Source: Candidatus Aenigmatarchaeota archaeon (GTDB lineage Archaea > Aenigmatarchaeota > Aenigmatarchaeia > GW2011-AR5 > JAGGXF01). From it: a stretch of 35,604 nt of DNA. How positions within the stretch are numbered: position 1 is the first letter of the stretch; each line of letters starts with the position of its first letter. Made by a program: the position numbers and the translations under genes. Below are positions 1 through 35,604 of the stretch, piece by piece. The stretch is from assembly GCA_029932645.1 (NCBI GenBank), contig JAOZPR010000006.1, positions 1 through 35,604 on the forward strand, written 5' to 3'. The notes below the pieces were generated by a model, which was given only the letters and a program-made list of their open reading frames with translations, did no database searches and was not told where the DNA came from.

Positions 1-2
1 CA

Positions 3-965
3 TCACCAGATATAGTGAGCTGGGCCATGTTTCTTGGACACAGAATGGAAAAAAAGGCAATAGAACTAAATAAAGAAGAAAAGTTCGAACTTGTTCATGC
101 CCATGACTGGATGATGGTTCCAGCTGGTTTGGGAATCAAGAAAACGCTAAATATACCTATGGTATTCACAATACATTCAACAGAGCGTGGGAGATTTGGC
201 ATTGGTAATAGAGTAGCCAAAATGATAAATGATCTGGAATGGTACGGGACTTATGAGGCAGAGCACATAATAACCGTTGGAAAGGATTTCTACAACGAGG
301 TCAGGGCATTGTTCAATCCGCCTGAGAATAAAATACATTATATACCAAACGGTATTGACATTAAAAGATTTGACACAGAAGCAACACCCATAAATAAAAA
401 TGATTTTGCGGCGGACTGGGAAGATATCATATTGTTTGTTGGCAGACTGACCACACAGAAAGGACTCGAATATCTAATTTATGCCATGCCTGATATATTG
501 AAAGAGCATGGAGAAGCAAAGTTTGTTATTGTTGGAAAAGGAGATATAAACTTTTACAAGTTTACTGCATCAAAAGCAGGTGTCGAGCAAAAAATATTTT
601 TCACGGGATATCTTGAAGAGGGCACTGTGCTCTCATTATTTAAGCAATCTGCAGCAACAGTCATTCCTTCTGTTTATGAACCGTTTGGCATCGTTGCTTT
701 GGAAGCCGCTGCTGGCAAGCGGCCATCTGTCGGTTCCTTTGTCGGCGGACTTAAAGAAACGATTCTACATGAGCAGACAGGCCTGCACACGTATCCTGGC
801 CACAGCAAATCGATTGCCGACCAAGTCAATCGAATACTTTCTGACCGGGGCTGGGCCGACCACCTCGGACGAAAGGGCAGACAGCGCGTTGAGAAGAACT
901 ATAAATGGGATAAAATGGCCCGCTGGACGACTGGCGTCTACGGCGAGGCGCTGGGGTTGTGGTAG
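3..965 (+). CDS. GT-B glycosyltransferase, glycogen/starch-synthase-like (GT4/GT5). The 5' end is cut by the window edge.
   Basis: The frame is open to position 3 (no stop before the listed GTG at 15). HAHDW motif, YEPFGIVALEAAAG (E-x7-E type GT-B motif) and FVGGLKETI are present. It sits in a glucan-metabolism neighbourhood. Confidence 0.8.
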   Translation, partial: SPDIVSWAMFLGHRMEKKAIELNKEEKFELVHAHDWMMVPAGLGIKKTLNIPMVFTIHSTERGRFGIGNRVAKMINDLEWYGTYEAEHIITVGKDFYNEVRALFNPPENKIHYIPNGIDIKRFDTEATPINKNDFAADWEDIILFVGRLTTQKGLEYLIYAMPDILKEHGEAKFVIVGKGDINFYKFTASKAGVEQKIFFTGYLEEGTVLSLFKQSAATVIPSVYEPFGIVALEAAAGKRPSVGSFVGGLKETILHEQTGLHTYPGHSKSIADQVNRILSDRGWADHLGRKGRQRVEKNYKWDKMARWTTGVYGEALGLW

Positions 966-986
966 GGTCTGGTGTCGTGGAAATTG

Positions 987-1010
987 AATTCTAAAAATAA
1001 TTCTAAAAAT
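987..1010. repeat. Perfect tandem 12-mer (AATTCTAAAAAT x2) between convergent genes. On the minus strand it reads as two ATTTTTAG T-runs and may act as an archaeal oligo-T terminator for the GH57 gene.
   Basis: Read directly: aattctaaaaat aattctaaaaat at 987-998 and 999-1010. It lies 24 nt past the GH57 stop (1034-1036) in the direction of minus-strand transcription. Confidence 0.5.
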
Positions 1011-1033
1011 AATAAGATAGAATCCTGTTGTTT

Positions 1034-2251
1034 TCACCCTTTCTCCATCAGCTTCTGATGCACTCGTGTCTTGAAGTCGTGGAGGATTTCCATCAGCGTG
1101 ATGAAGCCCTGATGCGGCGTGTCAAAATATGAGAAGTATTGGTGGACATCGCCGTCTCCCCACCACTTGGTACAAATGTTGTGCAGGTGGTCTGACGTCT
1201 GCAACAGGCGCCACGTCTTTATGAGCTCTTTGTCTTTCGTCTTTTTTACGTCATGTTCCATCTCTTTCAGTTCCTTAAAACATATCTGCTGCATCTTGTT
1301 GCCGAGCCAGGCCGAGACGTCCATTTCAAGGTCTGCCCACGAAACCGTGGAAAGCTCGAACACGTCGAACTCGCCCTTCGGTTCTAGCTTTGCTACCTCA
1401 CTGGGCAATGCGAATTCTAGGTTATCGTATTTCAGAACTTGATATGGCAATGCCTGGAAAAACCAAAAGATACCGGTTTCGGCCCACTGGTGCTCGCCTA
1501 TCGTCTCGTAGTCCATGAACAAGTTGATGCAGTCACCGTCTGCCGCAGCGAGCCATGCTGAATATTTCTCAGCTGTGAGCGGCCACTGGTCCCACCACCT
1601 AGCAGAGAACTTGTAGCCAACATCATCTGTCAGCCTTCTGCTGCGCAACATAACCTTGATTTTATCAGCAGCGTAGTACGGCGGCTTGTAAACATAATGC
1701 GGCGAGCGCCACCCGAGAATGTGCGGCACGCCTTCTGTGAAGACCGCTTCGAAGCCCATCTCCTGTGCGCGCTTTGCTATGATATTATTATAAATCATCT
1801 CGGTGTTCGTCATTACCTTTGGCTTCTGGCCAAAAAGAGACTTAATAGCAGCGGCCTGCTCTTGTACTTGCTCTTTGAATTCTGTGCCATCTTCATACAG
1901 GCTTGCGAGTGAGTGGTAATATGTTTCTGCCAAGAATTCTACATAACCTTTTGGAAATTTTGTGAAAAGATCTATGAGTCCTGGCTGATACTTTTCAGCC
2001 TGTTCAAGCCATGTGCCTGTTATAGAGAAGGCCACCTTGAACGGCTTTCCCTCGTCTTTCATTTTCCAGACAAGGTCGAGAAGCATCTGCGTCGCTGGCC
2101 AATAACACTTTGATGAGACGCGGTCAAAAACAAACTTGTTGAACTCTGTTGCAAAATAACGCTCATTAAAATTATTCTTATAATAGTCCAGACCGAACTT
2201 CTTCAGTCGGATTGGCTGGTGGACCTCGAATATTAAGGAAATTTTTTTCAT
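1034..2251 (-). CDS. Glycoside hydrolase family 57 (alpha-amylase-like)
   Basis: N-terminal SLIFEVHQPIRL (GH57 HQP motif), TNTEM and FMDYETIGEH motifs. The ATG at 2251 (MKKISL...) is preferred over the GTG at 2257. Confidence 0.85.
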   Translation of the reverse strand: MKKISLIFEVHQPIRLKKFGLDYYKNNFNERYFATEFNKFVFDRVSSKCYWPATQMLLDLVWKMKDEGKPFKVAFSITGTWLEQAEKYQPGLIDLFTKFPKGYVEFLAETYYHSLASLYEDGTEFKEQVQEQAAAIKSLFGQKPKVMTNTEMIYNNIIAKRAQEMGFEAVFTEGVPHILGWRSPHYVYKPPYYAADKIKVMLRSRRLTDDVGYKFSARWWDQWPLTAEKYSAWLAAADGDCINLFMDYETIGEHQWAETGIFWFFQALPYQVLKYDNLEFALPSEVAKLEPKGEFDVFELSTVSWADLEMDVSAWLGNKMQQICFKELKEMEHDVKKTKDKELIKTWRLLQTSDHLHNICTKWWGDGDVHQYFSYFDTPHQGFITLMEILHDFKTRVHQKLMEKG

Positions 2252-2268
2252 TACCACACCGAAGATAT

Positions 2269-2277
2269 CTTTTATAT
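2269..2277 (+). promoter_or_regulatory. TATA box CTTTTATAT at -31 to -23 relative to the debranching-enzyme ATG (leaderless geometry)
   Basis: Read directly. Spacing and sequence class match the boxes at 5528-5536, 5547-5555 and 29760-29768. Confidence 0.45.
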
Positions 2278-2299
2278 TTAACTTTAAATATAACTATTT

Positions 2300-4192
2300 A
2301 TGCCCATACCACGAGACATGACTTATATCCTATCTGGCAAAAAGACCTTTTTTCAGCGATTCACAGACGGGTCGTTCAGGACAAAATGGTCCGGCCTTTG
2401 GTCGCTTGGTAAAAAGTTTTTCGATTACTTTTCTGTCTTTGTGCAGAACAAAGACAAATGGCTTTCGCCTTACACCATAGACGATATGAACTACTATGGC
2501 TCAAGAGCTGTGCACAACTATAATATTAATGGTGAGGAAATAAGCGAATTGCTGTTTGTGCCGGAAAACAAAAAAGCCCTTGTGCTTGTTTTGGAAGCGG
2601 AAAAGGCGCATGATTATGAAATAGAATTCGCTGTGAACATTAGAAATATAAGCGAGAACTGGCATGAAAGAGCATACGAAATAGAAAACAAGACAAAAGA
2701 GAAAATCTTTGTGAGCTCGATTGGCGCGCTGTCTATAAAATCAAAACCGACAGGCCAAATCGTAGAAACTTATTACAAGGAGCACAATCCTATGCCAGGA
2801 GACCGGCAACGCTGCCTGGTTGTGAAATATGCATTGAAAGCCAAGAATGCTGAAATAATATTCAGCCTCGGTGACGACAAGCAGGAGGCTATGCAAAATC
2901 ATAATTTTGATTTGGCGCGCGAGATGAAAAAGAAAATAGAATATTATAATGATCTTGTCAGGAATTCTGTGTCCTGCAACGACAAAGAGATAGAGCAGGC
3001 GTTTAAATGGTCCATAATAAATCTGGAGACGCTGCTAAAAAAAACACCTGCCGGCTATGGGTATTATGCGGGCTATCCGTGGTTCCAGCAGATATGGGGA
3101 AGGGACTCTGGCTGGGTCATACCAGCAATCGTGGACCTGGGAGAGTTTCGCAAGGCCAAGGAAGCGTTGGCTACGCTGGGCAAGCATATGGAGAATGGAC
3201 GAATACCCAACTTCATAACAACGGATTCGAAGAATATAGATTACTATTCTGTTGACGCATCGCTGCTCTGGATAATATCACTACACCATTACATCTCGCA
3301 GAGCGATGATATGAGATTTCTTATAAAACAAAGGCCGGTGATGGAAAAGATTTTGTCAACATATCAGAAAAGAACAGACAAACACGGGTTCATTATAAGT
3401 GATGTAGAATATGAAGAAGAAAAGCGCGGTGAGACCTGGATGGACACGCTTAACCGTAGCAGTGAAGCCTTGGATATACAGGCCATGTGGATAAGGAGTC
3501 TCGAGTGCTACAACGAAATGATGCATTGCCTTGGTAGGGATTCGGGTCTGGAAAAAAACGTTCAAAAGCTGAGAAAAAATTTTGACCGAAAATTCTGGAG
3601 CGGCTCTTTCTATTATGATTCTGTCGAGCCCGTGCGAGACAGGAAAACAGCTAATGCGCTTGTTCCCCTGCTCTTTGATTTATCAAAACGTGCTAAAGAT
3701 GTTCTCAACGTCATAGAATCTCCGCTGTTCACAACACCTTGGGGCGTGCGAACACTGGCAAATGATGAGACTGCGTATAATCCAGAATCGTATCATAAAG
3801 GCAGCGTCTGGGAACTCACAACGCTGTGGGCAGCGTGCGCAGAGTTTAAGTATGGAAACCCGAACAAGGGACTGGAATATCTTAAGATGATTTCAAAGGA
3901 CTTGTCTATCTATGGATTAAAAGAGATGACAGAGAACTGGTCTGCTGATAGTGGTAAAGCACTTGGTTGTTCATCGCAGACTTGGAACTATGCATTATTC
4001 ATAAGAGCGATAGACGAATATATGCTTGGTATTGATATAAACGCCTTCAGGAAGCCGGCAATAAAAGTAAAGCCTAGGCTGCCGCTTGGCATAAGCAAAA
4101 TCGTGCGTAAGAAAAGGGTTAAAAACAAATGGTTCAAAATCGCAGCATTCAGGCATGGTGGAGAAGTGAAAACCGAGATAATAGATTTATGA
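2300..4192 (+). CDS. Amylo-alpha-1,6-glucosidase / archaeal glycogen debranching enzyme (GDE_C-type (alpha/alpha)6 barrel)
   Basis: GYPWFQQIWGRDSGW motif, ETWMDT, and C-terminal GSVWELTT and CSSQTWN motifs typical of GDE_C proteins. Length 630 aa. Confidence 0.85.
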   Translation: MPIPRDMTYILSGKKTFFQRFTDGSFRTKWSGLWSLGKKFFDYFSVFVQNKDKWLSPYTIDDMNYYGSRAVHNYNINGEEISELLFVPENKKALVLVLEAEKAHDYEIEFAVNIRNISENWHERAYEIENKTKEKIFVSSIGALSIKSKPTGQIVETYYKEHNPMPGDRQRCLVVKYALKAKNAEIIFSLGDDKQEAMQNHNFDLAREMKKKIEYYNDLVRNSVSCNDKEIEQAFKWSIINLETLLKKTPAGYGYYAGYPWFQQIWGRDSGWVIPAIVDLGEFRKAKEALATLGKHMENGRIPNFITTDSKNIDYYSVDASLLWIISLHHYISQSDDMRFLIKQRPVMEKILSTYQKRTDKHGFIISDVEYEEEKRGETWMDTLNRSSEALDIQAMWIRSLECYNEMMHCLGRDSGLEKNVQKLRKNFDRKFWSGSFYYDSVEPVRDRKTANALVPLLFDLSKRAKDVLNVIESPLFTTPWGVRTLANDETAYNPESYHKGSVWELTTLWAACAEFKYGNPNKGLEYLKMISKDLSIYGLKEMTENWSADSGKALGCSSQTWNYALFIRAIDEYMLGIDINAFRKPAIKVKPRLPLGISKIVRKKRVKNKWFKIAAFRHGGEVKTEIIDL

Positions 4193-4195
4193 TAC

Positions 4196-5524
4196 TTATT
4201 TTGTCATTGTTTTGTTGACCTGTTCCATGACCATCGACTGTATTTCATTGAGTTTGTCTTCTGTTTTTGCTTCGAACCTTAGGTTTATCATCTCTTCTGT
4301 GTTCGAACGCCGTATCATGGCCCAGCCGTCGTCGAAGATAATCTTGGCGCCATCTATTGTAATCATTTTCTTGGCCAGCGGGCTTGTCCTGAAATGCTTC
4401 GTAACCTTTTCCACGACCTCATCTTTATTTTTGCACCGCAGCCGCATGTCCGGACTGGAAAAGTATCTTGGCGCTTCTGCGTCAATCTTTGAGAGCTTGT
4501 TATTGCTGTTGCTGATAATTTCCATCATCCTCAGGGCAGCGAATATACCCTCGTCATAGCCGCCGTTTTCGCGGAAAAAGAAGTGGCTTGTTGTTTCACC
4601 AGCAAGTATGCCGTTTTCTTTGTTGAGCTTTTCTCTTAAAAATATCCTCCCTGCCTTGCTTACTATTGGAATACCGCCTGCTTTTTTTATTTCTTCTTCC
4701 AAGACCATACTGCTTCTTATGTCGTATATTATTTTTTCGCCTGGGTTTTTCTCTAATGCTTGTTTAGCGAATATTATAAGAGCTCTGTCGCCCAGAATAG
4801 TGCTGCCTTTATCGTCTATAAATACAGAACGGTCGCCATCGCCGTCAAAGCCTATGCCCATGTCAGCCTCTTTGTCGAGAACGGCCTGCCTCAGTTTTTT
4901 TATGTTTTCAGGTCTTGTCGGGTCTGGCATGTGGTTCGGATAATTCCCGTCAGGCTCCTCGAAAAGTATCTCATAATCGTGATCAAAGTTTTTCATAACC
5001 GCGTTGAGCGTTGGGCCAACAGCGCCATTGCCTGTGTCAAAGATTATCTTGAGCTGCCTTCCGAACGAAAACATGCCTTTGAGATAACTAATATAGTCTT
5101 GTAAAACATCTACCTTGCTCACAGTTCCCTTTTTTCCCGTTGGCGCACTGGGCTTTTTACTAAGTTCTTGAATCTCTGATTGCGAGAAGGTCATTGTGTC
5201 TGCCCAGCATGGTTTTATTCCGTTGTAATCTGGCGGGTTGTGAGACGCTGTTAGCATAATACCTGGCGCTTTGAGCTTCCTCATGGAAAAGTAGAACAAG
5301 GATATGGGAACCATACCTATGTCAATTACATTGGAACCAAAAGAAGTTAGGGCCTGGGTGACAGACTTCGTGAGTGAAGGACCACTAATCCGGTTGTCTC
5401 TGGCTACAATAATACTCTTGCTCTTGGTCATCTCGACAAAACGTTGTGCAATGTCTTTTACTGTGTTTTCGTTGATTTCGTCAGGATATTTTCCTCGTAT
5501 ATCATAAGGCTGGAATATTGACAT
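4196..5524 (-). CDS. Phosphoglucomutase/phosphomannomutase (alpha-D-phosphohexomutase)
   Basis: Phosphoserine loop TASHNPPDYNGIK, Mg loop GFDGDGDRSVF and sugar loop GETTSH. Length 442 aa. Confidence 0.9.
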   Translation of the reverse strand: MSIFQPYDIRGKYPDEINENTVKDIAQRFVEMTKSKSIIVARDNRISGPSLTKSVTQALTSFGSNVIDIGMVPISLFYFSMRKLKAPGIMLTASHNPPDYNGIKPCWADTMTFSQSEIQELSKKPSAPTGKKGTVSKVDVLQDYISYLKGMFSFGRQLKIIFDTGNGAVGPTLNAVMKNFDHDYEILFEEPDGNYPNHMPDPTRPENIKKLRQAVLDKEADMGIGFDGDGDRSVFIDDKGSTILGDRALIIFAKQALEKNPGEKIIYDIRSSMVLEEEIKKAGGIPIVSKAGRIFLREKLNKENGILAGETTSHFFFRENGGYDEGIFAALRMMEIISNSNNKLSKIDAEAPRYFSSPDMRLRCKNKDEVVEKVTKHFRTSPLAKKMITIDGAKIIFDDGWAMIRRSNTEEMINLRFEAKTEDKLNEIQSMVMEQVNKTMTK

Positions 5525-5527
5525 AAA

Positions 5528-5555
5528 CTTTATTTACCTAGTTAATTAAATAAAG
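5528..5555. promoter_or_regulatory. Back-to-back mirrored TATA boxes (CTTTATTTA on each strand) serving divergent PGM and GalT genes
   Basis: The plus-strand box at 5528-5536 ends 23 nt before the GalT ATG (5559). The minus-strand box at 5555-5547 ends 23 nt before the PGM ATG (5524). The whole intergenic region is 34 nt. Confidence 0.55.
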
Positions 5556-5558
5556 ATT

Positions 5559-6521
5559 ATGATAAACGAAATTAGGAAGGATTATTTGCTTGATAGATAT
5601 TCTATAATTGCTCTCAACCGACTTAAAAGGCCCAAAGACTTTAAGCTGGTCAGAACAAAAGAAAAAAAGATTACCTGCCCGTTCTGCCCTGGCCACGAAC
5701 ACATGACACCACCAACCATTTTCAAGATAGCTGGCCCGCGCAGATGGGAACTGCGTGTGATTGAGAACAAGTTTCCGGCGCTTTCAAAAAAGGCCAAGTA
5801 TAAAAAAATGGTAGGCGGTCTTACACCGGGCTTTACAGGTGCTGGGCATCATGAAGTTATAATAGAGTCTCCCAAGCATAAGAAAAGGCTGGAACAGTTC
5901 AGCGTCAAAAAGATTAAACAAATAATAGATGTCTACCAGCAACGTTTTGTTGCTCTCTCGAAAGATAAGAAGACCGGTTTTGTCTCAATATTCAGGAATT
6001 ATGGAAAGGCGGCCGGAACGTCCCTAACTCATCCGCACTCACAAATCATAGCAACACCGTTTGTTCCGCCGCTGATCAAAAAAGAGTTGAAGGCTGCTGA
6101 AGCATACAAGCGTAAAAAACGGCGCTGTGTGTTCTGCGACATTGTGAAAAAGGAACTCAAAAGCAGGCGGCTTGTTTATAAGAACAACTCCTTTGTCGCC
6201 ATATGCCCGTTTGCGTCCATAGTTCCATATGAGACATGGATAATAAGTAAAAGGCACGTGAAAAACGTCGCTGGGCTGACAGAAAAAGAAAAGTCATCGC
6301 TGGCCACTGCCTTGAAGACTGTTCTCGTGAGAATGAATAAAAAGATACCAGACATTCCGTATAATTATTATATTCACCAGGCTCCCTTGAACAGCAAAAA
6401 AGTTTATCACCTGCACATCGAGATTCTGCCTGCCCTCTCGGTCTGGGCAGGGTTTGAAAAATGCACAGGGGCATATATAAATACGGTTTCTCCAGAGGCT
6501 GCTGCCAAAAGTTTAAGATAA
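5559..6521 (+). CDS. galT: Galactose-1-phosphate uridylyltransferase-family (GalT/HIT branch III) nucleotidyltransferase
   Basis: CPFCPGHEHMTPP zinc/N-terminal motif and catalytic THPHSQIIA (H-x-H-x-Q). Length 320 aa. Confidence 0.85.
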   Translation: MINEIRKDYLLDRYSIIALNRLKRPKDFKLVRTKEKKITCPFCPGHEHMTPPTIFKIAGPRRWELRVIENKFPALSKKAKYKKMVGGLTPGFTGAGHHEVIIESPKHKKRLEQFSVKKIKQIIDVYQQRFVALSKDKKTGFVSIFRNYGKAAGTSLTHPHSQIIATPFVPPLIKKELKAAEAYKRKKRRCVFCDIVKKELKSRRLVYKNNSFVAICPFASIVPYETWIISKRHVKNVAGLTEKEKSSLATALKTVLVRMNKKIPDIPYNYYIHQAPLNSKKVYHLHIEILPALSVWAGFEKCTGAYINTVSPEAAAKSLR

Positions 6522-6540
6522 TAAAAAGTCTAAGATAATA
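6508..6540 (+). repeat. Imperfect tandem 16-mer AAAGT(T/C)TAAGATAATA x2, period 17, overlapping the galT stop codon
   Basis: Read directly: 6508-6523 and 6525-6540, with one mismatch. Confidence 0.5.
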
Positions 6541-6633
6541 TATTAGTCCAAGGCAATATATCAAAAACAATTACGCATCAATTACGATAAAAAATAGAAA
6601 CAAAAATTAAAAGTTTAGCCAACAGTTATTCTC

Positions 6634-6873
6634 ATGATAGATGAAGAGAAAATGGAAGTAAACGAATTCTTGAAAAAGATGACAGAACTAATCGCTAAGA
6701 AGTTTGATAAGCAAAAGCTGGCTGTGGAAGACATTGAAAGCGATGTTAGAGACCTTAAAATAACTATAACACAGCTTGAGCGGAAACTGGAATTGCTTCA
6801 GGAAAAGGTTGATGAACTTTCTGAGAAAAAGAAAGAGATTATAAGCTCCGATGTTCTGGAATCTTTGGAGTAA
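6634..6873 (+). CDS. Hypothetical small coiled-coil protein (79 aa)
   Basis: Heptad-like, E/K/L-rich sequence (LKITITQLERKLELLQEKVDELSEKKKE). I recognise no family. It occupies otherwise empty space on the plus strand. Confidence 0.4.
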   Translation: MIDEEKMEVNEFLKKMTELIAKKFDKQKLAVEDIESDVRDLKITITQLERKLELLQEKVDELSEKKKEIISSDVLESLE

Positions 6874-6883
6874 AGTGAGCAAG

Positions 6884-7378
6884 ATGTACAGTGAAATGGA
6901 TACTAGTAGTGGTAAGTCTGATAGTGGTTCGACTGACAGTGATGTAGAAGAAAAAATGGATGAGCTGAGAATAATCCTAGAGAAACAAGAGATGAAACTG
7001 GGAATAATAGAAGATAGTCTCAAGGAAATCGAGTCTGAGCTCGGAAGGAGCAGAAGACTCTTCAGCATGTACTTCATAGACCCTATAGTAGAAAGATTTG
7101 AGCACAATGAACAAGCTATCGAAAAGCTTGCCAATGAAACAAAAAGTAATTCTACTGCTTATGCTATTAACAGCAGAGAGCTAAACCAGAAAGTTAAAAA
7201 GACTGAGAACCGACTAGGGCTGATAGAAAAAAAGGTTGATATGCTTTTCGAGCTCATGGACAGGCGGCTGGAAAAAATCAAAGAGCTTTTTGATGAGAGA
7301 ACTGTTATAGAAAGCAGTCTCAACAGACTGAGAAAATCCAAAAAAATAGACAAAAAACTTCTAGATGAGCTTGTGTGA
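6884..7378 (+). CDS. Hypothetical coiled-coil protein (about 164 aa)
   Basis: Long helical E/K/L-rich ORF. The ATG at 6884 lies 10 nt after the upstream stop and is preceded by a GTGAG partial SD. The listed ATG at 6851 would overlap the previous ORF by 23 nt. Confidence 0.45.
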   Translation: MYSEMDTSSGKSDSGSTDSDVEEKMDELRIILEKQEMKLGIIEDSLKEIESELGRSRRLFSMYFIDPIVERFEHNEQAIEKLANETKSNSTAYAINSRELNQKVKKTENRLGLIEKKVDMLFELMDRRLEKIKELFDERTVIESSLNRLRKSKKIDKKLLDELV

Positions 7379-7387
7379 CCTGGCCGA

Positions 7388-8902
7388 CTAGCTGAAAACC
7401 GTAAGAAGCATTCTTCTGGCTGGCACTTCTTTTCTTTTTGAGATTTCAAATGCGCTGCTGTGGTTGATAAACTTCAGCGCTTCGTTGAGCTTGCGGGTCT
7501 TATTAGAATATAATGTGAATAACGGCTCATTTATTCGTACACTGTCTCCGAGCTTCTTATACAGCTCTATACACGCGCCCTTCTCTTTTGGCGCGCCTGC
7601 TGTTTTACAGGCATCCACAAGCATTGTGTTGTTTATGGATGTAACAAAACCGCTTTTCTTCGCCTTGAATGTAATGTGCTTCGGGCCAAGCGATATGTCT
7701 TCTGGTTTGATCCTGCGATCGCCGCCTTGCGCTTCTATTATTTCCCGGAGCTTCTTTTCTGCCTTGCCAGAGTTGAAGATGTTAAGGGCAAGAGCTTTTC
7801 CGTTGCGCTTGCCAGCCATTTCAAGAAGCACGCCAGCAACAGATGCCGCTTTGTCTATCAAGTCCGGGGATTTGTGGTATGCGAACGTCTCCAAAACATC
7901 CCTTGCCTCTGCATTCGGCCCTATTGAATGGCCAATGGGTTGTTCACCATACGTAACAAGGACCTTTAGTTTGATATCGATCCTTTTTCCAACAGTGATG
8001 AACTTCTTTGCCAGCTCTCTTGCATCTCTCATGCAGTTGACCTTTGTATGACTGCCCAGCGGGATGTCTATAACAACAGTGTTCGAACCCATCACCTTTT
8101 TCTTTGCCAGAACACTTGGTATGAGCAAGGGGTCCATTGAAAGAGGATGTTCTATCTCTATGAAAAGGTCGTCTGCGGGTGCCAGGTCGAGAGCACCTCC
8201 CCAGACTATACAAGCATTTGTTTTTCTCACAATTTTTTTGATATCATCTGCAGAGAACTCCACGTTGGTCAAGACTTCCATGCGGTCAGCTGTTCCAGCA
8301 GGGCTTGTTATAGACCTAGAAGAGGTCTTAGGTATCTTAAGACCGGCTGCTGCCACTATAGGAACCACAAGCAGCGTTGTCTTGTCGCCAGGCACACCAC
8401 CAATTGAATGCTTATCCAAAACCTTTCCACCGAAAGTTATTTTCTTGCTCGTGTCTATCATTGCCTTTGTGAAATAGTAAACTTCTTTCTCAGTCATACC
8501 ACGAATTTGAAGAGTTGTTATCAGTGCTGCCAATTCCAAATCATTGAGATTTCTTTCAAGAAGGTCGTCCACAATAGCTCTTATCTTTCGGCAAGTCAAT
8601 TCTTTACCAGCAATTTTTTCATGAATAAACCTTTTTGACTCGAGCTCTGGCCGCGGTCTTACCAGTATAGTGTCTCCTGGTCTTGCCCTGAGTTCTTCTG
8701 CAGATTCCCTGTAAAGAACAATTTCCCCTTCTCTAACAAACCTCTTGCTGCTGTTTACAATACATGTGATATCATATTTTCCTTTCTTGACGATAACCCT
8801 GTTCATAGAAAATATTCCAAGCTTCTCAACATCCTTTTCGTTGAGTATAACTACTGCCTTCTCTCCGGCATCGAGCCCGGTGTTTTTGACTTTAAGTTTC
8901 AT
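7388..8902 (-). CDS. deoA: AMP phosphorylase (thymidine-phosphorylase family with N-terminal extension)
   Basis: HSIGGVPGDKTTLLVVPIVAAAG, KTSSRSITSPAGTADRMEVL and an N-terminal extra domain of about 85 aa. The start at MKLKVKN (8902) gives 504 aa, which matches my recollection of the Thermococcus enzyme N-terminus and length. Upstream ATGs at 8926 and 8932 would overlap the rbcL stop. Confidence 0.88.
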   Translation of the reverse strand: MKLKVKNTGLDAGEKAVVILNEKDVEKLGIFSMNRVIVKKGKYDITCIVNSSKRFVREGEIVLYRESAEELRARPGDTILVRPRPELESKRFIHEKIAGKELTCRKIRAIVDDLLERNLNDLELAALITTLQIRGMTEKEVYYFTKAMIDTSKKITFGGKVLDKHSIGGVPGDKTTLLVVPIVAAAGLKIPKTSSRSITSPAGTADRMEVLTNVEFSADDIKKIVRKTNACIVWGGALDLAPADDLFIEIEHPLSMDPLLIPSVLAKKKVMGSNTVVIDIPLGSHTKVNCMRDARELAKKFITVGKRIDIKLKVLVTYGEQPIGHSIGPNAEARDVLETFAYHKSPDLIDKAASVAGVLLEMAGKRNGKALALNIFNSGKAEKKLREIIEAQGGDRRIKPEDISLGPKHITFKAKKSGFVTSINNTMLVDACKTAGAPKEKGACIELYKKLGDSVRINEPLFTLYSNKTRKLNEALKFINHSSAFEISKRKEVPARRMLLTVFS

Positions 8903-8922
8903 CTCGGTTGTTGCACTTGTTT

Positions 8923-10143
8923 TCATCTCCATTTCTTCAGGGCCTCCTTTAGCTCATTGTGCGTCCTAGCATACTTATTTAGAGGCGTACCGCTGAGTGT
9001 CGCGTCCAGCGCCTGTCTCATGGCCCTGGCACCAGCCCCTGTTCCATCAGGATGGCCATGAACACCACCACCTGCCTGAATAACGATATCATTGCCCATG
9101 ATTTTCACAACCTCTGGAACCAGGCTTGGATAGAGTCCACCAGAAGCAACAGCAAAAACAGGTCTTAGGCCATACCAGTCCTGAGATAGATACACACCTG
9201 CGGCTACGTGCTGCCTTTGTATAACGTCTTTTATCAACATAACATCCTGTTTCGAGCCCTCCATCTTTCCGACAGCAGTGCCTATATGTAGCTGGTCCGC
9301 GCCTATAAGCCTAGCAAGCTTGGCAATCATATACATGGATATACCGTGTCTGCGGCTGCGCGTCACTGCTGCATGGCCGGCACGGTGCGCATGTATGACC
9401 ATTTTGTAATTCTGCGCGCGCAATTCCTGAAGAGCAGAAAAGCCTGCCGTGAGTATATCCAGCATTATACACTTTCCGCCGTGCGCACGGACAAAATCTG
9501 CCCTTTTAATCATCAGTCTGGACGGGGCCGTGACATTTGCCGCATAAAGAACAGTTCGACCCTGCTCTTCCTTTATTCTGTCAACAGTCTCTAGCGTTTT
9601 GACGACACGATCTTCAAACTTGCAGAACTTAAGAGAGGTTAAGTTTTCATCATCCTTGACAAAGTCCAGACCGCCAGAATAAGCCTCGTAGGCAACAGCG
9701 GCGAACTCTTTCGGCCGAAGACCGACCTTTGGCTTTATTATGGTTCCCAAAAGAGGTCTTTTCTTAATGCCCAAAATCTTTCGTACGCCTTTGAAACCAA
9801 ACCTGGGGCCGCGGAAGCTTTTAACATAATTCTTTGGAAGCTTGATGTCAACAAGCCTGAGATTATTTATTATTTTCATTCCGAAGATGTTTCCGGCTAG
9901 CGCAGAAAGCAGTTGCGGCACATTACCCAGCTCAAAAAGATTCAAAGGATATGCTATCTGGAGAGTTTTTGTTTTTTTGGAGTATTGAACAGTCCTTGGG
10001 CCAAGGTGCTTTCTCATTTTTGCGGTTAAGGTTTGTATGTCTGTCCATGTGCCTATAGAAGATTCTGCCATTATCTGTCTCGTCGCCTTCGTGGCAGAAA
10101 CCCCACAGGGCTCAAAATAATATTTAGCTATTAGCTCATCCAT
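8923..10143 (-). CDS. rbcL: Ribulose-1,5-bisphosphate carboxylase/oxygenase large subunit, form III-type (short, about 406 aa)
   Basis: ESSIGTWT, GNIFGMK, IIKPKVGL, GGLDFVKDDENL (carbamylated Lys motif), HAHRAGHAA, QLHIGTAVGKMEG, ASGGLYPSL and QAGGGVHGHPDGTGAGARA are all present. The ATG at 10143 is preceded by GTGATT. The listed start at 10152 is a GTG. Confidence 0.92.
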   Translation of the reverse strand: MDELIAKYYFEPCGVSATKATRQIMAESSIGTWTDIQTLTAKMRKHLGPRTVQYSKKTKTLQIAYPLNLFELGNVPQLLSALAGNIFGMKIINNLRLVDIKLPKNYVKSFRGPRFGFKGVRKILGIKKRPLLGTIIKPKVGLRPKEFAAVAYEAYSGGLDFVKDDENLTSLKFCKFEDRVVKTLETVDRIKEEQGRTVLYAANVTAPSRLMIKRADFVRAHGGKCIMLDILTAGFSALQELRAQNYKMVIHAHRAGHAAVTRSRRHGISMYMIAKLARLIGADQLHIGTAVGKMEGSKQDVMLIKDVIQRQHVAAGVYLSQDWYGLRPVFAVASGGLYPSLVPEVVKIMGNDIVIQAGGGVHGHPDGTGAGARAMRQALDATLSGTPLNKYARTHNELKEALKKWR

Positions 10144-10247
10144 TTTAATCACAAATAATTTTTACTTCCCTCGATATAAATAACTTCCCGGACGTTTGTC
10201 AATCAAAGCTTTAAAACTTTTCACGATTAATTATAACTGGTGATTGA

Positions 10248-10457
10248 ATGAAATTCAGTTTTCATGTCCATGGCTTATGGTTTATTGGAAGTGTATGTAT
10301 GCTGCTTGGCTCTATGATAGCTGGAAATGCTGCATGGGTAGAAGCAACGACACCAGCAAGTTACACCCTTGCATTGCTCATAGCATTCATACTCATCTGG
10401 GCAGCAGGTCTTTGTTGGATATCCTCAGCTGTAAACGCAAAACAAGAAATGGGTTAG
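10248..10457 (+). CDS. Hypothetical small membrane protein (69 aa, two hydrophobic helices)
   Basis: GGTGAT Shine-Dalgarno 3 nt upstream of the ATG, two clear hydrophobic spans, and a T-run terminator right after the stop. Confidence 0.5.
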   Translation: MKFSFHVHGLWFIGSVCMLLGSMIAGNAAWVEATTPASYTLALLIAFILIWAAGLCWISSAVNAKQEMG

Positions 10458-10477
10458 ACCCATGGGTTTTTTCTTTT
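10458..10477 (+). terminator. Oligo-T terminator candidate (ACCCATGGGTTTTTTCTTTT)
   Basis: A T6 plus T4 run immediately follows the stop of the 69-aa ORF. A short GC palindrome precedes it. Confidence 0.4.
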
Positions 10478-10503
10478 AGTCTTCTAAGCTCCAGATTTAC
10501 GAC

Positions 10504-11268
10504 TTAAACATACTCGCTTTTCTCAAAGAAATAGGTGCCTAACAAAACCATTGCAACTGATGAAATGACTAAAATAGTAAAATTATAGATAAGTGGAAAT
10601 GAAGAGATTCCAATCAGCGCTCCTCTTAGACCGTCAACGCCGTAAGTTAAAGGATCTATGTAAGAAAGGCCTCTTACCCAGCCAGGTAGATTATCGAACG
10701 GAAAAACTGCTCCAGACAGGAAGAAAAGCGGAAATATTATAAAGTTCATTATAAGACTGAAACCGTGTATGTCTCTCATTCTTGAGGCAAATATAAGACC
10801 CAGCCCGATAAAGGTTGCCGAGATGAGAATCAAAAAAACAACCGCCCATAAAAGAGAGGAAATTCCAGTAATTTTGAATCCCATCAGAATCGAAATAGAA
10901 AGTATCAGAATGGCCTGAAACAATGAAGTCATAATTCCGCCCGCAATTCGTCCAATTACTATGGAAACCCTGCTAACCGGAGCAACCATAATTTCCTTCA
11001 AAAAACCGAACTCTCTGTCCCATAAGACGGATATTCCCGCGAACATTGATGAGAAAAGCATGCTCATTCCTATAATCCCGGGTACCAGAAATTCTATATA
11101 TCCCACGCCTTCAGCCAGACCCGGTATTGGCATGCCTCTGAACCCGAATCCGAGGAAGGCTAAGAAGAACAGGGGCATCCCCAGAGTTCCGATAACTCTT
11201 GACTTTGCTCTGAAAAACCTTTTCATCTCCCTCAACCAAAGGATATAGACCACTTTTATATTAATCAT
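10504..11268 (-). CDS. ABC-2 type transporter permease
   Basis: 254 aa with about six hydrophobic helices and an N-terminal YILWLREMKRFFR motif typical of ABC-2 permeases. It overlaps the upstream ATPase gene by 4 nt. Confidence 0.8.
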   Translation of the reverse strand: MINIKVVYILWLREMKRFFRAKSRVIGTLGMPLFFLAFLGFGFRGMPIPGLAEGVGYIEFLVPGIIGMSMLFSSMFAGISVLWDREFGFLKEIMVAPVSRVSIVIGRIAGGIMTSLFQAILILSISILMGFKITGISSLLWAVVFLILISATFIGLGLIFASRMRDIHGFSLIMNFIIFPLFFLSGAVFPFDNLPGWVRGLSYIDPLTYGVDGLRGALIGISSFPLIYNFTILVISSVAMVLLGTYFFEKSEYV

Positions 11269-12257
11269 CTTCCCATTCTCCTCATCATAAGTTTTTTGTT
11301 CTTCTCGCCTTGGCTGGCTTCCTGCTCCAGAATGGTTTTTCCCGTGAAATGTAGAAAAACATCTTCAAGGCTGGGTTTGTGCAGGCTAATAGAACTTATT
11401 TTAGTTCGGACGCTCTGAGCAATATTGAACAGTTCGGGTATCTTTTTTTCGCCGTTATCCATAGTCAAGTCGAGAAACCCATCATGCTTTTTTATTGTTT
11501 TTATCCATTCAAGTTCTTTCAACAAACTTATAAATTTTTCTGGGTTTTCGTCTGTTTCCAATGATACAACATCTCCACCCAGTATGTCTTTCAGTTTTTT
11601 CGGACTGTCCATGACAACTATCTTTCCGTGGTCGATAATGGCAACCCTATCACAAAGATAGTCAGCTTCTTCCATATAATGTGTGGTCAGAATGATACTA
11701 ATCCCGTTCTCTTTGTTCAGCTTTTTAATATATTCCCATATATGTCGTCTTGTTTGGGCATCCAAACCAAGTGTTGGTTCGTCCAGAAACAAAAGCCTAG
11801 GCCTGTGAATGAGCCCTCTTCCTATCTCAAGTCTTCTTTTCATTCCACCCGAATAATTCTCAACCAGAACGTCTGCCTTGTCTGTTAGCTCAACAAGGTC
11901 AAAAATTTCCCTGATTCTCGCTTTTCTCGTGACCGTGTCTATCCCGTACATCATAGCATGAAAATCGAGATTTTCCCTGCCCGTGAGTTTGTTGTCAAGA
12001 GCCGGTTCCTGAAAAACCATACCGATATTTCTTCTGACGTTGTCTTTGTTTTTCGAGATGTCAAAACCCGCCACCTCAGCATGACCTGAAGTTATCTTGA
12101 GCAAAGTAGAGAGCATGTTAATTGTCGTTGTCTTGCCGGCACCGTTTGGCCCGAGGAGACCGAAAATCTCGCCTTTTTTAACAGTAAATGAAATATTATC
12201 AACTGCCACAAACCCGTCAAAATGCCTACTCAGGTTCTTAACCTTAATTATGCACAT
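11265..12257 (-). CDS. ABC transporter ATP-binding protein (DrrA/CcmA-like, with C-terminal accessory domain)
   Basis: Walker A GPNGAGKTT, Q-loop, signature YSGGMKRRL, Walker B LLFLDEPTLGLD and H-loop TTHYM. The ATG at 12257 (MCIIKVKNLSRHF) fits ABC N-termini. The listed TTG at 12323 adds 22 atypical residues. Confidence 0.88.
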   Translation of the reverse strand: MCIIKVKNLSRHFDGFVAVDNISFTVKKGEIFGLLGPNGAGKTTTINMLSTLLKITSGHAEVAGFDISKNKDNVRRNIGMVFQEPALDNKLTGRENLDFHAMMYGIDTVTRKARIREIFDLVELTDKADVLVENYSGGMKRRLEIGRGLIHRPRLLFLDEPTLGLDAQTRRHIWEYIKKLNKENGISIILTTHYMEEADYLCDRVAIIDHGKIVVMDSPKKLKDILGGDVVSLETDENPEKFISLLKELEWIKTIKKHDGFLDLTMDNGEKKIPELFNIAQSVRTKISSISLHKPSLEDVFLHFTGKTILEQEASQGEKNKKLMMRRMGR

Positions 12258-12325
12258 TAGCAAATCACACTCAATATTGGCTGCCGATAGTTGGTTGCCG
12301 ATAACACAACGAAAATAGAACAAAA

Positions 12326-13057
12326 TTACTGTCCAGTGTCTTCTGTCTTTTTCTCTTTTTCTTCTGTAATTTCTTGTCCGGTTTCTTCTTTCTGTTCTTC
12401 CTGGCCTGATTCAGATATCTCGCCTTTTTCCTCGCTGCCCTCTTCATTGGTGCGTTCTTCCGCTTCTTTTATTTCAAGCACTTTTGGCTCGTATAAATGC
12501 TTCTTTTTTGCCTTTTCAATGATTTCAGATTTTCTTATCTCCACCTGTCCAACAGGGTATATTTTCTTGAGTTCGTCCCTCAAATGTCTTTGAAGTTCAC
12601 TGTCCAGCACAGATTTTATAAGCTCTTCGATTGTGTGCTTCTCCGCGGCTTCTTTTACCATCTGGCTTATTTTTGCCCTGACCGCGTCTTTGATGGCGGT
12701 TTTGGTTCTTCTCAAAACAATTGCTATGGTTTTAATTCGCACAGTTTTGCCGTCCTTTGTGTGAACCAAATCTATACTGTCAACACGCCTTCTTCTTCTT
12801 AGAACCATTCTGTATATTTTCTCCTTGAGAATGTCATGCCCGACAAATTTTGTGTACAGGCGCTTGCCGTCTATGTCTGTAACCTGCAACTTAAGCTTGA
12901 TATAAAACTTAGAAAAGTCATTAGTAATATCCATCAGACTCACTTCTACAGTCCTGCCCTTAAGTATTTTTGGATTTGCTGTTAACGTTTCGCCAACAAC
13001 AGCTTCGCCTAGAAATTTTGGTGCAACGATTTCATACCACTCTTTTTTTATAGCCAT
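12326..13057 (-). CDS. rps3ae: 30S ribosomal protein eS1 (S3Ae) with a long acidic C-terminal tail
   Basis: MAIKKEWYEIVAPKFLGE... is a characteristic S3Ae N-terminus. A GAGGT SD lies 7 nt upstream. Length is 243 aa, against roughly 200 aa as I recall for archaeal homologs. Confidence 0.9.
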   Translation of the reverse strand: MAIKKEWYEIVAPKFLGEAVVGETLTANPKILKGRTVEVSLMDITNDFSKFYIKLKLQVTDIDGKRLYTKFVGHDILKEKIYRMVLRRRRRVDSIDLVHTKDGKTVRIKTIAIVLRRTKTAIKDAVRAKISQMVKEAAEKHTIEELIKSVLDSELQRHLRDELKKIYPVGQVEIRKSEIIEKAKKKHLYEPKVLEIKEAEERTNEEGSEEKGEISESGQEEQKEETGQEITEEKEKKTEDTGQ

Positions 13058-13089
13058 GTAAATACCTCATTAAACATTAGTTAACAACA

Positions 13090-13539
13090 TTACTTGACCA
13101 ATAGCTTTGCTTTTTCTGGGCTGTATTTCCAGTCTGCTGGCAGCTTGCCTGTCTTGATATAATACTTTCCTAGCCTTCTGATTTTAGATTCTGTCAATAT
13201 CAGACCCCTCTTGGATATGCCGTCTTTTTTGTTTTTTTCAAGATGTCTCCTGAGAGCTATAGCCTTTTTCATCAGGTTGAACATATCCTCAGGCACGGCC
13301 TTGCTAAATCCATGCTTCTCCAAGACTTTTGTTATTCTCAGCTCAAACTCTCTGACATCTGGCACACCATATTGATCCCGTAAAACCATACCTATCTGGC
13401 TTGATAAATATCCTTCTTTGGCAAGTTTGACTATAAGTTTTTCTACTTCTTCTTTGTTGTACATGATCCACTCATGCTTTTTCTTTCTCGGCTTTTTTGA
13501 GCCAGATTTTCCACGCTTTCGCGAATACATTCTTGCCAT
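13090..13539 (-). CDS. rps15: 30S ribosomal protein uS15 (S13e type)
   Basis: MARMYSRKRGKSGSKKP N-terminus, 149 aa. A GGTGAT SD lies 5 nt upstream of the ATG. Confidence 0.92.
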   Translation of the reverse strand: MARMYSRKRGKSGSKKPRKKKHEWIMYNKEEVEKLIVKLAKEGYLSSQIGMVLRDQYGVPDVREFELRITKVLEKHGFSKAVPEDMFNLMKKAIALRRHLEKNKKDGISKRGLILTESKIRRLGKYYIKTGKLPADWKYSPEKAKLLVK

Positions 13540-13708
13540 CTAATATCACCAAACATCAACAGCAGGCATTAACAGCAAAACACCAACAAAACCAAGACAC
13601 AGAACTATATGCAAACCACCAACCCTGCATCCCGGCATTGGTAAGCTATCAGAGCTTAGTTAAGCCACTAAGCTAGTAGAATTATTAGATAAAAAAGGTT
13701 TTTAAAGG

Positions 13709-14335
13709 TTATCTTTTCTGGTATCTCCCCCGCTTTTGTATTTTCTCAAGGCGTTTTAGTGTGGCAGTTGCGCCAGAATAATTCTTTTTGTAGGCCCTGA
13801 CAACAGCGGGCCACACCTTTCGGATAATATCAAAGTGTGTTGATTCAAAGGCCTGCTGGAGAAGATGCAAATCAGTTGCCTTGTCCTCAATACGTGCGCT
13901 GTGAAAACCGAGCCCAAAATCTATAAAATAAATTTGTTTTCCTTTCATAATCATGTTTGATGTTGTCAAGTCTCCGTGTATGATATCATGCTCGTGGAGT
14001 GATGCAACTGCTTTGCCAACCGCAGAGCAAATCTCTTTGCGATTCTTTGTGTATTTAGAAGAAGACAAAATGTCCTTTACCCTTTTGCCGTCAATATATT
14101 CCATCTCTATGGTGTAATCAGTTGTGCCAACAATTTTTGGTGTTTTGACACCAATTCGGGCTGCCTTCTGAATGAGGCGTGCCTCGAGGCGCGTTCTGTT
14201 TTTTCTGAGCTTATCGTCTATCTCTTTTATTCGGTATCCTTTCTTTATACGCTCCTTTATGATTTTCTTGTTTTTTTTGTCTAGATATATTATAGCCTCA
14301 GCAGCCTGCTGAACCTTTTTAAGATTTTGCGCCAT
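13709..14335 (-). CDS. bud32: Bud32 / Kae1-associated atypical protein kinase (KEOPS subunit), stand-alone
   Basis: IIHGDLTTSNMIM catalytic loop, YFIDFGLG, 208 aa. No fused Kae1 domain. Confidence 0.88.
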   Translation of the reverse strand: MAQNLKKVQQAAEAIIYLDKKNKKIIKERIKKGYRIKEIDDKLRKNRTRLEARLIQKAARIGVKTPKIVGTTDYTIEMEYIDGKRVKDILSSSKYTKNRKEICSAVGKAVASLHEHDIIHGDLTTSNMIMKGKQIYFIDFGLGFHSARIEDKATDLHLLQQAFESTHFDIIRKVWPAVVRAYKKNYSGATATLKRLEKIQKRGRYQKR

Positions 14336-14390
14336 ATTTAAAATTCTAGATAAATATTTTTAAATACCATTTCAAATTAGATCAAATTAG

Positions 14391-14594
14391 ATGCCGTTTT
14401 TCAAAGTCGGTGATTTAGTGAAATTGATTGTAGACAAAAATAAGTGCCTCTCGTGCGGCGGGTGTGTAAGTGTCTGCCCAAAACAGGCGCTGGAACTGAA
14501 AAAATACCCAGAATGGGACAAGGATAAGTGTATTAGTTGTGAAGTCTGTGTAAAGTTTTGCCCTGTGGGCGCCTTGAAACTGAAGAGGGATTGA
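14391..14594 (+). CDS. 2x[4Fe-4S] ferredoxin (67 aa)
   Basis: Two CxxCxxCxxxCP motifs (CLSCGGCVSVCP and CISCEVCVKFCP). Confidence 0.9.
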   Translation: MPFFKVGDLVKLIVDKNKCLSCGGCVSVCPKQALELKKYPEWDKDKCISCEVCVKFCPVGALKLKRD

Positions 14595-14595
14595 C

Positions 14596-15783
14596 GTGTT
14601 TATAGAACCAGAATATGATGTAATTGTTGTCGGTGCCGGACCAAGTGGGACAAGCACTGCAATAACAGCAGCCAGGCTTGGACTGAACGTGCTGGTCTTG
14701 GAGAAGCAGCAGCAGGTAGGCATGTTCAAAAGATGTGCAGAAGGGTTTGCCTGGGGACTGATAGAATCATTGGAGTTAAAACTGCCGAGAAAATGCTGGA
14801 CACAGGAGATTGACGGTTCATATATCTACGCACCAAACATGAAAGAATTTCTAATCGACATGGGTAAAACGAGTGGATATGTTCTTGAGAGGCGTGTATT
14901 TGACAAATGGCTCGCAGAAGAGGCTGTCAAGGCTGGCGCACGCCTGATTGCTGATGTTAATGTTTATGATGTAATCAAAGACAAGGGGTTTATTAAAGGT
15001 GTTAAGGCAAATTTTCTTGGTGAGGACTACGAGGTAAAATCAAAGGTGGTTGTAGCTGCTGATGGTGTTGAATCCTTGGTGGGAAGAAAAGCAGGGTTTC
15101 CACTAATAAACAACCCTGTCCTGATGGACTCTGGTTTTCAGTATGAAATGGCTGGTATAGAACTAAAAGACCCGCACAAACTTGAGTTTTATCTTGGCAC
15201 CAAGGTAGCACCGCGCGGATATCTCTGGGTTTTTCCAAAGGGTGAAAACAAGGCAAATGTTGGTATAGGCATCATAGGCAACAGCCCAGAAACAGCAAAA
15301 AAATACCTTGATGATTTCATAACGAAGCATGACAGATTCAGCAGGGGCAGCGTCTTAGAGGTCAATGCTGGTGCAATACCTGTTGGCGGGCTTATGAAGA
15401 ACATGGTGATGAACGGGCTCATACTTGTCGGCGATGCAGCTCATCAAGTATATCCAATTCATGGCGGTGGAATTGGCGAGGCAATAACTGCCGGAAACAT
15501 GGCAGGTAAGGTTATTTGGCATTGCATAGAAAAGGGCGACTGGTCTGAGGAAAGGCTGGGGGATTACAACAAACTCTGGTGGGATAAAAGAGGCAACGCC
15601 CTGGCAAAGTCAGAAAAGGTCAGAGAAACAATCGAAAAGATGAGTGATGAGCAGCTTAACATGTTAGCTGCTTCCATAACCAAAGACGACCTCATGAAAA
15701 TAGTAGACGGGAATGTGGCTATTTTGACTAAAACTTTGCTAAAGTTTGGTGCCAAGAACTTGCAGAAAAAGATTTTTGGTTAG
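14596..15783 (+). CDS. Geranylgeranyl reductase family flavoprotein (digeranylgeranylglycerophospholipid reductase-like)
   Basis: FAD dinucleotide fold YDVIVVGAGPSGTSTA, RCAEG, and LVGDAA ... GGGIGEA motifs. Length 395 aa. The GTG start is 1 nt after the ferredoxin stop. Confidence 0.85.
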   Translation: MFIEPEYDVIVVGAGPSGTSTAITAARLGLNVLVLEKQQQVGMFKRCAEGFAWGLIESLELKLPRKCWTQEIDGSYIYAPNMKEFLIDMGKTSGYVLERRVFDKWLAEEAVKAGARLIADVNVYDVIKDKGFIKGVKANFLGEDYEVKSKVVVAADGVESLVGRKAGFPLINNPVLMDSGFQYEMAGIELKDPHKLEFYLGTKVAPRGYLWVFPKGENKANVGIGIIGNSPETAKKYLDDFITKHDRFSRGSVLEVNAGAIPVGGLMKNMVMNGLILVGDAAHQVYPIHGGGIGEAITAGNMAGKVIWHCIEKGDWSEERLGDYNKLWWDKRGNALAKSEKVRETIEKMSDEQLNMLAASITKDDLMKIVDGNVAILTKTLLKFGAKNLQKKIFG

Positions 15784-15879
15784 ATGACTAAACGTGTAAT
15801 TCTTTATATATTATATCCAATTATATTTGATTATTATATATAGCACAGCCAATAGTCTGTTGTGTGTATTGTGGTTACT

Positions 15880-18330
15880 ATGGTAAGGGTCGACAGAATA
15901 ACAATGAGAGGGTTTAAGTCCTTCTCAGACAGAACTACCATACCTTTCCCTAGTGGATTTACTACTATTGCTGGTCCAAACGGTTCAGGAAAAAGCAATA
16001 TTGTAGATGCTATAACATTTGTTCTTGGCGTATCGTCTGCAAAGGCGATAAGGGCAAACCGACTGATAAATCTGATATTTAATGGTGGAAAAAGCCGGAA
16101 GCCGTCTGACCATGCCGAAGTTTCTTTATATATCGACAACAAGGACAAGAAGGTCGCATTGGATGAAGAAATAAAAATAACCAGAAAAGTCAACAGAAGG
16201 GGCCTGTCAATATATAAAATAAATGAAAGAACTGTAACACGACGGCGATTTCTGGAAATTTTAACAGCTCTTGGTCTGTCGCCAGAAGGATATAACATAA
16301 TAATGCAGGGGGATGTCACTAAAATCATAGAGATGAATCCGGAGGAGAGAAGACAAATAATAGATGATATCTCAGGAATATCAGAGTTTGAAGAAAAAAA
16401 ACAAAAAGCCCAGAAAGAGTTGGAAAAGGTGGAAACCAGGGTAAGGGAGATGTACATAGTAGTCAACGAAAAACTGAAACTAAGAGCACGCCTTGAAGAG
16501 GAAAAAAAGAATGCTGAAAGATATCTGACCATGCAGAAGAAACTTAAAAAACTCAAAGCAAGCCTAGTCAAGAGAAAGTTTGACGACCTGAAATACAAAT
16601 GGAAAGAAATGAGTATGAGTATAGAAAAAAACGAAAAGAAATTAAAAGAGACTAGTAAGGCATTGTCTCTCATTGATAAAGAACTATCTGAAAATGAATC
16701 ACTAATCAGCAAAACGCGGAGGGAAGTAATAGAAAAATCAAAAGACTTCTCATTGACAAAAGAGATAGACAAAATAAAAACCGAGTTGCTGAGAAAGAAG
16801 GATAAGATAGAATTCAATGAAAGAGATGTTGCCCGACTAAATTCTATAATAGAAAAAAGCGAGCAGACAAAAAACAAAGCAGTAAAGGAGATATTGAAGT
16901 TGGGCAAACCTTATGTTCACGGAACTGTTATGGATGTAATCCGTGTCCCTGAAAAATATTCTGTTGCGCTTCGGGTTGCTATAGGAAGCCATATCAATGA
17001 CATAATTGTCGACTCTGTTGAAAATTCCGTCGAGCTGATAAAGTTTCTGAAAAAAGAGCAGATTGGAAGGGCCAGGTTCATCCCACTCGACAGGATAGCG
17101 GGCAGGCCTATAAACAAAAAAGAAGATAAAAAAATCATAGGATATGCCATAGACCTGATAGAGTTTAATGAAAAATATCAAAAGGTTCTTGAGTACGTGC
17201 TCGGAAACACGGTTGTTGTTGAAAACATAGCCATTGCAAAAGACATAATAAAAAAGGAAAGAATGAGAATTGTGACAACCGACGGAGACCTTATAGAATC
17301 AAGCGGGGCAATGCTTGGCGGCTGGTATAAGAAAAAGGCCCCTGTTGTTGATACTAAAAAATACCTCAACGAAATAAAAACTATAGAACTGGAGAACAAA
17401 AAACTTTGGAAAGAAATAAGGACTCTTAAGAAAAAAATAAAAGAGCTGGAAATCAAGGAAAAAAAAGAAATTAGGGGAACCTCCTCGCTTGAAAAAGAAA
17501 TAGCTAAAACGGAAAAGAACATTTTCTCACTTAGGAACAAGAGAAAAAAATTATATGATGAGAAATCGGTACTAGAAAATAAGATAAGCGGGTTGAAAAT
17601 CAAACGCGCCGGACTAGAAGCCAAGCTAAGCAACCTTAGAATGGAAAAAGAGGAGTTTAAGGATATAAAGAACTTTTATAATATTTCTGTTGACGAACTG
17701 AAAGAAGGTATAAGAAAGGTCATAATAGAAATAAATGCGCTCGGGCCGGTAAACCTCCGTGCTATAGACGAATATAAAACAATAGATACGGAGTTTGGAG
17801 AACTAAAACAAAAACTTGACAAGCTCCTTGAGGAAAAGCATGCAATAACAAAAACTGCAGAAGAAATAGAGAAAAAGAGATATAAAAAATTCATGGAAAC
17901 ACTAATAGAGATATCTAAAAATTTTTCCAGAATATACAGTGACCTGACCAGTGGAGATGCTAATCTGAGACTGGTGGAGACAGAAGATATAGATTCTGGT
18001 CTTATTATAGAAGCCCAACCAAAAGGAAAAAAGATGTTGAATATAGACTCTATGTCTGGCGGGGAAAAAGCAGTAACTGCTTTGACATTTCTGTTTGCAA
18101 TACAACAGTACAAGGCCTCACCATTCTGTATTTTGGACGAGGCAGATGCTGCTCTGGATAAGGTTAACACAAAAAGAATTATCCATCTGATTAAAAAATA
18201 CTCGAAAAATATTCAATTTATTGTTATAACGCACAGTGATATAACCATTGGGGAGGCTGATAAGGTTTTCGGGGTCTCAATGGAAAATGGTGTTTCAAAA
18301 ATCTTTGGAATAAAGATGCCAAAGGAATAA
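15880..18330 (+). CDS. smc: SMC (structural maintenance of chromosomes) ATPase with unusually short coiled-coil arms (816 aa)
   Basis: Walker A GPNGSGKSN, a hinge (VHGTVMDVIRVPEKYSVALRVAIG ... RARFIPLD), LGPVNLRAIDEY, signature SGGEKAVTAL and Walker B FCILDEADAALD. The ATG at 15880 (MVRVDRITMRGFKSF) is preferred over the GTG at 15862. Confidence 0.9.
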   Translation: MVRVDRITMRGFKSFSDRTTIPFPSGFTTIAGPNGSGKSNIVDAITFVLGVSSAKAIRANRLINLIFNGGKSRKPSDHAEVSLYIDNKDKKVALDEEIKITRKVNRRGLSIYKINERTVTRRRFLEILTALGLSPEGYNIIMQGDVTKIIEMNPEERRQIIDDISGISEFEEKKQKAQKELEKVETRVREMYIVVNEKLKLRARLEEEKKNAERYLTMQKKLKKLKASLVKRKFDDLKYKWKEMSMSIEKNEKKLKETSKALSLIDKELSENESLISKTRREVIEKSKDFSLTKEIDKIKTELLRKKDKIEFNERDVARLNSIIEKSEQTKNKAVKEILKLGKPYVHGTVMDVIRVPEKYSVALRVAIGSHINDIIVDSVENSVELIKFLKKEQIGRARFIPLDRIAGRPINKKEDKKIIGYAIDLIEFNEKYQKVLEYVLGNTVVVENIAIAKDIIKKERMRIVTTDGDLIESSGAMLGGWYKKKAPVVDTKKYLNEIKTIELENKKLWKEIRTLKKKIKELEIKEKKEIRGTSSLEKEIAKTEKNIFSLRNKRKKLYDEKSVLENKISGLKIKRAGLEAKLSNLRMEKEEFKDIKNFYNISVDELKEGIRKVIIEINALGPVNLRAIDEYKTIDTEFGELKQKLDKLLEEKHAITKTAEEIEKKRYKKFMETLIEISKNFSRIYSDLTSGDANLRLVETEDIDSGLIIEAQPKGKKMLNIDSMSGGEKAVTALTFLFAIQQYKASPFCILDEADAALDKVNTKRIIHLIKKYSKNIQFIVITHSDITIGEADKVFGVSMENGVSKIFGIKMPKE

Positions 18331-18340
18331 TCCAAAAGAA

Positions 18341-18360
18341 TAGTCAAAAATAGTCAAAAT
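18341..18360 (+). repeat. Tandem 10-mer TAGTCAAAA(A/T) x2, 11 nt after the smc stop
   Basis: Read directly: tagtcaaaaa tagtcaaaat. Confidence 0.45.
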
Positions 18361-18400
18361 CTTTTTATGTTCCTTATTCTAAGAATTATGAGGGAAGACC

Positions 18401-19060
18401 ATGCGAGAACAATATCTTATCAAGAATATAGTAATCAGTCATGATTGGGAAGATGTCATCAACAATATAGTTATAGAAGAAGGTATGGATCCGTGGGATG
18501 TGGACATCATAAAACTGACGGACGCATTCGTAAAATATCTAAACACCATGAAATATTTTGATTTTCGCATACCCGCCAGATTTATCTTGATATCAGCGAT
18601 CTTGCTGCGAATGAAATGTGAACTCTTGTTTGAAGAGGAAAACGTAAAAGAAAATCAGGAGAAAAAACTAGAACTTCTTGATATAAATAATATAAAGCTA
18701 CTAGATCTGCCTGTCAAGCGGAAGCCAAAAAGAAAAATAATACTCACTGAGCTGGTCTCGGCGCTTGAAAAGGCGCTCGAATTCAAGGAAAAGAAGCAGA
18801 GAAAAAAATTCAGGATGAAAAAAGCGGTAGAAACCCTGATAGAAATAGAAGAAGACATAGAAGAGACAATAGAAAGGCTCTATGAAAAAATAAGAAGAAA
18901 AATGGTGAATGATGAGATTAAATTCTCTGAGCTTGTTCCAGAATGGAAAAGAACCGCGATTGTTAAGACCTTTCTGCCTCTGCTTTATTTGTCCACCAGA
19001 GATAAAATAAGATGCGAACAACCCGAGATGTTTAAGGAAATATTCATACGTCTAAAATAG
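18401..19060 (+). CDS. scpA: Segregation and condensation protein A (kleisin)
   Basis: DPWDVDIIKLTDAFVKYL ... ARFILISAILLRMK is typical of ScpA. It follows smc directly. A GAGG SD lies upstream. Confidence 0.85.
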   Translation: MREQYLIKNIVISHDWEDVINNIVIEEGMDPWDVDIIKLTDAFVKYLNTMKYFDFRIPARFILISAILLRMKCELLFEEENVKENQEKKLELLDINNIKLLDLPVKRKPKRKIILTELVSALEKALEFKEKKQRKKFRMKKAVETLIEIEEDIEETIERLYEKIRRKMVNDEIKFSELVPEWKRTAIVKTFLPLLYLSTRDKIRCEQPEMFKEIFIRLK

Positions 19061-19104
19061 TGCTGATAATTGATAATACTTATAATGGTAATATCGTGAT
19101 ATAT

Positions 19105-19635
19105 ATGAATGAAAAGCTTGCTCTTTTAGAAGCTTGCCTGTTCACAGCAGATAAGCCATTAAGTATAGAGGAGCTGGTCAAACTCCTAAAAACAGACAAA
19201 AACGAGGTCAAGTGGCTGCTGAAAGACCTGGAAGAAATCTACTCAAAAGATGAACATGGTATAATGCTTTCGGTTGTTGGTGGATATCAACTTGTTGTAA
19301 AATCAAAATACCTCGAAAAAGTCTCAAGTCTCACAAGCCATACAGACCTCCCAAGAGGAATCTTGCGTGTGCTCTCAATCATAGCGTTTTACGAGCCTAT
19401 AAAACAGTCTGAAATTGCTAAAGTAATTGGCAACAGGGCTTATCACTATGTTGCTGAACTCGAAAAGAGGGGCCTTATAAAAACAGAAAAACATTCACGC
19501 ACAAAAATAATACAGACTACCAAGGAATTTGAAGAATACTTCGGTGTTAAAAAGAGCGCCCTTAAAAAATTGTTATGTGAAAAAAATGAAAAGCCAAAAG
19601 GAGATATCGAGCCTCGACCTAAAGTTTCTGATTGA
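19105..19635 (+). CDS. scpB: Segregation and condensation protein B
   Basis: ALLEACLFTADKPLSIEELVKLL and a second winged-helix (LRVLSIIAFYEPIKQSEIAKVIG). The ATG at 19105 (MNEKLALLEA) fits ScpB N-termini better than the listed start at 19060. Confidence 0.82.
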   Translation: MNEKLALLEACLFTADKPLSIEELVKLLKTDKNEVKWLLKDLEEIYSKDEHGIMLSVVGGYQLVVKSKYLEKVSSLTSHTDLPRGILRVLSIIAFYEPIKQSEIAKVIGNRAYHYVAELEKRGLIKTEKHSRTKIIQTTKEFEEYFGVKKSALKKLLCEKNEKPKGDIEPRPKVSD

Positions 19636-21523
19636 AGAATTGAAATTTCTTGTTGATAGCAGAATTGATAAGATATATCAGGATGGTAGAAACCTTAGGA
19701 TAAGGTTGTATGCCCGTGGTTTTGGCGAATTTGAGCTTTACGCATCTACGGGAAGGTTTCACCTGACGAGCTATAGGAGAGTAACGGAAAACCCGACAAA
19801 TTTTGCAATGTTTCTGAGAAAAAGACTGAGAAATAAGAGAATAAAAAGTATTTCACAGCGCTCTTTTGACAGAATTGTTGAGATAGCAACGGATGAATAT
19901 AAGCTGATATTGGAACTCTTTCACAAAGGCAATTTCATACTGACCGATTTAAATTATAATATAATAATGCCCTATGAAATTCAGCGATGGTCTGACAGAA
20001 CAATAGCTCCGAGGGAGAAGTATGTTTTTCCTGTAACAAATTCTTTCAGGGAGGATTTCAAGGAGTTCAAAAGAACTGTATATGCGTCACCAAGAGAAAT
20101 AGTTGGCCTGCTTGCACAGATAGGGTTTGGCGGAAAGTATGCTGAAGAAATCCTCTTATTAAGTGGCATAGATAAAAATAAGGCAGCGCAATCACTGGCC
20201 ATGGAAGAAGCTGAAAAAATCTTTGAGAATATTGAAAAATTGCTGCAAAGGGAGATAAAACCAAAAATTATTCTGGAGAACGAACAAATAATAGATGCTG
20301 TCCCTTTTGATATCAAGATGTATGAAAATTTTGAAAAAAAAGAGATGAAAAGCTTTAATGAGGCTGTTGATCTTTTCTTCAGTGAAAAAGACATAAATAA
20401 AATAAAAGCCGTGGAAGAAAAGACGGCTGTTGCCGTCGATATGAAAAAACAAAGAATGTTGGAGCAACAAGAAAAATCAATAGAAAAATGGGGTGAAGAG
20501 TCAAAAGCAGTAAAGGAAAAAGCTGACCTGATATATAAGAACTACGGGCTTGTGGAAAACATATTAAAAACAATAATGAGAACCAGAGAAACCCGCTCCT
20601 GGGATGAAATTAAAAGAAATATAGAAAACGAAGATTCTCCTGAAGCGAACGCAATCAAAGAACTTCGGGAGCATGAAGGTATAGTAGTTGTTGAGCTTGG
20701 CGGAAAAGATGTGGAGCTCGACATAACGAAAACCGTGGACGAAAATGCAGCAGAACTCTATGAAAAAGCCAAGAAGATGAAATCCAAAAGAGAGAAAGCC
20801 AAAAAGATAATGGAAAAAACAAAGGAAAAAATTATAGTGGCAGAGAAGCCATTAATACCTAAAATCCCGGAAAAGCGCACGCGAAAGAAATGGTATGAAA
20901 AATATAGATACTTCTGGACATCTGATGATTTTCTTGTCGTTGCCGGAAAGGATGCTGAGACAAACGAACAACTGATAAAAAGAAATACACAGCCTGAAGA
21001 TATTGTGCTGCACGCCGATATCCAGGGTGCGCCTTTTACCGTTGTCAAGGCCAAAAATGACCCACGCTCGAAACAGGCCAGAAAAATAACCCCGGTTGCT
21101 GTCAGGGAAGCAGCAGAATTTGCAGCAGCATATTCAAAAGCGTGGCAGATTGGCTTGGGAAATATAGATGTCTACTGGATAAGGCCTGAACAGGTCAAAA
21201 AAGTTCCAGGACTTCCGAAGGGCTCTTTCCAGATACAAGGCGACAGGAACTATCTCAAAAAAACACAACTAAGGCTTGCAGTCGGTGTTGCCCCTGAGAA
21301 AAAGCTGCTGATGATAGCACCCGTGCAGGCTGTGAACGAGAAATGTAAATATTTCTTAACATTAAAACCTGGTGACGAGCCTGCAACAGAGCTTGCCAAA
21401 AAAGTCAAAGACGCCCTGATATTTAAAGCCATATCAGAAGCCGAGAAAGAAACAATCAAAAAAATACCGCTTGATTTGATACAGAACTCGATTCCTGCGG
21501 GAAAAGGCAGTTTTGTTGGATAA
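19586..21523 (+). CDS. NFACT-family protein (archaeal Rqc2/NEMF/RqcH homolog; FbpA N-terminal domain plus DUF814)
   Basis: N-terminal SSLDLKFLIEELKFL, a central long coiled coil, and a C-terminal DUF814-like block (FLVVAGKDAETNEQLIKR ... DIVLHADIQGAPFTVV). The ATG at 19586 overlaps the scpB 3' end by 50 nt. Confidence 0.82.
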   Translation: MKSQKEISSLDLKFLIEELKFLVDSRIDKIYQDGRNLRIRLYARGFGEFELYASTGRFHLTSYRRVTENPTNFAMFLRKRLRNKRIKSISQRSFDRIVEIATDEYKLILELFHKGNFILTDLNYNIIMPYEIQRWSDRTIAPREKYVFPVTNSFREDFKEFKRTVYASPREIVGLLAQIGFGGKYAEEILLLSGIDKNKAAQSLAMEEAEKIFENIEKLLQREIKPKIILENEQIIDAVPFDIKMYENFEKKEMKSFNEAVDLFFSEKDINKIKAVEEKTAVAVDMKKQRMLEQQEKSIEKWGEESKAVKEKADLIYKNYGLVENILKTIMRTRETRSWDEIKRNIENEDSPEANAIKELREHEGIVVVELGGKDVELDITKTVDENAAELYEKAKKMKSKREKAKKIMEKTKEKIIVAEKPLIPKIPEKRTRKKWYEKYRYFWTSDDFLVVAGKDAETNEQLIKRNTQPEDIVLHADIQGAPFTVVKAKNDPRSKQARKITPVAVREAAEFAAAYSKAWQIGLGNIDVYWIRPEQVKKVPGLPKGSFQIQGDRNYLKKTQLRLAVGVAPEKKLLMIAPVQAVNEKCKYFLTLKPGDEPATELAKKVKDALIFKAISEAEKETIKKIPLDLIQNSIPAGKGSFVG

Positions 21524-21539
21524 ATTTGGAAGCAACCAG

Positions 21540-22172
21540 TTATATCTCAACCGTCTTGAGCATTTTCATCGATTTTTTAACCAAGTCCTCAATATTAATA
21601 TCGCCCTCCACCCTTTCGACCTCTTCCATCCGCGCCTTGGTTCGCGGGTTTTTTGGCGCGACTCGACATCCTGCGTGTTTGCGCGAGTATTCAAATGTTC
21701 CTATCTTTTCTGCGAGATTTACTATGTCCTGTTTGTCCCAGCCTATGAGCGGGCGCATGACGGGCTTGTTGCTTGCCCTGTCTTCGACAAACAAATTTTC
21801 AAGCGTTTGTGAAGCGACCTGACCAAGCGAGTCGCCTGTTACAAGGACGTCGTATCCATATTTCTCGGCGACTTTGCTCGCAATCCTCAGCATCATCCGC
21901 TTGCAAAGAACGCACTGTAGGTTTTTTTGGTAGATAGAAGCGAAAACAGAAAGGTTCTTTTTGTACGGGACAATAAAAACTTTTATTTTTCTTTTAATAT
22001 CGAGTTGTTTTTTAACCTGTTTTATGCAGTTTTTGACTATTGCTTTGTCTGCGCCGATAAAAAAGAATATGAAATCCACACTCGCGTGTTTCGTATTTTT
22101 GAACATCAAATAAGCTGCAACCGGGCTGTCAATTCCTCCGGAGATCAGGACAAGTAATTTTACCATGACCAT
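21540..22172 (-). CDS. thiI: ThiI-type PP-loop ATP pyrophosphatase domain protein (tRNA 4-thiouridine synthase catalytic domain only; no THUMP or ferredoxin-like N-terminal domains)
   Basis: SGGIDSPVAAYLM PP-loop, CVLCKRMMLRIA, LVTGDSLGQVASQTLENL and RPLIGWDKQDIVNLAEKIGTFE ... C. The start is at ATG 22172 or 22166. The listed start at 22208 adds a hydrophobic non-homologous leader. Confidence 0.75.
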   Translation of the reverse strand: MVMVKLLVLISGGIDSPVAAYLMFKNTKHASVDFIFFFIGADKAIVKNCIKQVKKQLDIKRKIKVFIVPYKKNLSVFASIYQKNLQCVLCKRMMLRIASKVAEKYGYDVLVTGDSLGQVASQTLENLFVEDRASNKPVMRPLIGWDKQDIVNLAEKIGTFEYSRKHAGCRVAPKNPRTKARMEEVERVEGDINIEDLVKKSMKMLKTVEI

Positions 22173-22222
22173 TAGTTCTAATAAAAAGTTAAAAAAGGTT
22201 TGAAACAAAATACTATTGTGAT

Positions 22223-22525
22223 ATGATGATCAAAAAGCTTCAAAAGATAGAAGAAAATGAGGAAAGAATAAACAAACTTCTAGAATCCCTTGAGGTGCAG
22301 AATGATGTACTTGACAGGAGACTTGAACTTATAGAAGAAAAACTTTTCGACAAAAAAGAAAGAGTTAAAATTGATAGAGCACTTAAACAGCTAAAGAAGA
22401 GAAAAATTATCGAACAAAAAGCAAAGAAATTTTTACTGAATCCTATAAAGGGAGAAATATTGGAAGATAGGGATTTGATAAAGGCTGTTGTTATGGCGCT
22501 CAAGAAGGACCTGAAAAAAACTTAG
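22223..22525 (+). CDS. Hypothetical coiled-coil protein (100 aa)
   Basis: E/K/L-rich helical ORF with no recognised family. It ends inside a hairpin plus T-run. Confidence 0.4.
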   Translation: MMIKKLQKIEENEERINKLLESLEVQNDVLDRRLELIEEKLFDKKERVKIDRALKQLKKRKIIEQKAKKFLLNPIKGEILEDRDLIKAVVMALKKDLKKT

Positions 22526-22550
22526 AAAAAAATGCTAACTAAGTTTTTCT
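22519..22550. terminator. Bidirectional hairpin plus T-run between convergent genes
   Basis: AACTTAG (22519-22525) pairs with CTAAGTT (22539-22545) around a 13-nt loop. It is followed by TTTTTCTTT on the plus strand, and the mirror on the minus strand is followed by TTTTTCAGG. Confidence 0.4.
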
Positions 22551-23186
22551 TTAGTTATAAAAATTCTGTTCAAAGAACTCGCCCTTTTCTATCTGATGTT
22601 GGACCCGTTTTCCATCGACCAGACCATACAACGATATCAGTTTTTTCTCTTCATGTTCGTGCAGACGCAGTGTCATATCTGTCAAAACCTCTAAGTCTGC
22701 TTTATGTGTTGGATGAGCATCGTCGTCCAACAAAAGTAAAATAGTAGCTCCCTTCTTTTTAAGCTTTCTTATTGTCACATCTATAAACGACTCTATAAAC
22801 ATTGGGTTATTAAACTTGAGCAGTCCAGAAAGAGAATCGACAACGACACGCTCTGGCTTTTCTTTTTTGGACGTCATACCTGTCACTATTCTGTGCACTT
22901 TTTTAAGATTTCTTGGATCTACTCTAATGGTAAAATCTTTGCTGCTTTCAAGGTTTTTTGCCGCTGAATAACAATCTATAAAGTGTATTTTTTTACTTTG
23001 TATATGATTGTCTATGTCTACAAAATTTCTTAATTTTTCGACAATCTCATCCGGGTGTTTGTCAACAGCCATATAAACTGTTTCCCTGTTTTTTTTCAGA
23101 GCATCAGCTATGAAATGCTGGACAAGCTCTTCTCTGTCTTCATCTTGTCTGCCAATAACCAAAACAGTGCCGGGGTGTGGTATCAT
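22551..23186 (-). CDS. RecA/KaiC-fold protein with degenerate Walker A (predicted pseudo-ATPase)
   Basis: KaiC/RadA-like strand-helix pattern: GTVLVIG-[RQDEDREE]-LVQHFI, VYMAVD, FIDCYS, Walker-B-like RVVVDSLSGLL, and ATILLLLDDD. The usual GxxGxGK[ST] is replaced by GRQDEDRE. The ATG at 23186 is preferred over the GTG at 23195. Confidence 0.5.
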   Translation of the reverse strand: MIPHPGTVLVIGRQDEDREELVQHFIADALKKNRETVYMAVDKHPDEIVEKLRNFVDIDNHIQSKKIHFIDCYSAAKNLESSKDFTIRVDPRNLKKVHRIVTGMTSKKEKPERVVVDSLSGLLKFNNPMFIESFIDVTIRKLKKKGATILLLLDDDAHPTHKADLEVLTDMTLRLHEHEEKKLISLYGLVDGKRVQHQIEKGEFFEQNFYN

Positions 23187-23271
23187 AAGATTCACTAATT
23201 TATTATTATCTTGTCCCTGTTTAAATCATTTTTGAGAGTTGAGAGAATTTAGAAATCGGCACTACTGCGAT

Positions 23272-23685
23272 TTATAACCTTCGTGACAGAACAGCGAGCG
23301 GATGTCCCTTTGTCTCTAAAGACCACTTCTTGATCCAGCCGAACGGTATTGTGCCTACTGTGTAACCAGATTTCTCCAAACGCTTCTTAAGCTTCTTTAT
23401 CAGTTCTAATGCGAACACAGGATTGCTCAAATCATCAGAGAGATGAGCAAAAGGAAACAGAACAATATTGTCTTCACCGACCTTTTTAGCCACGTCTTTT
23501 ATGTTTCGCTCTGTCTTTTCCAACACGTCATCCCTGGTTTCATCCTTTGTCTCAGCACATATCTTTACAACCAAGGACTGGCCAAACTTCTTTTCTCTAT
23601 CTTTTTCATCAAGATGCTGAGCAATCTTTGTCTTTTTTTTGACCTTGTATTTTACCCATTCAGAATGAATAAACAACAACTTCAT
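23272..23685 (-). CDS. Free-standing archaeal ThrRS-type editing domain (tRNA-Thr-ED / DTD-like fold), 137 aa
   Basis: MKLLFIHSEWVKYKVK ..., LFPFAHLSDDLSNP, and GTIPFGWIKKWSLETKGHPLAVLSRRL. These match my recollection of the N-terminal editing domain of euryarchaeal threonyl-tRNA synthetases. There is no catalytic or anticodon-binding domain. Confidence 0.7.
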   Translation of the reverse strand: MKLLFIHSEWVKYKVKKKTKIAQHLDEKDREKKFGQSLVVKICAETKDETRDDVLEKTERNIKDVAKKVGEDNIVLFPFAHLSDDLSNPVFALELIKKLKKRLEKSGYTVGTIPFGWIKKWSLETKGHPLAVLSRRL

Positions 23686-23689
23686 TGTA

Positions 23690-24079
23690 TCACTTCGCCT
23701 GTCGTTTTTTTCGATAATCAGCTATGGCTGCTTTAAGACCATCTGCAGCAAGATTGGAGCAATGCATCTTTATAGGAGGCAACCCTTCAAGACAGTCGGC
23801 CACATCATCCCTTGTTATCTTTTCTGCCTCCTCAAGTGTTTTGCCTTTTGCAAGATCTGTTATCATGGAAGACGTGGCAATAGCTGCAACACAACCAAAT
23901 GTCTCAAACTTTATATCTTCTATTATATCCTTTCCTTCTTTGTTTTTTCCAACTTTAATATAAATATACATGACGTCCCCGCAGACAGGGTTGCCAACCT
24001 TTCCGAGACCATCCGGATTTTCTATCTTGCCCATGTTGTGTGGATGCCTGAACAATTTCATGACTTTTTCTGAATACAT
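23690..24079 (-). CDS. iscU: Fe-S cluster assembly scaffold IscU/NifU-like
   Basis: GNPVCGDVM, FETFGCVAAIATSS and MHCSNLAADGLKAAI. These carry the three conserved Cys. Confidence 0.92.
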   Translation of the reverse strand: MYSEKVMKLFRHPHNMGKIENPDGLGKVGNPVCGDVMYIYIKVGKNKEGKDIIEDIKFETFGCVAAIATSSMITDLAKGKTLEEAEKITRDDVADCLEGLPPIKMHCSNLAADGLKAAIADYRKKRQAK

Positions 24080-24087
24080 AAAAAGAC

Positions 24088-25260
24088 CTACTCAACCTTC
24101 TCAAAAGTTTTTTTAAATGGAGACATCTTCCTAAGTTCTTCTACTGATTCTGAGACGGCCTTTATAGTATAGCTCACATCCTCTTCCGTATTCTCCTTTC
24201 CGAGTGTAAGCCTTAGTGAGCCGTGGGCTTCTTCTGGCTTAAGCCCTATTGCCAATAAAACATGGCTTGGTTTGAGTGACTTAGAAGAGCATGCAGAACC
24301 TGTTGATGCTGCTATTCCTCTATCATCGAGCTTTAATATCAATGACTCGCCTTCTATAAACTTGAAATAAAAGCTGGCATTAATCGGCAGTCTTTTTTCA
24401 GGGTGCCCTGAGAGGTAGCTGTTTGGTATATTCAGAAGCTCTCTTATGAGCTTGTCCCTGAATTTAGTTATTCTTGGCATAACTGTCTGCATCTCTCTGT
24501 TGGCTATCTTCGCCGCCTCTGCCATACCAACTATACCAACAACATTTTCTGTACCGCTGCGCATGTTGCGTTCGTGTCCACCCCCATGCAAAAGAGGTCC
24601 TATCTTGGTGCCGCCCCTAATAAAAAGTGCTCCAACACCCTTTGGACCATAAATCTTATGTGAAGACATGGAAAGCATGTCAACACCAAGTTTTTTCACA
24701 TCTATCTTTATCTTGCCAACTGTTTGAACAGCATCGGTATGTAAGTATATGTTGTGCTCCTTGGCAATTTTAGCTATGTCCTCTATGGGTTCTATTGTTC
24801 CTATCTCATTGTTAGCATGCATAATAGATATCAAAATTGTATCATCTCTTATCGCTCTTTCCAGCTCATTTGTGTTAACCATTCCATAGCTGTCGACCGG
24901 CAGGTATGTAACATCAAAGCCCTGTTTCTCCAGCCATCGCGCAGAGTTGAGTACACAATCATGCTCTATCTTGGTCGTTATTATGTGTCTGCCTTTGTTT
25001 TTGTTGGCGAACGCAGTGCCTTTGAGCGCGAAGTTGTTTGATTCTGTACCGCCTGATGTAAATATTATCTCTTTCGGATCTGCCCCTATCACATATGCAA
25101 GCTTTTCCCTGCTCTTTTCCAATGCTTCTCGCGCCTCTTGCCCTTCTGTGTGTAGAGACGAAGCATTGCCAAACTTATCAGAAAAAAATGGCTTCATAGC
25201 TTCCAGAACACGCTTATCAACAGGCGTGGTAGCAGCATGATCCATATAGATTCTTTTCAT
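24088..25260 (-). CDS. iscS: Cysteine desulfurase (IscS/NifS class)
   Basis: YMDHAATTP, PLP-lysine motif SSHKIYGPKGVGALF, and active-site loop STGSACSS. The ATG at 25260 is preceded by a GGTGAT SD. Confidence 0.92.
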   Translation of the reverse strand: MKRIYMDHAATTPVDKRVLEAMKPFFSDKFGNASSLHTEGQEAREALEKSREKLAYVIGADPKEIIFTSGGTESNNFALKGTAFANKNKGRHIITTKIEHDCVLNSARWLEKQGFDVTYLPVDSYGMVNTNELERAIRDDTILISIMHANNEIGTIEPIEDIAKIAKEHNIYLHTDAVQTVGKIKIDVKKLGVDMLSMSSHKIYGPKGVGALFIRGGTKIGPLLHGGGHERNMRSGTENVVGIVGMAEAAKIANREMQTVMPRITKFRDKLIRELLNIPNSYLSGHPEKRLPINASFYFKFIEGESLILKLDDRGIAASTGSACSSKSLKPSHVLLAIGLKPEEAHGSLRLTLGKENTEEDVSYTIKAVSESVEELRKMSPFKKTFEKVE

Positions 25261-25304
25261 CACATCACCTAGCTATAGCGGGGTATCACATTATTATAAC
25301 ACCG

Positions 25305-25318
25305 TTATATTTTAAAAG
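25305..25318. promoter_or_regulatory. AT-rich TATA element TTATATTTTAAAAG, at -35 to -22 of the HTH-regulator ATG in the iscS-divergent intergenic region
   Basis: Read directly in the 79-nt divergent intergenic region. Confidence 0.4.
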
Positions 25319-25339
25319 CTTTCTGATGATAAATAAAAC

Positions 25340-25708
25340 ATGAAACCACCATGTGAGATTGTTGTCATGGAGCTGTTGCCGCAACTCAGAGCAATGCTGG
25401 CAAAAAATCTCTTGGACTCTAACATGAGCCAAGTAAAAGTAGCTGAAGTCTTGGGTGTCACACAGGGCGCTGTATCACAATATACCCACTCAATACGGGG
25501 GGCACAAAACCCCATAGTAAAAAATGAAGTAGTGAAAAAAAGAATGAACGACTTGTCTAAAGAAGTTCTGGCTGGTGCCGGGCAAGAGAAAATCATGCTT
25601 CGATTCTGTGATGTTTGTAAAGAAGTGCGTAGAAAAGGAATCTTGTGTAAAAGACACAAGGAGGCATATTCTTCTTTAAAAGATTGTGATATATGCCTCA
25701 AGAAGTAA
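25340..25708 (+). CDS. Small HTH (XRE-like) transcription regulator with C-terminal Cys cluster
   Basis: HTH MSQVKVAEVLGVTQGAVSQY. The C-terminus is C-x2-C-x9-C-x12-C-x2-C (RFCDVC...ILC...DCDIC). Confidence 0.6.
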   Translation: MKPPCEIVVMELLPQLRAMLAKNLLDSNMSQVKVAEVLGVTQGAVSQYTHSIRGAQNPIVKNEVVKKRMNDLSKEVLAGAGQEKIMLRFCDVCKEVRRKGILCKRHKEAYSSLKDCDICLKK

Positions 25709-25716
25709 TTTTTTGG

Positions 25717-26370
25717 TTATTGTTTTGTTTTCTCCTTCAGGAGAATGCGCTGGGCTACGTACCCTGTTATTCCCACCACCAGACACAGCAGACCAACATT
25801 CATCTCAAAACTCATCAAACCAGAGAAAAAGTTTTCAACAATCTCCGCTGGTATGTTCTGGCCTTTGAAAAACGAATCCATAGAAAACCTGAATAAAAGG
25901 CATGAAACGCCTGTGAGTATAAATATTATAGAAACCTTTTTAATTAGAGTCTTGATTTTTCTGTCCTGTAAATATATAAGCAGGATTCCGAGGAGAATAA
26001 AGACAATGCCGAACTTCAATGCGAGATTAAGCCAGTAATTAAGTTTGAACATAGAAAATCCGGCGAAAACCTCTTTCTTATACAACTCTTCCTTCTGGTC
26101 CAGCATCTCATTGTATTGTTTCTCTATTTTAATGCATGGCTGGCTTGTCTCGCCATACTTGGCACATATCTGGCTGATAACACTGTTCATATCAGAGCAT
26201 TCGGTTAGGTTGGCTTGCTCACAAATATCCGGCAACTGTTTCTCTACTGCTTTGTCAAAAACACTAGATAGAAACTGTTCACTTGTTATATTTGTAAGAT
26301 AAATGCTCTGGACAAACATAGAAAAAGACATTATCAGGATGAAACTTCCTATGATAGAAAGTAGTCTCAT
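25717..26370 (-). CDS. Hypothetical polytopic membrane protein with a 4-Cys extracytoplasmic helical domain (envelope cluster gene E)
   Basis: N-terminal hydrophobic helix, a Cys-containing segment (PDICEQ..TECSD..QICAK..QPC), and three further hydrophobic spans. A strong GGAGGA SD lies 6 nt upstream, and the ATG is 16 nt after the gene D stop. Confidence 0.6.
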   Translation of the reverse strand: MRLLSIIGSFILIMSFSMFVQSIYLTNITSEQFLSSVFDKAVEKQLPDICEQANLTECSDMNSVISQICAKYGETSQPCIKIEKQYNEMLDQKEELYKKEVFAGFSMFKLNYWLNLALKFGIVFILLGILLIYLQDRKIKTLIKKVSIIFILTGVSCLLFRFSMDSFFKGQNIPAEIVENFFSGLMSFEMNVGLLCLVVGITGYVAQRILLKEKTKQ

Positions 26371-26386
26371 CTATGTTCCTCCATAT

Positions 26387-27277
26387 TTATTCTTCTGGTC
26401 CCTCTTCGTATTCTTCCTCGTATTCTTCTGTCTCTTCTCCTTTGCTTGGCAAAAACATGTAGGCAAGAACAGCCACGATAATAATCACAACAGCTATTAA
26501 AATATAAATCCAGAACGGAAATCCCTTGGAAATTTTTTCTATCTCTTTATTAGCCAGGTCTATTTTGGTTCCTAAGTCCTTCAGGTTTGTGAAGGCGCTG
26601 AAGTAATCCCCTTTATCAATACCGGCTTTTGCAGCGCTGAGTTTACTCCAAATGTCATCGAAAATGCTTTGAGCAACTGTTGTATCCTTTCCCTGCTTTG
26701 TGAGCTTACTTATCGTCTTGTTCATATCAATGGCCTGGCTCATATAATTATCATACATCTCCTGTATTGTTGCTTTTGTATCTTCATCAGGAAGAACTTT
26801 CAGGCTCAGTTTCTTTTCATCCTTGACTTCTACTGTTCCTGATTTTCCAGCAACAGATATGGTCACGGTTTTGAGCTCGACTGTCGCGGTCTTTGGTATG
26901 TTAAAGGTTACATTCACATCTTTGGTCTCGCCTGTCTCCAGCGAGCTTATCGCACCGAAAGAAACCCACGTGGTTGTTATACCAGTTGCACCCAAAGAAA
27001 TGTCTGTTATTGACCCGCTCTCGTTATTCTTGATAGTTATCGAAATTGTTTTACTTGTCCCTTGTGTTATCTCTGCGCTGTCCGGACACTGGCTGATAAT
27101 CAGAAGTCCTCTGGTTGTCTCATTCGTTTCTATTGGCTGTGAAACATTTTCTATTGTAACTGTGAAATTCCCTGTTATAGTGGCAGCAGGCGTAGCAAAA
27201 ACCATGAGAGGCATGAATAATGAAAACATCAAAGTTAATGTTATAATTTCCATAAATTTAATGGTATTCATTCTCAT
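26387..27277 (-). CDS. Membrane-anchored envelope protein D: signal peptide, CARDB-like beta-sandwich, helical segment, C-terminal TM and acidic tail (paralog of gene B)
   Basis: Hydrophobic N-terminus, ITQGTSKTISITIKNNESGSITDISLG, LKVLPDEDTK, IDKGDYFSAF..LKDLGTKID, TM WIYILIAVVIIIVAVLAYMF, and tail EETEEYEEEYEEGPEE. Its ATG overlaps the gene C stop (ATGA). Confidence 0.7.
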   Translation of the reverse strand: MRMNTIKFMEIITLTLMFSLFMPLMVFATPAATITGNFTVTIENVSQPIETNETTRGLLIISQCPDSAEITQGTSKTISITIKNNESGSITDISLGATGITTTWVSFGAISSLETGETKDVNVTFNIPKTATVELKTVTISVAGKSGTVEVKDEKKLSLKVLPDEDTKATIQEMYDNYMSQAIDMNKTISKLTKQGKDTTVAQSIFDDIWSKLSAAKAGIDKGDYFSAFTNLKDLGTKIDLANKEIEKISKGFPFWIYILIAVVIIIVAVLAYMFLPSKGEETEEYEEEYEEGPEE

Positions 27278-29736
27278 GTGTAAACACCAATCGTATAGTT
27301 AGCTGTATAATTTCCTGTCGAAACGTTGGCAGGGATGGGAATATATACATCTATTGTCGCCTCTTTGGCATACTCACTTGAGGCTGTGTTGTCCTTAATT
27401 TCATGGACCTCCTGCGTCTCGTCAAAGCTATTTGTAACATTGTATGTTCTCTGTTTGTTGTTCCAATCTGTATAGGACATGACAGCTATGTCATCTATGT
27501 CAATGCTGTTTGACCCGGATTTCAGGTCTGTCATCTTTATCCTTATATAATTTCCTTTAACACTGAGATAGAATCTTACATAAAACTTGTCTGCTCCGGT
27601 ATTGTTTAATGTCCTGTCAGAAGGTAGTATAGATACGCTTCTGGTCAGTCGCACGCCTGGAACAGAATCTATAGCTACTGTTTTTGAACCAAGATTTCCC
27701 GCGATATCTTTTGCATAAACAGTAAGATTTAAAGAACCGATAGGCCAGTCTGTTGCCTTCGCATTCTCAATAACACATGCTGTGTTTCCACAGTCAGTAT
27801 CTGCCAAATTTATTGTGTTGTTTTCGATTACGTGTGAGCCATTTGTTATTTCATAATAGGCAGATGTTAGGTTCGGAGAATATGTCGGGCTCCATGTAAC
27901 ATTTAAGGTGAAGGTTGCCCCGATATCCTGACCAGATGTAGGAGATTTTATTGTAATAGACGGCGCAGTATCGTCCAGATAATACACGCACAGTGGAGTT
28001 GTCGTGTTTCCTCCACCAATAATAGAATTGCCAGCAGCGTCATCTCCTGTGATATAAAAAGATACTGAAGAGCCGCTGGAAGCAGATGTTTCATCAATGC
28101 TTTTTGTATATGTTGTGGTTGTCCCTTGTGAAGAGCCTGACTTTATGGACATCGCAGCACTGCTCCATGTACCACTGCCGAATCTCCAATACAACATAAT
28201 CGTGCTCGCGGTTTTTATGTTGTCATGGAGTGTAATCTCTATAGTCCTGCTGGAAGATGATTGCATGTATTCGTTGTTTGGCGGGCTGTGTGAATATATA
28301 GTAGGGCCGGAATCATCAACATATATTGTCTTGGTTGTGTCTGTGACATCGTTGTCATCTATGTCAGATATTATGTTTATTGTATCACCATTTTGTGCAT
28401 GGATAGAAGAACCGGCAACTGTGCTGTTGCTAATATTAAAGCTGCCCAAGTACTTTCCTTTATAGGTAGAATTTTCTGTAACGGTTATTGTTGTCCCTGT
28501 CGGGTCTGTGGTGCTATTTATGGTAACAGAACCTGTTCCCAAGTTGGCAGCAGCATATACCTCTACGAAGATTTCATCTGCAGCACTTACATAGTCTGCT
28601 ATTGTTCCGCTAGCAGAACCACGCCTAACTATAACCTCATCTGGATTAACATCGTAAGAAACAGAGTCTGTCGCATAAACGCTGTTCCCGTCGATATCAG
28701 CCCAAGCATATACGGTTGCACCATCTGATGCGTTTATCCACTTGTTGCTTTGGCTGCTTGCAACCTCTGCTGCCTGGAACGTTCCCTCGAAAATTCCCGT
28801 ATTAGCGCCTGTCTCGTTTACCATAATAGTTATTCCACTCGCGTCATTGGTGCTATTTATCGTGACTGTGCCGTTTTCTGCATCTGAAGAGTCCTTGTTC
28901 ATTGACGGGTTATATACCCTGACTTTTATCGTGTCCCAGGCATTTACTTCTGTTATGTTTGTGTCGTTTGCTGACAACAATAAAACCTTATCCAAGACTG
29001 TTATGTTTTTTGTTGCGTCCGTACCATCGTCTCCTTCTACGTCTGAGGTTATGATTATAGTATCATTGTTGGAAACCTGGAGAATGTCCTGTGGGTCATT
29101 GCTGCTTGACGTGGATGTTGAAAAACTACCTTTGTACCAGCCCGGGTATGTACCAGACTCGGTCAGCGCAACAGATATGCCTGTTGGGTCTGCCGTGCTT
29201 TTAACAGTCATCTCCTGTGTACCGCTCTTGCCGGACGAAACAGTAACATAAACTGTCTGACCTATAGAAAAGTACGTTAGCTGCGTATCATTGTAAGGAT
29301 TGCTTTGAACTTGCCTATATGTCCTTATTTCATCTGGGTCATTGTCATATGTGAGCGTGTCTGTGCCAGGATCGGCTTTATTGTCCATATCTGCGGTAAC
29401 AGTTACAACAGAACCGTCTGCTACCTCTATTATATGGTCGTCGGCACTACTCGTTGTTTCCGCGGTTATGAACCATCCCGTGTATGTTCCAGAGCTACCT
29501 GTCAGGTAAACAGTAATACCTGTTGTGTCTGCTGTGCTTGTAACATTGGCCGTATAAATTTCGGCTGCAGAATTGACAACCTTTATCGTGATGTTGTTCC
29601 ACGCGTTTGCTGTTGTTACATCGTTGTTGTTCTTGTCGAGAAGGCTAACAATGTCCTGAACAGCATATACGGTATAAATGCTACATAACAGAAAACCACA
29701 TAATAATAAAAGTACTGACAAACTTAATCTTCTCAT
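27274..29736 (-). CDS. Large secreted, unanchored surface protein C (820 aa): four repeats of about 110 aa, two Ig-like modules and a C-terminal domain shared with gene A
   Basis: Signal-like N-terminus (LSVLLLLCGFLLCSIYTVYA), four repeats carrying a T-x-D-x-T/S-G-I/T-[ST]-[IV] ... G-x-[FY] ... D-x-D pattern, DDSGPTI and DDTAPSI domain starts, many N-x-S/T sites, and no C-terminal TM. Confidence 0.7.
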   Translation of the reverse strand: MRRLSLSVLLLLCGFLLCSIYTVYAVQDIVSLLDKNNNDVTTANAWNNITIKVVNSAAEIYTANVTSTADTTGITVYLTGSSGTYTGWFITAETTSSADDHIIEVADGSVVTVTADMDNKADPGTDTLTYDNDPDEIRTYRQVQSNPYNDTQLTYFSIGQTVYVTVSSGKSGTQEMTVKSTADPTGISVALTESGTYPGWYKGSFSTSTSSSNDPQDILQVSNNDTIIITSDVEGDDGTDATKNITVLDKVLLLSANDTNITEVNAWDTIKVRVYNPSMNKDSSDAENGTVTINSTNDASGITIMVNETGANTGIFEGTFQAAEVASSQSNKWINASDGATVYAWADIDGNSVYATDSVSYDVNPDEVIVRRGSASGTIADYVSAADEIFVEVYAAANLGTGSVTINSTTDPTGTTITVTENSTYKGKYLGSFNISNSTVAGSSIHAQNGDTINIISDIDDNDVTDTTKTIYVDDSGPTIYSHSPPNNEYMQSSSSRTIEITLHDNIKTASTIMLYWRFGSGTWSSAAMSIKSGSSQGTTTTYTKSIDETSASSGSSVSFYITGDDAAGNSIIGGGNTTTPLCVYYLDDTAPSITIKSPTSGQDIGATFTLNVTWSPTYSPNLTSAYYEITNGSHVIENNTINLADTDCGNTACVIENAKATDWPIGSLNLTVYAKDIAGNLGSKTVAIDSVPGVRLTRSVSILPSDRTLNNTGADKFYVRFYLSVKGNYIRIKMTDLKSGSNSIDIDDIAVMSYTDWNNKQRTYNVTNSFDETQEVHEIKDNTASSEYAKEATIDVYIPIPANVSTGNYTANYTIGVYT

Positions 29737-29759
29737 TATTTATTTCTTAGAAATCGCGG

Positions 29760-29768
29760 AATATAAAG
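29760..29768 (-). promoter_or_regulatory. TATA box CTTTATATT at -32 to -24 of the gene C ATG (internal, leaderless-type promoter)
   Basis: It is the reverse complement of aatataaag at 29760-29768. Geometry and sequence class match the galT and PGM boxes. There is no SD in front of gene C. Confidence 0.4.
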
Positions 29769-29796
29769 TTTACCAGTCCCTGGTATGACATAACAA

Positions 29797-31128
29797 CTAG
29801 CTGGCGTAGCCAAAACCGTTCTTATCCTTTTTGAAAAGGCTCTTCAAATATTTATGAACGCGTTTTGCATGCTCCTCGAACTTTGTATCACTCGCGCTCT
29901 CGGCTGACGACAAGGTTTCGTGCTCATCTTTTGCCTCTATCATTGGTGGAGCTGCTCCTTCAAAACCTGTGGGTTTCTTTTTATTGGAATAAAAATAGTA
30001 GGCTGCCAGAGCCATAATAACTATAATGACAGTATAAACGACATACAAAAGGATTTGAGAACCGCTGGCCAGCGAAGAGAGCTTTACTTGTTCTAAGCTC
30101 TGTTTTATTTGATCTATTTTAGAGCCCACATCATTCATAAGTTGTATCGCTTCATAGTAGTTTCCATCGTCTATTTTCTTTTTAACTTCACCCAGTTCTT
30201 GTCTCACGACAACAAGCAGCGACTCTGCCTCTGAAACATCATGACCACGGGCTTTCTCCTGGTTTATTATATTTCCCAGCTCTTCGAGCACATCGGTATA
30301 ATTTAGATATGTCTGGTTAGCCTTCTTTTTCGTTTCCTCGCTTGGCAAAACCTTCAAGAGAAATGTCTCTGTACCAGAAATAGTAACACCACTCGGGTCC
30401 TTTGCACTGACCTCCAACTTAACCGTATATGTCTTGACCTCGTTGTTTTGTGGTATAGAAAAGTTAACATAAGAATACTCTTTCTCATCGACTTCAAGAG
30501 ATGAAAAAGAACTGGTTGTGATTTTATACAGCGCCAGTGGGACACCACTTAGGGTTAATTTCACATCTGTCAGGTCTTTTTCGCCGTCGTTTATTATCTC
30601 TACTTTAACTTTTTTCGTCTGCCCCTGAATTATTTCTATATTAGACAGCGCGCTAATATCTATAGACGATGCTGGGGCGGTTTCTTCTTCCTCTCCACTA
30701 GAACCGCTGTCTTGAGACGAACTGTCTGCAACACAAACACCACCAGAACAGTGTTCACCTTCTGCACAAATAGATGTTGAGAACGAACCAGAAGCGCTGC
30801 ATGTTCCTATCGTGTCCGTTGAGATGCATTCAGACGTGCCAGCCGCAATAACATTTCCATCATAAACACAATCATTCGCGCCGGAAACACAGTATTTGTT
30901 GCCGTCGTTTTCATCATCGACACAGTGACCACTGATACACTGACTATCATAGGAACACTGCTCGCCTGTACCAAGGCCCGTTGTTCCCGCAACCATGCCT
31001 GTTGGCGGATACTGTGTGTTGCCTATATCAAGAGTGCCGGTGTATTCTGCGTTAGCTGGCTGAATCAAAAACATCTGGATTAATAAAACCAATGAAAGTA
31101 TGATAATAATTTTTTTCATCCGAATCAT
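29797..31128 (-). CDS. Membrane-anchored envelope protein B: signal peptide, Cys-rich module, acidic/Ser linker, CARDB-like beta-sandwich, helical segment, C-terminal TM and a cytoplasmic tail of about 70 aa
   Basis: Signal IIIILSLVLLIQMFLIQPANA, CSYDSQCISGHCV..YCV..C repeats, IIQGQTKKVKVEIINDGEKDLTDVKLTLSG, LKVLPSEETK, IDDGNYYEAIQLMNDVGSKID and TM ILLYVVYTVIIVIMALAAYYFY. Confidence 0.7.
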   Translation of the reverse strand: MIRMKKIIIILSLVLLIQMFLIQPANAEYTGTLDIGNTQYPPTGMVAGTTGLGTGEQCSYDSQCISGHCVDDENDGNKYCVSGANDCVYDGNVIAAGTSECISTDTIGTCSASGSFSTSICAEGEHCSGGVCVADSSSQDSGSSGEEEETAPASSIDISALSNIEIIQGQTKKVKVEIINDGEKDLTDVKLTLSGVPLALYKITTSSFSSLEVDEKEYSYVNFSIPQNNEVKTYTVKLEVSAKDPSGVTISGTETFLLKVLPSEETKKKANQTYLNYTDVLEELGNIINQEKARGHDVSEAESLLVVVRQELGEVKKKIDDGNYYEAIQLMNDVGSKIDQIKQSLEQVKLSSLASGSQILLYVVYTVIIVIMALAAYYFYSNKKKPTGFEGAAPPMIEAKDEHETLSSAESASDTKFEEHAKRVHKYLKSLFKKDKNGFGYAS

Positions 31129-31141
31129 CTAAAAAGCAATA

Positions 31142-32362
31142 CTATTGGCAGGCTATGCCATACGTCGTTGTCCAGGAACTAGATATCGCAGACGTGAGTG
31201 GCACAGTGACATTTGCTGTGAAGTTTGCCTGTATGCCGTTGCTCTCGTCACTGTCTTTATCCGTGAGCAAGATTTCAGCGCCACCTGAGTAGGCATTTGC
31301 TATGGTAAAACCGCCTGACTGCGTTGAATTATATATTTTAACGTTTGAAACTGCTATGGTCGTGTCGCCGCTGCTCGCCGTCGTTGTCCAGTCAGCCATT
31401 TTTATTTTTAGTGTACAGTTTGCTGGATACGTGATATTAAAGAAGAATCCCCAGTCGTTTTGACCAGACTTTAGCACGGCTGTGGCATCCCGTCTGGTTG
31501 TGTCTTCAACAAGCGTTATTGTGTTGTTTATGAATATGTTTTTAGATATGTCCTGCGATAGATTCACATTACCAACATTATCATAAACCCTAATCGAAAT
31601 ATTAAATGTTCCGGAATTGTTTGTTATCTGATTCGTATCAAAATTGCTCCAATATAGATTATTACCAAGGCTGTTAAGTGTAAAAGAAAACCAAGAGCTA
31701 TTGTCGGTCGCGTTGGAAAACATGACCGAAGCATTCTTAAGCCCGCTCCCGCCGTCAGACGCGTTGATTGTTATATTTATTATGCCATTGGTTGTGCTGC
31801 CTTCTGTTATGTTACCCCACTTGCTGTGAGTTATGTTTTTCAGCGAAAGTGTTGGTACCGCCGTGTCTATACCTGTTATGTTTGTTGTGCTATTGGTCGA
31901 AGAACTGTTGTCCATTGTGGTAATGTTCCAAGTCTGATTAACTTCGCCAGTCTGCTCAGCTATGGCATTGAACCAGATATAAGCTGTCTGGCTCGGACCA
32001 AGCAATGGCGTGGCTGATTTGTTGACACATACGATTTTCGATATGTTTGTTGCATTCGGGCCAGTTGCATTGTATCCCTCACAGCTCCAGTTTGTCAGGG
32101 ATATGCCTATAGATGAATTATAAACAGTGAAATTCTTTGTGGCCCCGTCAAAAGGCACAGATATGTTTATCTCTGTTACATTATTGTTGCCGGTTGGGTT
32201 GGTAATGGAAAAATTATATGTCGCGTTTGTCGTCTCATTGACCCAATAATTGTTGTAAGTGTTGTTCCCTGTTATGACCACAGAAACGTTTGGCGCTTCG
32301 ATAGCTAAAACTCCCACGGCGATTAAAAACAAAGCAAGCAATATCTCAACAATTCTTTTCAT
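31142..32362 (-). CDS. Secreted, unanchored, extremely N-x-S/T-rich surface protein A (406 aa)
   Basis: The ATG at 32362 is preceded by GGAG 5 nt upstream. Signal-like MKRIVEILLALFLIAVGVLAIEAP, and about 35 N-x-S/T sequons by my count. The listed TTG extension to 32446 runs into the tRNA gene, so I reject it. Confidence 0.7.
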   Translation of the reverse strand: MKRIVEILLALFLIAVGVLAIEAPNVSVVITGNNTYNNYWVNETTNATYNFSITNPTGNNNVTEINISVPFDGATKNFTVYNSSIGISLTNWSCEGYNATGPNATNISKIVCVNKSATPLLGPSQTAYIWFNAIAEQTGEVNQTWNITTMDNSSSTNSTTNITGIDTAVPTLSLKNITHSKWGNITEGSTTNGIINITINASDGGSGLKNASVMFSNATDNSSWFSFTLNSLGNNLYWSNFDTNQITNNSGTFNISIRVYDNVGNVNLSQDISKNIFINNTITLVEDTTRRDATAVLKSGQNDWGFFFNITYPANCTLKIKMADWTTTASSGDTTIAVSNVKIYNSTQSGGFTIANAYSGGAEILLTDKDSDESNGIQANFTANVTVPLTSAISSSWTTTYGIACQ

Positions 32363-32437
32363 AATATCTCCGAATAATTTATGGTCGCATGTTATATTTA
32401 TGTTTTTTTGAAGAAGCCGAAAACACCCCCGGCGGGA

Positions 32438-32521
32438 ATTTCGCAACCCATCTTTGTAATAGCGAAGCCTAAGTTTCTTTTGGGTGAACTTAAGCCTTTT
32501 CTTTACAAAGAAAAGGGTTAG
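32438..32521 (-). other. tRNA-Arg intron 2 (non-canonical 59/60 position in the T-loop, 84 nt) with a strict hBHBh' motif
   Basis: GCGGG / TTCG / [AAC] / TAACCC ... GGGTTG / CGAA / [ATT] / CCCGC. Splicing after the second nucleotide of each bulge restores the T-loop TTCGAAT. Confidence 0.8.
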
Positions 32522-32543
32522 TTCGAACCCGCGACCCCTTGCT

Positions 32544-32630
32544 CTCTCCGAATGAAGTTTTGATCATATCTCTGCCGAAGCAGAAATCATCTCACCTCCA
32601 TATCGTCATAGTCTGGCTGATAGCAACCGT
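32544..32630 (-). other. tRNA-Arg intron 1 (canonical 37/38 position, 87 nt)
   Basis: A 4-bp central helix CTCC(32-35)/GGAG is flanked by 3-nt bulges TAA and AGA. The internal hairpin is TCTGC-TTCG-GCAGA. Confidence 0.75.
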
Positions 32631-32693
32631 TAGGAGGCAAGTGCTCTATCCAAACTGAGCTACGGGGGCATCAATTAAAAATAATAACTATAA

Positions 32694-32701
32694 TATTTAA
32701 A
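32694..32701 (-). promoter_or_regulatory. TATA box TTTAAATA at -32 to -25 of the tRNA-Arg 5' end
   Basis: It is the reverse complement of tatttaaa at 32694-32701. Spacing is typical of archaeal promoters. Confidence 0.55.
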
Positions 32702-32847
32702 GAATGTTTTGACTGCCAACGGACTAACTAATGTTGCTATAATAACAAGTAAGTATAAAGAATTGGCTTTCAGCCGCGCGATTCTGCTCCTCGCATAGAC
32801 CACCCAACCACACTTCTTACTGTCTTCTCTGTGTCGCCAGTAACCGG

Positions 32848-34689
32848 CTATATAAACACATTTATCTTTTTGGCTGTCAAGCCCCTCAGCAATTGTTTAC
32901 CTAGGTCGCTCGTTTTCTTCACACGGACTTGGCCTATCCGGCCAATGGTCGCTGAAAACAAATATTCCTTTTCTATGTAAAAGTTTGCCTGTTTTTTCTG
33001 AAACTTTTTGTCGAACGAGAATACAAGATATGCGCCAGTCTCTTCCCATGTATATTTTATTGACTGCCTGAGCGTTGCTACCTTTGGCGCAACCTCTATA
33101 GACAAACCAAGTTTTTGTTCCAATGCTTGCACGGTCTGCCCGCCTTTTCCGATGATTTTTGGTATTTGTTTATTTTCTACCTTTACCATTATCTTTCTCG
33201 CTGATAGGAATTCTACTTCGGCGTCTTTGTCAAACTTCTTGATTTCGTTCATTATCTGCTGCTTTGCGAGCTTGTGCAGGGCGTGCTCTTCCTTTTTTGT
33301 TATAGGCACTATTATGTTTTCCTCGCCATATGTGTAAATTTCATAAAGCAGGTTGTTTGTTTCAAAGTCCCTGACCTCAACAACTGGTCTTGCTAAATCT
33401 TCGTCTTTCATGCCTGTTGGTGTTCGCACGGTCATCGCCAGCGAATAGACTTTCTTTATGGCACCGTCTTTTATGTATATTATAGTGTCAATAACATGCG
33501 GTAGCATTCCAAGCTCTATACGGCCCATGAAACGCTGTATCGCGTCTATCGGCTCTGTGGCATGAACAACACCTATCATACCTATGCCTGCCAAGCGCAG
33601 GTCAGCAAATATTCTGAAATCATTTGTTTTTCTCACCTCGTCGAACACTGTGTAATCCGGTCGTACGAGAAGAAGAATGTCTGCTGTCTTCTCAAAACTG
33701 CCGCGCAAAGCCGTGTATTGTGTTATCTCTGGTTTGACTTGCAAATCTCGCGGCGATTCCATTGTTTTCACTATTTTTCCTTTTTCCTCATAAAACTCTG
33801 CAAGAGCAGCTGCGAACGTGGACTTGCCAGAACCTGGCGGTCCTGCTATCAGAACACCGTCCGCTTTCTCAGCCAGCCGCTGCTTTAGTTTTTCAGCAAG
33901 CTTGTAGTCGTCTAGCATTGCCTTAACGATTGGTCTGACGACCGTGACTTCAACCCCGTCTGAGAATGGTGGCCTTGCTATCGAGATTCTCATGTTCTTG
34001 AGTTGCACAACTGTGGCAGAATGCCCGCCTATCTCTATGAAGGAGTCTTCCTCATATCGTGTCGCATCCATTATCTCTTTTATTATGGCATCAATTCTTT
34101 CTCTTGTAAGCGGCTTTTCGCTTATCTTGACGAGTTTGAATGCTCCTGGCTTGCCGCGCTTCGCCATCATGGGAGCGCCTTCTTTCATATGCAAACTCAT
34201 GGTATCTGGCGTCAAGAGCTTGCTGAGTTCTATGACCTTTTCTTTTTCATATGGCTCGAAATATCTTGTTTCTATGCCTTCTGCTTCTGCTGCCATCTTC
34301 TGCACGAAATCCGATGTGTACAAAACAGCGTTGTTGTGCCTGGCGACGTCAATAATCAGCGCATCTATTCTTCCATATTTTGCAAGTTGTATCTCTTCAT
34401 ATGTTTGCCTTCTGCCCATGTGGTCTATCTTGACCTTATGTGCCTTTTCGTATTCATGTAAATTCTTGATTTCTTCCAGGCCCTTGAAACCGATTTCCCT
34501 GCCGCGGGATGCCTGGGCCTGCAATTCTTCCATAACGAATTTCGGGATTATTATCTTTCTGTCTTTTATTTTTCCTTTTTCAATCATATCGGATAAAATT
34601 CCATTTATAATAACACTCGTGTCTGGAACAATCGGCTTGTTTTCTTTTGTCTTTTTCTTCTTGGTCTTTTTCTTTTCAACTTCTTTCAT
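32848..34689 (-). CDS. PIN-domain / PilT-like P-loop ATPase / KH-domain protein (COG1855 type, PINA-like)
   Basis: N-terminal PIN (IVPDTSVIINGIL), Walker A IAGPPGSGKST, and C-terminal KH GxxG (IIGKGGQTVQALEQKLG). A GGTGAT SD lies 5 nt upstream. Length 613 aa. Confidence 0.82.
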   Translation of the reverse strand: MKEVEKKKTKKKKTKENKPIVPDTSVIINGILSDMIEKGKIKDRKIIIPKFVMEELQAQASRGREIGFKGLEEIKNLHEYEKAHKVKIDHMGRRQTYEEIQLAKYGRIDALIIDVARHNNAVLYTSDFVQKMAAEAEGIETRYFEPYEKEKVIELSKLLTPDTMSLHMKEGAPMMAKRGKPGAFKLVKISEKPLTRERIDAIIKEIMDATRYEEDSFIEIGGHSATVVQLKNMRISIARPPFSDGVEVTVVRPIVKAMLDDYKLAEKLKQRLAEKADGVLIAGPPGSGKSTFAAALAEFYEEKGKIVKTMESPRDLQVKPEITQYTALRGSFEKTADILLLVRPDYTVFDEVRKTNDFRIFADLRLAGIGMIGVVHATEPIDAIQRFMGRIELGMLPHVIDTIIYIKDGAIKKVYSLAMTVRTPTGMKDEDLARPVVEVRDFETNNLLYEIYTYGEENIIVPITKKEEHALHKLAKQQIMNEIKKFDKDAEVEFLSARKIMVKVENKQIPKIIGKGGQTVQALEQKLGLSIEVAPKVATLRQSIKYTWEETGAYLVFSFDKKFQKKQANFYIEKEYLFSATIGRIGQVRVKKTSDLGKQLLRGLTAKKINVFI

Positions 34690-34844
34690 GTAAAATCACC
34701 TTTTTATTATATATCATTTATAATAAATATATCTATGACTATTTTCTGTAATATATCTTATAATAAACTAAACAAAAATAAAGTAAATAACTACAGAATA
34801 CGCTTAACCAAATATGCATAGATAGAAATGTATTTAAATGTGTT

Positions 34845-35432
34845 TTATTGCTGTGCAACCTTGAACATCTTTCCATGACCAGGAATTATGTAGTCCGCGG
34901 TTTCTAGCAGTTTTTTCCTGCTTTTTCTCAGTGCTTCCGGGTCCTTGACAAACGGATCTTTGTGCGCCATCAGGCTGTCATAATCCGTCTTTTGCTCTTC
35001 GTCGTCTGACCACCAGAAAACATCACCAGCGATTGCTATTTTTCCTTTATCGGTCTCTGCGAGCAAGGAAGCATGTTCATGCGCATGCCCTGGTGTTTCT
35101 ATAATCATTATGTTTGTGTCCGGTATTTTGCCAGAAAAAGATATTTCTTTATCGCCCCTGTAGATTGTATCACCATCAAGAATATCCTTGTCTGGAAACA
35201 ATCTGATGTTTAGTATGTGATCAGGATGATAGTGTGTTATAAAAATTAAGTCTATGTCTTCTGGCAGCAATCCCTCGTCAGAAAGAGCATTCAGCAGCAA
35301 CTCTTTGTTTGCTCCTGGATCGACAAGAATGTTCAGCCCGCTGTCTTTTATGAGAACAACCGAAGGAGAAGCTATCTCCGTGCCATTTTCTTCCCTTGCG
35401 TAGCCCTCAACCAAAATCTTAACTTCGCTCAT
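34845..35432 (-). CDS. Metallo-beta-lactamase-fold hydrolase
   Basis: ITHYHPDHI (HxHxDH), TPGHAHEH, and a C-terminal PGHG. Length 195 aa. Confidence 0.85.
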   Translation of the reverse strand: MSEVKILVEGYAREENGTEIASPSVVLIKDSGLNILVDPGANKELLLNALSDEGLLPEDIDLIFITHYHPDHILNIRLFPDKDILDGDTIYRGDKEISFSGKIPDTNIMIIETPGHAHEHASLLAETDKGKIAIAGDVFWWSDDEEQKTDYDSLMAHKDPFVKDPEALRKSRKKLLETADYIIPGHGKMFKVAQQ

Positions 35433-35604
35433 AACTATTGATTATCATATAAGATTTAATTCTTTCGTTTCCCACAATTCGTCCATCGTCGTTTTACTGT
35501 TCGTTAGTAGGTCCGCTTATATTCTTTTCTTTACTGCGTTTGCTATTTTTTGTTATCTATCATGATACATAAGGGTTGGGTCTTGTATGTTCGTGTTCAG
35601 AAAA

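Follow-up and report, generated by a model that had tools for sequence, protein, structure and literature searches.

The minus strand of the window, a stretch of 35,604 nucleotides from the core chromosome of an uncultivated Aenigmarchaeota MAG (DPANN), carries five co-directional genes, A to E, and raises the question whether they encode the coat of the cell. The original prediction described them as an unanchored canopy protein followed by a TM-anchored stalk protein, twice, plus a polytopic membrane protein. The ORF coordinates agree on all five genes and on their strand, and every peptide string quoted in that prediction is found in the sequences. The genes and their main features are:

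32366..32403, minus strand: TATA-like element ACATAAATATAA and GGAGAT just 5' of the ATG of A (direct sequence reading)
31142..32362, minus strand: gene A, 406 aa (ORF list)
31145..31516, minus strand: C-terminal beta domain of A, aa 283-406 (alignment, hhalign)
29797..31128, minus strand: gene B, 443 aa (ORF list)
30346..30663, minus strand: beta-sandwich of B, NPCBM_assoc/NEW3 type, aa 156-261 (Pfam, AF2)
29998..30339, minus strand: helical region of B, aa 264-358, and TM, aa 359-377 (hydropathy, AF2)
29761..29785, minus strand: hairpin TACCAGGGACTGGTA, then TATA-like CTTTATAT (consensus match only)
27274..29736, minus strand: gene C, 820 aa (ORF list)
27277..27654, minus strand: C-terminal beta domain of C, aa 695-820 (hhalign, P0063 alignment)
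26387..27277, minus strand: gene D, 296 aa, paralog of B (ORF list, BLASTP)
25717..26370, minus strand: gene E, 217 aa (ORF list)

The coordinates bear out an ATGA overlap between C and D, and the 16-nt spacer between D and E, which reads ATATGGAGGAACATAG, contains the predicted GGAGGA site. The hairpin and TATA-like element between B and C lie about 25-35 nt upstream of the start of C and probably separate an A-B unit from a C-D-E unit. TATA-like and GGAGAT elements are likewise found ahead of A in the relative L001, and ATG 32362 is likely the true start of A, since a longer version starting at TTG would overlap a tRNA gene.

By hydropathy, A and C show an N-terminal hydrophobic segment and no further one, in agreement with the claim of a signal-like N-terminus without other TM. 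Their N-x-S/T content is above composition, as had been expected of both: A contains 35 sequons versus 13.6 expected (z 7.0), which is 8.6 per 100 aa, and C contains 26 versus 16.2 (z 2.8). A shows a signal peptide, an Ig-like domain beginning at IDTAVPTL and the C-terminal beta domain, and its homologs were found in only two clusters, with 99% and 82% identity. C likewise has a signal peptide and the C-terminal beta domain and lacks a TM; it also contains two Ig-like domains and four repeats, each of about 110 aa. The likeness of the two C-terminal domains, first noticed by eye, holds at profile level but not pairwise: BLASTP is not significant (E 0.75) and hhalign with thin profiles gives a probability of 1%, whereas hhalign with enriched profiles gives an end-to-end match of 116 columns at E 4.2e-4, versus 0.02-0.85 for six control segments of C. 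For this comparison the A-family profile was enriched with A-like proteins from other contigs; alignment shows that A's C-terminal domain is also present in A-like proteins of other lineages. We propose it as the docking domain of both canopy proteins.

C also has a repeat in common with the Kustd1514 family of anammox bacteria (NCBIfam NF052345), whose S-layer role was shown experimentally (PMC5088730). Residues 149-471 of C align with the repeat region in the S-layer glycoprotein model of that family (E 1.5e-12), and three of C's four N-terminal repeats are involved. Only the repeat type is shared, at 45.8 bits versus a family cut-off of 1400, and the Kustd1514 protein, unlike C, is bacterial, O-glycosylated and 1591 aa long.

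B and D are significant paralogs, as claimed (30% identity across 184 aa, BLASTP E 6e-23), and hydropathy gives both the N-terminal hydrophobic segment and the single C-terminal TM attributed to them. B orthologs cluster together, as do D orthologs, which places the duplication before these lineages. B contains a signal peptide, a 10-Cys domain, a NEW3/CARDB-like beta-sandwich, three helices, one TM and a basic amphipathic tail; D contains a signal peptide, an N-terminal strand (ITGNFTVTI), a NEW3-like beta-sandwich, helices, a TM (aa 257-275) and an acidic tail (EEYEEEYEE, net -10). The domain first called CARDB-like is a beta-sandwich of the type of both NPCBM_assoc (NEW3, PF10633) and CARDB (PF07705), but NPCBM_assoc/NEW3 is the best Pfam match, with B (22.8 bits, cut-off 24.4) and D under the cut-off and relatives over it; in the AF2 model of B this part reaches pLDDT 80-90. 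Both Pfam models span the sandwich only; no model covers the helical pedestal, the TM or the tails. The helical segment of the original prediction is present with its motifs, but the AF2 model of B gives three helices (264-293, 299-320 and 324-382), the third continuing into the TM, with G295 and the D-x-G-N-Y turn motif retained; a stalk made of a continuous coiled coil of the SlaB type is contradicted by this model. Overall confidence of the structure models is low (pLDDT 61 and 63), and Foldseek with them gave only generic beta-sandwich matches. In every lineage B-type proteins have basic cytoplasmic tails (net charge of the scored stretches from +2 to +10) and D-type proteins acidic ones with E/Y repeats (-6 to -10). 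E is a polytopic membrane protein, as predicted, with an N-terminal hydrophobic segment, a Cys-containing ectodomain of about 95 aa and 3 TM by hydropathy, and family searches with it gave no match. It follows D in 4/4 lineages; L004, L005 and L007 have a 4-nt overlap of the two genes.

Four lineages keep the five-gene cluster, flanked by the PINA ATPase gene on one side and the HTH/IscS genes on the other, and the adjacency of A/C-type and B/D-type genes is thus syntenic in related genomes. In L004, B, C, D and E show 24, 40, 34 and 23% identity to their counterparts in the window and A has no significant match, versus 62% for PINA and 61% for IscS; the envelope genes change faster than those around them. 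Across relatives C keeps 40-77% identity. Protein P0063 (MFH0832527.1, from an Aenigmatarchaeota MAG) matches C 264-816 (3e-50) and, starting six residues after the C-like part, D 34-279 (6e-20). It is an end-to-end C-D fusion which lacks only the signal peptide of D, and in it the C-terminal domain of C immediately precedes the D-like part. P0063 stands alone in another genomic context, which shows that such pairs can do without A-B or E. L007 has a single 1638-aa ORF at the positions of A and B, and in L004 the same fused arrangement is interrupted by one frameshift, its "B" being without signal peptide. No similarity is detectable between A and the sequence to which B is fused in L007 and L004, so this evidence for an A:B fusion is positional and not homology-based. 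Three more lineages have, immediately before a B-type gene, a gene for a 441-457-aa protein with signal peptide, no TM, 8.6-9.1 sequons per 100 aa and A's C-terminal domain. L010, L012 and L013 contain A-B(-small membrane protein) units without C-D. The claim of an unanchored canopy protein with a TM anchor, twice, is supported by the paralogy of B and D, the domain shared by A and C, the synteny, the C-D fusion and the fusions of the A position with B.

The anchor module, a NEW3/CARDB-like beta-sandwich followed by three helices and a TM, is always C-terminal and belongs to no named or described family; the families had been called unrecognised, which stands as regards the name, but the module is not rare, with 870 representative clusters at 50% identity. 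In P0049 it is attached to a subtilase domain, which makes it a general anchor. Among the top 150 module proteins, about 70 are 750-1800 aa long with 5-8 sequons per 100 aa and are built like single-chain surface glycoproteins of archaea. These, the 1638-aa AB protein of L007 and P0063 show a signal peptide, a long sequon-rich beta ectodomain, a C-terminal TM and a short cytoplasmic tail, exactly the layout of single-chain archaeal S-layer or surface glycoproteins that are anchored by a C-terminal TM. The window, unlike them, encodes ectodomain and anchor as separate polypeptides, and its membrane-proximal part is the module described here.

The reading that we prefer, with a probability of about 0.6, is that the locus encodes two non-covalent canopy-and-anchor pairs which form a cell coat together with E, probably an S-layer. 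A and C would be Sec-exported, heavily N-glycosylated, all-beta ectodomain proteins without their own membrane anchor, and B and D type-I membrane proteins with a NEW3/CARDB-like sandwich on a short three-helix pedestal, whose last helix would continue into the single TM. Each canopy protein would be held at the surface by the anchor encoded downstream, most likely through contact of the C-terminal beta domain of A or C with the ectodomain and conserved N-terminal strand ([ST]-G-[NT]-[FI]-x-[VI]) of B or D; in the single-chain relatives these elements are covalently contiguous. The pairs and the co-encoded 4-TM protein E, if sufficiently abundant, would build a proteinaceous coat or lattice, with C-D as the conserved component and A-B as the fast-evolving and most glycosylated outer one.

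The closest parallel is SlaA/SlaB of Sulfolobales (S. acidocaldarius, PDB 8QOX; PMC10903991), in which adjacent genes likewise encode a heavily glycosylated all-beta outer protein without anchor (glycosylation being predicted here) and a membrane protein with beta-sandwiches, a helical part and a C-terminal TM, and in which the outer protein changes faster than the anchor, as in the A-B pair. True, if divergent, homology of B and D to SlaB, which would make the system a member of that family, is improbable. The module profile does match S. acidocaldarius SlaB (8qox_B) at E 0.021, collinearly over the end of a beta-sandwich, helix and TM, and 0/500 block shuffles reach the score; yet 291 Pfam families match that stretch of SlaB at E up to 10, and unrelated coiled-coil families, at 23-36 bits, make up most of the 25 best listed, so a match of 17-22 bits carries no weight. 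SlaB is absent from the matches listed for the full-length B-type profile, and its helix is continuous, a trimeric coiled coil of 132 aa (PMC10903991), versus three modelled helices with conserved turns in B. SlaA was not found in PDB sequence searches with A and C. Homology to SlaB was rejected, the match at E 0.021 being indistinguishable from generic coiled-coil similarity, and the wording of the original prediction, SlaA/SlaB-like in logic and not in sequence, is upheld. Unlike SlaA/SlaB, the locus shows two paralogous pairs and a 4-TM protein, one NEW3-type sandwich in each of B and D (B has also the 10-Cys domain) and fused single-chain relatives. Least credible of all is an incidental adjacency of unrelated secreted and membrane proteins without physical link, given the conserved gene order, the translational coupling, the two independent kinds of fusion and the recurrence of canopy-anchor pairing in distant lineages.

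A real but minority possibility is that the pairs decorate the surface as anchored proteins, for instance adhesins or proteins by which an ectosymbiotic DPANN cell recognises its host, with the lattice-forming S-layer encoded elsewhere. The anchor module bears many different ectodomains, a protease included, and A is hypervariable and confined to two close lineages, as for a host- or virus-exposed protein. Nanobdella aerobiophila (DPANN) has several Ig-rich TM-anchored glycoproteins beside its proposed S-layer protein (10.1101/2023.10.27.564410). The fixed core-genome position of the cluster in four lineages, the fair conservation of C and its repeat in common with a proven S-layer protein speak against decorations. 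According to the same source no DPANN S-layer protein has been determined, and it proposes MJ1_0160 as SlaA-like and MJ1_0707 as SlaB-like in N. aerobiophila, comparable to the pairs here in that one is an Ig-rich glycoprotein without anchor and the other, a distinct protein and Ig-rich too, has a C-terminal TM; their genes, judged from locus tags, are not adjacent, unlike those of the window, and fusions of the two are not reported in that source as consulted. A single hetero-oligomeric envelope complex of A-B, C-D and E, in which B and D pair via helical pedestals and oppositely charged cytoplasmic tails, is rather unlikely; the two modules would then be subunits of the same machine instead of alternative versions. 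The tail charges kept in every lineage, the limitation of acidic tails to three D orthologs among the top 150 module proteins and the translational coupling of E to D would fit such a complex, but A-B units occur without C-D in L010, L012 and L013, the C-D fusion is found by itself and the spacer between B and C has its own hairpin and TATA-like element.

Under the preferred reading of two canopy-and-anchor pairs, and because related genomes encode these pairs as single fused proteins, the five-gene cluster is a strong candidate for the cell coat of Aenigmarchaeota.

The cluster contains five genes on the minus strand, A to E, at exactly the coordinates at which the original prediction placed them:

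31142-32362, minus strand: gene A, canopy protein of 406 aa
29797-31128, minus strand: gene B, membrane anchor of 443 aa
27274-29736, minus strand: gene C, canopy protein of 820 aa
26387-27277, minus strand: gene D, membrane anchor of 296 aa
25717-26370, minus strand: gene E, polytopic protein of 217 aa
29797-29997 (B) and 26390-26452 (D), minus strand: cytoplasmic tails of the anchors, at the same positions in the related contigs L001, L004 and L005

The expected ATGA overlap of C and D is present (4 nt), and the GGAGGA motif before E lies inside the 16-nt D-E spacer. The A-B gap is 13 nt and the B-C gap is 60 nt; since the B-C spacer contains a hairpin and a TATA-like element, A-B and C-D-E probably form two transcription units. 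Public calls place the start of B about 19 codons downstream (425 aa in the protein P0001, 424 aa in L002, a contig of the window genome), and the start of D in L001 is also called late (272 aa). The affected starts are at 31072-31128 of the window (B), 6207 of L002 and 13882 of L001. These late starts strip the signal peptides of B and of the L001 D, and the longer, signal-bearing ORFs fit the orthologs.

The adjacency of canopy and anchor genes holds beyond the window, and four lineages share the order A-B-C-D-E with the same neighbours on either side, namely the window genome (L002/L003), L001/L006/L008, L004, and L005/L007/L009. The neighbours are housekeeping genes, encoding a PINA-type ATPase, a cysteine desulfurase, the ribosomal proteins S3Ae and S15 and SMC/ScpAB, together with form III RuBisCO, AMP phosphorylase and glycogen enzymes. 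Because of these neighbours, and because all named homologs come from Candidatus Aenigmarchaeota/Aenigmatarchaeota MAGs, the locus is core chromosome of an uncultivated DPANN archaeon and not a mobile element. In comparison with L004, the flanking PINA and IscS are 62% and 61% identical, whereas B, C, D and E show 24, 40, 34 and 23% identity, respectively, and A has no significant match. Conserved neighbours around diverged A-E genes are the pattern expected of exposed envelope proteins, as these are predicted to be. Pattern scans, an insensitive method that hardly informs the distribution, found nothing in metagenome contigs with a four-sequence B-type alignment, two loci with the C family, both from lineages already known, and two species representatives among genome contigs, both Aenigmatarchaeota.

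Several genes around the cluster show features of their own. Convergent to E, on the plus strand (25340-25708), is a gene encoding a 122-aa HTH protein with a Cys-rich CxxC...CxxC C-terminal tail, whose position is kept throughout the four lineages (120-122 aa at 56-68% identity); the protein possibly regulates the cluster, or is just a conserved neighbour. On the minus strand (7388-10152), an AMP-phosphorylase-like gene adjoins that of form III RuBisCO, with glycogen and sugar-nucleotide genes upstream; both enzymes act jointly in the archaeal AMP salvage pathway, and the pair is ordinary in DPANN genomes. The SMC gene (15862-18330, plus strand), followed by the ScpA and ScpB genes, encodes only 822 aa, with an SMC_N head half at each end and the hinge in between, at residues 350-462. 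Given that canonical prokaryotic SMC proteins have about 1100-1200 aa, this one would have much shorter coiled-coil arms.

Between the PINA gene and A (32424-32669, minus strand) is a tRNA-Arg(CCT) gene with two introns, the first interrupting the canonical 37/38 site (87 nt) and the second the T-loop near 59/60 (84 nt). The unspliced gene was missed by ARAGORN and by the Rfam gathering scan; spliced in silico, it folds into a canonical cloverleaf which ARAGORN calls tRNA-Arg(cct). The T-loop intron is a recent gain, because the L001 ortholog (about 8420-8580) lacks it: there, an uninterrupted T-loop matches the predicted spliced product exactly, and intron 1 is the sole intron. The core of intron 1 (ATGACGATATGGAGGTGAGATGATT...GCTTCGGCAG...ATATGATCAAAACTTCATTCGGAGA; about 32545-32630 of the window, minus strand, and 8460-8545 of L001) is almost identical between these two lineages, whose proteins share about 70-88% identity. 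Such near-identity of the intron core hints at a functional intron-encoded RNA, for which Rfam gave only a weak match to the C/D-box sR60 (15 bits, E 0.52).

In a hydropathy scan, the sole hydrophobic segment of A and C is N-terminal, in agreement with the signal-like N-terminus and the lack of other TM segments attributed to both, and B and D show the signal peptide and single C-terminal TM ascribed to them. E has an N-terminal hydrophobic segment and three TMs, and no family match was found for it in Pfam/NCBIfam profile searches. The abundance of sequons (N-x-S/T) claimed for the canopy proteins is borne out, with 35 in A against 13.6 expected from composition (z 7.0) and 26 in C against 16.2 (z 2.8). 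C is all-beta: its N-terminal part consists of four repeats, each about 110 aa long, and is followed by two Ig-like domains that start with D-D-x-x-P and by a C-terminal domain. phmmer searches of all PDB sequences gave no relative of A or C and did not retrieve SlaA. Against the PDB, Foldseek returned only generic multi-Ig matches for the low-confidence AF2 model of C (TM-score <0.2) and, for the B and C models as a set, generic Ig/macroglobulin strings or single beta-sandwiches (query TM-score <0.25); proteins B and C are not identified by these matches. Two other anchor types were rejected for A and C from the sequences: lipobox anchoring, the signal-peptide Cys of C not being conserved among orthologs, and PGF-CTERM/archaeosortase anchoring, the ends of A and C (TTYGIACQ and YTIGVYT) having no C-terminal hydrophobic segment.

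The anchors B and D share a module formed by a beta-sandwich, three helices and the TM, which in B follows an N-terminal domain with ten invariant cysteines. The original prediction described the sandwich as CARDB-like; it is probably a beta-sandwich of the NPCBM_assoc (NEW3) type, which belongs to the same E-set clan as CARDB. The NPCBM_assoc Pfam scores of B (22.8 bits) and D (21.2 bits) are below the gathering cut-off of 24.4, and the homologous positions of relatives are above it (47.4 bits in P0027, 40.9 in P0049 and 30.2 in the L007 protein); with the B model, Foldseek matches CARDB and PapD-like sandwiches. For B, the AF2 monomer model (from an alignment of three sequences) is confident over residues 155-350 and shows the sandwich followed by helices at 264-293, 299-320 and 324-382, with pLDDT of 80-92 in this part, the final helix continuing directly into the TM and an amphipathic helix in the tail. 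Both helix breaks fall on conserved positions, a Gly and the D-x-G-N-Y motif. Since three helices with breaks at these residues are modelled, the "stalk" of B is more likely a short three-helix pedestal than the continuous coiled coil of a SlaB-like stalk, as far as a monomer from three sequences can tell.

B and D are paralogs, as claimed (30% identity over 184 aa, E 6e-23, BLASTP), and the similarity reaches the mature N-terminal strand, [ST]-G-[NT]-[FI]-x-[VI]. In the other lineages B orthologs cluster with B and D orthologs with D, so the duplication happened before these lineages diverged. The tails differ consistently, being basic and amphipathic in the B type (HAKRVHKYLKSLFKKDK) and acidic in the D type, with Glu/Tyr repeats (EEYEEEYEE, net -6 to -10), and their charges are opposite in every lineage. 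The relationship of A and C, proposed from a by-eye alignment of the C-terminal domains, is probably right and has moderate support: pairwise BLASTP is not significant (E 0.75) and thin profiles (two against four sequences, hhalign) give a probability of 1%, and the likeness emerged only when A-like proteins from other contigs were added. With these, the A-family C-terminal profile (six sequences) matches that of the C family (five sequences) end to end over 116 columns (hhalign E 4.2e-4), in comparison with control values of 0.02-0.85 for six other C segments and 0.58 for the anchor module. The Ig domains of A and C are linked only by the D-x-x-x-P motif and a weak OmpL47-type match, and their HMM test is not significant (66/500 shuffles).

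Natural fusions bring canopy and anchor together. P0063 (MFH0832527.1, 841 aa), from an Aenigmatarchaeota MAG, was recovered both by the anchor profile and by the C-family HMM; its residues 39-592 align with C 264-816 (3e-50) and residues 598-840 with D 34-279 (6e-20). Judged by these alignments, it is the C-terminus of C joined directly to the mature N-terminus of D, with only the D signal peptide missing. P0063 also shows a weak match to the archaellum stator ArlG at residues 597-666 (E 0.002). Its contig, L011 (3824-7134), has the fused gene near GT2 and GT22/PMT_2-type glycosyltransferases and, further upstream, a gene cut off by the contig end (1074 aa or more); such a neighbourhood may serve surface glycosylation.

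A single 1638-aa ORF of L007 spans the A and B positions and encodes, in this order, a signal/TM segment, about 1000 sequon-dense residues, a Cys-rich domain, PGF-pre-PGF, NEW3, helices, TM and a basic tail; it has the PGF-pre-PGF domain (TIGR04213, 92 bits), yet a plain TM anchor. In L004 this arrangement is broken by a single frame change with a 37-nt overlap, and the "B" there has no signal peptide. The A-position ORF of L004 ends at 8369 (stop to 8372) and the B-frame ORF, in the adjacent frame, is open from 8333 (region 8333-8372); jointly they are collinear with the single L007 ORF, and the frame change reflects either a frameshift in the assembly or a true split, recent or programmed. 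Since window A shows no detectable similarity to the N-terminal part of the L007/L004 fusion, the fusion backs tethering of the A-position protein by B positionally only. More distant pairs occur in L010, L012 and L013 (with a fragment in L015), where a B-type gene directly follows a gene encoding a 441-457-aa protein that bears a signal peptide and 38-41 sequons but no further TM; the C-terminal domain of A is also present in these proteins of L010, L012 and L013. In two of these three lineages a small 4-TM protein comes next after the B-type gene, and the small membrane proteins of L012 and L013 show no detectable homology to E.

An exhaustive profile search found the anchor module in 870 representative clusters at 50% identity (E up to 1e-3), 335 of them at E up to 1e-10. 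Among the best 150 of the 870, the module is always C-terminal; the B type accounts for about 60 proteins (380-470 aa, with ten Cys) and large proteins of 750-1800 aa, with 5-8 sequons per 100 aa, for about 70; acidic tails are found in only three, all of them D orthologs, and a subtilase domain in one. For the helical/TM part there is no model in Pfam or NCBIfam. The subtilase protein, P0049 (1446 aa, JGI metagenome), has an N-terminal Peptidase_S8 domain (110 bits), Big_13 domains and the C-terminal anchor module, and because it joins the same module to a subtilase, the module is a general surface anchor with no single cargo.

The likeness to SlaA/SlaB of Sulfolobales was proposed to be one of logic and not of sequence, and adjacency and topology agree with this: in both systems co-directional adjacent genes encode an anchorless glycoprotein (predicted here) and a protein with a C-terminal TM anchor. 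SlaB has two or three beta-sandwiches and a trimeric coiled coil made by one unbroken helix of about 130 aa, whereas the B model has one sandwich and three helices. An S-layer of the SlaA/SlaB kind also assembles into a 2D paracrystalline lattice and ranks among the most abundant proteins. S. acidocaldarius SlaB (8qox_B; PMC10903991) does match one module profile collinearly (E 0.021, 17 bits), with a score above all 500 block shuffles. That SlaB segment, however, also hits 291 Pfam families (E up to 10), of which the best 25 listed are mostly coiled-coil families at 23-36 bits, and the full-length B-type profile did not recover SlaB; because of this, the match was rejected as evidence of homology. 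C shares a repeat type with the anammox S-layer glycoprotein Kustd1514: residues 149-471 of C align with the repeats of the corresponding NCBIfam model (E 1.5e-12). C is not a member of that family (NF052345), with 45.8 bits in the repeat region only against a cut-off of 1400. Single-chain TM-anchored archaeal surface glycoproteins, an architecture class and not a sequence family, combine a signal peptide, a long beta ectodomain rich in sequons and a C-terminal TM on one chain; they resemble the fused relatives (the L007 A-B protein, P0063 and the large module proteins) and differ from the window, where the genes are split. Within DPANN, a SlaA-like/SlaB-like split has been proposed only for Nanobdella, from transcript abundance and predicted structures, and the same 2023 study of a cultivated DPANN archaeon states that no DPANN S-layer protein had been determined (10.1101/2023.10.27.564410). 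In our literature search no description of an Aenigmarchaeota envelope protein was found.

The prediction that an anchorless canopy is held by a membrane anchor is thus graded as well supported for C:D and as reasonably supported for A:B. The docking surface would most plausibly be formed by the shared C-terminal domain of A and C and by the N-terminal strand and ectodomain of B and D, because these parts are contiguous in the fusions. The predicted assembly may be the S-layer proper: the fixed core-genome position, the conservation of C and its S-layer-type repeat speak for this candidate, and the use of the anchor as a general device speaks against it. A bolder and rather improbable proposal, to which we give roughly a 15% chance, is that the Aenigmarchaeota coat is built from split surface-layer proteins. 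Here each canopy would be held in trans much as in donor-strand docking: its dedicated NEW3-three-helix-TM anchor would supply an N-terminal strand that completes or clasps the conserved C-terminal beta domain of the canopy, a join that is covalent in the fused relatives. B and D, with basic and acidic tails respectively, would pair beneath the membrane, and the outcome would be a four-protein, two-canopy S-layer without counterpart among characterised archaea.

If true, this split coat would give this DPANN phylum its first envelope defined in molecular terms, and the DPANN cell surface is where ectosymbionts meet hosts and viruses. The large unnamed family of membrane anchors could help to detect surface proteins in DPANN metagenomes. 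Split and fused forms of the same proteins are suited to mapping the canopy-anchor interface, and they bear on whether two-component S-layers such as SlaA/SlaB arose from single-chain ancestors or the reverse. The locus is a concrete, testable envelope candidate for Aenigmarchaeota, with an interaction hypothesis that rests on natural fusions beyond adjacency.

Follow-up and report, generated by a model that had tools for sequence, protein, structure and literature searches.

Multi-intron tRNA genes and intron "transposition" are documented for Thermoproteales in passages of earlier work (Sugahara 2008 and Fujishima 2010, via PMC4090602; figures in bioRxiv 10.64898/2026.10.13.758758). Near-identical introns in different tRNA genes have so far been clear mainly in Thermoproteales, and a 2026 census, which calls the route of tRNA intron arrival open, reports almost none in Asgard archaea (bioRxiv 10.64898/2026.10.13.758758). 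A multi-intron tRNA gene in a DPANN archaeon is also a known kind of gene (PMC4090602 and passages of PMC5829648). In those passages, Kaneta et al. 2018 (PMC5829648) sample Pacearchaeota, Woesearchaeota, Nanohaloarchaea and Mancarchaeum, and an "L3" insert in the alpha4-type EndA of several DPANN lineages is linked to heavy tRNA gene disruption; the DPANN-related passages describe no tRNA genes of Aenigmatarchaeota. The pre-tRNA-Trp intron includes a box C/D guide (Clouet d'Orval 2001 and Singh 2004, via PMC4090602 and passages of PMC7994747), which is described by a review as a unique example. Finally, a BHB junction at 59/60 is known from the permuted tRNAs of Thermofilum pendens and Cyanidioschyzon merolae (Chan et al. 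2011, PMC3218864).

We analyzed a stretch of 35,604 nucleotides (the window) from an Aenigmatarchaeota MAG (718 kb, 43 contigs, 89% complete). On its minus strand lies a tRNA-Arg(CCU) gene with predicted introns at 37/38 (intron 1) and 59/60 (intron 2). The original prediction had stated that multi-intron tRNAs are known in Thermoproteales and some DPANN lineages, and the passages cited above agree with that statement.

As in Thermoproteales, several BHB introns occur in one tRNA gene, some of them at non-canonical positions, and near-identical introns are found across isotypes. However, Thermoproteales belong to TACK, whereas the host lineage here is the DPANN phylum Aenigmatarchaeota, and where the former have an (alpha-beta)2 enzyme with the crenarchaeal loop, this genome has one alpha4-like EndA carrying a Nanoarchaeum-type insert. 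Here all near-identical copies lie at 59/60, and two congeneric species differ by the exact presence or absence of an intron, which also sets the locus apart from Thermoproteales. With the disrupted tRNA genes described in passages of PMC5829648, the locus shares its superphylum, an alpha4-type EndA and the position of the insert in that enzyme, and the genome shares heavy tRNA disruption that is missed by standard predictors. The tRNA-Arg(CCU) gene, the 59/60 intron family and the intron-1 module are, in contrast, not described in those passages.

Like the pre-tRNA-Trp intron, as portrayed in passages of the sources above, intron 1 lies at 37/38 and carries k-turn boxes beside a stretch that is antisense to its own anticodon arm, in a genome that encodes fibrillarin and Nop5. 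It differs in its host, tRNA-Arg(CCU), and in that only an internal C'/D'-type k-turn is clear, which is closed by a hairpin and not by a loop. In addition, D'+5 is on nucleotide 31 rather than 34 or 39, and guide activity is here only putative. Intron 2 shares with the permuted tRNAs a splice junction between T-loop nucleotides 59 and 60 that is built on the T-stem, but it interrupts a collinear gene as an ordinary cis intron, whereas permuted genes are processed via a circle (PMC3218864). What appears to be new is the 59/60 family of intron 2, with its recent copying or conversion, and the k-turn module of intron 1 beside an antisense stretch.

We are highly confident that the locus is a functional, and apparently the sole, tRNA-Arg(CCU) gene of this genome, with splicing that we infer to proceed at two BHB motifs, a copied intron at 59/60 and an older intron 1 with a k-turn. 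A precursor of ~246 nt would be transcribed from its own TATA box. The single alpha4-like EndA, with its Nanoarchaeum-type basic insert, would cut four sites in two independent BHB motifs, one of them relaxed and on the anticodon arm (37/38), the other perfect and on the T-arm (59/60). RtcB would then ligate the three exons, and CCA would be added later. Intron 2 belongs to a T-loop-specific family and has recently moved between tRNA genes of the genome by copying or conversion; it needs only 4 nt of pairing with the universal T-loop, and so fits any tRNA. Intron 1 is older and common to the order, with its k-turn module lying beside a 9-12-nt antisense stretch.

Layout and identity of the gene

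The gene occupies 32669-32424 on the minus strand and is made up of exons of 39, 22 and 13 nt, with discriminator G73 after the third, and two introns. Its features, and those of its surroundings, are as follows.

32694..32701, minus strand: TATA-box-like TTTAAATA, centre ~28 nt upstream of tRNA G1, read from the sequence
32631..32669, minus strand: exon 1, G1 to A37, 39 nt; acceptor 5' strand, D-arm with A20, anticodon-stem 5' strand, loop CU-CCU-A
32544..32630, minus strand: intron 1, at 37/38 (canonical position), 87 nt; relaxed BHB, from the BHB scan and fold
32591..32602, minus strand: antisense element UAUGGAGGUGAG in intron 1, which can pair with tRNA C27-C35 (9 bp, 2 of them G-U); its core GGAGGUGA is invariant in relatives
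32561..32590, minus strand: predicted box C'/D'-like k-turn in intron 1; AUGA (D'-like), 7-bp hairpin with UUCG loop, UAUGAUCA (C'-like)
32522..32543, minus strand: exon 2, A38 to A59, 22 nt; anticodon-stem 3' strand, variable loop, T-stem 5' strand, T-loop UUCGAA
32438..32521, minus strand: intron 2, at 59/60 in the T-loop, 84 nt; strict hBHBh', from the BHB scan and unconstrained MFE fold
32474..32521, minus strand: conserved 48-nt module at the start of intron 2, found by BLAST; 10-bp hairpin CCUUUUCUUU/AAAGAAAAGG plus GUUCACCCAAAAGAAA
32425..32437, minus strand: exon 3, U60-U72, 13 nt; U60, T-stem 3' strand CCCGC, acceptor 3' strand CGGGGGU
32424, minus strand: discriminator G73, followed by TTTT at 32423-32420; CCA is not encoded
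31142..32362, minus strand: adjoining protein gene, 406 aa from its likely start, an in-frame ATG at 32362, from the ORF list and sequence

The original prediction of a tRNA-Arg(CCT) with introns of 87 nt at 37/38 and 84 nt at 59/60, in which 75 of 246 nt are exon (discriminator counted), was reproduced on the minus strand in all of these respects. It had also warned that such a gene is easily missed, and both ARAGORN, which found no tRNA over the whole window, and Rfam, with nothing at gathering score, are silent on the unspliced locus. A relaxed Rfam match to the unspliced locus (13.8 bits) was discarded as a wrong alignment with a false T-arm.

Once spliced in silico, the 75-mer is called tRNA-Arg(cct) by ARAGORN, with acceptor, D, anticodon and T stems of 7, 4, 5 and 5 bp. 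U8, A14, G18G19, U33, G53, U54, U55, C56 and A58 are all present, which bears out the earlier statement that every stem pairs and that the conserved tertiary nucleotides are in place after splicing. With intron 2 alone removed, ARAGORN in intron mode recovers the same gene with an 87-nt canonical intron. Unconstrained folding of the 246-nt precursor yields the four tRNA stems and the intron-2 BHB (MFE -91.1 kcal/mol, z = -4.43), and 0/200 shuffles fold as well.

The anticodon is C34 C35 U36, and the D-loop, AGUUUGGAUA, has A at position 20. We take A20 in the D-loop and an arginine anticodon with C35 to be the tRNA-Arg identity elements; both are found in the predicted tRNA, and charging with arginine is predicted. 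Exon 3 pairs 7/7 with the 5' acceptor strand, and the stem is topped by a G1-U72 wobble. This pair is unusual for an elongator tRNA, and we count it against the reading as a functional gene. The same oddity, already remarked upon in the original prediction, occurs in the orthologue of the sole same-genus genome compared (G001, the genome of the present gene being G000), and is therefore no sequencing error.

Archaeal promoter geometry suggests that TTTAAATA is the promoter of tRNA-Arg(CCU). On the other side of the gene, a mechanical 434-aa ORF (31142-32446, TTG start) overlaps the tRNA 3' end. That this ORF wrongly runs into the tRNA had been noticed before, and the true start of the neighboring protein is likely to be the in-frame ATG at 32362 rather than the TTG at 32446.

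Other genes for the same tRNA were sought by starting from every GTTCRA T-loop site in the genome, excising at most two BHB-bounded stretches and passing the product to ARAGORN, a pipeline that is noisy for three-intron genes. Within this scope (at most two BHB introns, GTTCRA T-loops), Arg(CCT) is found solely at this locus. An ARAGORN intron-mode "tRNA-Arg(cct)" at C42:2073-2229 has the anticodon loop CUUUUAU and was reassigned as an intron-bearing tRNA-Lys(UUU). Similarly, an ARAGORN "tRNA-Arg(gcg)" at C5:5371-5489 reads as tRNA-Cys(GCA). The original prediction was to be given up if the spliced sequence scored below tRNA thresholds, or if an uninterrupted tRNA-Arg(CCT) existed elsewhere and transcripts spoke against splicing. 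The spliced form is called as a tRNA, its orthologue lacking intron 2 scores well above threshold (see below), and neither an uninterrupted nor a second copy was found in the 89%-complete genome. The other arginine tRNAs detected are tRNA-Arg(UCU), at C27:43320-43440, and tRNA-Arg(UCG). AGG accounts for 25% of arginine codons (11.4 per 1000) and ranks second among them.

Introns are the rule in the tRNA genes here. Run without intron mode, ARAGORN reports 2 candidates over 718 kb, both of which are in truth interrupted genes. Rfam gives 15 tRNA matches, of which 12 are 88-155 nt long and the other three (51-67 nt) are low-scoring. Standard finders miss tRNA-Arg(CCU) and nearly every other tRNA gene here, and mechanical ORF calls overrun them. 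Because tRNA finders miss intron-rich genes, automatic annotation of Aenigmatarchaeota will misreport tRNAs as missing.

Splice motifs and splicing enzymes

A BHB is found at each junction, strict for intron 2 and in relaxed form only for intron 1. The scan of intron 2 gives H4, h5 and h'6, which is a strict hBHBh'. Its motif combines the 5-bp T-stem, a central helix of UUCG (U54-G57) with CGAA near the intron 3' end, 3-nt bulges AA|C and AU|U, and an inner helix UAACCC/GGGUUG. For intron 1 the scan gives H4, h5 and h'0. Intron 1 thus has the central helix (C32-C35/GGAG) and the anticodon stem but lacks the helix beside the 5' splice-site bulge, so its 5' splice site sits in a loop. Cleavage of the relaxed intron 1 at this site would need a broad-specificity enzyme, and we infer that EndA has such specificity.

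The splicing enzymes, an inventory of which had been proposed along with the original prediction, are encoded. EndA is a single-copy gene at C27:32447-33070, whose 207-aa product matches PF02778 and PF01974, and the RNA ligase RtcB is at C9:195-1496. No second EndA subunit was found in the 89%-complete genome by searches with PF01974 or PF02778 at E values up to 10. The best solved relative of EndA is the homotetrameric (alpha4) enzyme of M. jannaschii. Compared with that enzyme, EndA has a 6-residue basic insert, which is common to the catalytic (alpha) subunit of N. equitans. No RNA runs are listed among the 22 sequencing runs found to contain the stretch; these include hydrothermal vent and sediment metagenomes, which indicate the habitat of the organism.

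The k-turn module of intron 1

In 13 genomes of at least five families, the tRNA-Arg(CCU) intron at 37/38 shares the build of intron 1, which runs (G)GAGGUGA, one base, NNGA, a hairpin and N-R-U-G-A-N-N-A. The hairpin sequences are unrelated across the 13 genomes with pairing kept, and compensatory changes distinguish G000 from G001. At C'6:D'1, 10/13 genomes have G-C, the outgroup G002 has C-G, and G000 and G001 have C.A. By its boxes and the kept pairing of its hairpin, intron 1 has the pattern of an internal C'/D' k-turn.

Candidates for a terminal box C/D pair (AUGACGA upstream, CGGA or GAGA downstream) are present in family f1 only and are not conserved in other families. Two parses of intron 1 as a full box C/D RNA with 12-nt spacers were rejected. 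In one of them the UUCG hairpin would be the guide, and this hairpin shows compensatory changes in G001; the other calls for box D candidates that are not conserved in G002 or other families. D'+5 of intron 1 pairs with C31 of its own tRNA, which is not a known 2'-O-methylated target, and we know of no 2'-O-methylation at tRNA position 31.

This build recurs within the genome in the introns of tRNA-Trp, Met and Leu(CAA), where D'+5 lies exactly on C34. In Haloferax, experiments have shown that the tRNA-Trp intron guide targets C34, and in Pyrococcus it is a predicted C/D target in the same tRNAs (PMC4090602, PMC7994747). Given the conserved build and the position of D'+5 on C34 in the Trp, Met and Leu(CAA) introns, we therefore think that the modules are real k-turn RNP sites. 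The module of intron 1 may be a putative methylation guide, an L7Ae-bound folding aid, or both. Together, the k-turn/antisense modules in the Arg(CCU), Trp, Met and Leu(CAA) introns suggest that intron-borne guides are commoner than thought.

An alternative, compatible with the functional tRNA gene that we prefer, is that intron 1 is primarily the gene of a trans-acting box C/D-type guide and that the tRNA is mainly its host. The guide RNA would be freed by splicing, perhaps as a circle, and its target would lie elsewhere, for example at the usual 16S anti-Shine-Dalgarno end, which is presumably complementary to GGAGGUGA. We regard this as possible but unlikely. The k-turn module and the invariance of GGAGGUGA in 13 genomes are consistent with such a role, as are the Nop5 and fibrillarin genes and the identically built tRNA-Trp, Met and Leu(CAA) introns with D'+5 on C34. 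Also in its favor, guide base A8 stays A in genomes where tRNA position 28 is C (G009, G015, G019 and G023). However, the terminal box C/D pair is not convincing, D'+5 leads to the intron's own C31, and no other target of the two putative guides was found in a search of the genome, a MAG in which no 16S rRNA gene is found. Rfam C/D families score far under threshold on intron 1 (sR60, 15.2 bits against 50; SNORD5, 15.7 bits against 55), with no curated match, and the fibrillarin gene is matched in two frames.

The T-loop intron, its copies and a congener that lacks it

In G001, the orthologue (L017) has the same gene neighborhood and is 90% identical, with intron 1 present and intron 2 absent. 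Its uninterrupted T-arm reads ...GGUUCGAAUCCCGC..., which is exactly the predicted joint of exons 2 and 3, and it scores 49.3 bits with the Rfam tRNA model RF00005 (gathering score 29). At the level of sequence, this natural comparison proves the predicted boundaries of the 59/60 intron. The exons of G000 and G001 show one difference, C4 versus U4 in exon 1, and exons 2 and 3 are identical; intron 1 of G001 is 85 nt long and 83% identical to that of G000. The exact presence or absence of intron 2 in congeners is a natural before/after pair for the arrival or loss of an intron.

BLAST of the locus against its own genome detected four further copies of intron 2, each at 59/60 of another tRNA gene. 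The hosts are tRNA-Gln(CUG), Gly(CCC), Asp(GUC) and Gly(UCC), whose exons differ. Intron 2 is identical to the Gln(CUG) copy at 82/84 positions (98%) and to the Gly(CCC) copy at 79/84 (94%), so it was copied or converted recently. The Asp(GUC) and Gly(UCC) introns are identical throughout (91/91, 100%), and the genome has two more divergent 59/60 introns, in Gln(UUG) and a class-II-like tRNA. Taking at least 80-90% identity across isotypes in one genome as the mark of a copied ("transposed") intron family, the near-identical introns form one. Among these paralogues, G57 in the T-loop goes with the intron end ...GCGAAAU, and A57 with ...AUGAAAU or ...AUGAAAA, such that the central helix is kept. 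With these introns, the few cases of near-identical introns across tRNA genes now include a DPANN lineage whose endonuclease is alpha4-like.

Comparison of the two congeners presents a different picture from that within each genome. The 59/60 introns of the orthologous Gln(CUG) genes in G000 and G001 are 51% identical (84 versus 52 nt), whereas 59/60 intron copies inside G001 are 92% alike. Presence differs in both directions, as Arg(CCU) has intron 2 in G000 only and Ala(CGC) has a 59/60 intron in G001 only. Since copies within a genome are near-identical, orthologues are far more diverged and presence differs both ways, copies are being spread or homogenized within genomes after speciation. 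The Arg(CCU) gene of G002 has a 59/60 intron, but a different one, so two histories are possible: G000 may have gained its intron, or G001 may have lost one, with conversion following. The Arg(CCU) gene was compared over 19 related genomes: ~15 carry a 37/38 intron in it and 8 a 59/60 intron, 4 combine the two, and 2 have three introns.

The 48-nt module at the start of intron 2 has BLAST matches of 79-91% in 19/201 sampled genomes of the phylum, all of the same class. Elsewhere in this class it is found in D-loop, anticodon-loop and T-loop introns, and sometimes in intergenic DNA. In metagenome contigs its depth is ~15x that of the flanks. A bold proposal, which we consider doubtful, is that the 59/60 intron is a BHB intron that is still mobile today and homes to T-loops, needing only 4 nt of pairing with the universal UUCR. 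On this reading the 48-nt module could be the mobility determinant; EndA and RtcB might, for example, reverse the splicing reaction, with subsequent copying back into DNA. If it is mobile, a genus pair with two-way presence and absence would be a direct test system for the arrival of archaeal tRNA introns.

The repetitive nature of intron 2 is also the starting point for a reading of the locus as a pseudogene, in which a repeat has inserted into the T-loop and AGG is read by tRNA-Arg(UCU) or by an unassembled gene copy. It is in keeping with this idea that intron 2 is a multi-copy repeat, that G001 lives without it, that the genome is 89% complete and that a tRNA-Arg(UCU) gene exists (C27:43320-43440). 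Nonetheless, we judge a pseudogene to be very improbable. A perfect BHB frames the insertion, whose 3' end fits the T-loop of this gene, the exons of G000 and G001 have one difference despite diverged introns, and the predicted promoter and T-run terminator appear intact. Moreover, the same element resides in the genes of tRNA-Asp(GUC), Gln(CUG) and Gly(CCC), and the search of the genome yielded no second gene for any of these three tRNAs.

A contig from run X5 joins 32522 to 32407 and resembles an intron-2-less allele of the G001 type; its intervening letters are unread, and we gave it no weight. Metagenome contigs from four studies cover the junctions of the tRNA-Arg(CCU) locus. That the repeated intron 2 led the assembly to join exons 1 and 2 to the 3' exon of another tRNA gene has a negligible chance of being right: assembly-graph contigs of several runs do break within 32463-32531, where depth rises ~15-fold, but the 5' acceptor strand and the 3' exon form 7/7 pairs, the G001 orthologue without intron 2 has an identical 3' exon, and an independent study provides a 151-nt contig over 32405-32555, including intron 2, both of its junctions and both flanks, with 0 differences.

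Guide-like modules in other tRNA introns

Three further tRNA genes in the 718-kb MAG that contains the window have introns with guide-like modules:

Contig C29, 1107-1230, plus strand: tRNA-Trp(CCA), intron with guide-like module
Contig C29, 4817-4945, minus strand: tRNA-Met(CAT), intron with guide-like module
Contig C10, 23582-23744, plus strand: tRNA-Leu(CAA), intron with guide-like module

These modules share one build, in which an antisense stretch is followed by UUGA, a hairpin and N-R-U-G-A-Y-A-W. In all three introns, C34 of the host tRNA is the pairing partner of the base five positions upstream of UUGA. The modules resemble intron-borne guides for wobble methylation.

In the same MAG, the match to the fibrillarin gene (contig C27, 6696-7339, minus strand), which has Nop5 directly upstream, is split into two overlapping pieces, one of which is flagged as having two TGA stops inside. 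A frameshift or recoding could account for the split, as could an error in the assembly. No match to archaeal SSU rRNA was found anywhere in this MAG. The genes for tRNA-Asp(GUC) and tRNA-Lys(UUU) are 43 nt apart, and between them lies a hairpin resembling a k-turn (contig C42, 2039-2067, plus strand), which consists of AUGA, a 6-bp hairpin and then GAUGAUUU.

Distribution of the intron-2 module and of introns among relatives

The first 48 nt of intron 2 in tRNA-Arg(CCU), comprising the hairpin CCUUUUCUUU/AAAGAAAAGG and GGUUCACCCAAAAGAA, have copies that are 79-91% identical in other families of the class (loci L131-L140, in genomes G127, G043, G118, G095, G210, G004, G018, G065 and G207). Copies reside in D-loop, anticodon-loop and T-loop introns, and at some loci are intergenic, in at least one case directly 3' of a protein gene. 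The hairpin of this module is an oligo-T run, whichever strand is read.

tRNA-Arg(CCU) carries three introns (D-loop, 37/38 and 59/60) in the outgroup genome G002 (locus L042) and in the related genome G035 (L046). For tRNA-Ala(CGC), a 60-nt intron at 59/60 is present in the same-genus genome G001 (L039), whereas the gene in the MAG holding the window (contig C7, 2960-3047, minus strand) has none, which is the opposite of the situation for tRNA-Arg(CCU).

Over 32546-32630 of the window, one contig from metagenome run X1 departs from the MAG: its exon 1 is closely related, but 83 nt of intron 1 are replaced by 39 nt of different sequence. The X1 sample is also home to a relative with another intron 1.

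Start of the neighbouring ORF

The mechanically called 434-aa ORF begins with a TTG inside the 3' end of the tRNA gene, at 32446 of the window. An alternative in-frame ATG at 32362, with the TATA-like sequence CATAAATATAAC upstream, yields a 406-aa protein whose N-terminal stretch is hydrophobic.
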